This document shows, one piece after another, positions 1 to 32,668 of a stretch of DNA of 32,668 nucleotides. How positions within the stretch are numbered: the stretch's first letter is position 1; the number at the start of each line of letters is the position of its first letter. The notes beneath the pieces are model-generated. The model made no database searches. It was not told the origin of the DNA and saw only the letters and a list, made by a program, of their open reading frames with translations. The translations under genes were made by a program, and so were the position numbers. The stretch comes from Synechococcales cyanobacterium VAR_4_metabat_354 (GTDB lineage Bacteria; Cyanobacteriota; Cyanobacteriia; Cyanobacteriales; Chamaesiphonaceae), in assembly GCA_031414775.1 (NCBI GenBank), contig JANOQI010000027.1, positions 1 through 32,668 of the forward strand, given 5' to 3'.

Positions 1-173
1 CAATACTCCGGACACATTTTGAGCGGTTTTTGGAGCGCAAGCCCTGATGCTCTCGTAGGCTCGATATTTATTTCAATGTCTGGATTATCCCAGACATTGA
101 AATAAATCCCAATTCCTGAATTAAAGGTGCTGAAAGCCTTGCAGCCTCGTCAAAAAAACTGTCCGGAGTATTG
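1..173. mobile_element. MITE-like element with 14-bp terminal inverted repeats and an internal 18-bp hairpin
   Basis: CAATACTCCGGACA (1-14) is the exact reverse complement of TGTCCGGAGTATTG (160-173). Internal perfect IR ATTTATTTCAATGTCTGG (66-83) / CCAGACATTGAAATAAAT (90-107). No ORF. The left flank is outside the window, so no TSD can be checked. Confidence 0.7.
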
Positions 174-188
174 ATGACAGTATGTACT

Positions 189-608
189 TTAATTGGCCTC
201 TAGCATGAGAGCGTGAAAACCTGCTTGCACAAAATGTCGATCACTAGTCATTGCATCAATTAAATTGTGTTGTTGCATAACGACAAAAGAAATACAGTCA
301 GTTAAACCCCAGAGTTTATCAGAACGAGAATTATAAAGTGATAGCGCTTGCATCATTAATTCTGTGCTAATGCTGACGACTTGGATATTTTCAGTGCTGT
401 AGCATAGCTGAATAAACTTTACTGCTCCTGGTCGATTGAAAGCGCTTAAAGCGTTACCGACTTCAACTAGTACCGCCTCTGTAATCCAGACTTTGTTTGC
501 AGAACGAACTCGCGGAAATAGCTTTTTCGCTTGATCATGAAAATCATCCCGAGGATTGAGGAGAGCTTGGATGAATGCAGTATCCAGAAACAATCGATCG
601 ATCGTCAT
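189..608 (-). CDS. vapC: PIN-domain (VapC-family) toxin
   Basis: N-terminal FLDTAF, TEAVLVE, LTDCISF and TSDRHF acidic PIN motifs; 139 aa; overlaps the upstream small gene by 4 bp. Confidence 0.85.
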   Translation of the reverse strand: MTIDRLFLDTAFIQALLNPRDDFHDQAKKLFPRVRSANKVWITEAVLVEVGNALSAFNRPGAVKFIQLCYSTENIQVVSISTELMMQALSLYNSRSDKLWGLTDCISFVVMQQHNLIDAMTSDRHFVQAGFHALMLEAN

Positions 609-844
609 GAATCAATTTCCTGATGCTTGGGTGAGCCATAGAGGTAGTGATCATGCTCGGATGACCAATCAGAGGGAGCTTCAATGGTACCTGTTAGAGA
701 CTCCAACACATCCCAAGCATTGCCAGCTGCTTGAAGATGATGCTGACGTAGTTCGACAACAAATTTTAGAACCTGTTGCTGCAAGTTATCCGGTAAATCA
801 TTCATCTCTTCTACGACTTCTGCGACGATCGAACTATTCATCAT
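605..844 (-). CDS. Putative antitoxin partner of the PIN toxin
   Basis: Small acidic protein ending DWSSEHDHYLYG, typical of antitoxins paired with PIN toxins. ATG at 844 is preceded by a GGAGGG RBS (848-853, minus). ATGA overlap with vapC. Confidence 0.75.
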   Translation of the reverse strand: MMNSSIVAEVVEEMNDLPDNLQQQVLKFVVELRQHHLQAAGNAWDVLESLTGTIEAPSDWSSEHDHYLYGSPKHQEIDS

Positions 845-966
845 GAACCCTCCCAAAATTTAAGAATTATTATTTAGAGAATGAGGATATGCGGTTATAA
901 ATATCCCTTATTTTACCCGAATAGACCTGAATAGACGTGTGAAGAGTCACCTAGCCACATATAATC

Positions 967-998
967 AAAACAGCCCCAACCAGTGAAGGCCGGGGCTG
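967..998 (-). terminator. Possible intrinsic terminator / stem-loop
   Basis: CAGCCCC (971-977) pairs with GGGGCTG (992-998), followed by TTTT on the minus strand; the loop is long (14 nt). Confidence 0.35.
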
Positions 999-1187
999 AG
1001 TCGATCGAAAGACTGCTTGCAACAGCGCGATCGAATCAAACAATAACTAACCAGAGGATACCATTTTGGGCGACAGACTCGAACAGTTTTTCAATTCCAT
1101 CATTTTCCCAAAAACGCTCATATGGGATAAGGTTGCGATAAAATTTAGTGCAAATCTCTACAATGCTTTCACAGAGCTAATAAAAAT

Positions 1188-1233
1188 AGGACTCATAAGC
1201 CTTCGGTCCCCAGTTCAAGTCTGGGTCGAGCCA
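1188..1233 (+). pseudogene. 3' half of a tRNA with CAT anticodon (tRNA-Met-like); probable att-site duplication
   Basis: AGGA-CTCATAA-GCCTT anticodon arm, CCCAG-TTCAAGT-CTGGG T-arm and TCGAGCCA acceptor 3' strand. No D-arm or GGCTCGA 5' strand upstream (the preceding sequence is AT-rich CTAATAAAAAT). Confidence 0.8.
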
Positions 1234-1238
1234 TAGAG

Positions 1239-1268
1239 AAAAAAGCTGCGAGCTTCGCAGCTTTTTTT
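1239..1268. terminator. Bidirectional intrinsic terminator
   Basis: AAAAAAGCTGCGA-GCT-TCGCAGCTTTTTT perfect stem with A/T tracts on both sides, between the tRNA fragment (+) and the convergent yciI-like gene (-). Confidence 0.85.
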
Positions 1269-1276
1269 GTTGAATC

Positions 1277-1546
1277 TTAAATCGCCTGAATCCATTCTTT
1301 GACGGTATATTCTGTCCAGATGCCGTTTTGCCAATAGGGGTCGGCTTCTACTAGCTGCTGTACCTGTTCGAGGCTTGCTGCTTCGTAGATACCAAATACT
1401 TGAGTTAGATCCTTTGTTGGCCCCAAGGTGACTAAGATTCCATCGGCTTTTTGCTGATTGAGACCGTCGAGGTGGGCTTGACGGTGAGGAGCGCGTTTTT
1501 CTAGAACGTCGGCGCAGTAGCTACCCCACATTACATATTTAGACAT
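1277..1546 (-). CDS. YciI family protein
   Basis: 89 aa; R..HR.AHL, GP and EADPYW..G motifs of YciI. Confidence 0.85.
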   Translation of the reverse strand: MSKYVMWGSYCADVLEKRAPHRQAHLDGLNQQKADGILVTLGPTKDLTQVFGIYEAASLEQVQQLVEADPYWQNGIWTEYTVKEWIQAI

Positions 1547-1581
1547 AATTAAGATTTTACAAAAAGACTAATAGAGCGACA

Positions 1582-3111
1582 TCATATCACCGTGACTGGT
1601 TCTGATACACCTAGTTCAACAGGCAGCTGTAGACCCGCTGTGACTAGTTGTGATTTTGTGGTGTCGGTTTGGTGTGGGAGAGCAATTAAGTTATCGATTC
1701 GGGGTAATAGCTCTTGCCATTGTTCGATCGATAACATCCCAACTGGTGATATTGCTAAATGTTCACTGATGTCTAGATCTTGTTCCATGAGTAAATTCAT
1801 GGAAATTCCGGCTAGGATTAGTTCTACTTGTTCTAAGCTCTCGGCGCTATTAACATCTAGCAGCAAAGCGGTAGAATCTAGATCTGGGGCTTGAATAATT
1901 TGTCCGATCACATGGGCTAATTCCTCACTCAGAAGTTCTTCATCGATCGACCAATCGGGGAACATCAAAAAATTATTCTCTTGCAAGGGCAACGATGATA
2001 CAGAATCGGACTGGAAGCTACCTAAAATGTCACCAACTTGCTGAGCCATCTTCGCCCAAGAAAACTGTTGAGATTGAACTAAACCTTTGTTGATTAAGGT
2101 TTGGCGCACACTCGGTTTCTGGATTTCGCATAAGGCATCAACCATGCCAGGCACATCTTCATCTTGTACGTAAAGTGCGGCATCTTTGGCGACTTCGGGT
2201 AAGGATGATGTGGGACAAGTAATCACCGGACAGCCACAGGCTAGAGCTTCGACGATCGGTAGTCCAAATCCTTCGTATTTGGAAGGATAGACTAGAGCGA
2301 CGGCTCCAGCGTAGGCCAAGCGCAATCCTTCATCGTTTAAGCGCAGGTGATGAACAGTGCTGCCTTGGGTAAATTGACGATACTCGTCTGGGATATCGGA
2401 GGTGCAGACAATGTCAAAGGCAGCACTGTTGATGAGTTGGGCAAATGCTTGGAAAAAGAGAACTGTATTTTTGTAGCTACCATGCCCACCAGTAATCAAA
2501 AAATATGGCTTTTGAATCCCATATCTAAACTTAAAATCATAGATCTCAGCAGAGGATGCTGGGGTAAATTTATCGCTGACTCCACAGTAAGTGACAGTTA
2601 CCTGGCTGGAATCAACACTGGGATAGAAACGCAGCAAGTCTTGAGCCGAATTTTCTGAAATGGAAGTGTAGGCTGATGCTTGTTCGATCGCCTGAACTTT
2701 ACCGCGCCAACCAGGATCTTCCAGGTTCCAACCCATGACTTCTGGGATCATGTCATAGATCATCAGTATTGATGGCGTGGAAATAGGGGTGGTGTAGTAG
2801 GTAGAGGTAAATACGTCGGCACCTTCTTCGTCACAGATTTGTTGGAGCATCTGTCGATCAGCAGCTAAATTATTGACATCAAAGGCCGGAGTTTGCCGAT
2901 ATCGGATGCCTGGTATTTGGGGGGCGGTGTTGGATCGATCGAGGACGATAATATTTTCACTAAAATTCGTTGTGCTCCATTCTTCTAGTAGCGATTTCCA
3001 GACCCGAGCAATTCCTGTTTGGTAGAGTTGGAAAAATACACCATCGACTATTATTGTTCGTGTTGCTCTTTGGCTCTGGTTAGCCGTTGGTTGTGAAAGT
3101 TGATGCCACAT
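1582..3111 (-). CDS. GT4 (Glycos_transf_1) glycosyltransferase with a C-terminal extension
   Basis: TGIARVW, IYDMIPE, YKN and [23 protein letters not shown] (EX7E motif); about 140-aa extra C-terminal domain (FPDW...). Confidence 0.85.
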
Positions 3112-3342
3112 AGAATTTATGATGTGATAGTACTGGCGATCTGATCACTGCGCTCACACAGTATTAAAAACCGACTCAATGTATTATTCCCACAACCACT
3201 GGATGGGTAACCTCATCTAAAAATATGGAAAAAATTCCTAAAATGCCAGCCTTTTGATAGATTTTCAACTATTTTATTTACGCTATTAATTTTTGTTTGA
3301 AATAGGGCATCTTAGTGATTAGGGTGTTTAATTCATAAATAT

Positions 3343-4209
3343 ATGTACAAATATTATCTTGTTGGCCGTCACTGTATCCGTTTACCCCAAGATCACGCAC
3401 TGGATCGCTATCAAGCTCAATGGAAGCGTTATGACACTAGCCTGGGATATATTGCTAGAGAAGTATTTCAGAAATATCCTAATTCTTCTAGCATTGATAT
3501 TGGTGCTAATGTTGGTGATACGGCAGCTTTGATTCAGAAACACCAAGATGTACCAGTTCTTTGTATTGAAGGAAACCCAGAGTTTCTAGAATATTTGGAT
3601 TTTAATGCTTCAATTATAGGTAATATTATAAATGAGCAGTGTTTTGTCGGTGAAGATGGTGCTGTAGTTAACCTAGACAATATGTCCAGCCAGAATGGAA
3701 CTGCATCGATCGTCAATGCCGTAAGTTCAGACACGATAGTGCTAGAAAAACCAATTCAATCTAGCACTTCTCAAATTGTCAAAAGTCTGTCTAACATTTT
3801 AAAAAAACATAGTAGTTTTCAAAATGCCAAGCTGTTAAAAACTGATACTGATGGCTATGATTTTATAATTATTCAGCAATCGATCGATGTTATATCCAAA
3901 CTGCGCGCGGTAATTCATTTTGAATACGATGTTTGTTTTAAAAATGAAGGGTGTCAAGAAGCATTAGATACTATTGAAATGCTCTTTGCTAGCGGCTACG
4001 ATCGATTTATCATATATGATAATTTTGGCAATTATCTAATTAGCTTTTCCAGCCCCAATTTAGAAAATTTTGTTGATTTAAACTCTTACTTAGTCTCCAA
4101 TCGCATCAAAAGCGGCACTCCAGCAGTGTATTACCTAGATATTTGTGCTTTCACCAATGAAGATAGTGATTTATTTGAGAAAATTAGAAAAATTGAGACT
4201 ACAATGTAA
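3343..4209 (+). CDS. FkbM family methyltransferase
   Basis: IDIGANVGD SAM motif, IEG, and LLKTDTDGYD (variant of KIDVEG); AT-rich gene among glycan biosynthesis genes. Confidence 0.8.
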   Translation: MYKYYLVGRHCIRLPQDHALDRYQAQWKRYDTSLGYIAREVFQKYPNSSSIDIGANVGDTAALIQKHQDVPVLCIEGNPEFLEYLDFNASIIGNIINEQCFVGEDGAVVNLDNMSSQNGTASIVNAVSSDTIVLEKPIQSSTSQIVKSLSNILKKHSSFQNAKLLKTDTDGYDFIIIQQSIDVISKLRAVIHFEYDVCFKNEGCQEALDTIEMLFASGYDRFIIYDNFGNYLISFSSPNLENFVDLNSYLVSNRIKSGTPAVYYLDICAFTNEDSDLFEKIRKIETTM

Positions 4210-4385
4210 TACATTCGTTGAAATCTTTAATTGAACCGACTTTTTGGAAATTTTTCAACCATGGTCTGACCTTGCTAGTTTTCATATAAATAAGGGAACG
4301 CTAACGGGCACATCCATATAGCTCAGATATCAAAGCTAATGAGTTATAATTCTTATATTAGTCCTTTGGCGGCTCTCCACATCCC

Positions 4386-5387
4386 ATGAAAAATGCACTA
4401 ATCACCGGTCTGACCGGACAAGACGGCTCTTACTTGGCCGAACTGCTACTCGCCAAAGGATATCGAGTATTTGGCCTGGTACGTCGATCGAGCGGCAGTA
4501 ATTTAAGCCGAATTAGCCACCTCAGTGATCGAATTCAACTCCTCTCCGGCGACCTCCTCGATCAAACCTCTCTGATGGATGCCATCACCGTCGCCCAGCC
4601 CGATGAAGTATATAACCTCGCCTCCCAGAGCTATATTCCCACCTCTTGGGCACAACCAGGTTTAACCGCTGAATACACTGCTCTCGGCGTATCCCGGCTT
4701 CTCGAAGCTATTCGTCGCTGTCAGCCCGATGCCAGATTTTACCAAGCTTCCACTAGTGAAGTTTTTGGTGAACCAGATGTTTCGCCTCAAGACGAAAGAA
4801 CCGCTTTCCGGCCTCGCAACCCCTATGGTGCCGCCAAAGCCTACGCCCATTGGATGACCGTCAACTATCGGCAGCAATATAATCTCTATGCCTGTTGCGG
4901 CATTACCTACACCCATGAATCACCGCGCCGTAGTGCTGAATTTGTCTTTCGGAAAATTACACAGACTGTCGCTAAAATCAAACTAGGATTAGCCAACGAA
5001 CTCCGCCTTGGTAACCTAGATACCCATCGAGATTGGTGCTACGCCAAAGATGTAGTGGCAGCGATGTGGTTAATGTTACAACAAGAGCAACCAGATGACT
5101 ACATTATTGCTAGTGGCCAAACCCATTCGGTGCGTGAGTTAGTCGCCTATGCCTTTGATTATGTGGGCTTGAATTGGCAAGACTATGTAGTTATCGATCC
5201 CCAGTTTTATCGCCCAGATGAGGCCGTGCAACTTGTTGGTAATACCAACAAAATTCGTGAAAAGCTATCTTGGCAACCGGAATACTCTTTTCAACAGCTC
5301 GTTGATTTAATGTTGGAGAAAGACTTGCAGGAATTAAGTGAAAATAACATCAATCCGCAGGTTCACTTGATTTCTAGTCTCAACTAA
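4386..5387 (+). CDS. gmd: GDP-mannose 4,6-dehydratase
   Basis: ALITGLTGQDGSYLAELLL, YNLASQS, FYQASTSEVFG, PYGAAK, HESPRR and LGNLD..RDW. Confidence 0.9.
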   Translation: MKNALITGLTGQDGSYLAELLLAKGYRVFGLVRRSSGSNLSRISHLSDRIQLLSGDLLDQTSLMDAITVAQPDEVYNLASQSYIPTSWAQPGLTAEYTALGVSRLLEAIRRCQPDARFYQASTSEVFGEPDVSPQDERTAFRPRNPYGAAKAYAHWMTVNYRQQYNLYACCGITYTHESPRRSAEFVFRKITQTVAKIKLGLANELRLGNLDTHRDWCYAKDVVAAMWLMLQQEQPDDYIIASGQTHSVRELVAYAFDYVGLNWQDYVVIDPQFYRPDEAVQLVGNTNKIREKLSWQPEYSFQQLVDLMLEKDLQELSENNINPQVHLISSLN

Positions 5388-5441
5388 TTCGGAAGTGTGT
5401 TACTTTTTTGTCAGCAATGCTATTTATCAAAAACTTGCTGT

Positions 5442-6224
5442 ATGAAATGGAACCCGGCGGACTATGCTCAAAGTTCTGATGCTCAATTGAAATGGGCGCA
5501 AGAACTCCAGGCCAACTTGCACCTGTCAGCTCACGAATCGATTTTAGATGTGGGTTGTGGTGATGGCAAAATTAGTGCCAACTTTGCGCAGTTGGTACCT
5601 GATGGTCGAGTAGTAGCGATCGATAGTTCCCCAGAGATGATTGAGTATGCGATCGATACCTATCCATCATCTCAATACCCCAATTTGTCTTTTACCTGTG
5701 TCAGTGCGCAGCATCTTACTTTTGAGCAAGAGTTTGACCTGATATTTTCTAACGCGGTTCTACACTGGGTAGATGACCATCCAGCTTTCTTGGCTGGTGC
5801 CCGACGAGCGCTACGGAGCGGCGGTCGATTAATTATTTCTTGTGGGGGAGCAGGGAATGCGATCGATGTTCTGCAAGTTTTCTCGGAACTGGTGGTGAGC
5901 CAACCGTGGCAGCAGTATTTTAATGGCTTTGTCAATCCCTTCTTTTTTTATGAGAGTACTGATTATCAAAAGTGGTTGCTATCTGAGGGCTTTACGGTGA
6001 ATCGTTTAGAGCTAATACCCAAAGACATGACCCATCGGAGTCGGGAAGAATTTACGGCCTGGATTCGTACTGCCTGGCTGCCTTTTACCAGCAAAGTCCC
6101 GGCGGGTGAACAATTGCAATTTATCGATGAATTTGTTGATCGCTATTTGGCGCTAGTGCCGATCGATCCGCAAGGCCGCACACATGTGCGGATGGTGCGG
6201 CTGGAAGTTGATGCTACCCATTAA
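5442..6224 (+). CDS. Class I SAM-dependent methyltransferase (trans-aconitate methyltransferase-like)
   Basis: MKWNPADY start, ILDVGCGDG, IDSSPEMI, FDLIFSNAVLHWV and VRLEV. ATG 5442 is preferred over the GTG at 5397. Confidence 0.8.
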   Translation: MKWNPADYAQSSDAQLKWAQELQANLHLSAHESILDVGCGDGKISANFAQLVPDGRVVAIDSSPEMIEYAIDTYPSSQYPNLSFTCVSAQHLTFEQEFDLIFSNAVLHWVDDHPAFLAGARRALRSGGRLIISCGGAGNAIDVLQVFSELVVSQPWQQYFNGFVNPFFFYESTDYQKWLLSEGFTVNRLELIPKDMTHRSREEFTAWIRTAWLPFTSKVPAGEQLQFIDEFVDRYLALVPIDPQGRTHVRMVRLEVDATH

Positions 6225-6840
6225 TCCCTCCGAGGTAAGACAGTAAGAGGTCAGATACCTCTTGGGCAAATTGGCCATCTTGCACAAAATCAGGATGCTC
6301 AATAACGGCGGAGTGACATAATGACTCTACCGTACAACTCAGAATGAAAACCGTCATTTCTAAATTTTGGGGTTGAATAAGATCGCTCCAGTGAGTTAGA
6401 TATGCTCGTAATAATTTGGTGATGCGCTCATTAGCCTGTTGTATTTGTGGCGATCGCTCGGAGCGGGGAATTTCTTCACTGAGTACTTGATGGAGTTTTG
6501 GATCGATCGCATGGGCAGCAATAACTACTTTTACTAAGGCCGGGATCGCTATTGCTGGCGGCGAGTCAAACAAATGATTCAGGTTAGTTTCCGCTAGCTC
6601 AGCCATTTGTTGCGCGTGCTGTTCTATTAATGCCGTCATTAATGCCTCTTTATTAGGAAAGTATTGATACAAGGAACCCACGCTAATCCCAGCTCGTTCG
6701 GCAATGTGATTGGTATTGGCTTTGTCGTAACCTTCCTCGATCAAAATATGAGTAGTTGCTTCTAAAATAGCTTCAACTGTCAGGCGCGATCGATCTTGTT
6801 GGGGTAGTTTGCGGGGCTTGGCGGAACGGGGACGGGGCAT
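6214..6840 (-). CDS. TetR/AcrR family transcriptional regulator
   Basis: PQQDRSRLTVEAILEA...TNHIAERAGISVGSLYQYFPNKEAL helix-turn-helix; ATG at 6840. Confidence 0.9.
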   Translation of the reverse strand: MPRPRSAKPRKLPQQDRSRLTVEAILEATTHILIEEGYDKANTNHIAERAGISVGSLYQYFPNKEALMTALIEQHAQQMAELAETNLNHLFDSPPAIAIPALVKVVIAAHAIDPKLHQVLSEEIPRSERSPQIQQANERITKLLRAYLTHWSDLIQPQNLEMTVFILSCTVESLCHSAVIEHPDFVQDGQFAQEVSDLLLSYLGGING

Positions 6841-6869
6841 AAAATATCTCAAATAAAAGCGAGTTGGCA

Positions 6870-6910
6870 ATCTAAGTAATTACTCGTATGATATGAGTAA
6901 TTACTTAGAT
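6870..6910. promoter_or_regulatory. Putative TetR double operator overlapping divergent promoters
   Basis: Perfect 16-bp IR ATCTAAGTAATTACTC (6870-6885) / GAGTAATTACTTAGAT (6895-6910). Each arm contains the palindrome AGTAATTACT, and the spacer contains the -10-like TATGAT. Confidence 0.75.
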
Positions 6911-6931
6911 ATTATCCTAAACTTGCTTGAT

Positions 6932-7510
6932 ATGGACGATTTGAAGCACCTCAACGAACCCTCAGCGATTCCTGCAATCTTTTCTGACACTCATGCTGCT
7001 GGTTTTAACATGCCCTCTGAGCCACTAGCCGGTGCGTTATTGCGCGTCTTGGCAGCATCGAAACCCAGTGGTCATTTTTTAGAACTTGGTTCGGGTACTG
7101 GCTTGTCTACCGCCTGGATTCTGGATGGCATGAATTCTACTGCTCATTTAACAACGATCGATCTCGAAGAAAATTTGCTAGCAATCCTAAACAAACATTT
7201 AGGCGATGATCAACGATTAACAGTGATTTGTGGTGATGGTGATGAATTTTTACAATCACCTCCGAGACAACAATTCGACTTTATTTTTGCTGATACCTGG
7301 GCAGGAAAGTATCGATTATTGGATGAGGCGTTGGCATTGCTGAAGCCTGGTGGTATTTACGTGATCGATGATATGTTGCCCCAGCCGAACTGGCCAGAGG
7401 GACATGACTTGAAAGCCGCTGGTCTGATTGCGACTCTAGAGCAACGTAGTGATCTGCGTATTGTAAAAATGTCTTGGGCGAGTGGGATGATCATCGTCAT
7501 CAAGCTTTGA
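6932..7510 (+). CDS. O-methyltransferase-like SAM-dependent methyltransferase
   Basis: G.LLRVLAASKP, FLELGSGTGLST, FDFIFADTW and LLKPGGIYVIDD. ATG 6932 is preferred because ATG 6893 lies inside the operator. Confidence 0.8.
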   Translation: MDDLKHLNEPSAIPAIFSDTHAAGFNMPSEPLAGALLRVLAASKPSGHFLELGSGTGLSTAWILDGMNSTAHLTTIDLEENLLAILNKHLGDDQRLTVICGDGDEFLQSPPRQQFDFIFADTWAGKYRLLDEALALLKPGGIYVIDDMLPQPNWPEGHDLKAAGLIATLEQRSDLRIVKMSWASGMIIVIKL

Positions 7511-7550
7511 TTCATGTTTTTAACGATTATTTTTCTGGAGGTCACACCTG

Positions 7551-7916
7551 ATGAAATCATCTCAATACCGCGTTTTTGTTTGTACGAAGCAACGTTCGTC
7601 TCGTGATATGGAAGGCTGTTGTCATAACATGGGAGCGCTGGACATCTATCAAACCTTTGTCGCTGAAATTGCCCAACGGCAATTAGGGGATCAAGTTCAA
7701 GTTTATCGATCGGGCTGTCTAGATCATTGTGCAGCTGGGGCAGTAGCTATGGTTTATCAACCGCAGCGAGGTGATTTTTCTTGGCTACCAGCTAAGTTAC
7801 GGCTAAAACTCCAAAAACTGTTATTTCCCAATCGTCATTTATATGGCCATCTAACTTGTAACGATATTCCATTGATTATAGATAGTCATTTTATTAATGG
7901 GCAGCCGCTGCAATGA
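7551..7916 (+). CDS. Thioredoxin-like [2Fe-2S] ferredoxin
   Basis: VFVCT.....CC, SGCLDHC..G, LYGHL and IIDSHF..G pattern; GGAGG RBS upstream. Confidence 0.8.
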   Translation: MKSSQYRVFVCTKQRSSRDMEGCCHNMGALDIYQTFVAEIAQRQLGDQVQVYRSGCLDHCAAGAVAMVYQPQRGDFSWLPAKLRLKLQKLLFPNRHLYGHLTCNDIPLIIDSHFINGQPLQ

Positions 7917-7956
7917 TGTCAGATATTTACCACCACTAAATAATTAAAGAGGATTT

Positions 7957-8310
7957 ATGACTAAAACACAAGAGTTAAATCAGGTCTATTTCATGCTACT
8001 AAAAACTACTACAACTTGGTTGCAAATTCCAACCAAAGGGCGTTTTGAGTTTCTGGCTGAGACGATCGCGCCAATCCTAAAAAAATACCCCGCTGTGAAA
8101 ATGCGGTTTTTTGATTCTGAAGCCTTTTCCGGACACTTCACCGATGTGCTGATGTGGGAAACAGCGATTGTGAAAGATTATCAGTTTTTAGTGGAGGAGC
8201 TACGTGAAACGTTGTTTTGGGGAACATATTTTGAAATTGTAGAGATTGTGCCTGCGATCGAGAATGCTTATGCCCTTTATAATGGTGTCAGTCCGCTTTC
8301 TGGATCTTAG
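7957..8310 (+). CDS. Darcynin-like protein (function unknown)
   Basis: FMLLKT...WL...R, MRFFDSEAF, DVLMWET, Y...VEELR..LF...YFE and IENAY resemble the darcynin family; AGGA RBS. Confidence 0.65.
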   Translation: MTKTQELNQVYFMLLKTTTTWLQIPTKGRFEFLAETIAPILKKYPAVKMRFFDSEAFSGHFTDVLMWETAIVKDYQFLVEELRETLFWGTYFEIVEIVPAIENAYALYNGVSPLSGS

Positions 8311-8425
8311 TAGGGTGAATGATGAAGATCTGTATTCTGACTTTTCTCATTATCTCTTTAAAATAAAAATTTGGTGCCAATCGAAAAATGATATATATCT
8401 AAAGTCAGTGGCCAGCATCTTAAAA

Positions 8426-8572
8426 ATCAATGATATGCTGCCCCAGTCTAACTGGCCGGAGGGACATAACTTAAAAGCCGATCACCTAATTGCCACTCTC
8501 GAACAACGCCGCGATCTTCGCATTGTAAAAATATCTTGGGCGAGTGGCATTATTCTAGCCACGAAAATCTAA
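8426..8572 (+). pseudogene. Diverged duplicate of the last 48 codons of the methyltransferase at 6932-7510
   Basis: INDMLPQSNWPEGHNLKA...WASGIILATKI* aligns without gaps to IDDMLPQPNWPEGHDLKA...WASGMIIVIKL* (7364-7510); both are 147 nt. Confidence 0.85.
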
Positions 8573-8588
8573 TCTGTCCTTTGAGGAT

Positions 8589-9842
8589 TTATGCTCGACG
8601 ACATCCTTTTGCGTTCGCGGAGCGTCGGCGTTGCTGAATAGTATCCCGCGACACCTTGAAATATGTCGATGCCCGACTCATATCAAAATATAGTAAATAG
8701 TCTTGATCGAGACTGATTTTCTCTTGGGGTGTTGACGGCTGAACACCCTGCGCTTTTAAAATTTCACTGGCTACTGCTCGTGCCAATAGAGGCGGTACAC
8801 TATTACCAATTTGGCGGCAGCCATGCCACTTAGTAGCATTTAACCGGAACCAATCGGGATATGAATGTAATCTAGCCGCCTCCCGCACTGTAATTACCCG
8901 TGACCAGTAGGGATGAATTGGGCGAGGTGAAGTGTAGGCACCTCTAGCACTATCTGTACCAGCCCGCAATGTATTGCACAATCCCTCTGGCTCTAGCTTA
9001 CGCAAGCGGCTAATCGGTTCAGTTTTGCCCTGAAGCGTAGCGGCAAATCGTTCTTGCGACAATTGAGCATGTCTAGTGCGCCAACTGCCGGTCAGTAGGT
9101 GCGGATCGAAATTACGCTGATAGCTGTAATCTTGGGGATCAGCATCGAAACCTCTTAACTTGCGGGCATAAGGGCTAAGTGTTTCCCAAGTTGTTGATAC
9201 TACATCAGTGGTAATAAGGACATCGAATATATCGCTATTGGGGAGATCTCCGATCGCATCCCAAACGGTTACTCTATTTTGCTCAGGTTCCGGATATTTT
9301 GGTACTGGTAAACTCTGGCGCGCACCGATTAAAAATAACCGCCGCCGATCTTGGGGCACTCCATAATCAGCGGCGTTCAATACTTGATACGGCGACATTA
9401 CACTATAGCCATTAGCGCCTAATGCTGTGATCAGTTCTGTTAAAAACTGACTATGCTTGCCCAGGGTTAGACCTCGGACATTTTCAAAGACAAAGTACTT
9501 GGGATTTAATTCCTTAACTAGGCGCACATAGTGAAATACTAACTGATTGCGAGGATCGTCTAGTACCCGCTTGCCCATTAAAGAAAAGCCCTGACAGGGA
9601 GCACCACCGAAGACTACGTCAATATCTTTTTTTGCTAGTTTTACCCGGTGCCGAATTTCAGCACCGGTAAGATTAACTACATTGGCACAAATTGTAGTGG
9701 TGTGGGGGAAATTATACTCGTGAGTTGCACAATGAATTGGGTCAATTTCCACTGCTGCTACCACATCGAAACCAGCCTGCTCAAAGCCCAGAGACATCCC
9801 CCCTGCACCAGCAAAAAGGTCGATTCCGATCGGTCTACTCAT
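8589..9842 (-). CDS. Orphan C5-cytosine DNA methyltransferase, probably CGATCG-specific (M.Ssp6803I/DmtC-like)
   Basis: IDLFAGAGG (motif I), APCQGFS (IV), FENV (VI), PQDRRR (VIII) and QIGNSVPP (X). The LCNTLRAGTDS.RGAYT.PRPIH segment resembles the cyanobacterial HIP1-core methyltransferase as recalled. No adjacent endonuclease. Confidence 0.85.
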   Translation of the reverse strand: MSRPIGIDLFAGAGGMSLGFEQAGFDVVAAVEIDPIHCATHEYNFPHTTTICANVVNLTGAEIRHRVKLAKKDIDVVFGGAPCQGFSLMGKRVLDDPRNQLVFHYVRLVKELNPKYFVFENVRGLTLGKHSQFLTELITALGANGYSVMSPYQVLNAADYGVPQDRRRLFLIGARQSLPVPKYPEPEQNRVTVWDAIGDLPNSDIFDVLITTDVVSTTWETLSPYARKLRGFDADPQDYSYQRNFDPHLLTGSWRTRHAQLSQERFAATLQGKTEPISRLRKLEPEGLCNTLRAGTDSARGAYTSPRPIHPYWSRVITVREAARLHSYPDWFRLNATKWHGCRQIGNSVPPLLARAVASEILKAQGVQPSTPQEKISLDQDYLLYFDMSRASTYFKVSRDTIQQRRRSANAKGCRRA

Positions 9843-9845
9843 GTC

Positions 9846-11174
9846 TTAGTTAGCTACTAATGTCAAAATTTGACCCAACATATTCATGGTTTCCTCATAC
9901 AACCAATCGTGACCTGAGCGACTGAAATAAGTACTTACTAGTTGCTCTGCATTTTGGTCGGAGAGGGAATTAACTTGCTCGACTTGGCAAATCTGTGCTC
10001 CGCCTTTTAGCTCCATCTGCATACAACCGGCTGTTTCTGAGCAAAGAATTGTGCAACAGTTGGCATCGGGATTCGTGGAAAATAGCTTGATCCCCATTAG
10101 ATCGCCCACTACCTCGCCGACTTCGGCTAAGGGCACACTGGCTAGCTCTGCTTTCACTTCCCGACCAGTACTAGATTGGAAGCTGATTTTGCGCAGATTG
10201 TAGTCACCACCGGGGTGGCTATAGCCAGTGGGTATCCAACCTAAACGTCCAGCCAGCCAGGCCAAATACAGCCAAGCTTGCGCCGAACTGCCCCGCTCAA
10301 AATTAATTTCCACTTCATCAATTTCCATGATCGATCGACGACGCTCGGGCGGATCAAAGGTGGCGGCGGTGAGTTCTTGCCAGGGTGCAATCCGCTGCCA
10401 GTTGATATCTACTAGTGGCAAGTTTTGCGCCAGTAATCCGGGCACCTGTTGCAGATCGGCAGCGGAGTTGGAAAAGGTTGCTGAATCCAAGATCACATTG
10501 GTGACACTATTGGCCAGACTCAGGAATAATTCGCGATCGTGTCCGGGGGTACCTTTCCACCACAAGAATTGGGGTAGCCCAGGTATCAATAGCTCTTGGA
10601 TCGACTCACTATATTTTTCTAACGCTGCTGACGAGCCAGCCAGCGTAATATATTCGCAACAGACCATCCGGCTTTGGTGTTGCTTTTTGATCGGACAATA
10701 GGCTGACACCTGAGCTTGCAAGATATGGTCGGCTTCTACTGTCTCGCACAGAGCAATAATTCGACAGGGGTTAGCTTGGGCGATTGCATCTGCTGCCCGA
10801 TAGTTTTGCTCGGCGTGGGTGGGGGTGATTCCTTGCTTGCTGGCTGCTAAATAAACTTCTTTTAGCTTCGTAAAAGTGGTTTCATCGGCACGACCGGTGA
10901 TCGGCAAATCATAGGCTTTTTGGGCATTCAACAGAGCATCTCTAGTTAGCGGCCCCATGATCCCATCGATCGGACCATCATAAAACCCGATGACGGTCAG
11001 TAGATGTTGAATTGGCTCCGGCTCGTAAACTACTAAAGTGAAAGTCGATGCTCGTACCGCCGTGCTCGCAGAATTCTGCCAAATGTCATTTAACTCGGTG
11101 GTAATAGCATCGATCGCAATCTCCTTGGGAGACAGTAACCGTACCACCGGCAAAGCTTGAATTGTTGTAGTCAT
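9846..11174 (-). CDS. opcA: Glucose-6-phosphate dehydrogenase allosteric activator OpcA
   Basis: RASTFTLVVYEP, PG-binding-like insert, NPCRII, AYCPI, CCEYITL, FLWWKG and CCTILCSE; directly downstream of zwf. Confidence 0.92.
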   Translation of the reverse strand: MTTTIQALPVVRLLSPKEIAIDAITTELNDIWQNSASTAVRASTFTLVVYEPEPIQHLLTVIGFYDGPIDGIMGPLTRDALLNAQKAYDLPITGRADETTFTKLKEVYLAASKQGITPTHAEQNYRAADAIAQANPCRIIALCETVEADHILQAQVSAYCPIKKQHQSRMVCCEYITLAGSSAALEKYSESIQELLIPGLPQFLWWKGTPGHDRELFLSLANSVTNVILDSATFSNSAADLQQVPGLLAQNLPLVDINWQRIAPWQELTAATFDPPERRRSIMEIDEVEINFERGSSAQAWLYLAWLAGRLGWIPTGYSHPGGDYNLRKISFQSSTGREVKAELASVPLAEVGEVVGDLMGIKLFSTNPDANCCTILCSETAGCMQMELKGGAQICQVEQVNSLSDQNAEQLVSTYFSRSGHDWLYEETMNMLGQILTLVAN

Positions 11175-11192
11175 AGTTTCAGGATTATGGGT

Positions 11193-12722
11193 TTAGATCC
11201 GGCGCCACCGACGGCCATCTTGGTTGAGTAATAGTTCTGCTTCGATTGGTTCCCAAGTTCCTGCCGGGTAAGTTGGCATGTTGTTGGGATTACGATCGGA
11301 CTCCCAGGCTGATAAAGCCGGAGTAACAATCCGCCAGGCTTCTTCCACTTCATCGGCACGAGTGAAGAGGGTTTGGTCTCCTAACATACAGTCTAACAAC
11401 AGTCGATCGTATGCGTCGGAGCTTTTGATCCCAAAGCTAGAACCGTAGCCAAAATCCATATCGACGGTGCGGGTGCGGAGATCGGGTCCAGGCATCTTGG
11501 CTTCAAAGCGCATCGAGATTCCTTCATCAGGGTAAATCTGGAGCACTAATACATTAGGATTAGCTTGTTTGGCCGCCGATTGAAAGATCCCCCAGGGCAC
11601 TTTTTTAAACTGAATAGCAATCTCTGAAACCTTTTTGGGCATTCGTTTACCGGTACGTAGGTAGAAAGGCACTCCTTGCCAGCGCCAGTTGTCGATCGAG
11701 AACTTCATCGATACATAAGTAGGCGTGGTGGAATCTGCGGCCACGCCGGTTTCTTCGCGATAACCCGGTACTCCTTTACCCTTCATTGAACCAGCCGTGT
11801 ACTGACCGCGCACCGCACAGCGTTCTAGATTTTGCAGATCAGCTAAGTGGGTAGCTTGCAACACTTTGAGCTTCTCGGTACGGATGCTATCGGCATCCAA
11901 GGAGTTGGGCGCTTCCATGGCCGTCAGACAAAAAGTCTGCATTAGGTGATTTTGGAGCATGTCCCGCAGGGCACCAGCCGATTCATAATAGCCTGCCCGG
12001 TCTTCCACCCCCACTGTTTCGGCCACGGTGATCTGCACATGGTCGATGTAATGACGATTCCAGAGCGGTTCAAAAATGGCATTAGCAAACCGAAACACCA
12101 ACAGGTTTTGGACAGTTTCCTTGCCTAAATAGTGGTCGATGCGGTAGACCTGTTTTTCTTTGCAGACCTTCTGCACCACTTGATTCAGGTTCTGTGCTGA
12201 GTTCAAATCGCGACCAAAGGGCTTCTCAATCACCAGCCGCTGCTTATCGGGATCGTTGAGCATTCCGGCGGCACCGAGTTGTTCGATCGCCTCGGGAAAG
12301 AAGCTCGGTGATACCGAGAGGTAAAAGACCCGATTTCCTTTTGTTTGACGTTTTTCATCCAATTCGCCCAGGAAAGCTTTCAGCCTTTGGTAACTTTCTG
12401 GTTTGTCGATGTCGCCAGGGCAGTAATAAAGTCCTTGAGCAAAATCTTCCCAAGCGGCTTCGTTATTGATGCCGTCGCCAAACTCTTCCACTCCTTTTTT
12501 CAGGTGCTCGCGGAAATATTCGTGGCTCCAATCTCGTCTGGCTACTCCGACGATCGTAATTTCGGGGGGCATCCGCCGATCGAGCTTCATCTGGTAGATG
12601 GCTGGTACTAATTTACGCTGGGTCAAGTCCCCAGAAGCGCCAAAGATTACAATAATCTGCGGCTCGGGCAGTTTTTCTTGGCGGAGTCCGACCCGGAGGG
12701 GATTGGTCAATAATGATGTCAT
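11193..12722 (-). CDS. zwf: Glucose-6-phosphate 1-dehydrogenase
   Basis: [22 protein letters not shown] and [13 protein letters not shown]. Confidence 0.97.
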
Positions 12723-12735
12723 AGAAGGTATTTAA

Positions 12736-13884
12736 TTATTTAGCAATGGCGAGCGCGTCAATCTTGGCTTGCAAGCTAGCCATCAGTGTCACAAAAGGTT
12801 GGACGAATTTGTCGATGCCATCCACCAACAGCTCTGCCATTACTTCGTCTAAGTCGATGCCCACATCGGCATCAGCCAAACTAGCAATCAGGCTCCGGGC
12901 TTCATCTACTCCCGCTTCAATTCGACTGGCCGGATCGCAATGGTCGGCGCAGGCTTCGATCGTTTGGGGTGGCAGGGTATTGACCGTATCGTCGCCAATC
13001 AAACCATCGACATACATGACGTCGCTGTAGCTGGGATCTTTGGTGCCGGTACTGGCCCACAGTAGCCTTTGCACTCTTGCGCCTTTAGCTGCTAATTTTT
13101 GCCAACGCTCGCTTTCAATAATTTTTTTGTATTCTTGGTAGGCGACTTTGGCGTTAGCGATCGCAATCTGACCTTTCAATCCATGCAATTTGGTTTGCAA
13201 CGTTTCGTCGGTGGTGGATTTAATCAGGTTGTCCAAGCGTTTGTCGATATTAGAATCAATCCGGCTCAAGAAAAAACTAGCCACCGAGGAAATATTATTA
13301 ACCGCCAAGCCCTTGGCCATTCTGGACTCTAAACCGCGAATGTACGCCCAGGCTGTGGCTACATAATTTTCTACTGAAAATAGTAAGGTGACGTTGACGT
13401 TGATCCCCTCGGCGATCACCTTTTCGACAGCGGGCAGACCCTCCGGGGTGCCGGGGATCTTAATCATCACATTGGGACGATTAATGGACTGGTAGTAGCG
13501 CAGGGCTTCACTAATGGTTTTTTCGGTATCAGCAGCAATGGTCGGAGGGACTTCGATGCTGACATAGCCATCAATGCCATTAGATTTGTTGTAAATCGGC
13601 ATTAGGACATCAGCGGCCATCTGAATATCAGTGAATACTAAAGATTCATAGATTTCTGCCAGGGATTTCCCTGCCCGGATTCCGGCTTCAATATCTTGAT
13701 CGTAGACCGCATTACCAACAATCGCCTTTTCGAAAATTGCTGGGTTGGAAGTAATTCCTAATACCCCGCGCGACTCGATTAACGTGGCCAACTCTCCCGA
13801 CGTGAGTAAGTCACGACTGAGGTTGTCCATCCAAATGCTTTGGCCAAACTGCTGTTCGATTTCTAATATGTGGTTGGTCGCCAT
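12736..13884 (-). CDS. tal: Transaldolase (type 2)
   Basis: SIWMDNLSR, GITSNPAIF, MIKIPGT, VNVTLLFS, ASFFLSRID and RLLWASTGTK. The start could be ATG 13884 or up to two codons upstream. Confidence 0.95.
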   Translation of the reverse strand: MATNHILEIEQQFGQSIWMDNLSRDLLTSGELATLIESRGVLGITSNPAIFEKAIVGNAVYDQDIEAGIRAGKSLAEIYESLVFTDIQMAADVLMPIYNKSNGIDGYVSIEVPPTIAADTEKTISEALRYYQSINRPNVMIKIPGTPEGLPAVEKVIAEGINVNVTLLFSVENYVATAWAYIRGLESRMAKGLAVNNISSVASFFLSRIDSNIDKRLDNLIKSTTDETLQTKLHGLKGQIAIANAKVAYQEYKKIIESERWQKLAAKGARVQRLLWASTGTKDPSYSDVMYVDGLIGDDTVNTLPPQTIEACADHCDPASRIEAGVDEARSLIASLADADVGIDLDEVMAELLVDGIDKFVQPFVTLMASLQAKIDALAIAK

Positions 13885-13942
13885 CACCAAAACTCCTAAT
13901 CAATGCAAAACTTACGGACAGACTGGCAATATTTTCTCTACC

Positions 13943-14977
13943 CTAGCTGATCCCCACCCGGACTGCTGGATCTTTGCTGGCTAGAGCATTAATAAATGAT
14001 TCGACGAGGGCGACATCCTCGGAACTGCCGATGATTAGGGGCGTGCGGGTATGGATTTGGTCGGGTACGACATCCAGAATATCTTGATTGCCCGTGCTGG
14101 CTCGACCTCCGGCTTGCTCGATCAAAAAAGCCAGTGGTGCACACTCATAAAGTAACCTTAGTTTGCCTTGGGGCTTTTTGGTGGTGCCAGGATAGATAAA
14201 TACGCCGCCCTGTAATAATATCCGGTGCATGTCGCCCACTAGGGCACCACTGTAACGGGCGGTGTAACCGGGATGACGGTGGACATACTTAATATAGTCG
14301 CGGTAGGCTTCTGGCCATTGCCAGTAGTTGCCTTCGTTGACGCTATAAACGCTGCCATTACTGGGGATTTGGATATTTTCGGTAGCCAGAATGAACTCGC
14401 CCAGGCTGGGGTCAAGAATAAAGCTGTGGACACCAGTGCCGATCGAATAGACCAAGGTAGTACTGTGACCGTACAAAATGTAGCCAGCGGCGATCTGGTT
14501 GCGCCCGTCTTGCAGCCAATCTTCCGGGGCATCACCATCTTGGCGGCGAATGGCAAAGATTGATCCCACGTTTAGATTCACATCTAAATTTGAGGAACCA
14601 TCGATCGGATCGTAAAGCAGAGTGTAGCGGCTCAGAGCACAATTTTCATCAATTGTGTAAGGCTCGGCCATTTCTTCGGAGGCCAACCGACAGATTAAGC
14701 CGCTTTGGCGAAAGACGGTGATGAACACCTCGTTAGCATAGGCATCCATCTGTTTGACTTCTTCGCCCTGGATATTGGTTTCGCCGGTAAAGCCCAGGGC
14801 ATTGGCCATTAATCCAGCCTGACTGAGCCGCCTTGCAATGAGCTTGCCAGCTAAAGCAATGCGGTTCATGATCGCGCTCAAATCTTGAGCGTTATTGTCA
14901 AAGCTCTGGAGCTGCTGGAGAATGTGGCGAGACAGGGTTGTGCAGTCGCGATCAAGGGATGGTTCGTTGTTCAGCAT
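13943..14977 (-). CDS. fbp: Fructose-1,6-bisphosphatase class 1
   Basis: [28 protein letters not shown] and GKLRLLYE; first gene of fbp-tal-zwf-opcA. Confidence 0.95.
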
Positions 14978-15252
14978 GGATATGTGCCGTGGGGTTTCCC
15001 TGCTTTTGTATTACCTAATGTTAAGCGAGTAAATTGCTCGATCGAAGAAAATTTGGCACAATCTTAAGCTTTGATCAATATTTTGCAACCTGGTAATCGA
15101 TCGATTCCAGTAATGAGATGGGCAAAACCGTCTATTAAGATTGGTAACATCCGCATCGATCTTACTATTTCGGCTGGGAATTTCCCATGCTAAAGTCAAC
15201 ATGTGCTCAGTATGGATCACACACCATTAATTCAATACGAGGCTTTATATAA

Positions 15253-15630
15253 ATGTCTGACATTGGTACTGATAAATCCAAACGTTTTCTACTTTCTCTG
15301 GTCTGTCACAGCTTCACGTTAATTGGCGTTTCGCTACTATCGATTGCCGCTCCGATCGCAGTTTTGTTCGTTTCTGACGACCAAGTTGTACGCCAAAATG
15401 CCAAAGAATCAATCAATTTTCACCTAAATATCTGGTTTTGGGCAGCTGTAATTGGCGGTATTTATGGATTTTTGTCTTTGATCACTTTTGGATTATTAGG
15501 CTTGATTCTGTGGCCAATCGTTGCTTTCGGTTTCTTGTGGCATTTTGGTTGGTCAGTAATGGCCATTTTGCATACAATTACTAATACCAACGAACCTTAT
15601 CGCTACCCTTTCATTTTTAGATTGCTCTAA
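15253..15630 (+). CDS. DUF4870-like membrane protein
   Basis: Hydrophobic helices, V..NAKESINF and C-terminal PYRYPFIFRLL. Confidence 0.75.
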   Translation: MSDIGTDKSKRFLLSLVCHSFTLIGVSLLSIAAPIAVLFVSDDQVVRQNAKESINFHLNIWFWAAVIGGIYGFLSLITFGLLGLILWPIVAFGFLWHFGWSVMAILHTITNTNEPYRYPFIFRLL

Positions 15631-15739
15631 CTTCACTCAGTATCTCAGTCAGTTGGGTAGGTGGCACATATCGATCGATAAAGTGCTATTTGTCGAGGTA
15701 ATCTAAAGGTATTCCTATCTTGTTGAACCCGATGTAATT

Positions 15740-17668
15740 ATGGCTGCTCAAAATTATCCCTATCCGCTGACCGCTCTAGAACGTCAGAACTTCGAGCAGA
15801 CAGCCAGTTATCTCGAAATCAACTCGCTAACTGAGATTTGGCCACTGGCAGCAAAGCGGTTTGGTCAGGTGGTGGCGCTGCATGCGCCCCATCTGAAACC
15901 AGTGGTTTCCATTACTTACCAGGAAATGTATGAACAGATGCTGGCTTTTGCCACTGGTCTCCAACTGCTAGGGGTGAAACCTCGCACAGCCGTAGCCATG
16001 TTTGCCGATAATAGTCCGCGCTGGTTCATTGCTGATCAGGGCACCATGATGTCGGGGGCTTTTAATGCGGTGCGTAGCTCCCAGGCCGAAACCCAAGAAT
16101 TATTTTCAATTTTAAGTAATAGTGAAAGCCAGACGCTGATTGTCGAAGATCTTAAAACTCTCCAAAAACTAGGTAGTCAGCTTTATGACCAGCCGATCGA
16201 ACTAGTTATTTTACTTTCGGACGAAGATACTGATATTTCGGTACCAACCAAAATTCTGAATTTTGAACAGTTATTAGCTCTGGGTCGGACTGGGACGTTG
16301 CAGCCACCCAACTTGCAGCCTACCGATTTGGCCACTCTAATCTATACTTCTGGTACTTCTGGCAATCCGAAAGGGGTGATGCTTACCTATGCCAATTTGC
16401 TACATCAAATCAATACCGCTGGCACTGTCGTGCAGCCTCGACCAGGTGATCGGGTATTAAGTATTTTGCCTTCTTGGCACAGTTATGAGCGTACCTGCGA
16501 GTATTTCTTGCTCTCTCAGGGTTGTACGCAAACCTACACCAATATTCGTTACCTTAAGCAAGATTTGCGTGAACATAAACCGCACTATATGGTAGCTGTG
16601 CCCCGATTATGGGAATCGATCTATGAAGGTGCTCAAAAGCAGTTTCGCGAGCAGCCCGCCAGTAAGCAAAAATTGGTGAATTTTTTCTTCAAAATAAGCC
16701 AAAATTATCTTCAAGCGCATCGGATAGTAACTGGTTTGGATATCGATCGACAGTTTAGCTCTGGCAATAAACTGGGTGCCCAGCTGAAAAGTATGTTGCT
16801 GAAACCACTGCATCAACTGGGTGACAAGTTGGTCTATCAAAAAGTGCGATCGGCTACCGGTGGCCAGATTGTACACATCATTAATGGCGGCGGTGCTTTG
16901 CCTCTGCACATCGACAACTTTTTTGACATTGTGGGGGTCAGTATTTTAGTGGGCTACGGCCTAACCGAAACTGCGCCGATTACCAACGTCCGGCGACCTT
17001 GGCGCAACCTGCGCCCGACTTCTGGTCAGCCCATGCCCGCTACCGAGATTCGGATTGTGGATTTAGACACCCGGCAAACTCTACCCACAGGTGAACGGGG
17101 CTTGATTCTGATTCGGGGTCCGCAGGTGATGCAGGGCTACTATCGCAACCCCGAAGCTACAGCTAAGGCGATCGATCCCGAAGGCTGGTTCGATAGTGGA
17201 GACTTAGGCTGGCTGACTCCCCAAGGAGATTTGACCATCACCGGTCGTGCTAAAGATACGATCGTCCTCAGCAATGGTGAAAATATTGAACCGCTGTCGA
17301 TCGAAAATGCCTGCCTCCTGAGTAGCTATATTGGCCAAATTGTTTTGGTGGGACAAGATGCCAAATATTTAGGAGCCTTAATTGTCCCCAACCAAGAAGC
17401 CTTAATCAGTTGGGGCGCTACCCAATCACAGCCTTGGATCGAAGGAAATCTAGCTGATCCACGCCTGACCGAGTTGTTCAGAGGAGAATTAACCAGACTG
17501 GTTAAAGACCGACCGGGCTATCGATCGGACGATCGGATCGTAACCTTTAGGCTTGTGTCTGAGCCATTTTCAGTCGAAAATGGTCTACTGACCCAGAAAC
17601 TGTCTCTCAAGAGACATGTGGTCATGGAACGCTATCGCGATACTATTAACGAGATGTTTGCTAACTAG
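15740..17668 (+). CDS. aas: Acyl-ACP synthetase / long-chain fatty acid ligase
   Basis: YTSGTSGNPKGVML, VGYGLTET, GWFDSGDLG and GRAKDTIVLSNGENIEP; synteny with ylqD-pdhC. Confidence 0.88.
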   Translation: MAAQNYPYPLTALERQNFEQTASYLEINSLTEIWPLAAKRFGQVVALHAPHLKPVVSITYQEMYEQMLAFATGLQLLGVKPRTAVAMFADNSPRWFIADQGTMMSGAFNAVRSSQAETQELFSILSNSESQTLIVEDLKTLQKLGSQLYDQPIELVILLSDEDTDISVPTKILNFEQLLALGRTGTLQPPNLQPTDLATLIYTSGTSGNPKGVMLTYANLLHQINTAGTVVQPRPGDRVLSILPSWHSYERTCEYFLLSQGCTQTYTNIRYLKQDLREHKPHYMVAVPRLWESIYEGAQKQFREQPASKQKLVNFFFKISQNYLQAHRIVTGLDIDRQFSSGNKLGAQLKSMLLKPLHQLGDKLVYQKVRSATGGQIVHIINGGGALPLHIDNFFDIVGVSILVGYGLTETAPITNVRRPWRNLRPTSGQPMPATEIRIVDLDTRQTLPTGERGLILIRGPQVMQGYYRNPEATAKAIDPEGWFDSGDLGWLTPQGDLTITGRAKDTIVLSNGENIEPLSIENACLLSSYIGQIVLVGQDAKYLGALIVPNQEALISWGATQSQPWIEGNLADPRLTELFRGELTRLVKDRPGYRSDDRIVTFRLVSEPFSVENGLLTQKLSLKRHVVMERYRDTINEMFAN

Positions 17669-17714
17669 CCCAGTTGCCGGAGCAGCATTTGCCATTATTT
17701 TTGGAAAAATTTTT

Positions 17715-18164
17715 ATGGATCTAAACGCACCCCAGCTATTACTCAAGCGGGTCATTAACGTTAAAACCGTGGTTACTCAGCGCTGGAAAGATGAAACTCA
17801 ACAGGCTATGCAAGGGCAAATCAATGAAGTTGATAGCCAGCTTCAGCAACTAGAAATGCAGGGACAGCAAGCTATTGCCTCAGTCAAACAGCAATCTTTG
17901 CAGCCACCTGGTCCGCAAGTAATGCAGCAGATTGAAAGCATTCAAGTTCAAGTTAACGAACAAAAAAGCCAGTTGCTAGAGCAAAAAAATGGCGTTCTCC
18001 AACAGTTGCAACAAGTGCAATTTTTGGAATTGAATCAAGAGGTGGGAATTACCCAACTTGATAGTACTTTTGCTGTCCAAGTCGGTGATAACCTCATCGA
18101 GAAGATGAATACTGAAGTATTATTGCGCGACGGCATTGTCATGGAAATACGCGGCATCATTTGA
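17715..18164 (+). CDS. YlqD family protein
   Basis: LLLKR.INVK.VVT.RWK, Gln-rich coiled coil and VGDNLI.KM..EVLLRDGIV.EIR; ATG 17715. Confidence 0.85.
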   Translation: MDLNAPQLLLKRVINVKTVVTQRWKDETQQAMQGQINEVDSQLQQLEMQGQQAIASVKQQSLQPPGPQVMQQIESIQVQVNEQKSQLLEQKNGVLQQLQQVQFLELNQEVGITQLDSTFAVQVGDNLIEKMNTEVLLRDGIVMEIRGII

Positions 18165-18183
18165 TTGATCGCTTAAAATAATT

Positions 18184-18219
18184 GCGGCAGCCGGAGTCTA
18201 AACAGATTCCTGCTGCCGT
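18184..18219 (+). terminator. Stem-loop between ylqD and pdhC
   Basis: GCGGCAGC...GCTGCCGT outer stem with an inner GGAGTC/GATTCC pairing, followed by a short T run. Confidence 0.5.
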
Positions 18220-18294
18220 TTCTAATAAAAATGTTAAGATGTCCAACTGACTCAACTGTTTTCAATTAAATACTTTTTAGTTTAAAGATTCCCT

Positions 18295-19590
18295 ATGGCA
18301 ATTCGTGAAGTGTTCATGCCCGCCTTGAGTTCTACCATGACCGAGGGCAAAATCGTATCCTGGGCGAAAGCCGCAGGCGACAAAGTAGAAAAGGGCGAAA
18401 CTGTCCTGGTGGTAGAGTCCGACAAAGCGGATATGGATGTGGAATCGTTTGCTGAAGGCTATATTGCCATTATTATGTCGGCAGCCGGTGAGACAGTCCC
18501 TGTCGGGCAAACACTGGCTTTGATCGCCGAAACTATGGAAGAAATGGAAGAAGCCAAGCAGCGCGGTCAAGGAAAAACGACGGCGGCTAGCCCACCGGCT
18601 GTCTCGGTCACTCCGGTTCCGGTGCCAGTGGCTACTGCCGCTGTGACTACAACAGCTCCAGCTGCTGCTACCCAGAAAAGTGGACGACTAGTGGCCTCAC
18701 CTCGTGCCAAGAAATTAGCTAAGGATATGGGCGTTAACATCGAACAATTGGCCGGTACTGGCCCGCATGGTCGGATTGTGGCTGCTGATGTAGCCAATGC
18801 TGCTGGGCAGCCTTTACCAGCCAATATGGTTAGTCCTGCTGCTGCTCCGATCGCAGCCGTCGCAATGGGCGTGGTGGCAGTGGTACCTACGGCAGCACCA
18901 CCAGCAGGCGTGCCAATGGCTAAACTGACACCTTTTAATACCTTGCAGCAGGCCGTGAACCGCAACATGGTGAGCAGCTTGGCGGTACCGACTTTCCGTA
19001 CTGGCTACACCATTACTACTGATAGCCTCGACAAACTCTACAAGCAGCTCAAGCCTAAAGGCGTAACCATGACGGCCCTGTTGGCGAAGGCCGTAGCGGT
19101 GACCTTGGCCAAGTACCCAGTAGTAAACTCCAGTTATACCGATGCTGGTCTGCAACAACATGGGGCGGTCAATATTGCTGTGGCGGTAGCCATGCCTGAT
19201 GGCGGCTTAATTACCCCTGTTTTGGCCAATGCTGACCAAATGGATATTTACTCGCTGTCCCGTGCTTGGAAAGATTTAGTCGATCGATCGCGCGCTAAAC
19301 AGCTTAAACCAGAGGAATACAGCAGCGGTACCTTCACCATCTCCAACTTGGGGATGTTTGGTGTAGATAAGTTTGATGCCATTCTGCCACCCGGTACTGG
19401 CGCGATCTTGGCGATCGGCGCTTCTCGATCTACTGTAGTCGCCACTGCCGATGGCGCAATTGCGGTGCGTCAACAAATGCAGGTCAATATGACTGCCGAT
19501 CATCGGATTATTTACGGTGCCGATGCCGCCGCCTTCTTGCGAGATTTGGCTAAATTGCTAGAAACAAATGCTAGCAGCTTGACCATGTAA
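18295..19590 (+). CDS. pdhC: Pyruvate dehydrogenase E2 (dihydrolipoamide acetyltransferase)
   Basis: Lipoyl domain MPALSSTMTEG...VESDKA, E3-binding ASPRAKKLA...GTGPHGRI and catalytic DHRIIYGAD. Confidence 0.95.
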   Translation: MAIREVFMPALSSTMTEGKIVSWAKAAGDKVEKGETVLVVESDKADMDVESFAEGYIAIIMSAAGETVPVGQTLALIAETMEEMEEAKQRGQGKTTAASPPAVSVTPVPVPVATAAVTTTAPAAATQKSGRLVASPRAKKLAKDMGVNIEQLAGTGPHGRIVAADVANAAGQPLPANMVSPAAAPIAAVAMGVVAVVPTAAPPAGVPMAKLTPFNTLQQAVNRNMVSSLAVPTFRTGYTITTDSLDKLYKQLKPKGVTMTALLAKAVAVTLAKYPVVNSSYTDAGLQQHGAVNIAVAVAMPDGGLITPVLANADQMDIYSLSRAWKDLVDRSRAKQLKPEEYSSGTFTISNLGMFGVDKFDAILPPGTGAILAIGASRSTVVATADGAIAVRQQMQVNMTADHRIIYGADAAAFLRDLAKLLETNASSLTM

Positions 19591-19632
19591 TGTGATGATA
19601 AAATCTGAGCAATCGCACCTCCATCCAACCAT

Positions 19633-20151
19633 ATGCGTGAAATTTTAATTAGCTTAAGTGTGATGATTGTCTGTACAGTCTTAATCCTGTTCGCCCAATT
19701 CACCACTCCGCCAGCAGCCAACGCCGATGTTGTGCCAGTAGTCGCCATGACTTCCGGCAAGCCGGCTGCTGCTCCTCAACCGAAAACCCCAGCAAAGAAA
19801 AAAATGTCTGAACCAATTACTACTCCCTCTGGCCTCAAATACGTCGAAACTACCGTCGGTACCGGGGCTGTGCCGCAAAGTGGCCAAACTGTAGAAGTTC
19901 ACTACACTGGCACCCTCGAAAATGGTAAAAAATTCGATAGCTCCCGCGATCGCAACCAAACTTTTAAGTTTCAGATCGGTACCGGCCAAGTGATCAAAGG
20001 CTGGGATGAAGGTTTGAGTACAATGAAAGTAGGCGGTCGTCGCCTACTAACTATTCCACCCGAGTTAGGTTATGGAGCGCGTGGTGCTGGCGGCGTGATT
20101 CCGCCTAATGCTGTGCTGCTTTTTGATGTGGAATTAATTGGCGTCAAATAA
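19633..20151 (+). CDS. FKBP-type peptidyl-prolyl isomerase with N-terminal signal/anchor
   Basis: [27 protein letters not shown] and [24 protein letters not shown]. Confidence 0.93.
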
Positions 20152-20168
20152 ATTGCAAAATTAGATAC

Positions 20169-20190
20169 AGGGCGGGTTGTAACTCGCCCT
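20169..20190. repeat. Short intergenic palindrome (REP-like or terminator stem)
   Basis: AGGGCGGGTT-GT-AACTCGCCCT imperfect IR between the FKBP gene and thiE. Confidence 0.4.
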
Positions 20191-20205
20191 TACCCGTTTT
20201 TAATA

Positions 20206-21357
20206 ATGACTGATTTCAACCTTTTACAACCAACTATTCAAAGAATTTTAGATGCCAATCTCGATCGATCGCGAGAGGGCTTGCGGATTATTGAAGAATG
20301 GTGCCGCTTTGGTTTAGATGACAGTGACCTAGCGCAAGAATGTAAGAATTTGCGCCAAGAATTAGCCGTTTGGCATACGCCCGAGCTACGCGCTGCTCGG
20401 AATACGCCTGGTGATGTGGGCACTAGTTTGACCCATGCCGGTGAGGAAGAGCGTCAGAGCATTGAACAATTATTAGTAGCTAACTTTAGTCGGGTACAAG
20501 AAGCCCTACGGGTCTTAGAAGAATACAGCAAACTAGTAACCGGCGGCATGAGTAGTAGTTGCAAACAGCTGCGCTACCGAGTTTACACTTTGGAATCACA
20601 GTTGGTTTCCTATCGCAGTCGCCAAATTTTAGCGTCAGCCCGACTATACCTAGTCACGATGCCCGTTCCAGATTTGTTGGGTAGTGTTGAAAAGGCTTTG
20701 CAAGGTGGTTTAACTTTGGTGCAGTACCGCGATAAAACCAGTGATGATGCCGTGCGGTTGGAGCAAGCACAGCAGCTCTGTCAACTCTGCCATAACTATG
20801 GAGCGCTGTTTATTATTAACGATCGAGTAGATTTAGCCTTAGCCGTAGGCGCTGATGGCGTGCACCTGGGTCAAAATGATATCTCGATCTCCTTGGCGCG
20901 GCAAATTTTAGGCTCTCAAAAAATTGTCGGCAGGTCTACAACTAATGCCACCGAAATGGAAAAAGCCTTGCAAGAGGGTGCCGATTATATTGGGGTTGGA
21001 CCAGTCTATGAAACGCCAACGAAAGCTGGGAAAAGCGCAGCTGGTTTAGAATACGTGCGTTATGCGGCTGAACATGCCACCGTTCCTTGGTTTGCGATCG
21101 GCGGCATTGATCAAAACAACATTTTAGATGTAATCCAGAACGGTGGTCGGTCAGTAGCTGTGGTCAGAGCCATTATGATGGCCGATCAGCCTTCCTTGGG
21201 CGTGCAATATTTTCTGTCGCAACTCAATCGATCGCCTGTTCGGCAACCGCAGATAGCTTCAGTTGCTAGTAACCAGGCCACCAACTCTCAGAAAGATAAT
21301 AGTAATAGTGCTGCTACTGCTCAGACCAAGAAAACGCAGATTCCTTTTCGGCCTTAA
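20206..21357 (+). CDS. thiE: Thiamine phosphate synthase, cyanobacterial form with N-terminal extra domain
   Basis: RILDANLDR.REGLR N-domain; VQYRDK, INDRVDLA, DGVHLGQ, P.YETPTK and FAIGGID. Confidence 0.92.
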   Translation: MTDFNLLQPTIQRILDANLDRSREGLRIIEEWCRFGLDDSDLAQECKNLRQELAVWHTPELRAARNTPGDVGTSLTHAGEEERQSIEQLLVANFSRVQEALRVLEEYSKLVTGGMSSSCKQLRYRVYTLESQLVSYRSRQILASARLYLVTMPVPDLLGSVEKALQGGLTLVQYRDKTSDDAVRLEQAQQLCQLCHNYGALFIINDRVDLALAVGADGVHLGQNDISISLARQILGSQKIVGRSTTNATEMEKALQEGADYIGVGPVYETPTKAGKSAAGLEYVRYAAEHATVPWFAIGGIDQNNILDVIQNGGRSVAVVRAIMMADQPSLGVQYFLSQLNRSPVRQPQIASVASNQATNSQKDNSNSAATAQTKKTQIPFRP

Positions 21358-21533
21358 TACATCCTCTAGTTAAATTATTAGACAACCAATTCCAGCGAAT
21401 TTTTATAGTGATAATGATAGCATTCAGCCAGTGTCATTTCAGATACCTCTTGGAGAGAATTCATATCTATAGTTTAACTGACATGAGTCGATCTCAAAAA
21501 TCTGTTCTGACAGTGATGAATAAATGGCTGTCA

Positions 21534-22202
21534 TCAGCTATTGAACTTTGCCAGAACTGGAGAGATCTCATTTAGTTCATCAACAATCGCATCAGCTTCT
21601 TTCGCCTCTGTCCAAGATGAATTACGCTTCCAGATTGTTTTCATCATTGCGCCTTTTCCCCCAGCAATATCAACTTCTGGATGGTCGCCAATAAAAACAC
21701 TCTCCAAGGCTGATACCCCCAATCGATTAATCGCCCGCTGAAAAATCTCCGCTTGCGGTTTCCTAACTTGTTCCACTTCAGAAATGAGAATGACATCAAA
21801 GTAGTCTCGAATCGCCAATCCGTCAATTGCCCGCGCTTGAAACGGACTTCGCCCATTTGTGATAATGCCGAGTAAATAGCCTTGCTCTTTTAATTCATTC
21901 AGCATCTCGGTGAGGAACTGAAATGGCACACAGTGATACTGAAATTGCATTTCATAATCTTCTAGCAATGACTGCCAACTTATCCCCTCAATGGTAAATT
22001 CCGACACTAGAGATTGATAAACCTTGTCCTTCCATACATGACCGTGGCAATCTAGCTCGATAAATCTTGCCATGTAATCATTTTTGGGAATGTGATTTAA
22101 ATGTTCGCTCAGCCGATCGTATTGTACTGAAACGAATTGCTCGACTGATGCATCGCGATCGAGTAAAGTGCCATCTAAATCAAAAAGAACTGCTTTAACC
22201 AT
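21534..22202 (-). CDS. HAD family hydrolase (putative cassette gene)
   Basis: LFDLDGTLLD (motif I), ITNG (II), KP (III) and IGDHPEVD (IV). Confidence 0.88.
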   Translation of the reverse strand: MVKAVLFDLDGTLLDRDASVEQFVSVQYDRLSEHLNHIPKNDYMARFIELDCHGHVWKDKVYQSLVSEFTIEGISWQSLLEDYEMQFQYHCVPFQFLTEMLNELKEQGYLLGIITNGRSPFQARAIDGLAIRDYFDVILISEVEQVRKPQAEIFQRAINRLGVSALESVFIGDHPEVDIAGGKGAMMKTIWKRNSSWTEAKEADAIVDELNEISPVLAKFNS

Positions 22203-22243
22203 TTATCAAACTCCCCGCGACTATTCCAGCCCTGCATCTCATC

Positions 22244-22334
22244 GACTAAAAAACGGCATGGGCTTCAGCAGTGGCAAGAGTTTTTGAGTCATTACCAGAG
22301 TATTTCAGCTATCCGCTGCAAGCCCTGGTTAGAC
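22244..22334 (-). other. attC-like recombination site (degenerate R')
   Basis: Minus strand reads GTCTAAC-CAGGG-CTTGCAGCGG...CTGCTGAAG-CCCATGCC-GTTTTTTAGTC. GGGCTTCAGC (22260-22269) pairs with GCTGCAAGCCC (22315-22325) leaving one extrahelical base. Confidence 0.7.
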
Positions 22335-22361
22335 AATGCAGAAAGACTGACAAAAACTCAA

Positions 22362-22613
22362 TTACCTCACTGCGCGAAGCTCCTCTTGAATAACTCGGCG
22401 TAGTGTTTCTTCGTCTAGAGGCTGCTTTACTTTTTCTAGATACTCCCGCAAAGCCTTATTCATAATAGTTTGATAACCTTTGCCAGCAGAATCACTCCGT
22501 TCTCGAAAAGTTTCCAATACATCATCGTCAATATAAATTGTGATGCGAGTTTTACCTATTTGGGGAATGACGGTACCCCGTTTTGCTTGACTAAAATCAT
22601 ATTCCGCTTTCAT
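22362..22613 (-). CDS. brnA: BrnA-family antitoxin
   Basis: EYDFSQAKRG, K.RITI.ID.DVL..FR and GYQT.MN.ALR. Confidence 0.85.
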   Translation of the reverse strand: MKAEYDFSQAKRGTVIPQIGKTRITIYIDDDVLETFRERSDSAGKGYQTIMNKALREYLEKVKQPLDEETLRRVIQEELRAVR

Positions 22614-22869
22614 ACTTCTGTCTCTCAGAACGGGTTGCTGGACGGGCTGAAATCAGGCGAACACAATTCTCTCGATCCGTATAGACCACGACTAGCAATC
22701 GCCAGAGATGATCCATTCCAATCACAACAAATCGTTGTTCTCCTTGAGCCGTTGTATCTTCAAAAGAAAGCGCATTTGGGTCAAACAGAACTGCCTCAGC
22801 ATCAGAAAAGCGCACACTGTGCTTTTGCAGATTAATAGCCGCTTTGTTCGGGTCCCATTCAACTTCCAT
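22597..22869 (-). CDS. brnT: BrnT-family toxin
   Basis: EWDPNKA..N..KH...F.DA..V..D, E.RF..IG, LVVVYT.R and RLISARPAT..ER..Y. Confidence 0.88.
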   Translation of the reverse strand: MEVEWDPNKAAINLQKHSVRFSDAEAVLFDPNALSFEDTTAQGEQRFVVIGMDHLWRLLVVVYTDRENCVRLISARPATRSERQKYESGI

Positions 22870-22875
22870 ACATAT

Positions 22876-22905
22876 ACTATATGCACAAGAATGAGTTTTG
22901 TGCTA
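22876..22905 (-). promoter_or_regulatory. Probable cassette-internal brnTA promoter/operator (leaderless)
   Basis: -10-like TATAGT (22881-22876) lies 6 nt before the ATG. An inverted repeat GCACAA (22883-22888) / TTGTGC (22898-22903) is a candidate autorepression site. Confidence 0.45.
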
Positions 22906-22924
22906 GATGATTGAATTTGGGTCA

Positions 22925-22998
22925 GTCTAACGGTCACGTTCAGCGGTAGCACATCACTTTTACATCTTGTCTTAGCTGTGCTCCGTCTGTTGTTCAAA
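22925..22998 (-). other. attC-like recombination site (degenerate L'')
   Basis: On the minus strand TTTGAAC contains the TGA stop of the tautomerase gene, and the site ends CCGCTGAAC-GTGACC-GTTAGAC (L', spacer, core). Internal AGCACA/TGTGCT pairing. Confidence 0.65.
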
Positions 22999-23383
22999 CA
23001 TTGATCTTGTAGTTCAAGGTGTGCTCGTCTCCGGGCTTGCCTCGAAATCTCCAATTGCAAGCCGGTGTCTCGGTGATGGTAATCTCAATATCGTTAGGAG
23101 GTATCCCAATTTCAGACTCAATTCTCTGGAAAAGTAAATTAATGAGTCTCTTCTTCGTCTCTACCGTTCTCCCCTCGATCATGCTGAACTCAATGATGGT
23201 ATAACGATCAGTTCGGCCCGATGGAGAGAAAAAATCATCTGCATCCAAGTGAAAGAATCGATGAGCGCGCTTGTCTTCCGGAAAGGAAAGCGCCTCGACG
23301 ACACATGAGTGTATTGTGTCCGAGAGACGGCTGCGAATCGGTTTGAGTTTCTCTCTGAGACCATAGATTTTGACTTGTGACAT
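22994..23383 (-). CDS. Tautomerase-family protein (putative cassette gene)
   Basis: MSQVKIYG, F.FP.DKR.HRFF, P.GR...YTIIE..M.EGR..ETKK and DIEITI.E.P..NW..RG. Confidence 0.8.
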   Translation of the reverse strand: MSQVKIYGLREKLKPIRSRLSDTIHSCVVEALSFPEDKRAHRFFHLDADDFFSPSGRTDRYTIIEFSMIEGRTVETKKRLINLLFQRIESEIGIPPNDIEITITETPACNWRFRGKPGDEHTLNYKINV

Positions 23384-23482
23384 TGCTTCTCTTTTCAGTA
23401 TTGGTAGAGTGGAATCAGTTTCGAGGTCTAACTATTGGCTATGCTGACAGATTCAGTACAACCCCCTCAATTTAGGTGCATG

Positions 23483-23663
23483 TAGAACCCATTTGGTATC
23501 TTTCAATATTGCAATGCAAGGGATTCACGAAAGTCGTTTTAATCAGCCCAGCAACCAAATGGGTTAAACAGCTGAGAAATTATGAGAATTTGCTGCAAGG
23601 GATAATGAGATCCATGTGGGCAAGGAGCTTCCAAATAAGGAATTAGATACCCAATGGGTTCTA
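23483..23663. mobile_element. TA-flanked MITE-like element (IS630/Tc1-mariner-type ends)
   Basis: TA-GAACCCATTTGGTATCT (23483-23501) and AGATACCCAATGGGTTC-TA (23645-23663) match at 18/19 positions as an IR, including the flanking TA; non-coding. Confidence 0.6.
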
Positions 23664-23880
23664 TAAGGAAAATTGTCCGCATGTACCCCAGGAAATAAGA
23701 GCATTAGCCCGACGTTCGTCCGCATAACGCCCCAAATTGGGTGTTCAGACTGAACTGCCTCAGTTTAAACACTATTGCTTTAGATAAATATATTTCATAT
23801 TGTAGTGATTTTGAAAATAACCACGATCGAACAACGGAAAACAATTCAACTCACCCGCGCCGACACTACTTATTGCCATG

Positions 23881-24396
23881 TCAGGTAAACCCCAAATCTT
23901 CACCCTGACCAGCATGAACCGCAGCCAGCTTCGCATACTTCTGAGCATGAACAATCAAATCAGCCGCTTCCTCCGCCGAAACCGTGTGCCGAAGCTTAGC
24001 CGGTACCCCCACCATTATCGATCGAGGTTCCACATCCTTAGTCACCACTGCCCCCGCCCCAATAATACTGCCCGCTCCAATCCTTACCCCATCCAAAACA
24101 ATCGCCCCCATTCCAATCAGACAGCCCTTTTCAATAAAAGCTGAATGGATCACCGCCCGATGTCCGATCGTTACATAATCCCCAATCACCGTCGCGATCC
24201 CCGGATCGCCGTGAATGATTGCCCCATCTTGCACATTACTAAAAGCCCCAATCTCAATTCTTTCCACATCACCGCGTACCACCGCCCCATACCAAATACT
24301 CGCCTGATCACCCAGCGTCACGCGACCCATCACCGTGGCATTAGGAGCAACAAAAGCAGCAGCAGTGCGATCTACTGGTGGCCAAAAAGAAGTCAT
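23881..24396 (-). CDS. Gamma carbonic anhydrase family protein
   Basis: Hexapeptide repeats, IWYGAVVRGD, SNVQDG..H, TIGH...H and GVPAK. Confidence 0.9.
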   Translation of the reverse strand: MTSFWPPVDRTAAAFVAPNATVMGRVTLGDQASIWYGAVVRGDVERIEIGAFSNVQDGAIIHGDPGIATVIGDYVTIGHRAVIHSAFIEKGCLIGMGAIVLDGVRIGAGSIIGAGAVVTKDVEPRSIMVGVPAKLRHTVSAEEAADLIVHAQKYAKLAAVHAGQGEDLGFT

Positions 24397-24448
24397 AGAG
24401 TTAGTAAATATTCAAATATCAAGGTTGACTCAAATTTTAGCGCGATTT

Positions 24449-24515
24449 CCTGGAGCAGCAGCCCCCATACCGACATTCTTTCCAGGTCGGATCACCGCAA
24501 ACCGGAACCGGGGCT
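24449..24515. ncRNA. Candidate structured RNA in a divergent intergenic region
   Basis: GC-rich patch with nested pairings AGCCCC/GGGGCT, CCGAC/GTCGG and CCG/CGG, plus an alternative CCTGGA/TCCAGG. No family recognised. Confidence 0.3.
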
Positions 24516-24554
24516 AAATGATAAAGTCATTAATAGTGAAACTCTTTGGCTGTC

Positions 24555-25601
24555 ATGAATACCCCTGATTCTTTTCTGCGCAATATTTGGTACTACGCCC
24601 TCCCTGGCGAACAGCTAAAGCCCGGTCAAATGTTGGCCAAAACTATTTTGAACGAACCAGTGCTGCTGGGGCGTAGTAACAGTGGTGCAGTTTTTGCCTT
24701 GCGGGATATTTGCCCTCACCGGGCAGTGCCCCTGAGTTGTGGCCGTTTTGATGGCGAAGAAGTGGAATGTTGTTATCATGGCTGGCGGTTTAACCCCGAT
24801 GGCGAATGTACGATCATTCCAGCCTTGGCCGCCGGTCAGCAGGTGGATTTAGGACGGTACGGAGTGCGCAAATACCAGGTGCGTGATGTCCAGGGAAATA
24901 TTTGGATCTACATGCCGGAGCTAGATCAATTGGACGCGGTACCAGATTCCGAGCCGCCGCAGATTCCGGGCATTGGCGATGTATCGCCCCAGGTGAGCTT
25001 AATGCTGCCATTTCCCTGCCATATTGACCATGCCGTTGTGGGTTTAATGGACCCAGCGCATGTACCTTTTGTGCACCGGTCTTGGTGGTGGCGATCGAAC
25101 AGCATTCTCTCCGATGAAATCAAAACCTTCGACCCCTCGCCCCACGGGTTTACGATGCGCCGCCATACATTGGAACGCAGTACCTTTTTCTATGACTTAG
25201 TGGGGGGCACCCCGGATGTAGAAATTTCTTTTCAGTTACCGGGTGTAAGGATCGAGCAAGTGATTACTCGCAAGCATCGGGTGATTAATTTGACGGTGAT
25301 TACGCCGCTTACTGACAATGAAACAGAAGTAACAACTTTGTTTTACACCACACTCTCGTGGGCAAAGATATTGAAACCGGTAATCTTGCCGTATATCCGA
25401 ACATTTTTAGATCAAGATCGGCAAATGGTAGTGAAGCAGCAAATTGGTCTCAAGTACGATCCGCCCTTAATGTTAATAAAAGATGCTGATGCCCAGGCTC
25501 GGTGGTACTATCAGCTTAAAGGTGAATACAAGAGATCGATCGCTGAATCTCGACCTTTCCAAAACCCAGTCAAAGAGCAGGTTCTGCACTGGCGTAGCTA
25601 A
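24555..25601 (+). CDS. Rieske non-heme iron oxygenase (ring-hydroxylating alpha-subunit-like)
   Basis: CPHR...C.YHGW Rieske motif and mononuclear Fe site DPAH..FVH. Confidence 0.88.
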   Translation: MNTPDSFLRNIWYYALPGEQLKPGQMLAKTILNEPVLLGRSNSGAVFALRDICPHRAVPLSCGRFDGEEVECCYHGWRFNPDGECTIIPALAAGQQVDLGRYGVRKYQVRDVQGNIWIYMPELDQLDAVPDSEPPQIPGIGDVSPQVSLMLPFPCHIDHAVVGLMDPAHVPFVHRSWWWRSNSILSDEIKTFDPSPHGFTMRRHTLERSTFFYDLVGGTPDVEISFQLPGVRIEQVITRKHRVINLTVITPLTDNETEVTTLFYTTLSWAKILKPVILPYIRTFLDQDRQMVVKQQIGLKYDPPLMLIKDADAQARWYYQLKGEYKRSIAESRPFQNPVKEQVLHWRS

Positions 25602-25655
25602 TTCTGCTGTCTTAATTTTGTCTGAATTTCATTCACCTTTTTTATAACTACAACT

Positions 25656-25877
25656 ATGAATCAAGAGCCTTCAGAAATAGCATCGGTTGATATGTGGCAA
25701 TCTAAACCCTGGTGGTGCCAGCCTTGGACAATTATCCTCACCGGGATTTTGTTGATAGCCGGGAGCTGGTTTTTGTTACATACCCTGTGGTTGACTGTGC
25801 CTTTGGGAATTTTGATTGTGGTGTGGTGGACTTATTTTTTGCTTTTGGTACCCCGGCTTTTACGGGGAGGGCAATAG
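25656..25877 (+). CDS. Small cyanobacterial membrane protein (DUF6737-like)
   Basis: W..KPWWCQPW.I.LTG followed by two hydrophobic helices. Confidence 0.7.
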   Translation: MNQEPSEIASVDMWQSKPWWCQPWTIILTGILLIAGSWFLLHTLWLTVPLGILIVVWWTYFLLLVPRLLRGGQ

Positions 25878-26963
25878 TAGGCTTTTAATTTGTTTAGCTC
25901 GGTTGCCTAGACATACTTTTAGCAAGTGAGTATTACTTGGTGCTGACAAAGGATATTCAATTAATATTAAGACCTTAAACAGAAAGAAAGAGAGACCAGT
26001 CGTAACCGGCTGGAAGAAATTACTGGACAATAGTTTTCCGTATTGTCGTACTACCCAGTCATTTTCAATTAGTTGCCAGATCGATGCTGGTAAAGGTGTA
26101 CCTAGCAGATCATGAGTGACGAGCAGGGCGATCAGCAATAGCCGCTGACAGCCGCTCGTAGTTGCTCGATCGATCACGGTTTCCCATCGTGGCGCTGAGT
26201 AATGACCCACTAATTCAGCAATATCAGAGACTTTTGCTAATATGCATTTTTTAGCATAAGAATCTTTCACAATTTGGATAGATAACACTAGTAAAAGGTC
26301 TTCCATACTGAAACTTTGAACAGTGTTATCTAATAAAACAACACTTTGGCAACGCTGAATACAACCTTTAAAATCAAGACGAAATGGATAGTAAGATTGA
26401 GCGATACCTATATGGAGGTCAATATTAACTCCCTGATCAAGATGAATAAATGTTTGTTCCCATTCATATTGATCATATAATTGATAACCCTTAGAAATCA
26501 GTAATGCCTCGGATTTAGTCACATCTTGAGGGTCAATCAATAAATCTAAATCCTGAAATTGACGGAAGCAAATATCTCCGTACACAGCAGATGCTAGTAC
26601 TGCTCCCTTATAAGGAATTACTTGAATATTTTCAGCAGCAAACCAAGCTAAAATCTCTAACAATTTACTGCTTAAAGACATGGAAATAACGATGTTCGTG
26701 TAATTTATTTCCCTCAACTGCCAGGAAATACTATCGGGAATTAGTTCACCACCGACCTGCTGTAAGTTCCGATAAAGTAAAGGAATAACCTGCTGATAAA
26801 TGGCTAATTCAATTAATTTATCCCAGTCGATCTTTTGCTGAATTAATAACCTAATTTGCTGATTAACAGTCTCATCAATATGCGTGCGAGCACAGCACAA
26901 TAATAGCTGCTCTTCGATCGAACTATTCAACATCACGCTAGATTGTAGATATGAAGATGTCAT
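25860..26963 (-). CDS. Uncharacterised nucleotidyltransferase (NTP_transf_5-like, lasso-cluster associated)
   Basis: IDW..L..LA, IPYKG..LA..YGD...R.F.DLDLLI and IDLH; starts 3 bp after the ABC transporter stop. Confidence 0.8.
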   Translation of the reverse strand: MTSSYLQSSVMLNSSIEEQLLLCCARTHIDETVNQQIRLLIQQKIDWDKLIELAIYQQVIPLLYRNLQQVGGELIPDSISWQLREINYTNIVISMSLSSKLLEILAWFAAENIQVIPYKGAVLASAVYGDICFRQFQDLDLLIDPQDVTKSEALLISKGYQLYDQYEWEQTFIHLDQGVNIDLHIGIAQSYYPFRLDFKGCIQRCQSVVLLDNTVQSFSMEDLLLVLSIQIVKDSYAKKCILAKVSDIAELVGHYSAPRWETVIDRATTSGCQRLLLIALLVTHDLLGTPLPASIWQLIENDWVVRQYGKLLSSNFFQPVTTGLSFFLFKVLILIEYPLSAPSNTHLLKVCLGNRAKQIKSLLLPSP

Positions 26964-26966
26964 CGG

Positions 26967-28781
26967 TTATCGATAAGGCTCGGCTTGGGTTTCAAATAGA
27001 TCGGCATAAACACCATGCTGCTTCATTAGTGTTTCGTGGGTGCCCTGCTCAATAATAAAGCCTTTATCCATTACATAAATTCGGTCAGCCATTTTGACGG
27101 TGGAGAGACGATGACTAATTAAAATAGCCGTCTGATTGGTGATCAGTTGCCGAAATTTTTGAAATACATCATATTCGGCCTTTGGATCCATCGCACTGGT
27201 CGGTTCATCCAAAACGATTACTTGGGAGTTACGCAAAAAAGCCCGGGCTAAAGCAATTTTTTGCCATTGACCAATACTCAGCTCCTCACCATCATCAAAT
27301 AAGGCACCGAGAATGGTTTCATAGCCTTGGGGTAGACTAGCAATCACCCGTTCAGCTCCCGAACGCTGGGCAGCGGTGCTGACACTGGCGATAGTCTGGG
27401 GCAACTCTGTATTGCCCAACCAAATATTTTCGAGGGCGGTGAGATTGTACTTGGCATAGTCTTGAAAAATCACGCTCATTTGACGGCGTAGATCTGCTGT
27501 TTTAAAGTTTTTTAAGTTAGTGTTATCGATCGATACCGTGCCACTAGTCGGATCGTACAACCGGCAGAGTAATTTCACCAAAGTTGTTTTACCACAACCA
27601 TTCTCGCCAACTAAAGCAATAATTTCGCCAGGGGCAATGCGTAAGTTGATGTTGTGCAAAGACTGGCGGGTGCTATTGGCGTATTTAAAAGAAACCTCCT
27701 CAAACACAATGCCGCTTTGCATGGGACAGGGTAAAACCTGGGGGTGTTCTGGTTCGGCGATCGTCGATTTAAGGTTGAGAAAATCATAGAGGTTGGTAAG
27801 AAAAAGATTATCTTCATACAGTCCCGACAGACTGCCTAAAATACCTTTGAGAGATGACTGACCCCGTTCAAAAGCCTGGTAGTACAGGAAAAGATCACCA
27901 ATTTTTAGAACGCCTTGTAAGGTTTGGTTCACAATAAAAGCATAAGCAGCCAGAATCATCACACTACTAATGAGCTGTGCTCCCAGTCCAGCGATCGATC
28001 TCTTGGCAGCAATAGAGACCTCTCCCCGCCATAGCTCCCGGCGCAACCGCTGAAAGCGCTCCCGAAACAGCTGACCAAGATTAAATAGCCGTACTTCTTT
28101 AGCAAACAGGACGCTGGTCAGCAGCCAATTAATGTAATCTGTTTGGCGCTCAATTACGGTCTTTTCACGGTTCCAATTAAAGAGCAGGTTGGCATACTTC
28201 ATTCTCACTAAGACAGACGGCAGAGCCGCTACTAAGAGAATGCTAGCAATGCCCCAATGTAGAGATAGCAACAGTACTACCATAGCGCTGAGCGAAATAC
28301 TTTGTTGAGCAACTTCGATCAGCTTTTGCAGAACTTGATTAGGCCGATAGGTGGCTTCTTCTTGTGCTCTTTTAAGGGTGTCTAAGTATTGAGGCGTTTC
28401 ATAGTAGCCTAAATCCATCTCGATCGATTTAGCCTGGAGCAGGTCACTCATGGCATCATTCACCCGATGAGACTGGCCAGTATTTACCAGGTCTGCCAAA
28501 AAAGTACAGAAGTCGGAGATGAGCGTGACCACACCTATCAGTACTAGTAACACTATTAGTTTCTGGGCAGCTGCTTGCGGCTGGGTGGTTAATCCCAAGG
28601 TCAGGGCATCAATAATTAGCTTGGTCAGATACAACGAGCAAAGCGGCAAAATCCCTTGAACGATTAGTAAACCCACCCGAGCGAGTGTCCAGCGGGGAGC
28701 ACTGTTCCAAACCATGCGGATTGCTGGCCCCAAATGTAAAGCCTGGGTAAGTTTAGAAATCAACTGCTGCGGTGAGGCCAT
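26967..28781 (-). CDS. ABC exporter (fused permease/ATPase, no C39 peptidase domain)
   Basis: N-terminal TM helices, Walker A GENGCGKTT, signature LSIGQWQK, Walker B VIVLDEP and ISHR. Confidence 0.9.
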   Translation of the reverse strand: MASPQQLISKLTQALHLGPAIRMVWNSAPRWTLARVGLLIVQGILPLCSLYLTKLIIDALTLGLTTQPQAAAQKLIVLLVLIGVVTLISDFCTFLADLVNTGQSHRVNDAMSDLLQAKSIEMDLGYYETPQYLDTLKRAQEEATYRPNQVLQKLIEVAQQSISLSAMVVLLLSLHWGIASILLVAALPSVLVRMKYANLLFNWNREKTVIERQTDYINWLLTSVLFAKEVRLFNLGQLFRERFQRLRRELWRGEVSIAAKRSIAGLGAQLISSVMILAAYAFIVNQTLQGVLKIGDLFLYYQAFERGQSSLKGILGSLSGLYEDNLFLTNLYDFLNLKSTIAEPEHPQVLPCPMQSGIVFEEVSFKYANSTRQSLHNINLRIAPGEIIALVGENGCGKTTLVKLLCRLYDPTSGTVSIDNTNLKNFKTADLRRQMSVIFQDYAKYNLTALENIWLGNTELPQTIASVSTAAQRSGAERVIASLPQGYETILGALFDDGEELSIGQWQKIALARAFLRNSQVIVLDEPTSAMDPKAEYDVFQKFRQLITNQTAILISHRLSTVKMADRIYVMDKGFIIEQGTHETLMKQHGVYADLFETQAEPYR

Positions 28782-28799
28782 AGAAAAACACTGCTGACT

Positions 28800-29921
28800 T
28801 TAAGCAAAGCGGCCAATTAGTTTCTGGACAAAATTGATGGCTTTTTGCTGGTTAGGAAAAAGCTGTGGATATTTTTGGCAGAGGTTATCGCTTAAAACTT
28901 GGACAGAAACCGTGCCGTCGCTACCAGATAAAACCTCCAAAGCCGCCTCACCTTGCAGATTTTTTTGGGGCTGATAATCTAGGGAGGTCTTTTTGAGAGA
29001 GGCCAAAGACATCGGCATCGAGAAAAAAGTAGAGTGAGACTGTTTTGCTTGGGTCGTTTCTACTGTCCAGCTCCAGTCAGCAAAAGGCGGACGCTGCAAG
29101 GTAAAAGTAACTCGATCGCCTGCGGTCACGGTGATCGGCGGATCAAGGGGCAGAAAAGCCGAACCCCAGTGCAGTTGTGGTTCGTGGGGCGCTGTCGATA
29201 GCCAATCATTTCCTAACTGCATCTTGAACCAGCCTGCCCAGCCATGACAAAGGCCAGATTCAGTGATGGTGTAATCAACGCTCACCTGACAGTTGGTATC
29301 GGTAGCCTGATGAAAATCGAGGGCAAATAAATCGATCGGATCAGCTAGATAACGAGATTTTTCTAGTTCTTTCCGATAGTAAAGGATTGATTGGCTCACA
29401 TAAGGTCTGGCGACGCTGTGATCAAGACCCAAATGGGGCTGAGACCAGACCTCTAGATCGGCTTCGTAAACTTCTGGTGCACAGACGGGGGCGGCTTGCA
29501 TGACCCCGGCTTGTGGTAACAAAATGCCACCAGGCTTGAGATATCGATCGCGTGCATAAAATAGCGATGGCAGCAGGTCTTCTTCTAATAAAAAGTTACC
29601 GGTGAAAACTGAGGTAATGATATCTACCTTTTCGGGTAGCTCTACTTCTTCGATCGAACCCTGGAGACAAACCACTCGATCGGCCAAACCATTGCTGTGA
29701 GCAATTTCTTTGGCTACCATAATAATATCTTCGGGTTCTACCAAATAAACCCGCTTTGCTCCTAGCTTAGCGGCCAATAAACCATGAATTCCCAGGCCAG
29801 CCCCCACATCCAAAACTACACTTTCTGGTGTGATCACCTGGACTAAGGCTTGGGCATAAACTTCATTGCGGCGGACATCTAACGCCATGGAATGTTGACC
29901 CTGGACTAAGGCGTAGCTCAT
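28800..29921 (-). CDS. PRMT-fold SAM-dependent methyltransferase with a possible C-terminal RRE-like helical domain
   Basis: H..M..D..R...Y..A, VVLDVGAGLG, AAK.GAKRVY.VE, ARDRYLKPGG.L.P, CHG..GWF and LSTAP....LHW parallel the PRMT1-type layout. Confidence 0.8.
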   Translation of the reverse strand: MSYALVQGQHSMALDVRRNEVYAQALVQVITPESVVLDVGAGLGIHGLLAAKLGAKRVYLVEPEDIIMVAKEIAHSNGLADRVVCLQGSIEEVELPEKVDIITSVFTGNFLLEEDLLPSLFYARDRYLKPGGILLPQAGVMQAAPVCAPEVYEADLEVWSQPHLGLDHSVARPYVSQSILYYRKELEKSRYLADPIDLFALDFHQATDTNCQVSVDYTITESGLCHGWAGWFKMQLGNDWLSTAPHEPQLHWGSAFLPLDPPITVTAGDRVTFTLQRPPFADWSWTVETTQAKQSHSTFFSMPMSLASLKKTSLDYQPQKNLQGEAALEVLSGSDGTVSVQVLSDNLCQKYPQLFPNQQKAINFVQKLIGRFA

Positions 29922-30793
29922 TGCTTTTGGCTCTCTTTTAATAACAAAGCATATACTTCTGGCAGGCGGCTAAAATCGTGGGGATAGATCAGTCGCTGCA
30001 CTGGACAACGATTTACCAACTGGACATAAGCATCCAATAACCGAGGATTGCGATCGATAAAACGACTGACATCGTAACCATGAGTTAATAATTCAAAAAT
30101 TCCTTGTGCGGGTGGAATAGCTTCCAGCCGAATAGACTCGGTGTCCAGTTCGGGGTTAGCGAGCAAATACAAGCCGCCCAATGGTAAAGGTTCTTGTTGA
30201 TAAGTACCACCCAAATGGGTTTCTGGATGATAGAAAATTTTGTAATCGGTGGCTTGGGAAGCATCTAAACCTAGCAATTCACCTGTTTCTGGATATAATT
30301 TGATGCGGGGATTCCCCGGTAAAACATGCCCTTGCTCATCGATCACTAAAACATCATCGGTCACTAATCCAGCTCCATGACTAGTGCAAAAGGCACTTAA
30401 GGTTGATTTACCAGCACCGGAATATCCAATAAAAGCCACAGCTCGACCATTAAGAACTACTGCATTGGCATGAACTGCGATCTGTCCTTGTAAATTCAGA
30501 CAAATCCCGGTCAAAGTACTAGTGAAGCCCAATGTCAACTCTCCCGGATCTAAATCACGGGCATCTTCAGTGACACAGACTTGGATATTCAGACCATCCA
30601 GGCTAACCCAGGCTCCTATTTGATCTGACCAATCCACCCAATGGGGATTTTGGCCAAAGACATCATGCGCCAGATTCTGTCTGACTGGAGAGTTATCCGA
30701 CTTATGCAGTAGCGTTGTTACATACTCAATGGTCAGTCGCTGAAGGCGAGATGCTTGCCTCAACTCACTGTGCAGGATGTCTGAGATGTTCAT
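29918..30793 (-). CDS. HPr-kinase-like P-loop kinase (lasso peptide kinase type)
   Basis: VHANAV, Walker A GYSGAGKST, LVTDD and P.IKL; ATGA overlap with the methyltransferase. Confidence 0.82.
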   Translation of the reverse strand: MNISDILHSELRQASRLQRLTIEYVTTLLHKSDNSPVRQNLAHDVFGQNPHWVDWSDQIGAWVSLDGLNIQVCVTEDARDLDPGELTLGFTSTLTGICLNLQGQIAVHANAVVLNGRAVAFIGYSGAGKSTLSAFCTSHGAGLVTDDVLVIDEQGHVLPGNPRIKLYPETGELLGLDASQATDYKIFYHPETHLGGTYQQEPLPLGGLYLLANPELDTESIRLEAIPPAQGIFELLTHGYDVSRFIDRNPRLLDAYVQLVNRCPVQRLIYPHDFSRLPEVYALLLKESQKQ

Positions 30794-30823
30794 TTTTGAT
30801 TAGATGAAGACAAAAGCCCGGCT

Positions 30824-30856
30824 CAAAATAAAAAACTCGGTCTAAAATCCGAGTTT
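30824..30856 (-). terminator. Stem-loop / partial terminator after the precursor gene
   Basis: AAACTCGG (30833-30840) / CCGAGTTT (30849-30856) IR followed by a T-rich tract on the minus strand. Confidence 0.55.
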
Positions 30857-30902
30857 GCAGTCAAATTGATTATGAAAATGACTTTAGGTAGAATTGTGAT
30901 AC

Positions 30903-31022
30903 CTAACCCATCATCATGGTTCCGCCCATCATGTCTGCATACATGAAACCGCTCATCTGGTTGGTTACGGAGTACAAAGAGCCAAGTTTAGTTAATTGGG
31001 GACTGACGTATTTTTTTAGCAT
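30903..31022 (-). CDS. Lasso-type RiPP precursor peptide, 39 aa: MLKKYVSPQLTKLGSLYSVTN-QMSGFMYADMMGGTMMMG
   Basis: Hand-translated from ATG (31022) to TAG (30903). Leader has YxxPxLxxxG and Thr at -2; Asp is at core position 9. First gene of the operon; TGGTAAAAT extended -10-like element at 31061-31053. Confidence 0.85.
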   Translation of the reverse strand: MLKKYVSPQLTKLGSLYSVTNQMSGFMYADMMGGTMMMG

Positions 31023-31089
31023 GGAGTTATTTACTCTATTGAACTGGATTTCATTTTACCATAACACGCGGATTATTGTTTAGCTTACA

Positions 31090-31141
31090 GGCTTTCATCC
31101 CGACGCTCTACCCGATCGGGTAAAGCGTCGGGATGAAAGCC
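31090..31141. repeat. 52-bp near-perfect palindrome (IS left-end hairpin)
   Basis: GGCTTTCATCCCGACGCT / AGCGTCGGGATGAAAGCC (18 bp perfect) enclosing TACCCG-AT-CGGGTA. Confidence 0.9.
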
Positions 31142-31217
31142 GAGCGAGTTGACGATTACAATTGAGCCGCATAACACGGAGTGTTTGCTATTATTGTTTT
31201 AGAGTAATCAAGGAATC

Positions 31218-32429
31218 ATGCTAAAAGCTGTCAAAGTCCGAATTTACCCCACTAAAGCCCAGCAGATTCATCTTGCTCAGGCTTTTGGTTGTGTGCGTTG
31301 GGTCTGGAATCAGTCTTTGAGCGTAATGACCGCGACATATCAAGAGACGGGGAAAGGCGTTACAGCCATGACCATGAAGAAATCTATACCCTTGTGGAAA
31401 ACAGAATTTGAATGGCTTTCTGAGTGCTACTCACAATGCCTTCAGCAATCAGTTCTTAATTTGGGCATAGCTTTTGGCAATTTTTTCGATGGTCGGGCAA
31501 TGTATCCAACTTTTAAAAAGCGCCAAGGAAAACAATCAATTCAGTTTCCGCAAAACGTCAAAGTTTTAAGTGATTCTGAAATTAAGTTTCCAGGCAATTT
31601 TGGTACTGTCAAGGCAAAGGTACATCGGGATATTAACGGCAAGGTTAAGACCGTAACCGTGAGTAAAAATCCTGATGGTAGATACTTTGCTTCGATGCTT
31701 GTGGACGACGGAATTGATAACCCTGAAGCCAGCAAAGACGGTGATGTAATTGGTATCGATCTAGGTCTAACCGATTTTGCAGTAACCTCCAATGGCTCCA
31801 AATATCAGCACCCGAGAGCTACTAAGAAGTATGAGAGAAACCTAAAGCGTAAGCAAAAAAAGCTATCTCGTAAAAAAGAAAAGACGACTAGCAATCGTCG
31901 AAAAGCTAAGCTTGCAGTGGCTAAGGTTCATTCCAAAATCAAAAGAGTCCGCGAAGATTTCCTACACAAGCTATCGCGCAAGATAGTAGACGAAAACCAA
32001 GTCATAGTGGTAGAGAATCTGGCAGTAAGAAACATGGTGAAAAATCATTGTCTAGCCAAGGCAATTTCTGATGCTGGCTGGGGAATGTTTTGCACCATGC
32101 TCAAATACAAAGCTGAAATGGTGGGTAAGGTCTATCTAGAAATAGGTCGATTTTTTGCATCTACTCATCTTTGCTCGAACACTTTGAAGTCACTGCCAAA
32201 GATGGATCTATCGGTGCGTGAATTCGATTGCCCTCATTGCGGACAAAGGCACGATAGAGATATTAACGCTGCGATAAACATCAAAAATGAAGGCTTGCGC
32301 GTATTGACGTTGGGAACCAGCGTTATTGCTCCTGAAGGCTACGTAAGACCAAAACAGTATGGGCGCAAGTCTACTACTGTAGAGGCTGTGGTCGTTGAAG
32401 GGAGAAGCCCACGCTCTACCGCAAGGTGA
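31218..32429 (+). CDS. tnpB: RNA-guided endonuclease TnpB
   Basis: K.RIYPT..Q...L...FGC.R.VWN N-terminal HTH; RuvC-I GIDLG, RuvC-II VVENL, RuvC-III DRDINAAINI; CPHCG. Confidence 0.93.
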   Translation: MLKAVKVRIYPTKAQQIHLAQAFGCVRWVWNQSLSVMTATYQETGKGVTAMTMKKSIPLWKTEFEWLSECYSQCLQQSVLNLGIAFGNFFDGRAMYPTFKKRQGKQSIQFPQNVKVLSDSEIKFPGNFGTVKAKVHRDINGKVKTVTVSKNPDGRYFASMLVDDGIDNPEASKDGDVIGIDLGLTDFAVTSNGSKYQHPRATKKYERNLKRKQKKLSRKKEKTTSNRRKAKLAVAKVHSKIKRVREDFLHKLSRKIVDENQVIVVENLAVRNMVKNHCLAKAISDAGWGMFCTMLKYKAEMVGKVYLEIGRFFASTHLCSNTLKSLPKMDLSVREFDCPHCGQRHDRDINAAINIKNEGLRVLTLGTSVIAPEGYVRPKQYGRKSTTVEAVVVEGRSPRSTAR

Positions 32430-32465
32430 GCGTCGGGTAGTTCACTCTAGAGATCATTGCTAGAC
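32300..32465 (+). ncRNA. Predicted omega/reRNA (scaffold overlapping the tnpB 3' end plus flanking guide)
   Basis: Inferred from established TnpB biology. Hairpin ACGCTCTACC-GCAA-GGTGAGCGT precedes the TTCAC end; the guide would be TCTAGAGATCATTGCTAGAC. The 5' boundary is a guess. Confidence 0.5.
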
Positions 32466-32667
32466 GCTGTTCGGTGATTTTGAGTGCTGGACTCATTGCG
32501 CTTGCTTTGGTAAGTGTGAAGCCCAAAAGTCTTCCAGGTAAATGATTGTGGACTTCATCAAACCCATAGTTATCTTTGATATGGTTTGCTAATATATAGG
32601 ATAGCAGTGGCGGTATGGCGTTGCCGATTTGTTGGATTTTTTCTGAGGTGTTGCCCAGAAACCGGAA
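32416..32667 (-). CDS. C-terminal end of a second C5-cytosine DNA methyltransferase (partial, runs off the window)
   Basis: Hand translation FRFLGNTSEKIQQIGNAIPPLLSYILANHIK...AMISRVNYPTLTLR* contains motif X (QIGNA.PP); the stop lies inside the IS right end. Confidence 0.75.
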   Translation of the reverse strand, partial: FRFLGNTSEKIQQIGNAIPPLLSYILANHIKDNYGFDEVHNHLPGRLLGFTLTKASAMSPALKITEQRLAMISRVNYPTLTLR

Positions 32668-32668
32668 G

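Follow-up and report, generated by a model that had tools for sequence, protein, structure and literature searches.

The window analysed here (a 32,668-nt stretch of cyanobacterial DNA) carries part of what appears to be a complete lasso peptide pathway. Judged from sequence, there is about an even chance that its PRMT-fold enzyme has been retooled from arginine to methionine and acts as a peptidyl-Met S-methyltransferase yielding sulfonium lasso peptides. Its co-occurrence with methionine-rich peptides suggests methionine sulfur as the methyl acceptor.

Layout of the lasso peptide cluster

The first-pass annotation had described five co-oriented genes as a new RiPP system. All five ORFs lie on the minus strand at the coordinates listed here, and the 4-bp overlap, 18-bp gap and 3-bp gap between the last four genes were exact on re-measurement.

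25860..26963, minus strand: NTP_transf_5 nucleotidyltransferase-like protein, 367 aa (E 2.5e-55)
26967..28781, minus strand: ABC exporter, 604 aa (ABC_tran and ABC_membrane; no peptidase-domain match)
28800..29921, minus strand: PRMT-fold SAM methyltransferase, 373 aa (PRMT_C E 3e-13), proposed Met S-methyltransferase
29918..30793, minus strand: lasso peptide kinase of HPr-kinase-like type, 291 aa (PF07475 at 22.1 bits against a cut-off of 33.3)
30903..31022, minus strand: 39-aa lasso precursor A, with the leader in aa 1-21 and a core of 18 aa containing 7 Met (ring predicted between Gln1 and Asp9)
31084..32445, plus strand: IS200/IS605-family element (tnpB 31218-32429), outside the pathway

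Genes for B1, B2 and the cyclase were absent from the window and were found on another contig (i.e. C20) of the same genome.

G000:C20:59926-60426: lasso B2, leader peptidase (NF033537 103 bits, cut-off 33)
G000:C20:60468-60773: lasso B1, RRE (PqqD 57.6 bits, over cut-off)
G000:C20:60828-62684: asparagine-synthetase-like cyclase C (PF00733 113 bits)

The best NCBIfam model for the cyclase was lasso cyclase NF033535 (E 2e-71; 241 bits, under the cut-off of 525). These three genes sit at the end of C20, and the same genes adjoin the precursor in relatives, with an uninterrupted, contiguous cluster in four close ones (L009, L010, L011 and L015). The L009 spacer follows C20 until 62735 and continues directly in the window from 31083, no gap separating the two stretches. 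Two insertion sequences separate the cyclase from the precursor in this genome, the IS200/IS605 insertion point lying 61 bp upstream of the precursor start, and the proposed layout is B2-B1-C-(IS)-(IS)-A-kinase-MT-ABC-NTase. All eight ORFs of the pathway (B2, B1, C, A, kinase, MT, ABC and NTase) are intact. Among the 55 metagenome loci of at least 4 kb carrying a methyltransferase homologue, 47 had a B1, B2 or cyclase-like gene.

The tailoring enzymes do co-travel with a lasso-type precursor, as had been claimed. Rather than forming a new system, the five genes constitute the tailoring half of a lasso peptide pathway from a cyanobacterium, in a complete canonical cluster (B2-B1-C-A-kinase-MT-ABC-NTase) split here by insertion sequences. 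A stand-alone five-gene system making a linear RiPP independently of the lasso core genes was rejected because B2, B1 and C were located on C20 and the junction is exact; it is very improbable, even though cyclase-less kinase RiPPs exist (LPPs, PMC13381572) and cyclase-less kinase loci were observed (L110, L111, L114 and L118). The genome's single B1/B2/C set, with no other credible precursor, and the conserved ring Asp at position 8 or 9 also argue against it.

The place of the kinase and nucleotidyltransferase in lasso tailoring, as first proposed, has published precedents in psm and bsf; the paeninodin/pseudomycoidin model of C-terminal Ser phosphorylation does not fit because the core ends in Gly. 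The HPr-kinase-like label was likewise upheld in part, with the His-Lys-Asp-Asp set present (H108, K129, D146 and D147) and the PF07475 match weak and below cut-off. The kinase scored 29% to a kinase of a paeninodin-family cluster. The NTP_transf_5 protein is the only copy in the genome and has the same predicted role class as PsmN and BsfN.

The available text on the bsf cluster of Bradymonas sediminis (A, B1, B2, C, D, BsfK and BsfN; PMC10368454) describes a similar set of split B1/B2, cyclase, ABC exporter, HPr-like kinase and predicted nucleotidyltransferase, in which BsfK phosphorylates ring Ser3, a residue also found in this core. According to that text, bsf differs in having no methyltransferase among its seven listed genes and an Ile(-2) rather than a Thr(-2) leader. 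The paeninodin (pade) and pseudomycoidin (psm) clusters share the His-Lys-Asp-Asp kinase, a PsmN-like nucleotidyltransferase, B1, B2 and C, and differ in phosphorylating a C-terminal Ser; the accessible portion of PMC9266682 mentions no PRMT-fold enzyme for them. Kinase and nucleotidyltransferase are known chemistry, common in cyanobacterial lasso clusters, and are not distinctive here because 22 and 13, respectively, of the 24 methyltransferase-less control loci carry them. The novelty of the cluster is the methyltransferase and the remaining genes are ordinary.

The precursor and its methionine-rich core

30833..30856, minus strand: terminator-like hairpin and T tract in the precursor/kinase interval (computed; putative function)
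30906..30959, minus strand: predicted core peptide, read from the sequence with the cleavage site placed by the Thr(-2) rule and relatives
31053..31082, minus strand: promoter-like site (9/12 consensus, extended -10 TG; consensus match only)

The lasso-type assignment was borne out by a YxxPxL motif (Y5-x-x-P8-x-L10) and a Thr at -2 (T20), both conserved in relatives, with a score of 13.5 bits against the lasso leader model NF033521 (below the cut-off of 19). A genome-wide leader-motif search returned five matches, the precursor being the only credible ORF. As compared to L009, eight codons differ silently and one changes a residue. A leader-bearing ORF was present in 8/8 genome loci examined. 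On these two sequence comparisons, i.e. the mostly silent changes and the recurrent ORFs, the precursor is a real gene. The core contains Ser3, Tyr7, Asp9, Thr14, Met at positions 2, 6, 10, 11, 15, 16 and 17 and a C-terminal Gly, lacks Arg, Lys, Asn and Cys, and has its sole Gln at position 1. Asp, present here as ring residue Asp9 and so within the span (core positions 7-9) used for the acidic ring residue of lasso peptides, occupies core position 8 or 9 in 17 of the 18 clade cores listed.

The stem-loop reported downstream of the precursor was recovered as a terminator-like hairpin with a T tract (30856-30833), which is also kept in L009. One hairpin was found as compared to a shuffle mean of 0.4, and the whole 109-nt precursor-kinase spacer folds modestly better than shuffles (z -1.49). 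The promoter-like site lies between the insertion point and the precursor (3 sites found vs 1.4 expected).

The two insertions and Gln1 may silence the pathway in this strain. A silent or decaying copy, which would be compatible with Met S-methylation by the family, is a tentative proposal: the stronger promoter-like site of L009 (10/12, 6808-6837) is cut off from the precursor here and Gln1 stands in place of Ala, but the eight ORFs are intact, the second promoter-like site stays with the precursor and residue 1 varies among relatives (Ala, Ser, Gly, Arg, Asn or Gln). An N-terminal Gln could cyclise to pyroglutamate. Assembly error as the source of Gln1 was rejected, a contig from run X1 matching 30400-31697 with 0 differences, although this DNA may itself derive from X1, which is then not independent.

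A check for Met-rich precursors co-occurring with the methyltransferase had been suggested, and the Met-rich core proved to be a family trait. Met was present in 37/39 distinct cores with the enzyme as compared to 1/34 cyanobacterial cores without it (chance expectations, 12.2 and 12.7, respectively). Core Met frequencies were 13.2% and 0.1% against a background of 1.7-1.8%. These core counts leave out L149 (a distant enzyme subfamily whose core ends in Met) and L012 (core unparsed but with Met), the latter being included in the locus-level count of 37/40 with and 1/24 without the enzyme. The main control is all cyanobacterial, and only 24 of the 40 enzyme-less B2 loci yielded a precursor; Met was also found in 0/6 plasmid-borne cores from other phyla (read by eye). 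Met positions in enzyme-associated cores peak at +5 and +6 relative to the ring Asp, and C-terminal residues vary freely.

Nested within the cyclase clade of the present cluster, as the starred sister to L030, is locus L131, in which the enzyme has been lost and the core is Met-free. Tree-independent pairs on starred branches of the cyclase tree, a quick tree, all agreed (n=4, p 0.125), a number too small to reach significance, and Fisher p values overstate the association because these pairs number only four. Exceptions were L059, which combines an intact-looking enzyme with a Met-free core, and L037 and L038, which have Met-free cores, a split enzyme and no cyclase in the locus. The covariation identifies the recognised residue and not the methylated atom.

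Met richness could instead serve the product (through Cu(I)/Ag(I) binding or by scavenging oxidants), with the enzyme methylating an Asn/Gln amide, a terminus, a kinase-installed phosphate or sugar, or a different protein. Copper binding is known for Met-rich segments in the part of the literature available, side-chain amide methylation is known for AerE/PoyE, and Asn is mildly enriched (34/39 cores with vs 22/34 without the enzyme); L059 would no longer be anomalous. We consider this rather unlikely: Asn is absent from this core, the sole Gln is taken up as ring position 1, the C-terminal residues are freely variable, and the loss of Met in nested, enzyme-less L131 and its absence from 33/34 control cores are left unexplained.

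Fold and candidate substrate of the methyltransferase

28803..29027, minus strand: helical domain at the C-terminus of the methyltransferase (aa 299-373), with a weak resemblance to the helical part of PqqD/RRE

The predicted model (pLDDT 91) has the Rossmann and beta-barrel PRMT fold and superposes on eukaryotic PRMT structures with Z 32.9 and rmsd 1.9 over 292 aligned residues (28% identity). It shares with PRMT3 (2fyt), CARM1, PRMT2 and PRMT6 this fold, the second Glu and the His-Trp pair, and differs in an extra C-terminal helical domain, its bacterial origin and its encoding beside an Arg-free precursor. In the double-E loop, alignment to CARM1 places V105 at the first Glu and E114 at the second, so that one of the two Glu residues is present. 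In a set of 239 close homologues, Val occupies position 105 in 88% and Glu does so in none, with high conservation of E114 (98%), N109 (99%) and D115 (99%); in the THW loop, His (98%) and Trp (100%) are kept (His251-Trp252 here) and Thr is mostly Leu.

PCMT was not among the nine Pfam matches, the best family being PRMT_C; no RiPP methyltransferase was among the top solved-structure matches listed; ESM Atlas matches bore generic PrmA/PRMT_C names only; and no relatives were found in the viral contigs or plasmids searched. The C-terminal domain consists of helices only, whereas an RRE has three strands and three helices, and its fold search ranked PqqD first (Z 5.3, rmsd 4.0, 52 aligned) and lasso B1 second (Z 4.8). 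A weak PqqD match was present in 11/36 homologues. A full RRE in this tail is doubtful, the fold match being weak and the hhalign probability to B1 not significant (0.7%).

It is highly improbable that the enzyme is a genuine arginine methyltransferase with the peptide or a cell protein as its substrate. All best sequence and fold matches are PRMTs and Arg occurs in 10/39 cores; the natural core of L013 is an Arg-containing example. The first Glu of the double-E loop binds guanidinium (PMC8226133) and is Val here; there is no Arg in this precursor and no enrichment with the enzyme (13/34 cores without it contain Arg), although these two points hold only if the precursor is the substrate. Arginine was rejected as the substrate on this evidence.

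Methylation of a backbone amide at or next to Met, with the side chain serving for recognition only, would explain the covariation equally well in the same lasso pathway. PRMT-fold enzymes are N-methyltransferases, Glu114 and His251 remain available as potential bases, and PRMT-like domains are found in peptide assembly lines of bacteria, as described in the available text of PMC3417536. This alternative is nonetheless unlikely, as amide N-methylation is chemically hard. A thioether needs no deprotonation, consistent with the lost first Glu. Borosins are the known RiPP backbone methylases, and their fold differs from that of PRMTs.

The closest chemical precedent is longipeptin A, a lasso peptide with a sulfonium at Met13, five residues past the ring Asp (PMC10664482). 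The sections of PMC10664482 and PMC11285071 available describe Met sulfonium as unprecedented in RiPPs except for longipeptin A, with an only predicted enzyme. This is LopH, the only proposed lasso Met S-methyltransferase in that account and itself unproven. Tail Met S-methylation is the chemistry proposed here; as described there, LopH has a predicted MTHFR-like SAM-binding domain rather than a PRMT fold, and longipeptin A has a single Met and P450 crosslinks, with no kinase or nucleotidyltransferase. LasF/StspM (C-terminal ester) and TceM/LihM (aspartimide) also provide SAM-dependent lasso peptide tailoring, but are described as O-methyltransferase and PIMT homologues, unlike this PRMT_C enzyme without a PCMT match. 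In agreement with the first-pass annotation, the literature searches made here found no characterised lasso cluster with a PRMT-fold methyltransferase, and the portions of PMC7470986 and PMC12710340 available contained nothing on this enzyme.

Proposed pathway and its implications

The analysis established the gene content, the PRMT fold, the active-site substitution and the covariation with Met; the chemistry that follows is a proposal. By family knowledge, B1 would bind the YxxPxL leader. The kinase would then phosphorylate a core hydroxyl, either Ser3, as for BsfK, or the Tyr lying two positions ahead of the ring Asp (the cores of L015 lack Ser and Thr), and the NTP_transf_5 protein may cap that phosphate with a sugar or nucleotide, like PsmN. 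The methyltransferase would transfer the methyl of SAM to the sulfur of at least one Met to give S-methylmethionine sulfonium, with Val105 providing an apolar pocket and Glu114 possibly pairing with the cation. B2 would cleave after Asn21, C would close the Gln1-Asp9 ring and the ABC transporter would export a permanently cationic lasso peptide, as expected for these families.

More speculatively, and with some doubt, a widespread bacterial PRMT branch may have swapped arginine for methionine and act repeatedly on Met-rich lasso cores, giving poly-sulfonium (and phospho- or glyco-) products. Lys may be the target in a sister branch whose pocket carries Asp at the equivalent position; that would illustrate substrate switching among bacterial PRMT relatives. 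Eukaryotic PRMTs have been proposed to derive from bacterial peptide methylases (PMC3417536, in the text available).

The enzyme family is a tractable candidate for Met S-methylation, being small, with short natural substrates (here 18 residues, 7 of them Met) and a product recognisable by its neutral loss of 62 Da (Me2S). Should the methyl go to the backbone instead, the enzyme would still represent an undescribed type of RiPP methyltransferase. If the proposed activity is correct, a peptidyl-Met S-methyltransferase family with many natural substrates would be in hand, offering a means of equipping peptides with fixed positive charges or alkylating handles and a first function for the bacterial branch near eukaryotic PRMTs.

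Gene content and the two halves of the cluster

The five co-oriented genes of the first-pass annotation were present as described, with the 4-bp overlap, 18-bp gap and 3-bp gap that couple the last four, and with a terminator-like hairpin (30856-30833) at the stem-loop claimed after the precursor gene.

30903-31022, minus strand: precursor (A)
29918-30793, minus strand: kinase (weak HPr-kinase Pfam match)
28800-29921, minus strand: PRMT-fold methyltransferase (MT; PRMT_C match)
26967-28781, minus strand: ABC exporter (matching Pfam family)
25860-26963, minus strand: nucleotidyltransferase (NTase; NTP_transf_5 match)
25656-25877, plus strand: DUF6737 membrane gene, overlapping the 3' end of the NTase gene by 18 bp

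A convergent arrangement like this last overlap was observed in three close relatives with an uninterrupted cluster (L009, L011, L015). The claimed lasso-type precursor was borne out: the 39-aa ORF carries a YxxPxL motif in its leader, Thr at -2 and, as residue 9 of the core, Asp. It scored 13.5 bits against the curated lasso leader model (cut-off 19). Comparison with the nearest relative revealed eight silent codons and one replacement (Ala to Gln, core position 1), showing at codon level that the ORF is under purifying selection.

The window makes up all of contig C27 of a cyanobacterial genome. The class-defining lasso genes B1 (PqqD-like RRE), B2 (leader peptidase) and cyclase (C) were absent from it, as for a stand-alone linear RiPP. 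This explanation is very improbable. Cyclase, precursor, kinase, B1 and B2 were all present in 8/8 genome loci found with the MT, so that the precursor ORF is conserved in the homologous operons checked; four of the eight had the unbroken order B2-B1-C-A-kinase-MT-ABC-NTase. The window's own genome contains one B2 and one PqqD match, located next to each other where contig C20 ends, beside a gene resembling asparagine synthetase. This B2 passed the lasso B2 model, and the top model for the cyclase was lasso cyclase, with a score below that model's cut-off.

The L009 spacer matched C20 to 62735 and then the window from 31083, with zero gap. An insertion sequence present in multiple copies, which we take to be IS982-type, has one of its ends on C20 beyond this point (62736-62873); a full copy (G000:C16:249899-250874, ~976 bp) encodes a 292-aa transposase, at least 10 contigs are broken by the element and TA precedes all 13 of its ends among those listed. 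The window beyond 31083 is an IS200/IS605 tnpB element. In a contig piece from sequencing run X1, the right end of the tnpB element is followed by the 7-base target repeat plus the opposite end of the multicopy element, and in contigs from runs X5 and X9 the match to the window ended at 31083. The simplest reading is a single cluster in which two insertions, one nested in the other, separate C from A; we infer the contiguity of its halves, as no single piece spans both. The cluster belongs to the lasso class, with core genes on C20; the claim of a new RiPP system is not supported, and the novelty lies in the MT. A promoter-like site was kept on the precursor side of the insertion point and a stronger one, known in L009, was severed from the precursor; silence of this copy is conceivable but rather doubtful.

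The window tail (32324-32668) looks misjoined: X1 depth was ~187 over the window with almost none after 32452, and the X1 contig departs from the tnpB right end into other sequence. The tail encodes a fragment without a Pfam match that resembles the end of a C5 DNA methylase. Separately, L010:3345-4628, in another uninterrupted relative, holds an additional 427-aa gene of unassigned kind between B1 and cyclase.

Kinase and nucleotidyltransferase

B2 matches occurred in 33/401 cyanobacterial genomes. All 41 B2 places outside the window's genome were examined, with the MT in one (L129), and a leader-only profile found control precursors at 24 of the 40 MT-less loci; these 24 had a kinase (22), NTase (13) and cyclase (19). 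The pairing of kinase and NTase, published for psm (PMC9266682) and bsf (PMC10368454), is ordinary among cyanobacterial lasso clusters. BsfK phosphorylates ring Ser3 (PMC10368454), and the window core likewise has Ser3. As Tyr lies two residues ahead of the ring Asp in 12/18 clade cores listed, two of these 12 lacking Ser or Thr, this Tyr may be a second candidate acceptor.

At L015:5954-7035, four precursor genes lie in tandem; their leaders are nearly identical and their Met-rich cores vary. Two of these cores lack Ser/Thr, leaving Tyr as sole hydroxyl for the kinase. Four further cyanobacterial loci (L110, L111, L114, L118) combine B1, two precursors, kinase, B2, ABC and NTase with no cyclase in the region; their Gly/Thr-rich cores have no ring acid and resemble linear phosphorylated RiPPs.

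Distribution, fold and pocket of the methyltransferase

As claimed, the literature searched, made up of open-access main texts, yielded no lasso cluster that has been characterised and includes a PRMT-fold enzyme; bacterial PRMT relatives in peptide-metabolite operons are mentioned in general terms in PMC3417536. Of 5597 candidates, 1465 were related to METHYLTRANSFERASE at E <= 1e-10, and look-alike clusters in the ESM Atlas were most common in Myxococcota, Acidobacteriota and Pseudomonadota. Within cyanobacteria the MT was patchy (9/401 genomes at E <= 1e-20, just two of them close; 4/11 same-genus genomes). Confirmed metagenome loci numbered 142; of the 80 retained, 61 had a B1, B2 or cyclase-like gene (47/55 of loci >= 4 kb), the cyclase calls being by BLAST and able to include AsnB.

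The predicted structure (pLDDT 91) aligned with PRMTs over 292 residues (Z 32.9, rmsd 1.9; next non-PRMT Z 13.8), a fold that would suit arginine as substrate. PRMTs hold the arginine guanidinium with both glutamates of their double-E loop (PMC8226133); the MT has Val105 at the first position and Glu114 at the second. In 239 homologues (>= 38% identity) position 105 was Val in 88% and Ala in 8%, and T107, G108, N109, E114, D115, H251 and W252 were 98-100% conserved. Arg occurred in 10/39 distinct cores with the MT versus 13/34 without, and an arginine substrate is highly unlikely. The last 75 residues are predicted to form a helical domain with weak likeness to PqqD/B1; the profile comparison was not significant.

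A sister PRMT-like subfamily (31-34% identity) shares the lasso architecture (L149:3619-10925, L180:4080-12417, L181:1771-10018). L149 and L180 have Asp at the first double-E position, and all three cores end in Lys-Thr-Ser/Gly or have it close to the end. With one Met each, they are not Met-rich. These three may possibly be Lys-directed.

Methionine in the cores and the proposed reaction

Because the search for precursors used the leader alone, it made no selection on core content. Co-occurrence of the MT with Met-rich precursors, a check put forward in the first-pass annotation, was borne out: Met was present in 37/39 distinct cores with the MT versus 1/34 without (12.2 and 12.7 expected from background), and in 23/25 versus 1/21 after collapse at 50% similarity; no other residue was comparably enriched. 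The MT-less cores (L108-L147) are thus depleted, as if avoiding unprotected Met. At least two Met were found in 31/39 cores with the MT and tail Met in 36/39, with a peak at +5 and +6 past the ring Asp. An additional same-genus locus had a core with six Met. Twelve plasmid regions yielded six leader-like precursors (Bacillota, Pseudomonadota, one archaeon; two weak), with Met in none of their cores.

On a quick cyclase tree (53 rows), MT presence changed six times, at least four on starred branches; L131, nested within the window's clade, lacked both MT and Met. The four independent pairs on starred branches mostly agreed (mean 3.8 across pairings, with none opposite and a median p of 0.125). 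Counter-examples were L059, with MT and a Met-free core, and L037/L038, with a split MT, no cyclase in the locus and Met-free cores.

Longipeptin A carries an S-methylated Met13, five residues past the ring Asp and diagnosed by a 62 Da loss (PMC10664482), matching the +5/+6 peak. Since the arginine anchor is lost, MT presence predicts Met and a lasso-tail precedent is known, methyl transfer to the sulfur of core Met was chosen as the proposed reaction, at roughly even chances. The same covariation would accommodate backbone N-methylation at or beside Met, which appears unlikely. Another reading, with Met serving a metal or redox function and the methyl placed on another target, has a similarly low likelihood. 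LopH, the proposed and unproven longipeptin enzyme, has a predicted fold different from the PRMT fold of the window MT. If Met S-methylation is correct, the MT would therefore be a solution separate from LopH.

Follow-up and report, generated by a model that had tools for sequence, protein, structure and literature searches.

Tailored Lasso Peptides and the Locus under Study

Known lasso peptide kinases modify a C-terminal serine, according to the available text of three reports (PMC8498205, PMC6993621, PMC12639078), and in the pair PsmK/PsmN this activity becomes a phosphoglycosylation (PMC6993621, same part); BsfK, of the bsf cluster of Bradymonas sediminis FA350, phosphorylates Ser3 of the ring and rejected tyrosine (PMC10368454, as far as its available text describes the enzyme). 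For methylation, the nearest precedent is longipeptin A, a lasso peptide with an S-methylated methionine at a plug-equivalent position (PMC10028836, available sections). LopH, the enzyme to which this step was assigned without a knockout and whose role is given as unconfirmed in the accessible part of PMC11285071, is likened there and in PMC10028836 to the SAM-binding part of MTHFR; it belongs to a P450 cluster and would have a single methionine to act on.

The locus described here lies on the minus strand of the window, that is, the whole stretch of 32,668 nucleotides that was analysed, from Synechococcales cyanobacterium VAR_4_metabat_354. Its closest likeness is to three of the systems above. 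With the bsf cluster (BsfA, B1, B2, C, D, BsfK and BsfN; PMC10368454, available text), it has in common the split B1/B2 proteins, a kinase together with a protein N, the lack of a C-terminal serine, a YxxPxL motif running from −17 to −12 and Ser3. It differs from that cluster in carrying Thr(−2) instead of Ile(−2), in its additional methyltransferase of the protein arginine methyltransferase (PRMT) fold, in a conserved tyrosine two residues before the ring aspartate (D−2) and in cores that are rich in Met or Arg; Ser or Thr occurs at position 3 in just 10 of 58 relatives, so that the bsf-type combination of a family-wide Ser/Thr3 with Ile or Val at −2 is not found here. With the paeninodin and pseudomycoidin systems (PadeK, PsmK, PsmN; PMC6993621, PMC8498205, in the parts at hand), the locus shares an HPr-kinase-like enzyme with a DD motif, an NTP_transf_5-type protein N with a DxD motif, an ABC exporter and a nine-residue Asp ring; their kinases, however, use a C-terminal serine that is lacking here, and no PRMT-fold methyltransferase is described in those texts. 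Longipeptin A, finally, is a precedent for the chemistry proposed below, although the enzyme considered here has a PRMT fold, by which it is set apart from LopH as the latter's fold is described, and would face up to seven Met residues rather than one.

The Probable Precursor Gene

The small reading frame noted in the preliminary description is recovered with the same limits, strand, length and translation, and is divided as follows.

30903..31022, minus strand: putative lasso precursor gene A, 39 aa, ATG start; recognised from its sequence, relatives and selection
30960..31022, minus strand: predicted leader of precursor A, 21 aa, with Tyr(−17), Pro(−14), Leu(−12) and Thr(−2)
30906..30959, minus strand: predicted core of precursor A, 18 aa, with a predicted Gln1–Asp9 macrolactam, Tyr7 and 7 Met
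30833..30856, minus strand: terminator-like hairpin with a U run in the spacer between A and the kinase gene; a consensus match, present in the closest relative (genome G001) too

The core, QMSGFMYADMMGGTMMMG, begins with Gln1, holds Asp9 as its sole acidic residue, contains seven Met and no Arg, Lys, His or Cys, and ends with Gly. The leader places the Tyr, Pro and Leu of YxxPxL in the register that the available text of PMC10368454 describes for lasso leaders; this register and Thr(−2) constitute two anchors and thus fix the cleavage point before Gln. Among the 10,104 ATG-started open reading frames of 30–70 aa in the whole genome, two combine such a leader register with an acid at core positions 7–9, and a single one, precursor A itself, has at least seven Met in its last 18 residues; at the genome-wide Met frequency of 1.9%, seven Met in 18 residues correspond to a binomial P of 2e-8. 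Precursor A and its counterpart in G001 are separated by eight synonymous and two non-synonymous differences, the latter both located in codon 22 (Gln/Ala), and the resulting dN/dS of 0.044 compares with 0.05–0.14 for six partner genes. By this substitution pattern, the 39-codon frame is a conserved, real gene under purifying selection.

Lasso models are the best matches among family models in spite of low scores: the NCBIfam leader model NF033521 gives A 13.5 bits, under its cut-off of 19, and NF033528 gives the precursor of a relative 17.1 bits, under its cut-off of 33. The hairpin after A is weak when taken alone (one found, 0.4 expected in shuffles). An overlapping plus-strand frame of 55 aa (30916-31083) was considered as the true gene and discarded, as the differences from G001 are synonymous in the minus frame.

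Gene Order and Distribution of the Cluster

Downstream of A, four genes follow on the same strand.

29918..30793, minus strand: putative HPr-kinase-like lasso kinase; PF07475 at 22.1 bits, under the cut-off of 33.3; Walker A and DD motifs
28800..29921, minus strand: putative PRMT-fold SAM-dependent methyltransferase (MT), overlapping the kinase stop codon (ATGA); Val105 in place of the first catalytic Glu; RRE-like helical tail
26967..28781, minus strand: ABC exporter (D), by family match
25860..26963, minus strand: NTP_transf_5 nucleotidyltransferase-like protein (N), 188 bits against a cut-off of 31.2; DxD motif

The window is an entire contig (C27), and no cyclase and no peptidase are found among its open reading frames. 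One B2 and one B1 gene adjoin a cyclase gene C at the end of contig C20 of the same genome (G000). B2 passes NF033537 (103 bits, cut-off 33) and B1 passes PF05402; C passes PF00733, and its best NCBIfam match is the lasso cyclase model NF033535, at 241 bits against a cut-off of 525. The catalytic motifs are present, namely Cys/His in B2 and SGGxDS in C. In four of five close relatives, the order B2-B1-C-A-kinase-MT-ABC-N is contiguous, and the contig of the fifth begins just before C; variants of the order are one extra frame before C in G013 and four tandem precursors in G007. A cluster missing its B and C genes was therefore dropped from consideration. That A encodes a lasso precursor in which the ring would run from Gln1 to Asp9, as had been proposed from the sequence of the frame, agrees well with B2, B1 and C being present in the genome and adjoining A in the relatives, and with an Asp at positions 7–9 in 55 of 58 family cores.

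Taken together, the frame very probably (a probability of roughly 0.85) codes for the precursor of a tailored lasso peptide of class II, the product of a cyanobacterial B2-B1-C-A-kinase-MT-ABC-N cluster. What the sequences show directly is the gene itself and the selection on it, the register of the leader, the conservation of Asp and Tyr, the motifs of the partner proteins and synteny. By analogy with known lasso pathways, B1 would bind the YxxPxL leader, B2 would cut after Asn(−1), C would close the ring around the tail by joining the α-amine of Gln1 with Asp9, and export of the product would fall to the ABC transporter D.

The cluster is patchily distributed: it occurs in 5 of the 38 other family genomes, in 9 of 400 genomes from the order and in 5 of 400 from the class. 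The named records with the closest MTs are cyanobacterial and include a Synechococcales MAG (97%) and a Chamaesiphon MAG (82%); a search for the MT in plasmids gave no match, and a metagenome scan returned one weak partial locus. An uncharacterised cyanobacterial lasso cluster that contains a kinase is mentioned in the available text of PMC6993621. In the literature searched, neither this family nor a lasso cluster with a PRMT-fold enzyme is described, although supplementary precursor lists may hold these sequences; the available parts of PMC12214591, PMC12637814, PMC13381572, PMC13352647 and PMC9266682 hold nothing specific to this lasso family.

Several related loci show peculiarities of their own. 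The tandem precursors of G007 (L031 9396-10396) are four genes with 8- and 9-residue rings, and another contig, from run X5, has three tandem leaders. G872 has an additional in-cluster gene (L089 8706-9512) for a weak class I methyltransferase match, and in-cluster frames of no clear Pfam family occur in G714 (L069 9282-10052) and G013 (L033 11581-12354).

Conservation of the Core across the Family

A profile search yielded 58 precursor clusters among 221 candidates, and these form the family set; since 14 of the relatives had gone into building the profile, the conservation counts lean towards it. Asp stands at position 7–9 in 55 of the 58 cores and at position 9 in 46, and neither the G714 nor the G1002 core has an acid at 7–9. 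Tyr is found at D−2 in 47 of 55 cores and Gly four residues before the Asp in 45 of 55, a place taken by Phe in the present peptide. In the leader, Tyr(−17) is kept in 57 of 58 precursors and Thr(−2) in all 58, the Thr having been part of the pattern that placed the cut. Met makes up at least 20% of the core in 29 of 58 and less than 10% in 19 of 58; near-identical strains differ by Met10Arg (X5) and Met16Ile (X6, X7). The two traits whose conservation among homologues the preliminary description had made the touchstone of its reading have thus fared differently: the ring aspartate is kept, and the richness in methionine holds in only half of the cores.

When the three cores lacking an Asp at 7–9 are removed, Met and Arg contents in the remaining 55 are inversely related (Spearman −0.81, a stronger opposition than for any other of the 16 residues compared, and −0.80 in the 34 cores with long leaders), values that are overstated since the sequences are related and that describe a pattern rather than a test. 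ATG to AGG is a single mutation. Every one of the 55 cores has Met or Arg/Lys or both, and all eight Met-free cores contain at least four Arg/Lys. At columns dominated by Met, the residue gives way to Ala (40) or Asn (30) more frequently than to Arg (21). A derivation of the Arg codons from ATG was considered, given that 10 of 14 core Arg codons in MT-bearing clusters are AGA/AGG, versus 36 of 294 across eight genes for cyclases, and was abandoned as not specific, three of four being AGA in the cores of clusters lacking the MT.

A second type of cluster (L035, L036, L060, L071) has an MT with an SDLRG motif, listed for L035, L060 and L071; its cores contain Lys, and their first plausible Asp lies at position 10–11, beyond the usual ring size.

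The Kinase and the Nucleotidyltransferase-Like Protein

The Walker A and DD motifs of the kinase are unchanged across all 14 aligned relatives, and comparison with the PDB by sequence gave only weak P-loop matches. As for a possible acceptor, a C-terminal Ser occurs in three of the 58 cores and Ser/Thr3 in the ten mentioned above; seven of 58 contain no Ser or Thr at all, and all seven have a Tyr. As there is no C-terminal Ser, the kinase would phosphorylate a hydroxyl group of the ring, either Ser3, a guess based on precedent, or the family-wide Tyr7, a guess based on the family. N may then glycosylate the phosphate made by the kinase.

The Methyltransferase and Its Predicted Target

The predicted structure of the MT (pLDDT 96.7) has a PRMT fold and superimposes on PRMT8 with a Z-score of 34.6 and an rmsd of 1.8 over 297 aligned residues; the whole catalytic fold is common to eukaryotic type I PRMTs (PRMT8, 5dst; PRMT1, 1or8; CARM1), with Z-scores of 33–34.6. 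The differences from these enzymes lie in the double-E loop, the first Glu of which is Val105 here, in additional RRE-like helices at the C-terminus and in a cognate core without Arg; the second Glu, the SAM motif and the HW of the THW loop are kept. Among 112 near-full-length sequences from the best 150 homologues, the position of the first Glu is Val, Ala or Cys in 33 of the 33 closest and Asp or Glu in 77 of the 79 more distant. The tail consists of helices only, where an RRE/PqqD domain has three strands and three helices. When it is folded alone and compared with 48,161 chains, the top match is PqqD, followed in second place by lasso B1 and in fourth by TbiB1, with Z-scores (5.4–6.7) below the tool's caution level of 8: 6.7 for PqqD (rmsd 2.0 over 52 residues) and 6.6 for lasso B1 (rmsd 1.9 over 57). 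A profile comparison of the tail with B1 (hhalign) gives a probability of 2%.

The PRMT-fold enzyme would methylate an acceptor other than arginine. Since the known acceptor of lasso kinases is absent and the MT lacks the arginine-binding residue, at least one tailoring modification probably falls on an undescribed site. Several observations place S-methylation of methionine first among the candidates: the tail of the present core has no aromatic plug for a nine-residue ring, Met and Arg contents are opposed across the family, Met and the MT occur together, and longipeptin A offers a precedent. The co-occurrence amounts to Met in 19 of 19 precursors of 15 MT-bearing clusters and in neither of the two precursors of MT-less clusters, a comparison that leaves out G1019 and the eight Met-free, Arg-rich precursors without assigned loci; searches of the genera around G759 and G932 yielded no genomes beyond these two. 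The MT-less clusters belong to G178 and G1002, genomes 99% complete in which the MT has no match at E 1e-10, and their Met-free cores contain two Cys; as the two are sisters in the cyclase tree (97/93), they count as a single event, and N is also missing in the stretches examined.

The methionine sulfur is accordingly ranked as the first-choice and likeliest single acceptor, an assignment that stays tentative. Of the functions suggested in the preliminary description, a scaffold for methionine modification is the one that the sequence evidence favours. In its full form, the proposal is that a PRMT-fold methyltransferase, with a hydrophobic residue in place of the arginine-binding Glu, grips the precursor through its RRE-like tail and S-methylates several Met; the product would be a poly-sulfonium lasso in which methyl-Met replaces the Arg of the sister peptides as both charge and steric plug, with a phosphate or phosphoglycosyl group on the ring, possibly on the conserved Tyr. 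As a whole, this is possible, with the odds against it. Methylation of the Met sulfur would give a tail that has no aromatic residue cationic, branched plugs.

The main objection to Met as the target is that the same SVFTGN motif of the MT accompanies Met-rich cores and Met-poor, Arg-containing cores (among the 10 of 13 loci for which the motif is listed). This leads to the strongest alternative, in which the lasso pathway is the same and the MT acts on a site common to all cores, such as the C-terminal carboxyl, the phosphate made by the kinase, the Tyr hydroxyl or a nitrogen of the backbone or isopeptide, the richness in Met being a tolerated hydrophobic composition. It stands at about even odds. 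One MT motif would then serve both kinds of core, the known lasso methylations by LasF and StspM are C-terminal methyl esters (in the sources as available), the overlap of the MT and kinase genes suggests sequential action, and near-identical strains have Ile or Arg in place of a Met. What a common site leaves unexplained is the absence of any core devoid of both Met and Arg/Lys and the Met-free state of the MT-less pair, which is one event; as for Tyr in particular, it is absent from the MT-linked cores L040 and G586.

Taken alone, the precursor is one more lasso gene, and the value of the locus lies in its tailoring chemistry. If the Met sulfur is the site, the cluster would represent a second, unrelated route to sulfonium RiPPs and the first to place several sulfoniums; it would also extend the PRMT fold to a new reaction and supply a tool to add fixed charges or plugs to peptides. 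The Met-rich, Arg-rich and MT-less clusters constitute natural, ready controls.

The two MT-less sister clusters (L078 10145-10300 and L090 1697-1867) are of interest in themselves, as their two-Cys cores make them candidate disulfide-containing cyanobacterial lassos.

The Break between the Cyclase Gene and the Precursor Gene

Upstream of A, the window shows two further features.

31084..32446, plus strand: IS200/IS605 element with tnpB (31218-32429), in the C–A spacer just downstream of the predicted main −10 box
31053..31082, minus strand: residual promoter-like site before A (9/12, extended TG); a consensus match only, three found versus 1.1 expected

Over the compared stretch, the C–A spacer of G001 matches C20 up to and including base 245; from base 246 onward, it matches the window instead. 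The best promoter-like site (10/12, extended −10) lies directly before this break, on the C side. At the break, the C20 side runs into a multi-copy element that we take to be IS982-like from its PF13612 match and its size, and the window side runs into the IS200/IS605 element; a contig of run X1 passes from the right end of the tnpB element through a short target repeat to the other end of the IS982-like element. The last 222 bases of the window (32447-32668), with a depth of 0–1.2 in run X1, occur in none of 24 relatives; they hold the end of an open frame that to our eyes resembles the C-terminal part of a cytosine methyltransferase, and may be a misjoin at the tnpB element. The simplest reading, which rests on one 32-base loose end, is that C and A still lie in one contiguous cluster, that their spacer has taken up about 2.3 kb of IS DNA, and that the tail of the contig is misjoined.

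With the IS insertions lying between A and its predicted main promoter, output may be reduced in this strain. A stronger version, in which A is intact but little used here because the insertions cut it and the tailoring operon off from the main promoter, is judged rather unlikely. The position of the best promoter-like site on the C side of the break and the IS605-type and IS982-like elements found there speak for it. Against it, all eight genes are uninterrupted and the seven tested have a dN/dS of 0.04–0.14 relative to G001, although a recent insertion would show no decay yet; a second promoter-like site still stands in front of A, and in strains X5–X7 the Gln1 allele goes together with an intact spacer.

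The IS982-like element has a further copy in contig C16 of the genome (L093 116-991), and its ends terminate at least 10 contigs of the assembly.

Copper, Silver and Oxidants

A thioether-rich mature peptide could also be a chelator of Cu(I)/Ag(I) or a scavenger of oxidants, as had been suggested on first inspection; the comparison of relatives tells against this function, which is improbable. Motifs made of Met only can bind Cu(I) and Ag(I), Met accounts for seven of the 18 core residues and for at least 20% of half of the cores in the family, and an exporter gene is present. However, Met falls below 10% in 19 of 58 cores and is absent from eight of 55, it is exchanged among strains, and none of the 58 cores contains His or Cys. 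Neither the 34 open reading frames of the window nor 33 selected flanking proteins of 10 loci include a copper or silver transporter, chaperone, sensor or Msr family, and S-methylation, if it occurs, would destroy the thioether ligands. In one of the 10 related loci, a cytochrome oxidase subunit II is among the flanking proteins.

Glutamine at Core Position 1

A contig of run X1 is identical to window positions 30500-31697 (0 differences); X1 is a possible source of the assembly and is not independent of it. Contigs that span the site in X5 and X6, both from one study, and in X7, from another, keep the Gln codon and continue into an intact spacer, and position 1 is Ala in X8, in a second X6 contig and in the nearest relative, G001. 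Since Gln1 occurs in strains with an intact spacer, it is older than the IS insertions, and an assembly error or decay after insertion is excluded as its origin, IS-free strains of two other studies sharing it. Across the 58 precursor clusters, where the Ala form stands for the 90% cluster to which the window's precursor belongs, position 1 is Ala in 23, Arg in 14, Gly in 13, Met in three, Glu in two, and Ser, Asn and Gln in one each.

Cyclases tolerant at this position are described from PalC/palassoptides and FusC/fusilassin (PMC13632552; 10.1101/2020.11.25.399105, available text of both), with Phe1, Glu1, Trp1 and Tyr1; Trp1 and Tyr1 lassos are known from the latter report, and PalC cyclises every position-1 variant except Pro, according to the former. 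These systems are actinobacterial, and the same texts describe neither such tailoring genes nor a natural Gln1 lasso. Gln1 therefore adds little, near-complete tolerance at position 1 being already published. The meaning that had been attached to it as an oddity does not survive the Ala of the nearest relative, the eight residues found at this position in the family and the tolerance of PalC (PMC13632552, in its available part): Gln1 is a rare, tolerated and unremarkable allele. The precursor of G714 (L069 10260-10418) also has a core that begins with Gln, but there the Asp of the G-x-F-x-D motif falls at position 13.

An N-terminal Gln can cyclise spontaneously. A linear peptide blocked by pyroglutamate after leader removal, with no lasso formed, is nonetheless highly improbable, given that no PF05096 glutaminyl cyclase is found in G000 (99.96% complete; the control is positive in 3 of 14), that Asp9 is retained and eight residues are tolerated at position 1 across the family, and that PalC takes all but Pro there (PMC13632552, as available).

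Elsewhere in the Window

Two regions outside the cluster are worth recording. A C-5 DNA methyltransferase gene (8589-9842) adjoins an fbp-tal-zwf-opcA operon (9846-14977) and is unrelated to the lasso cluster. At 6214-8310, a TetR regulator gene is divergent from methyltransferase, DUF1636-like and darcynin genes.
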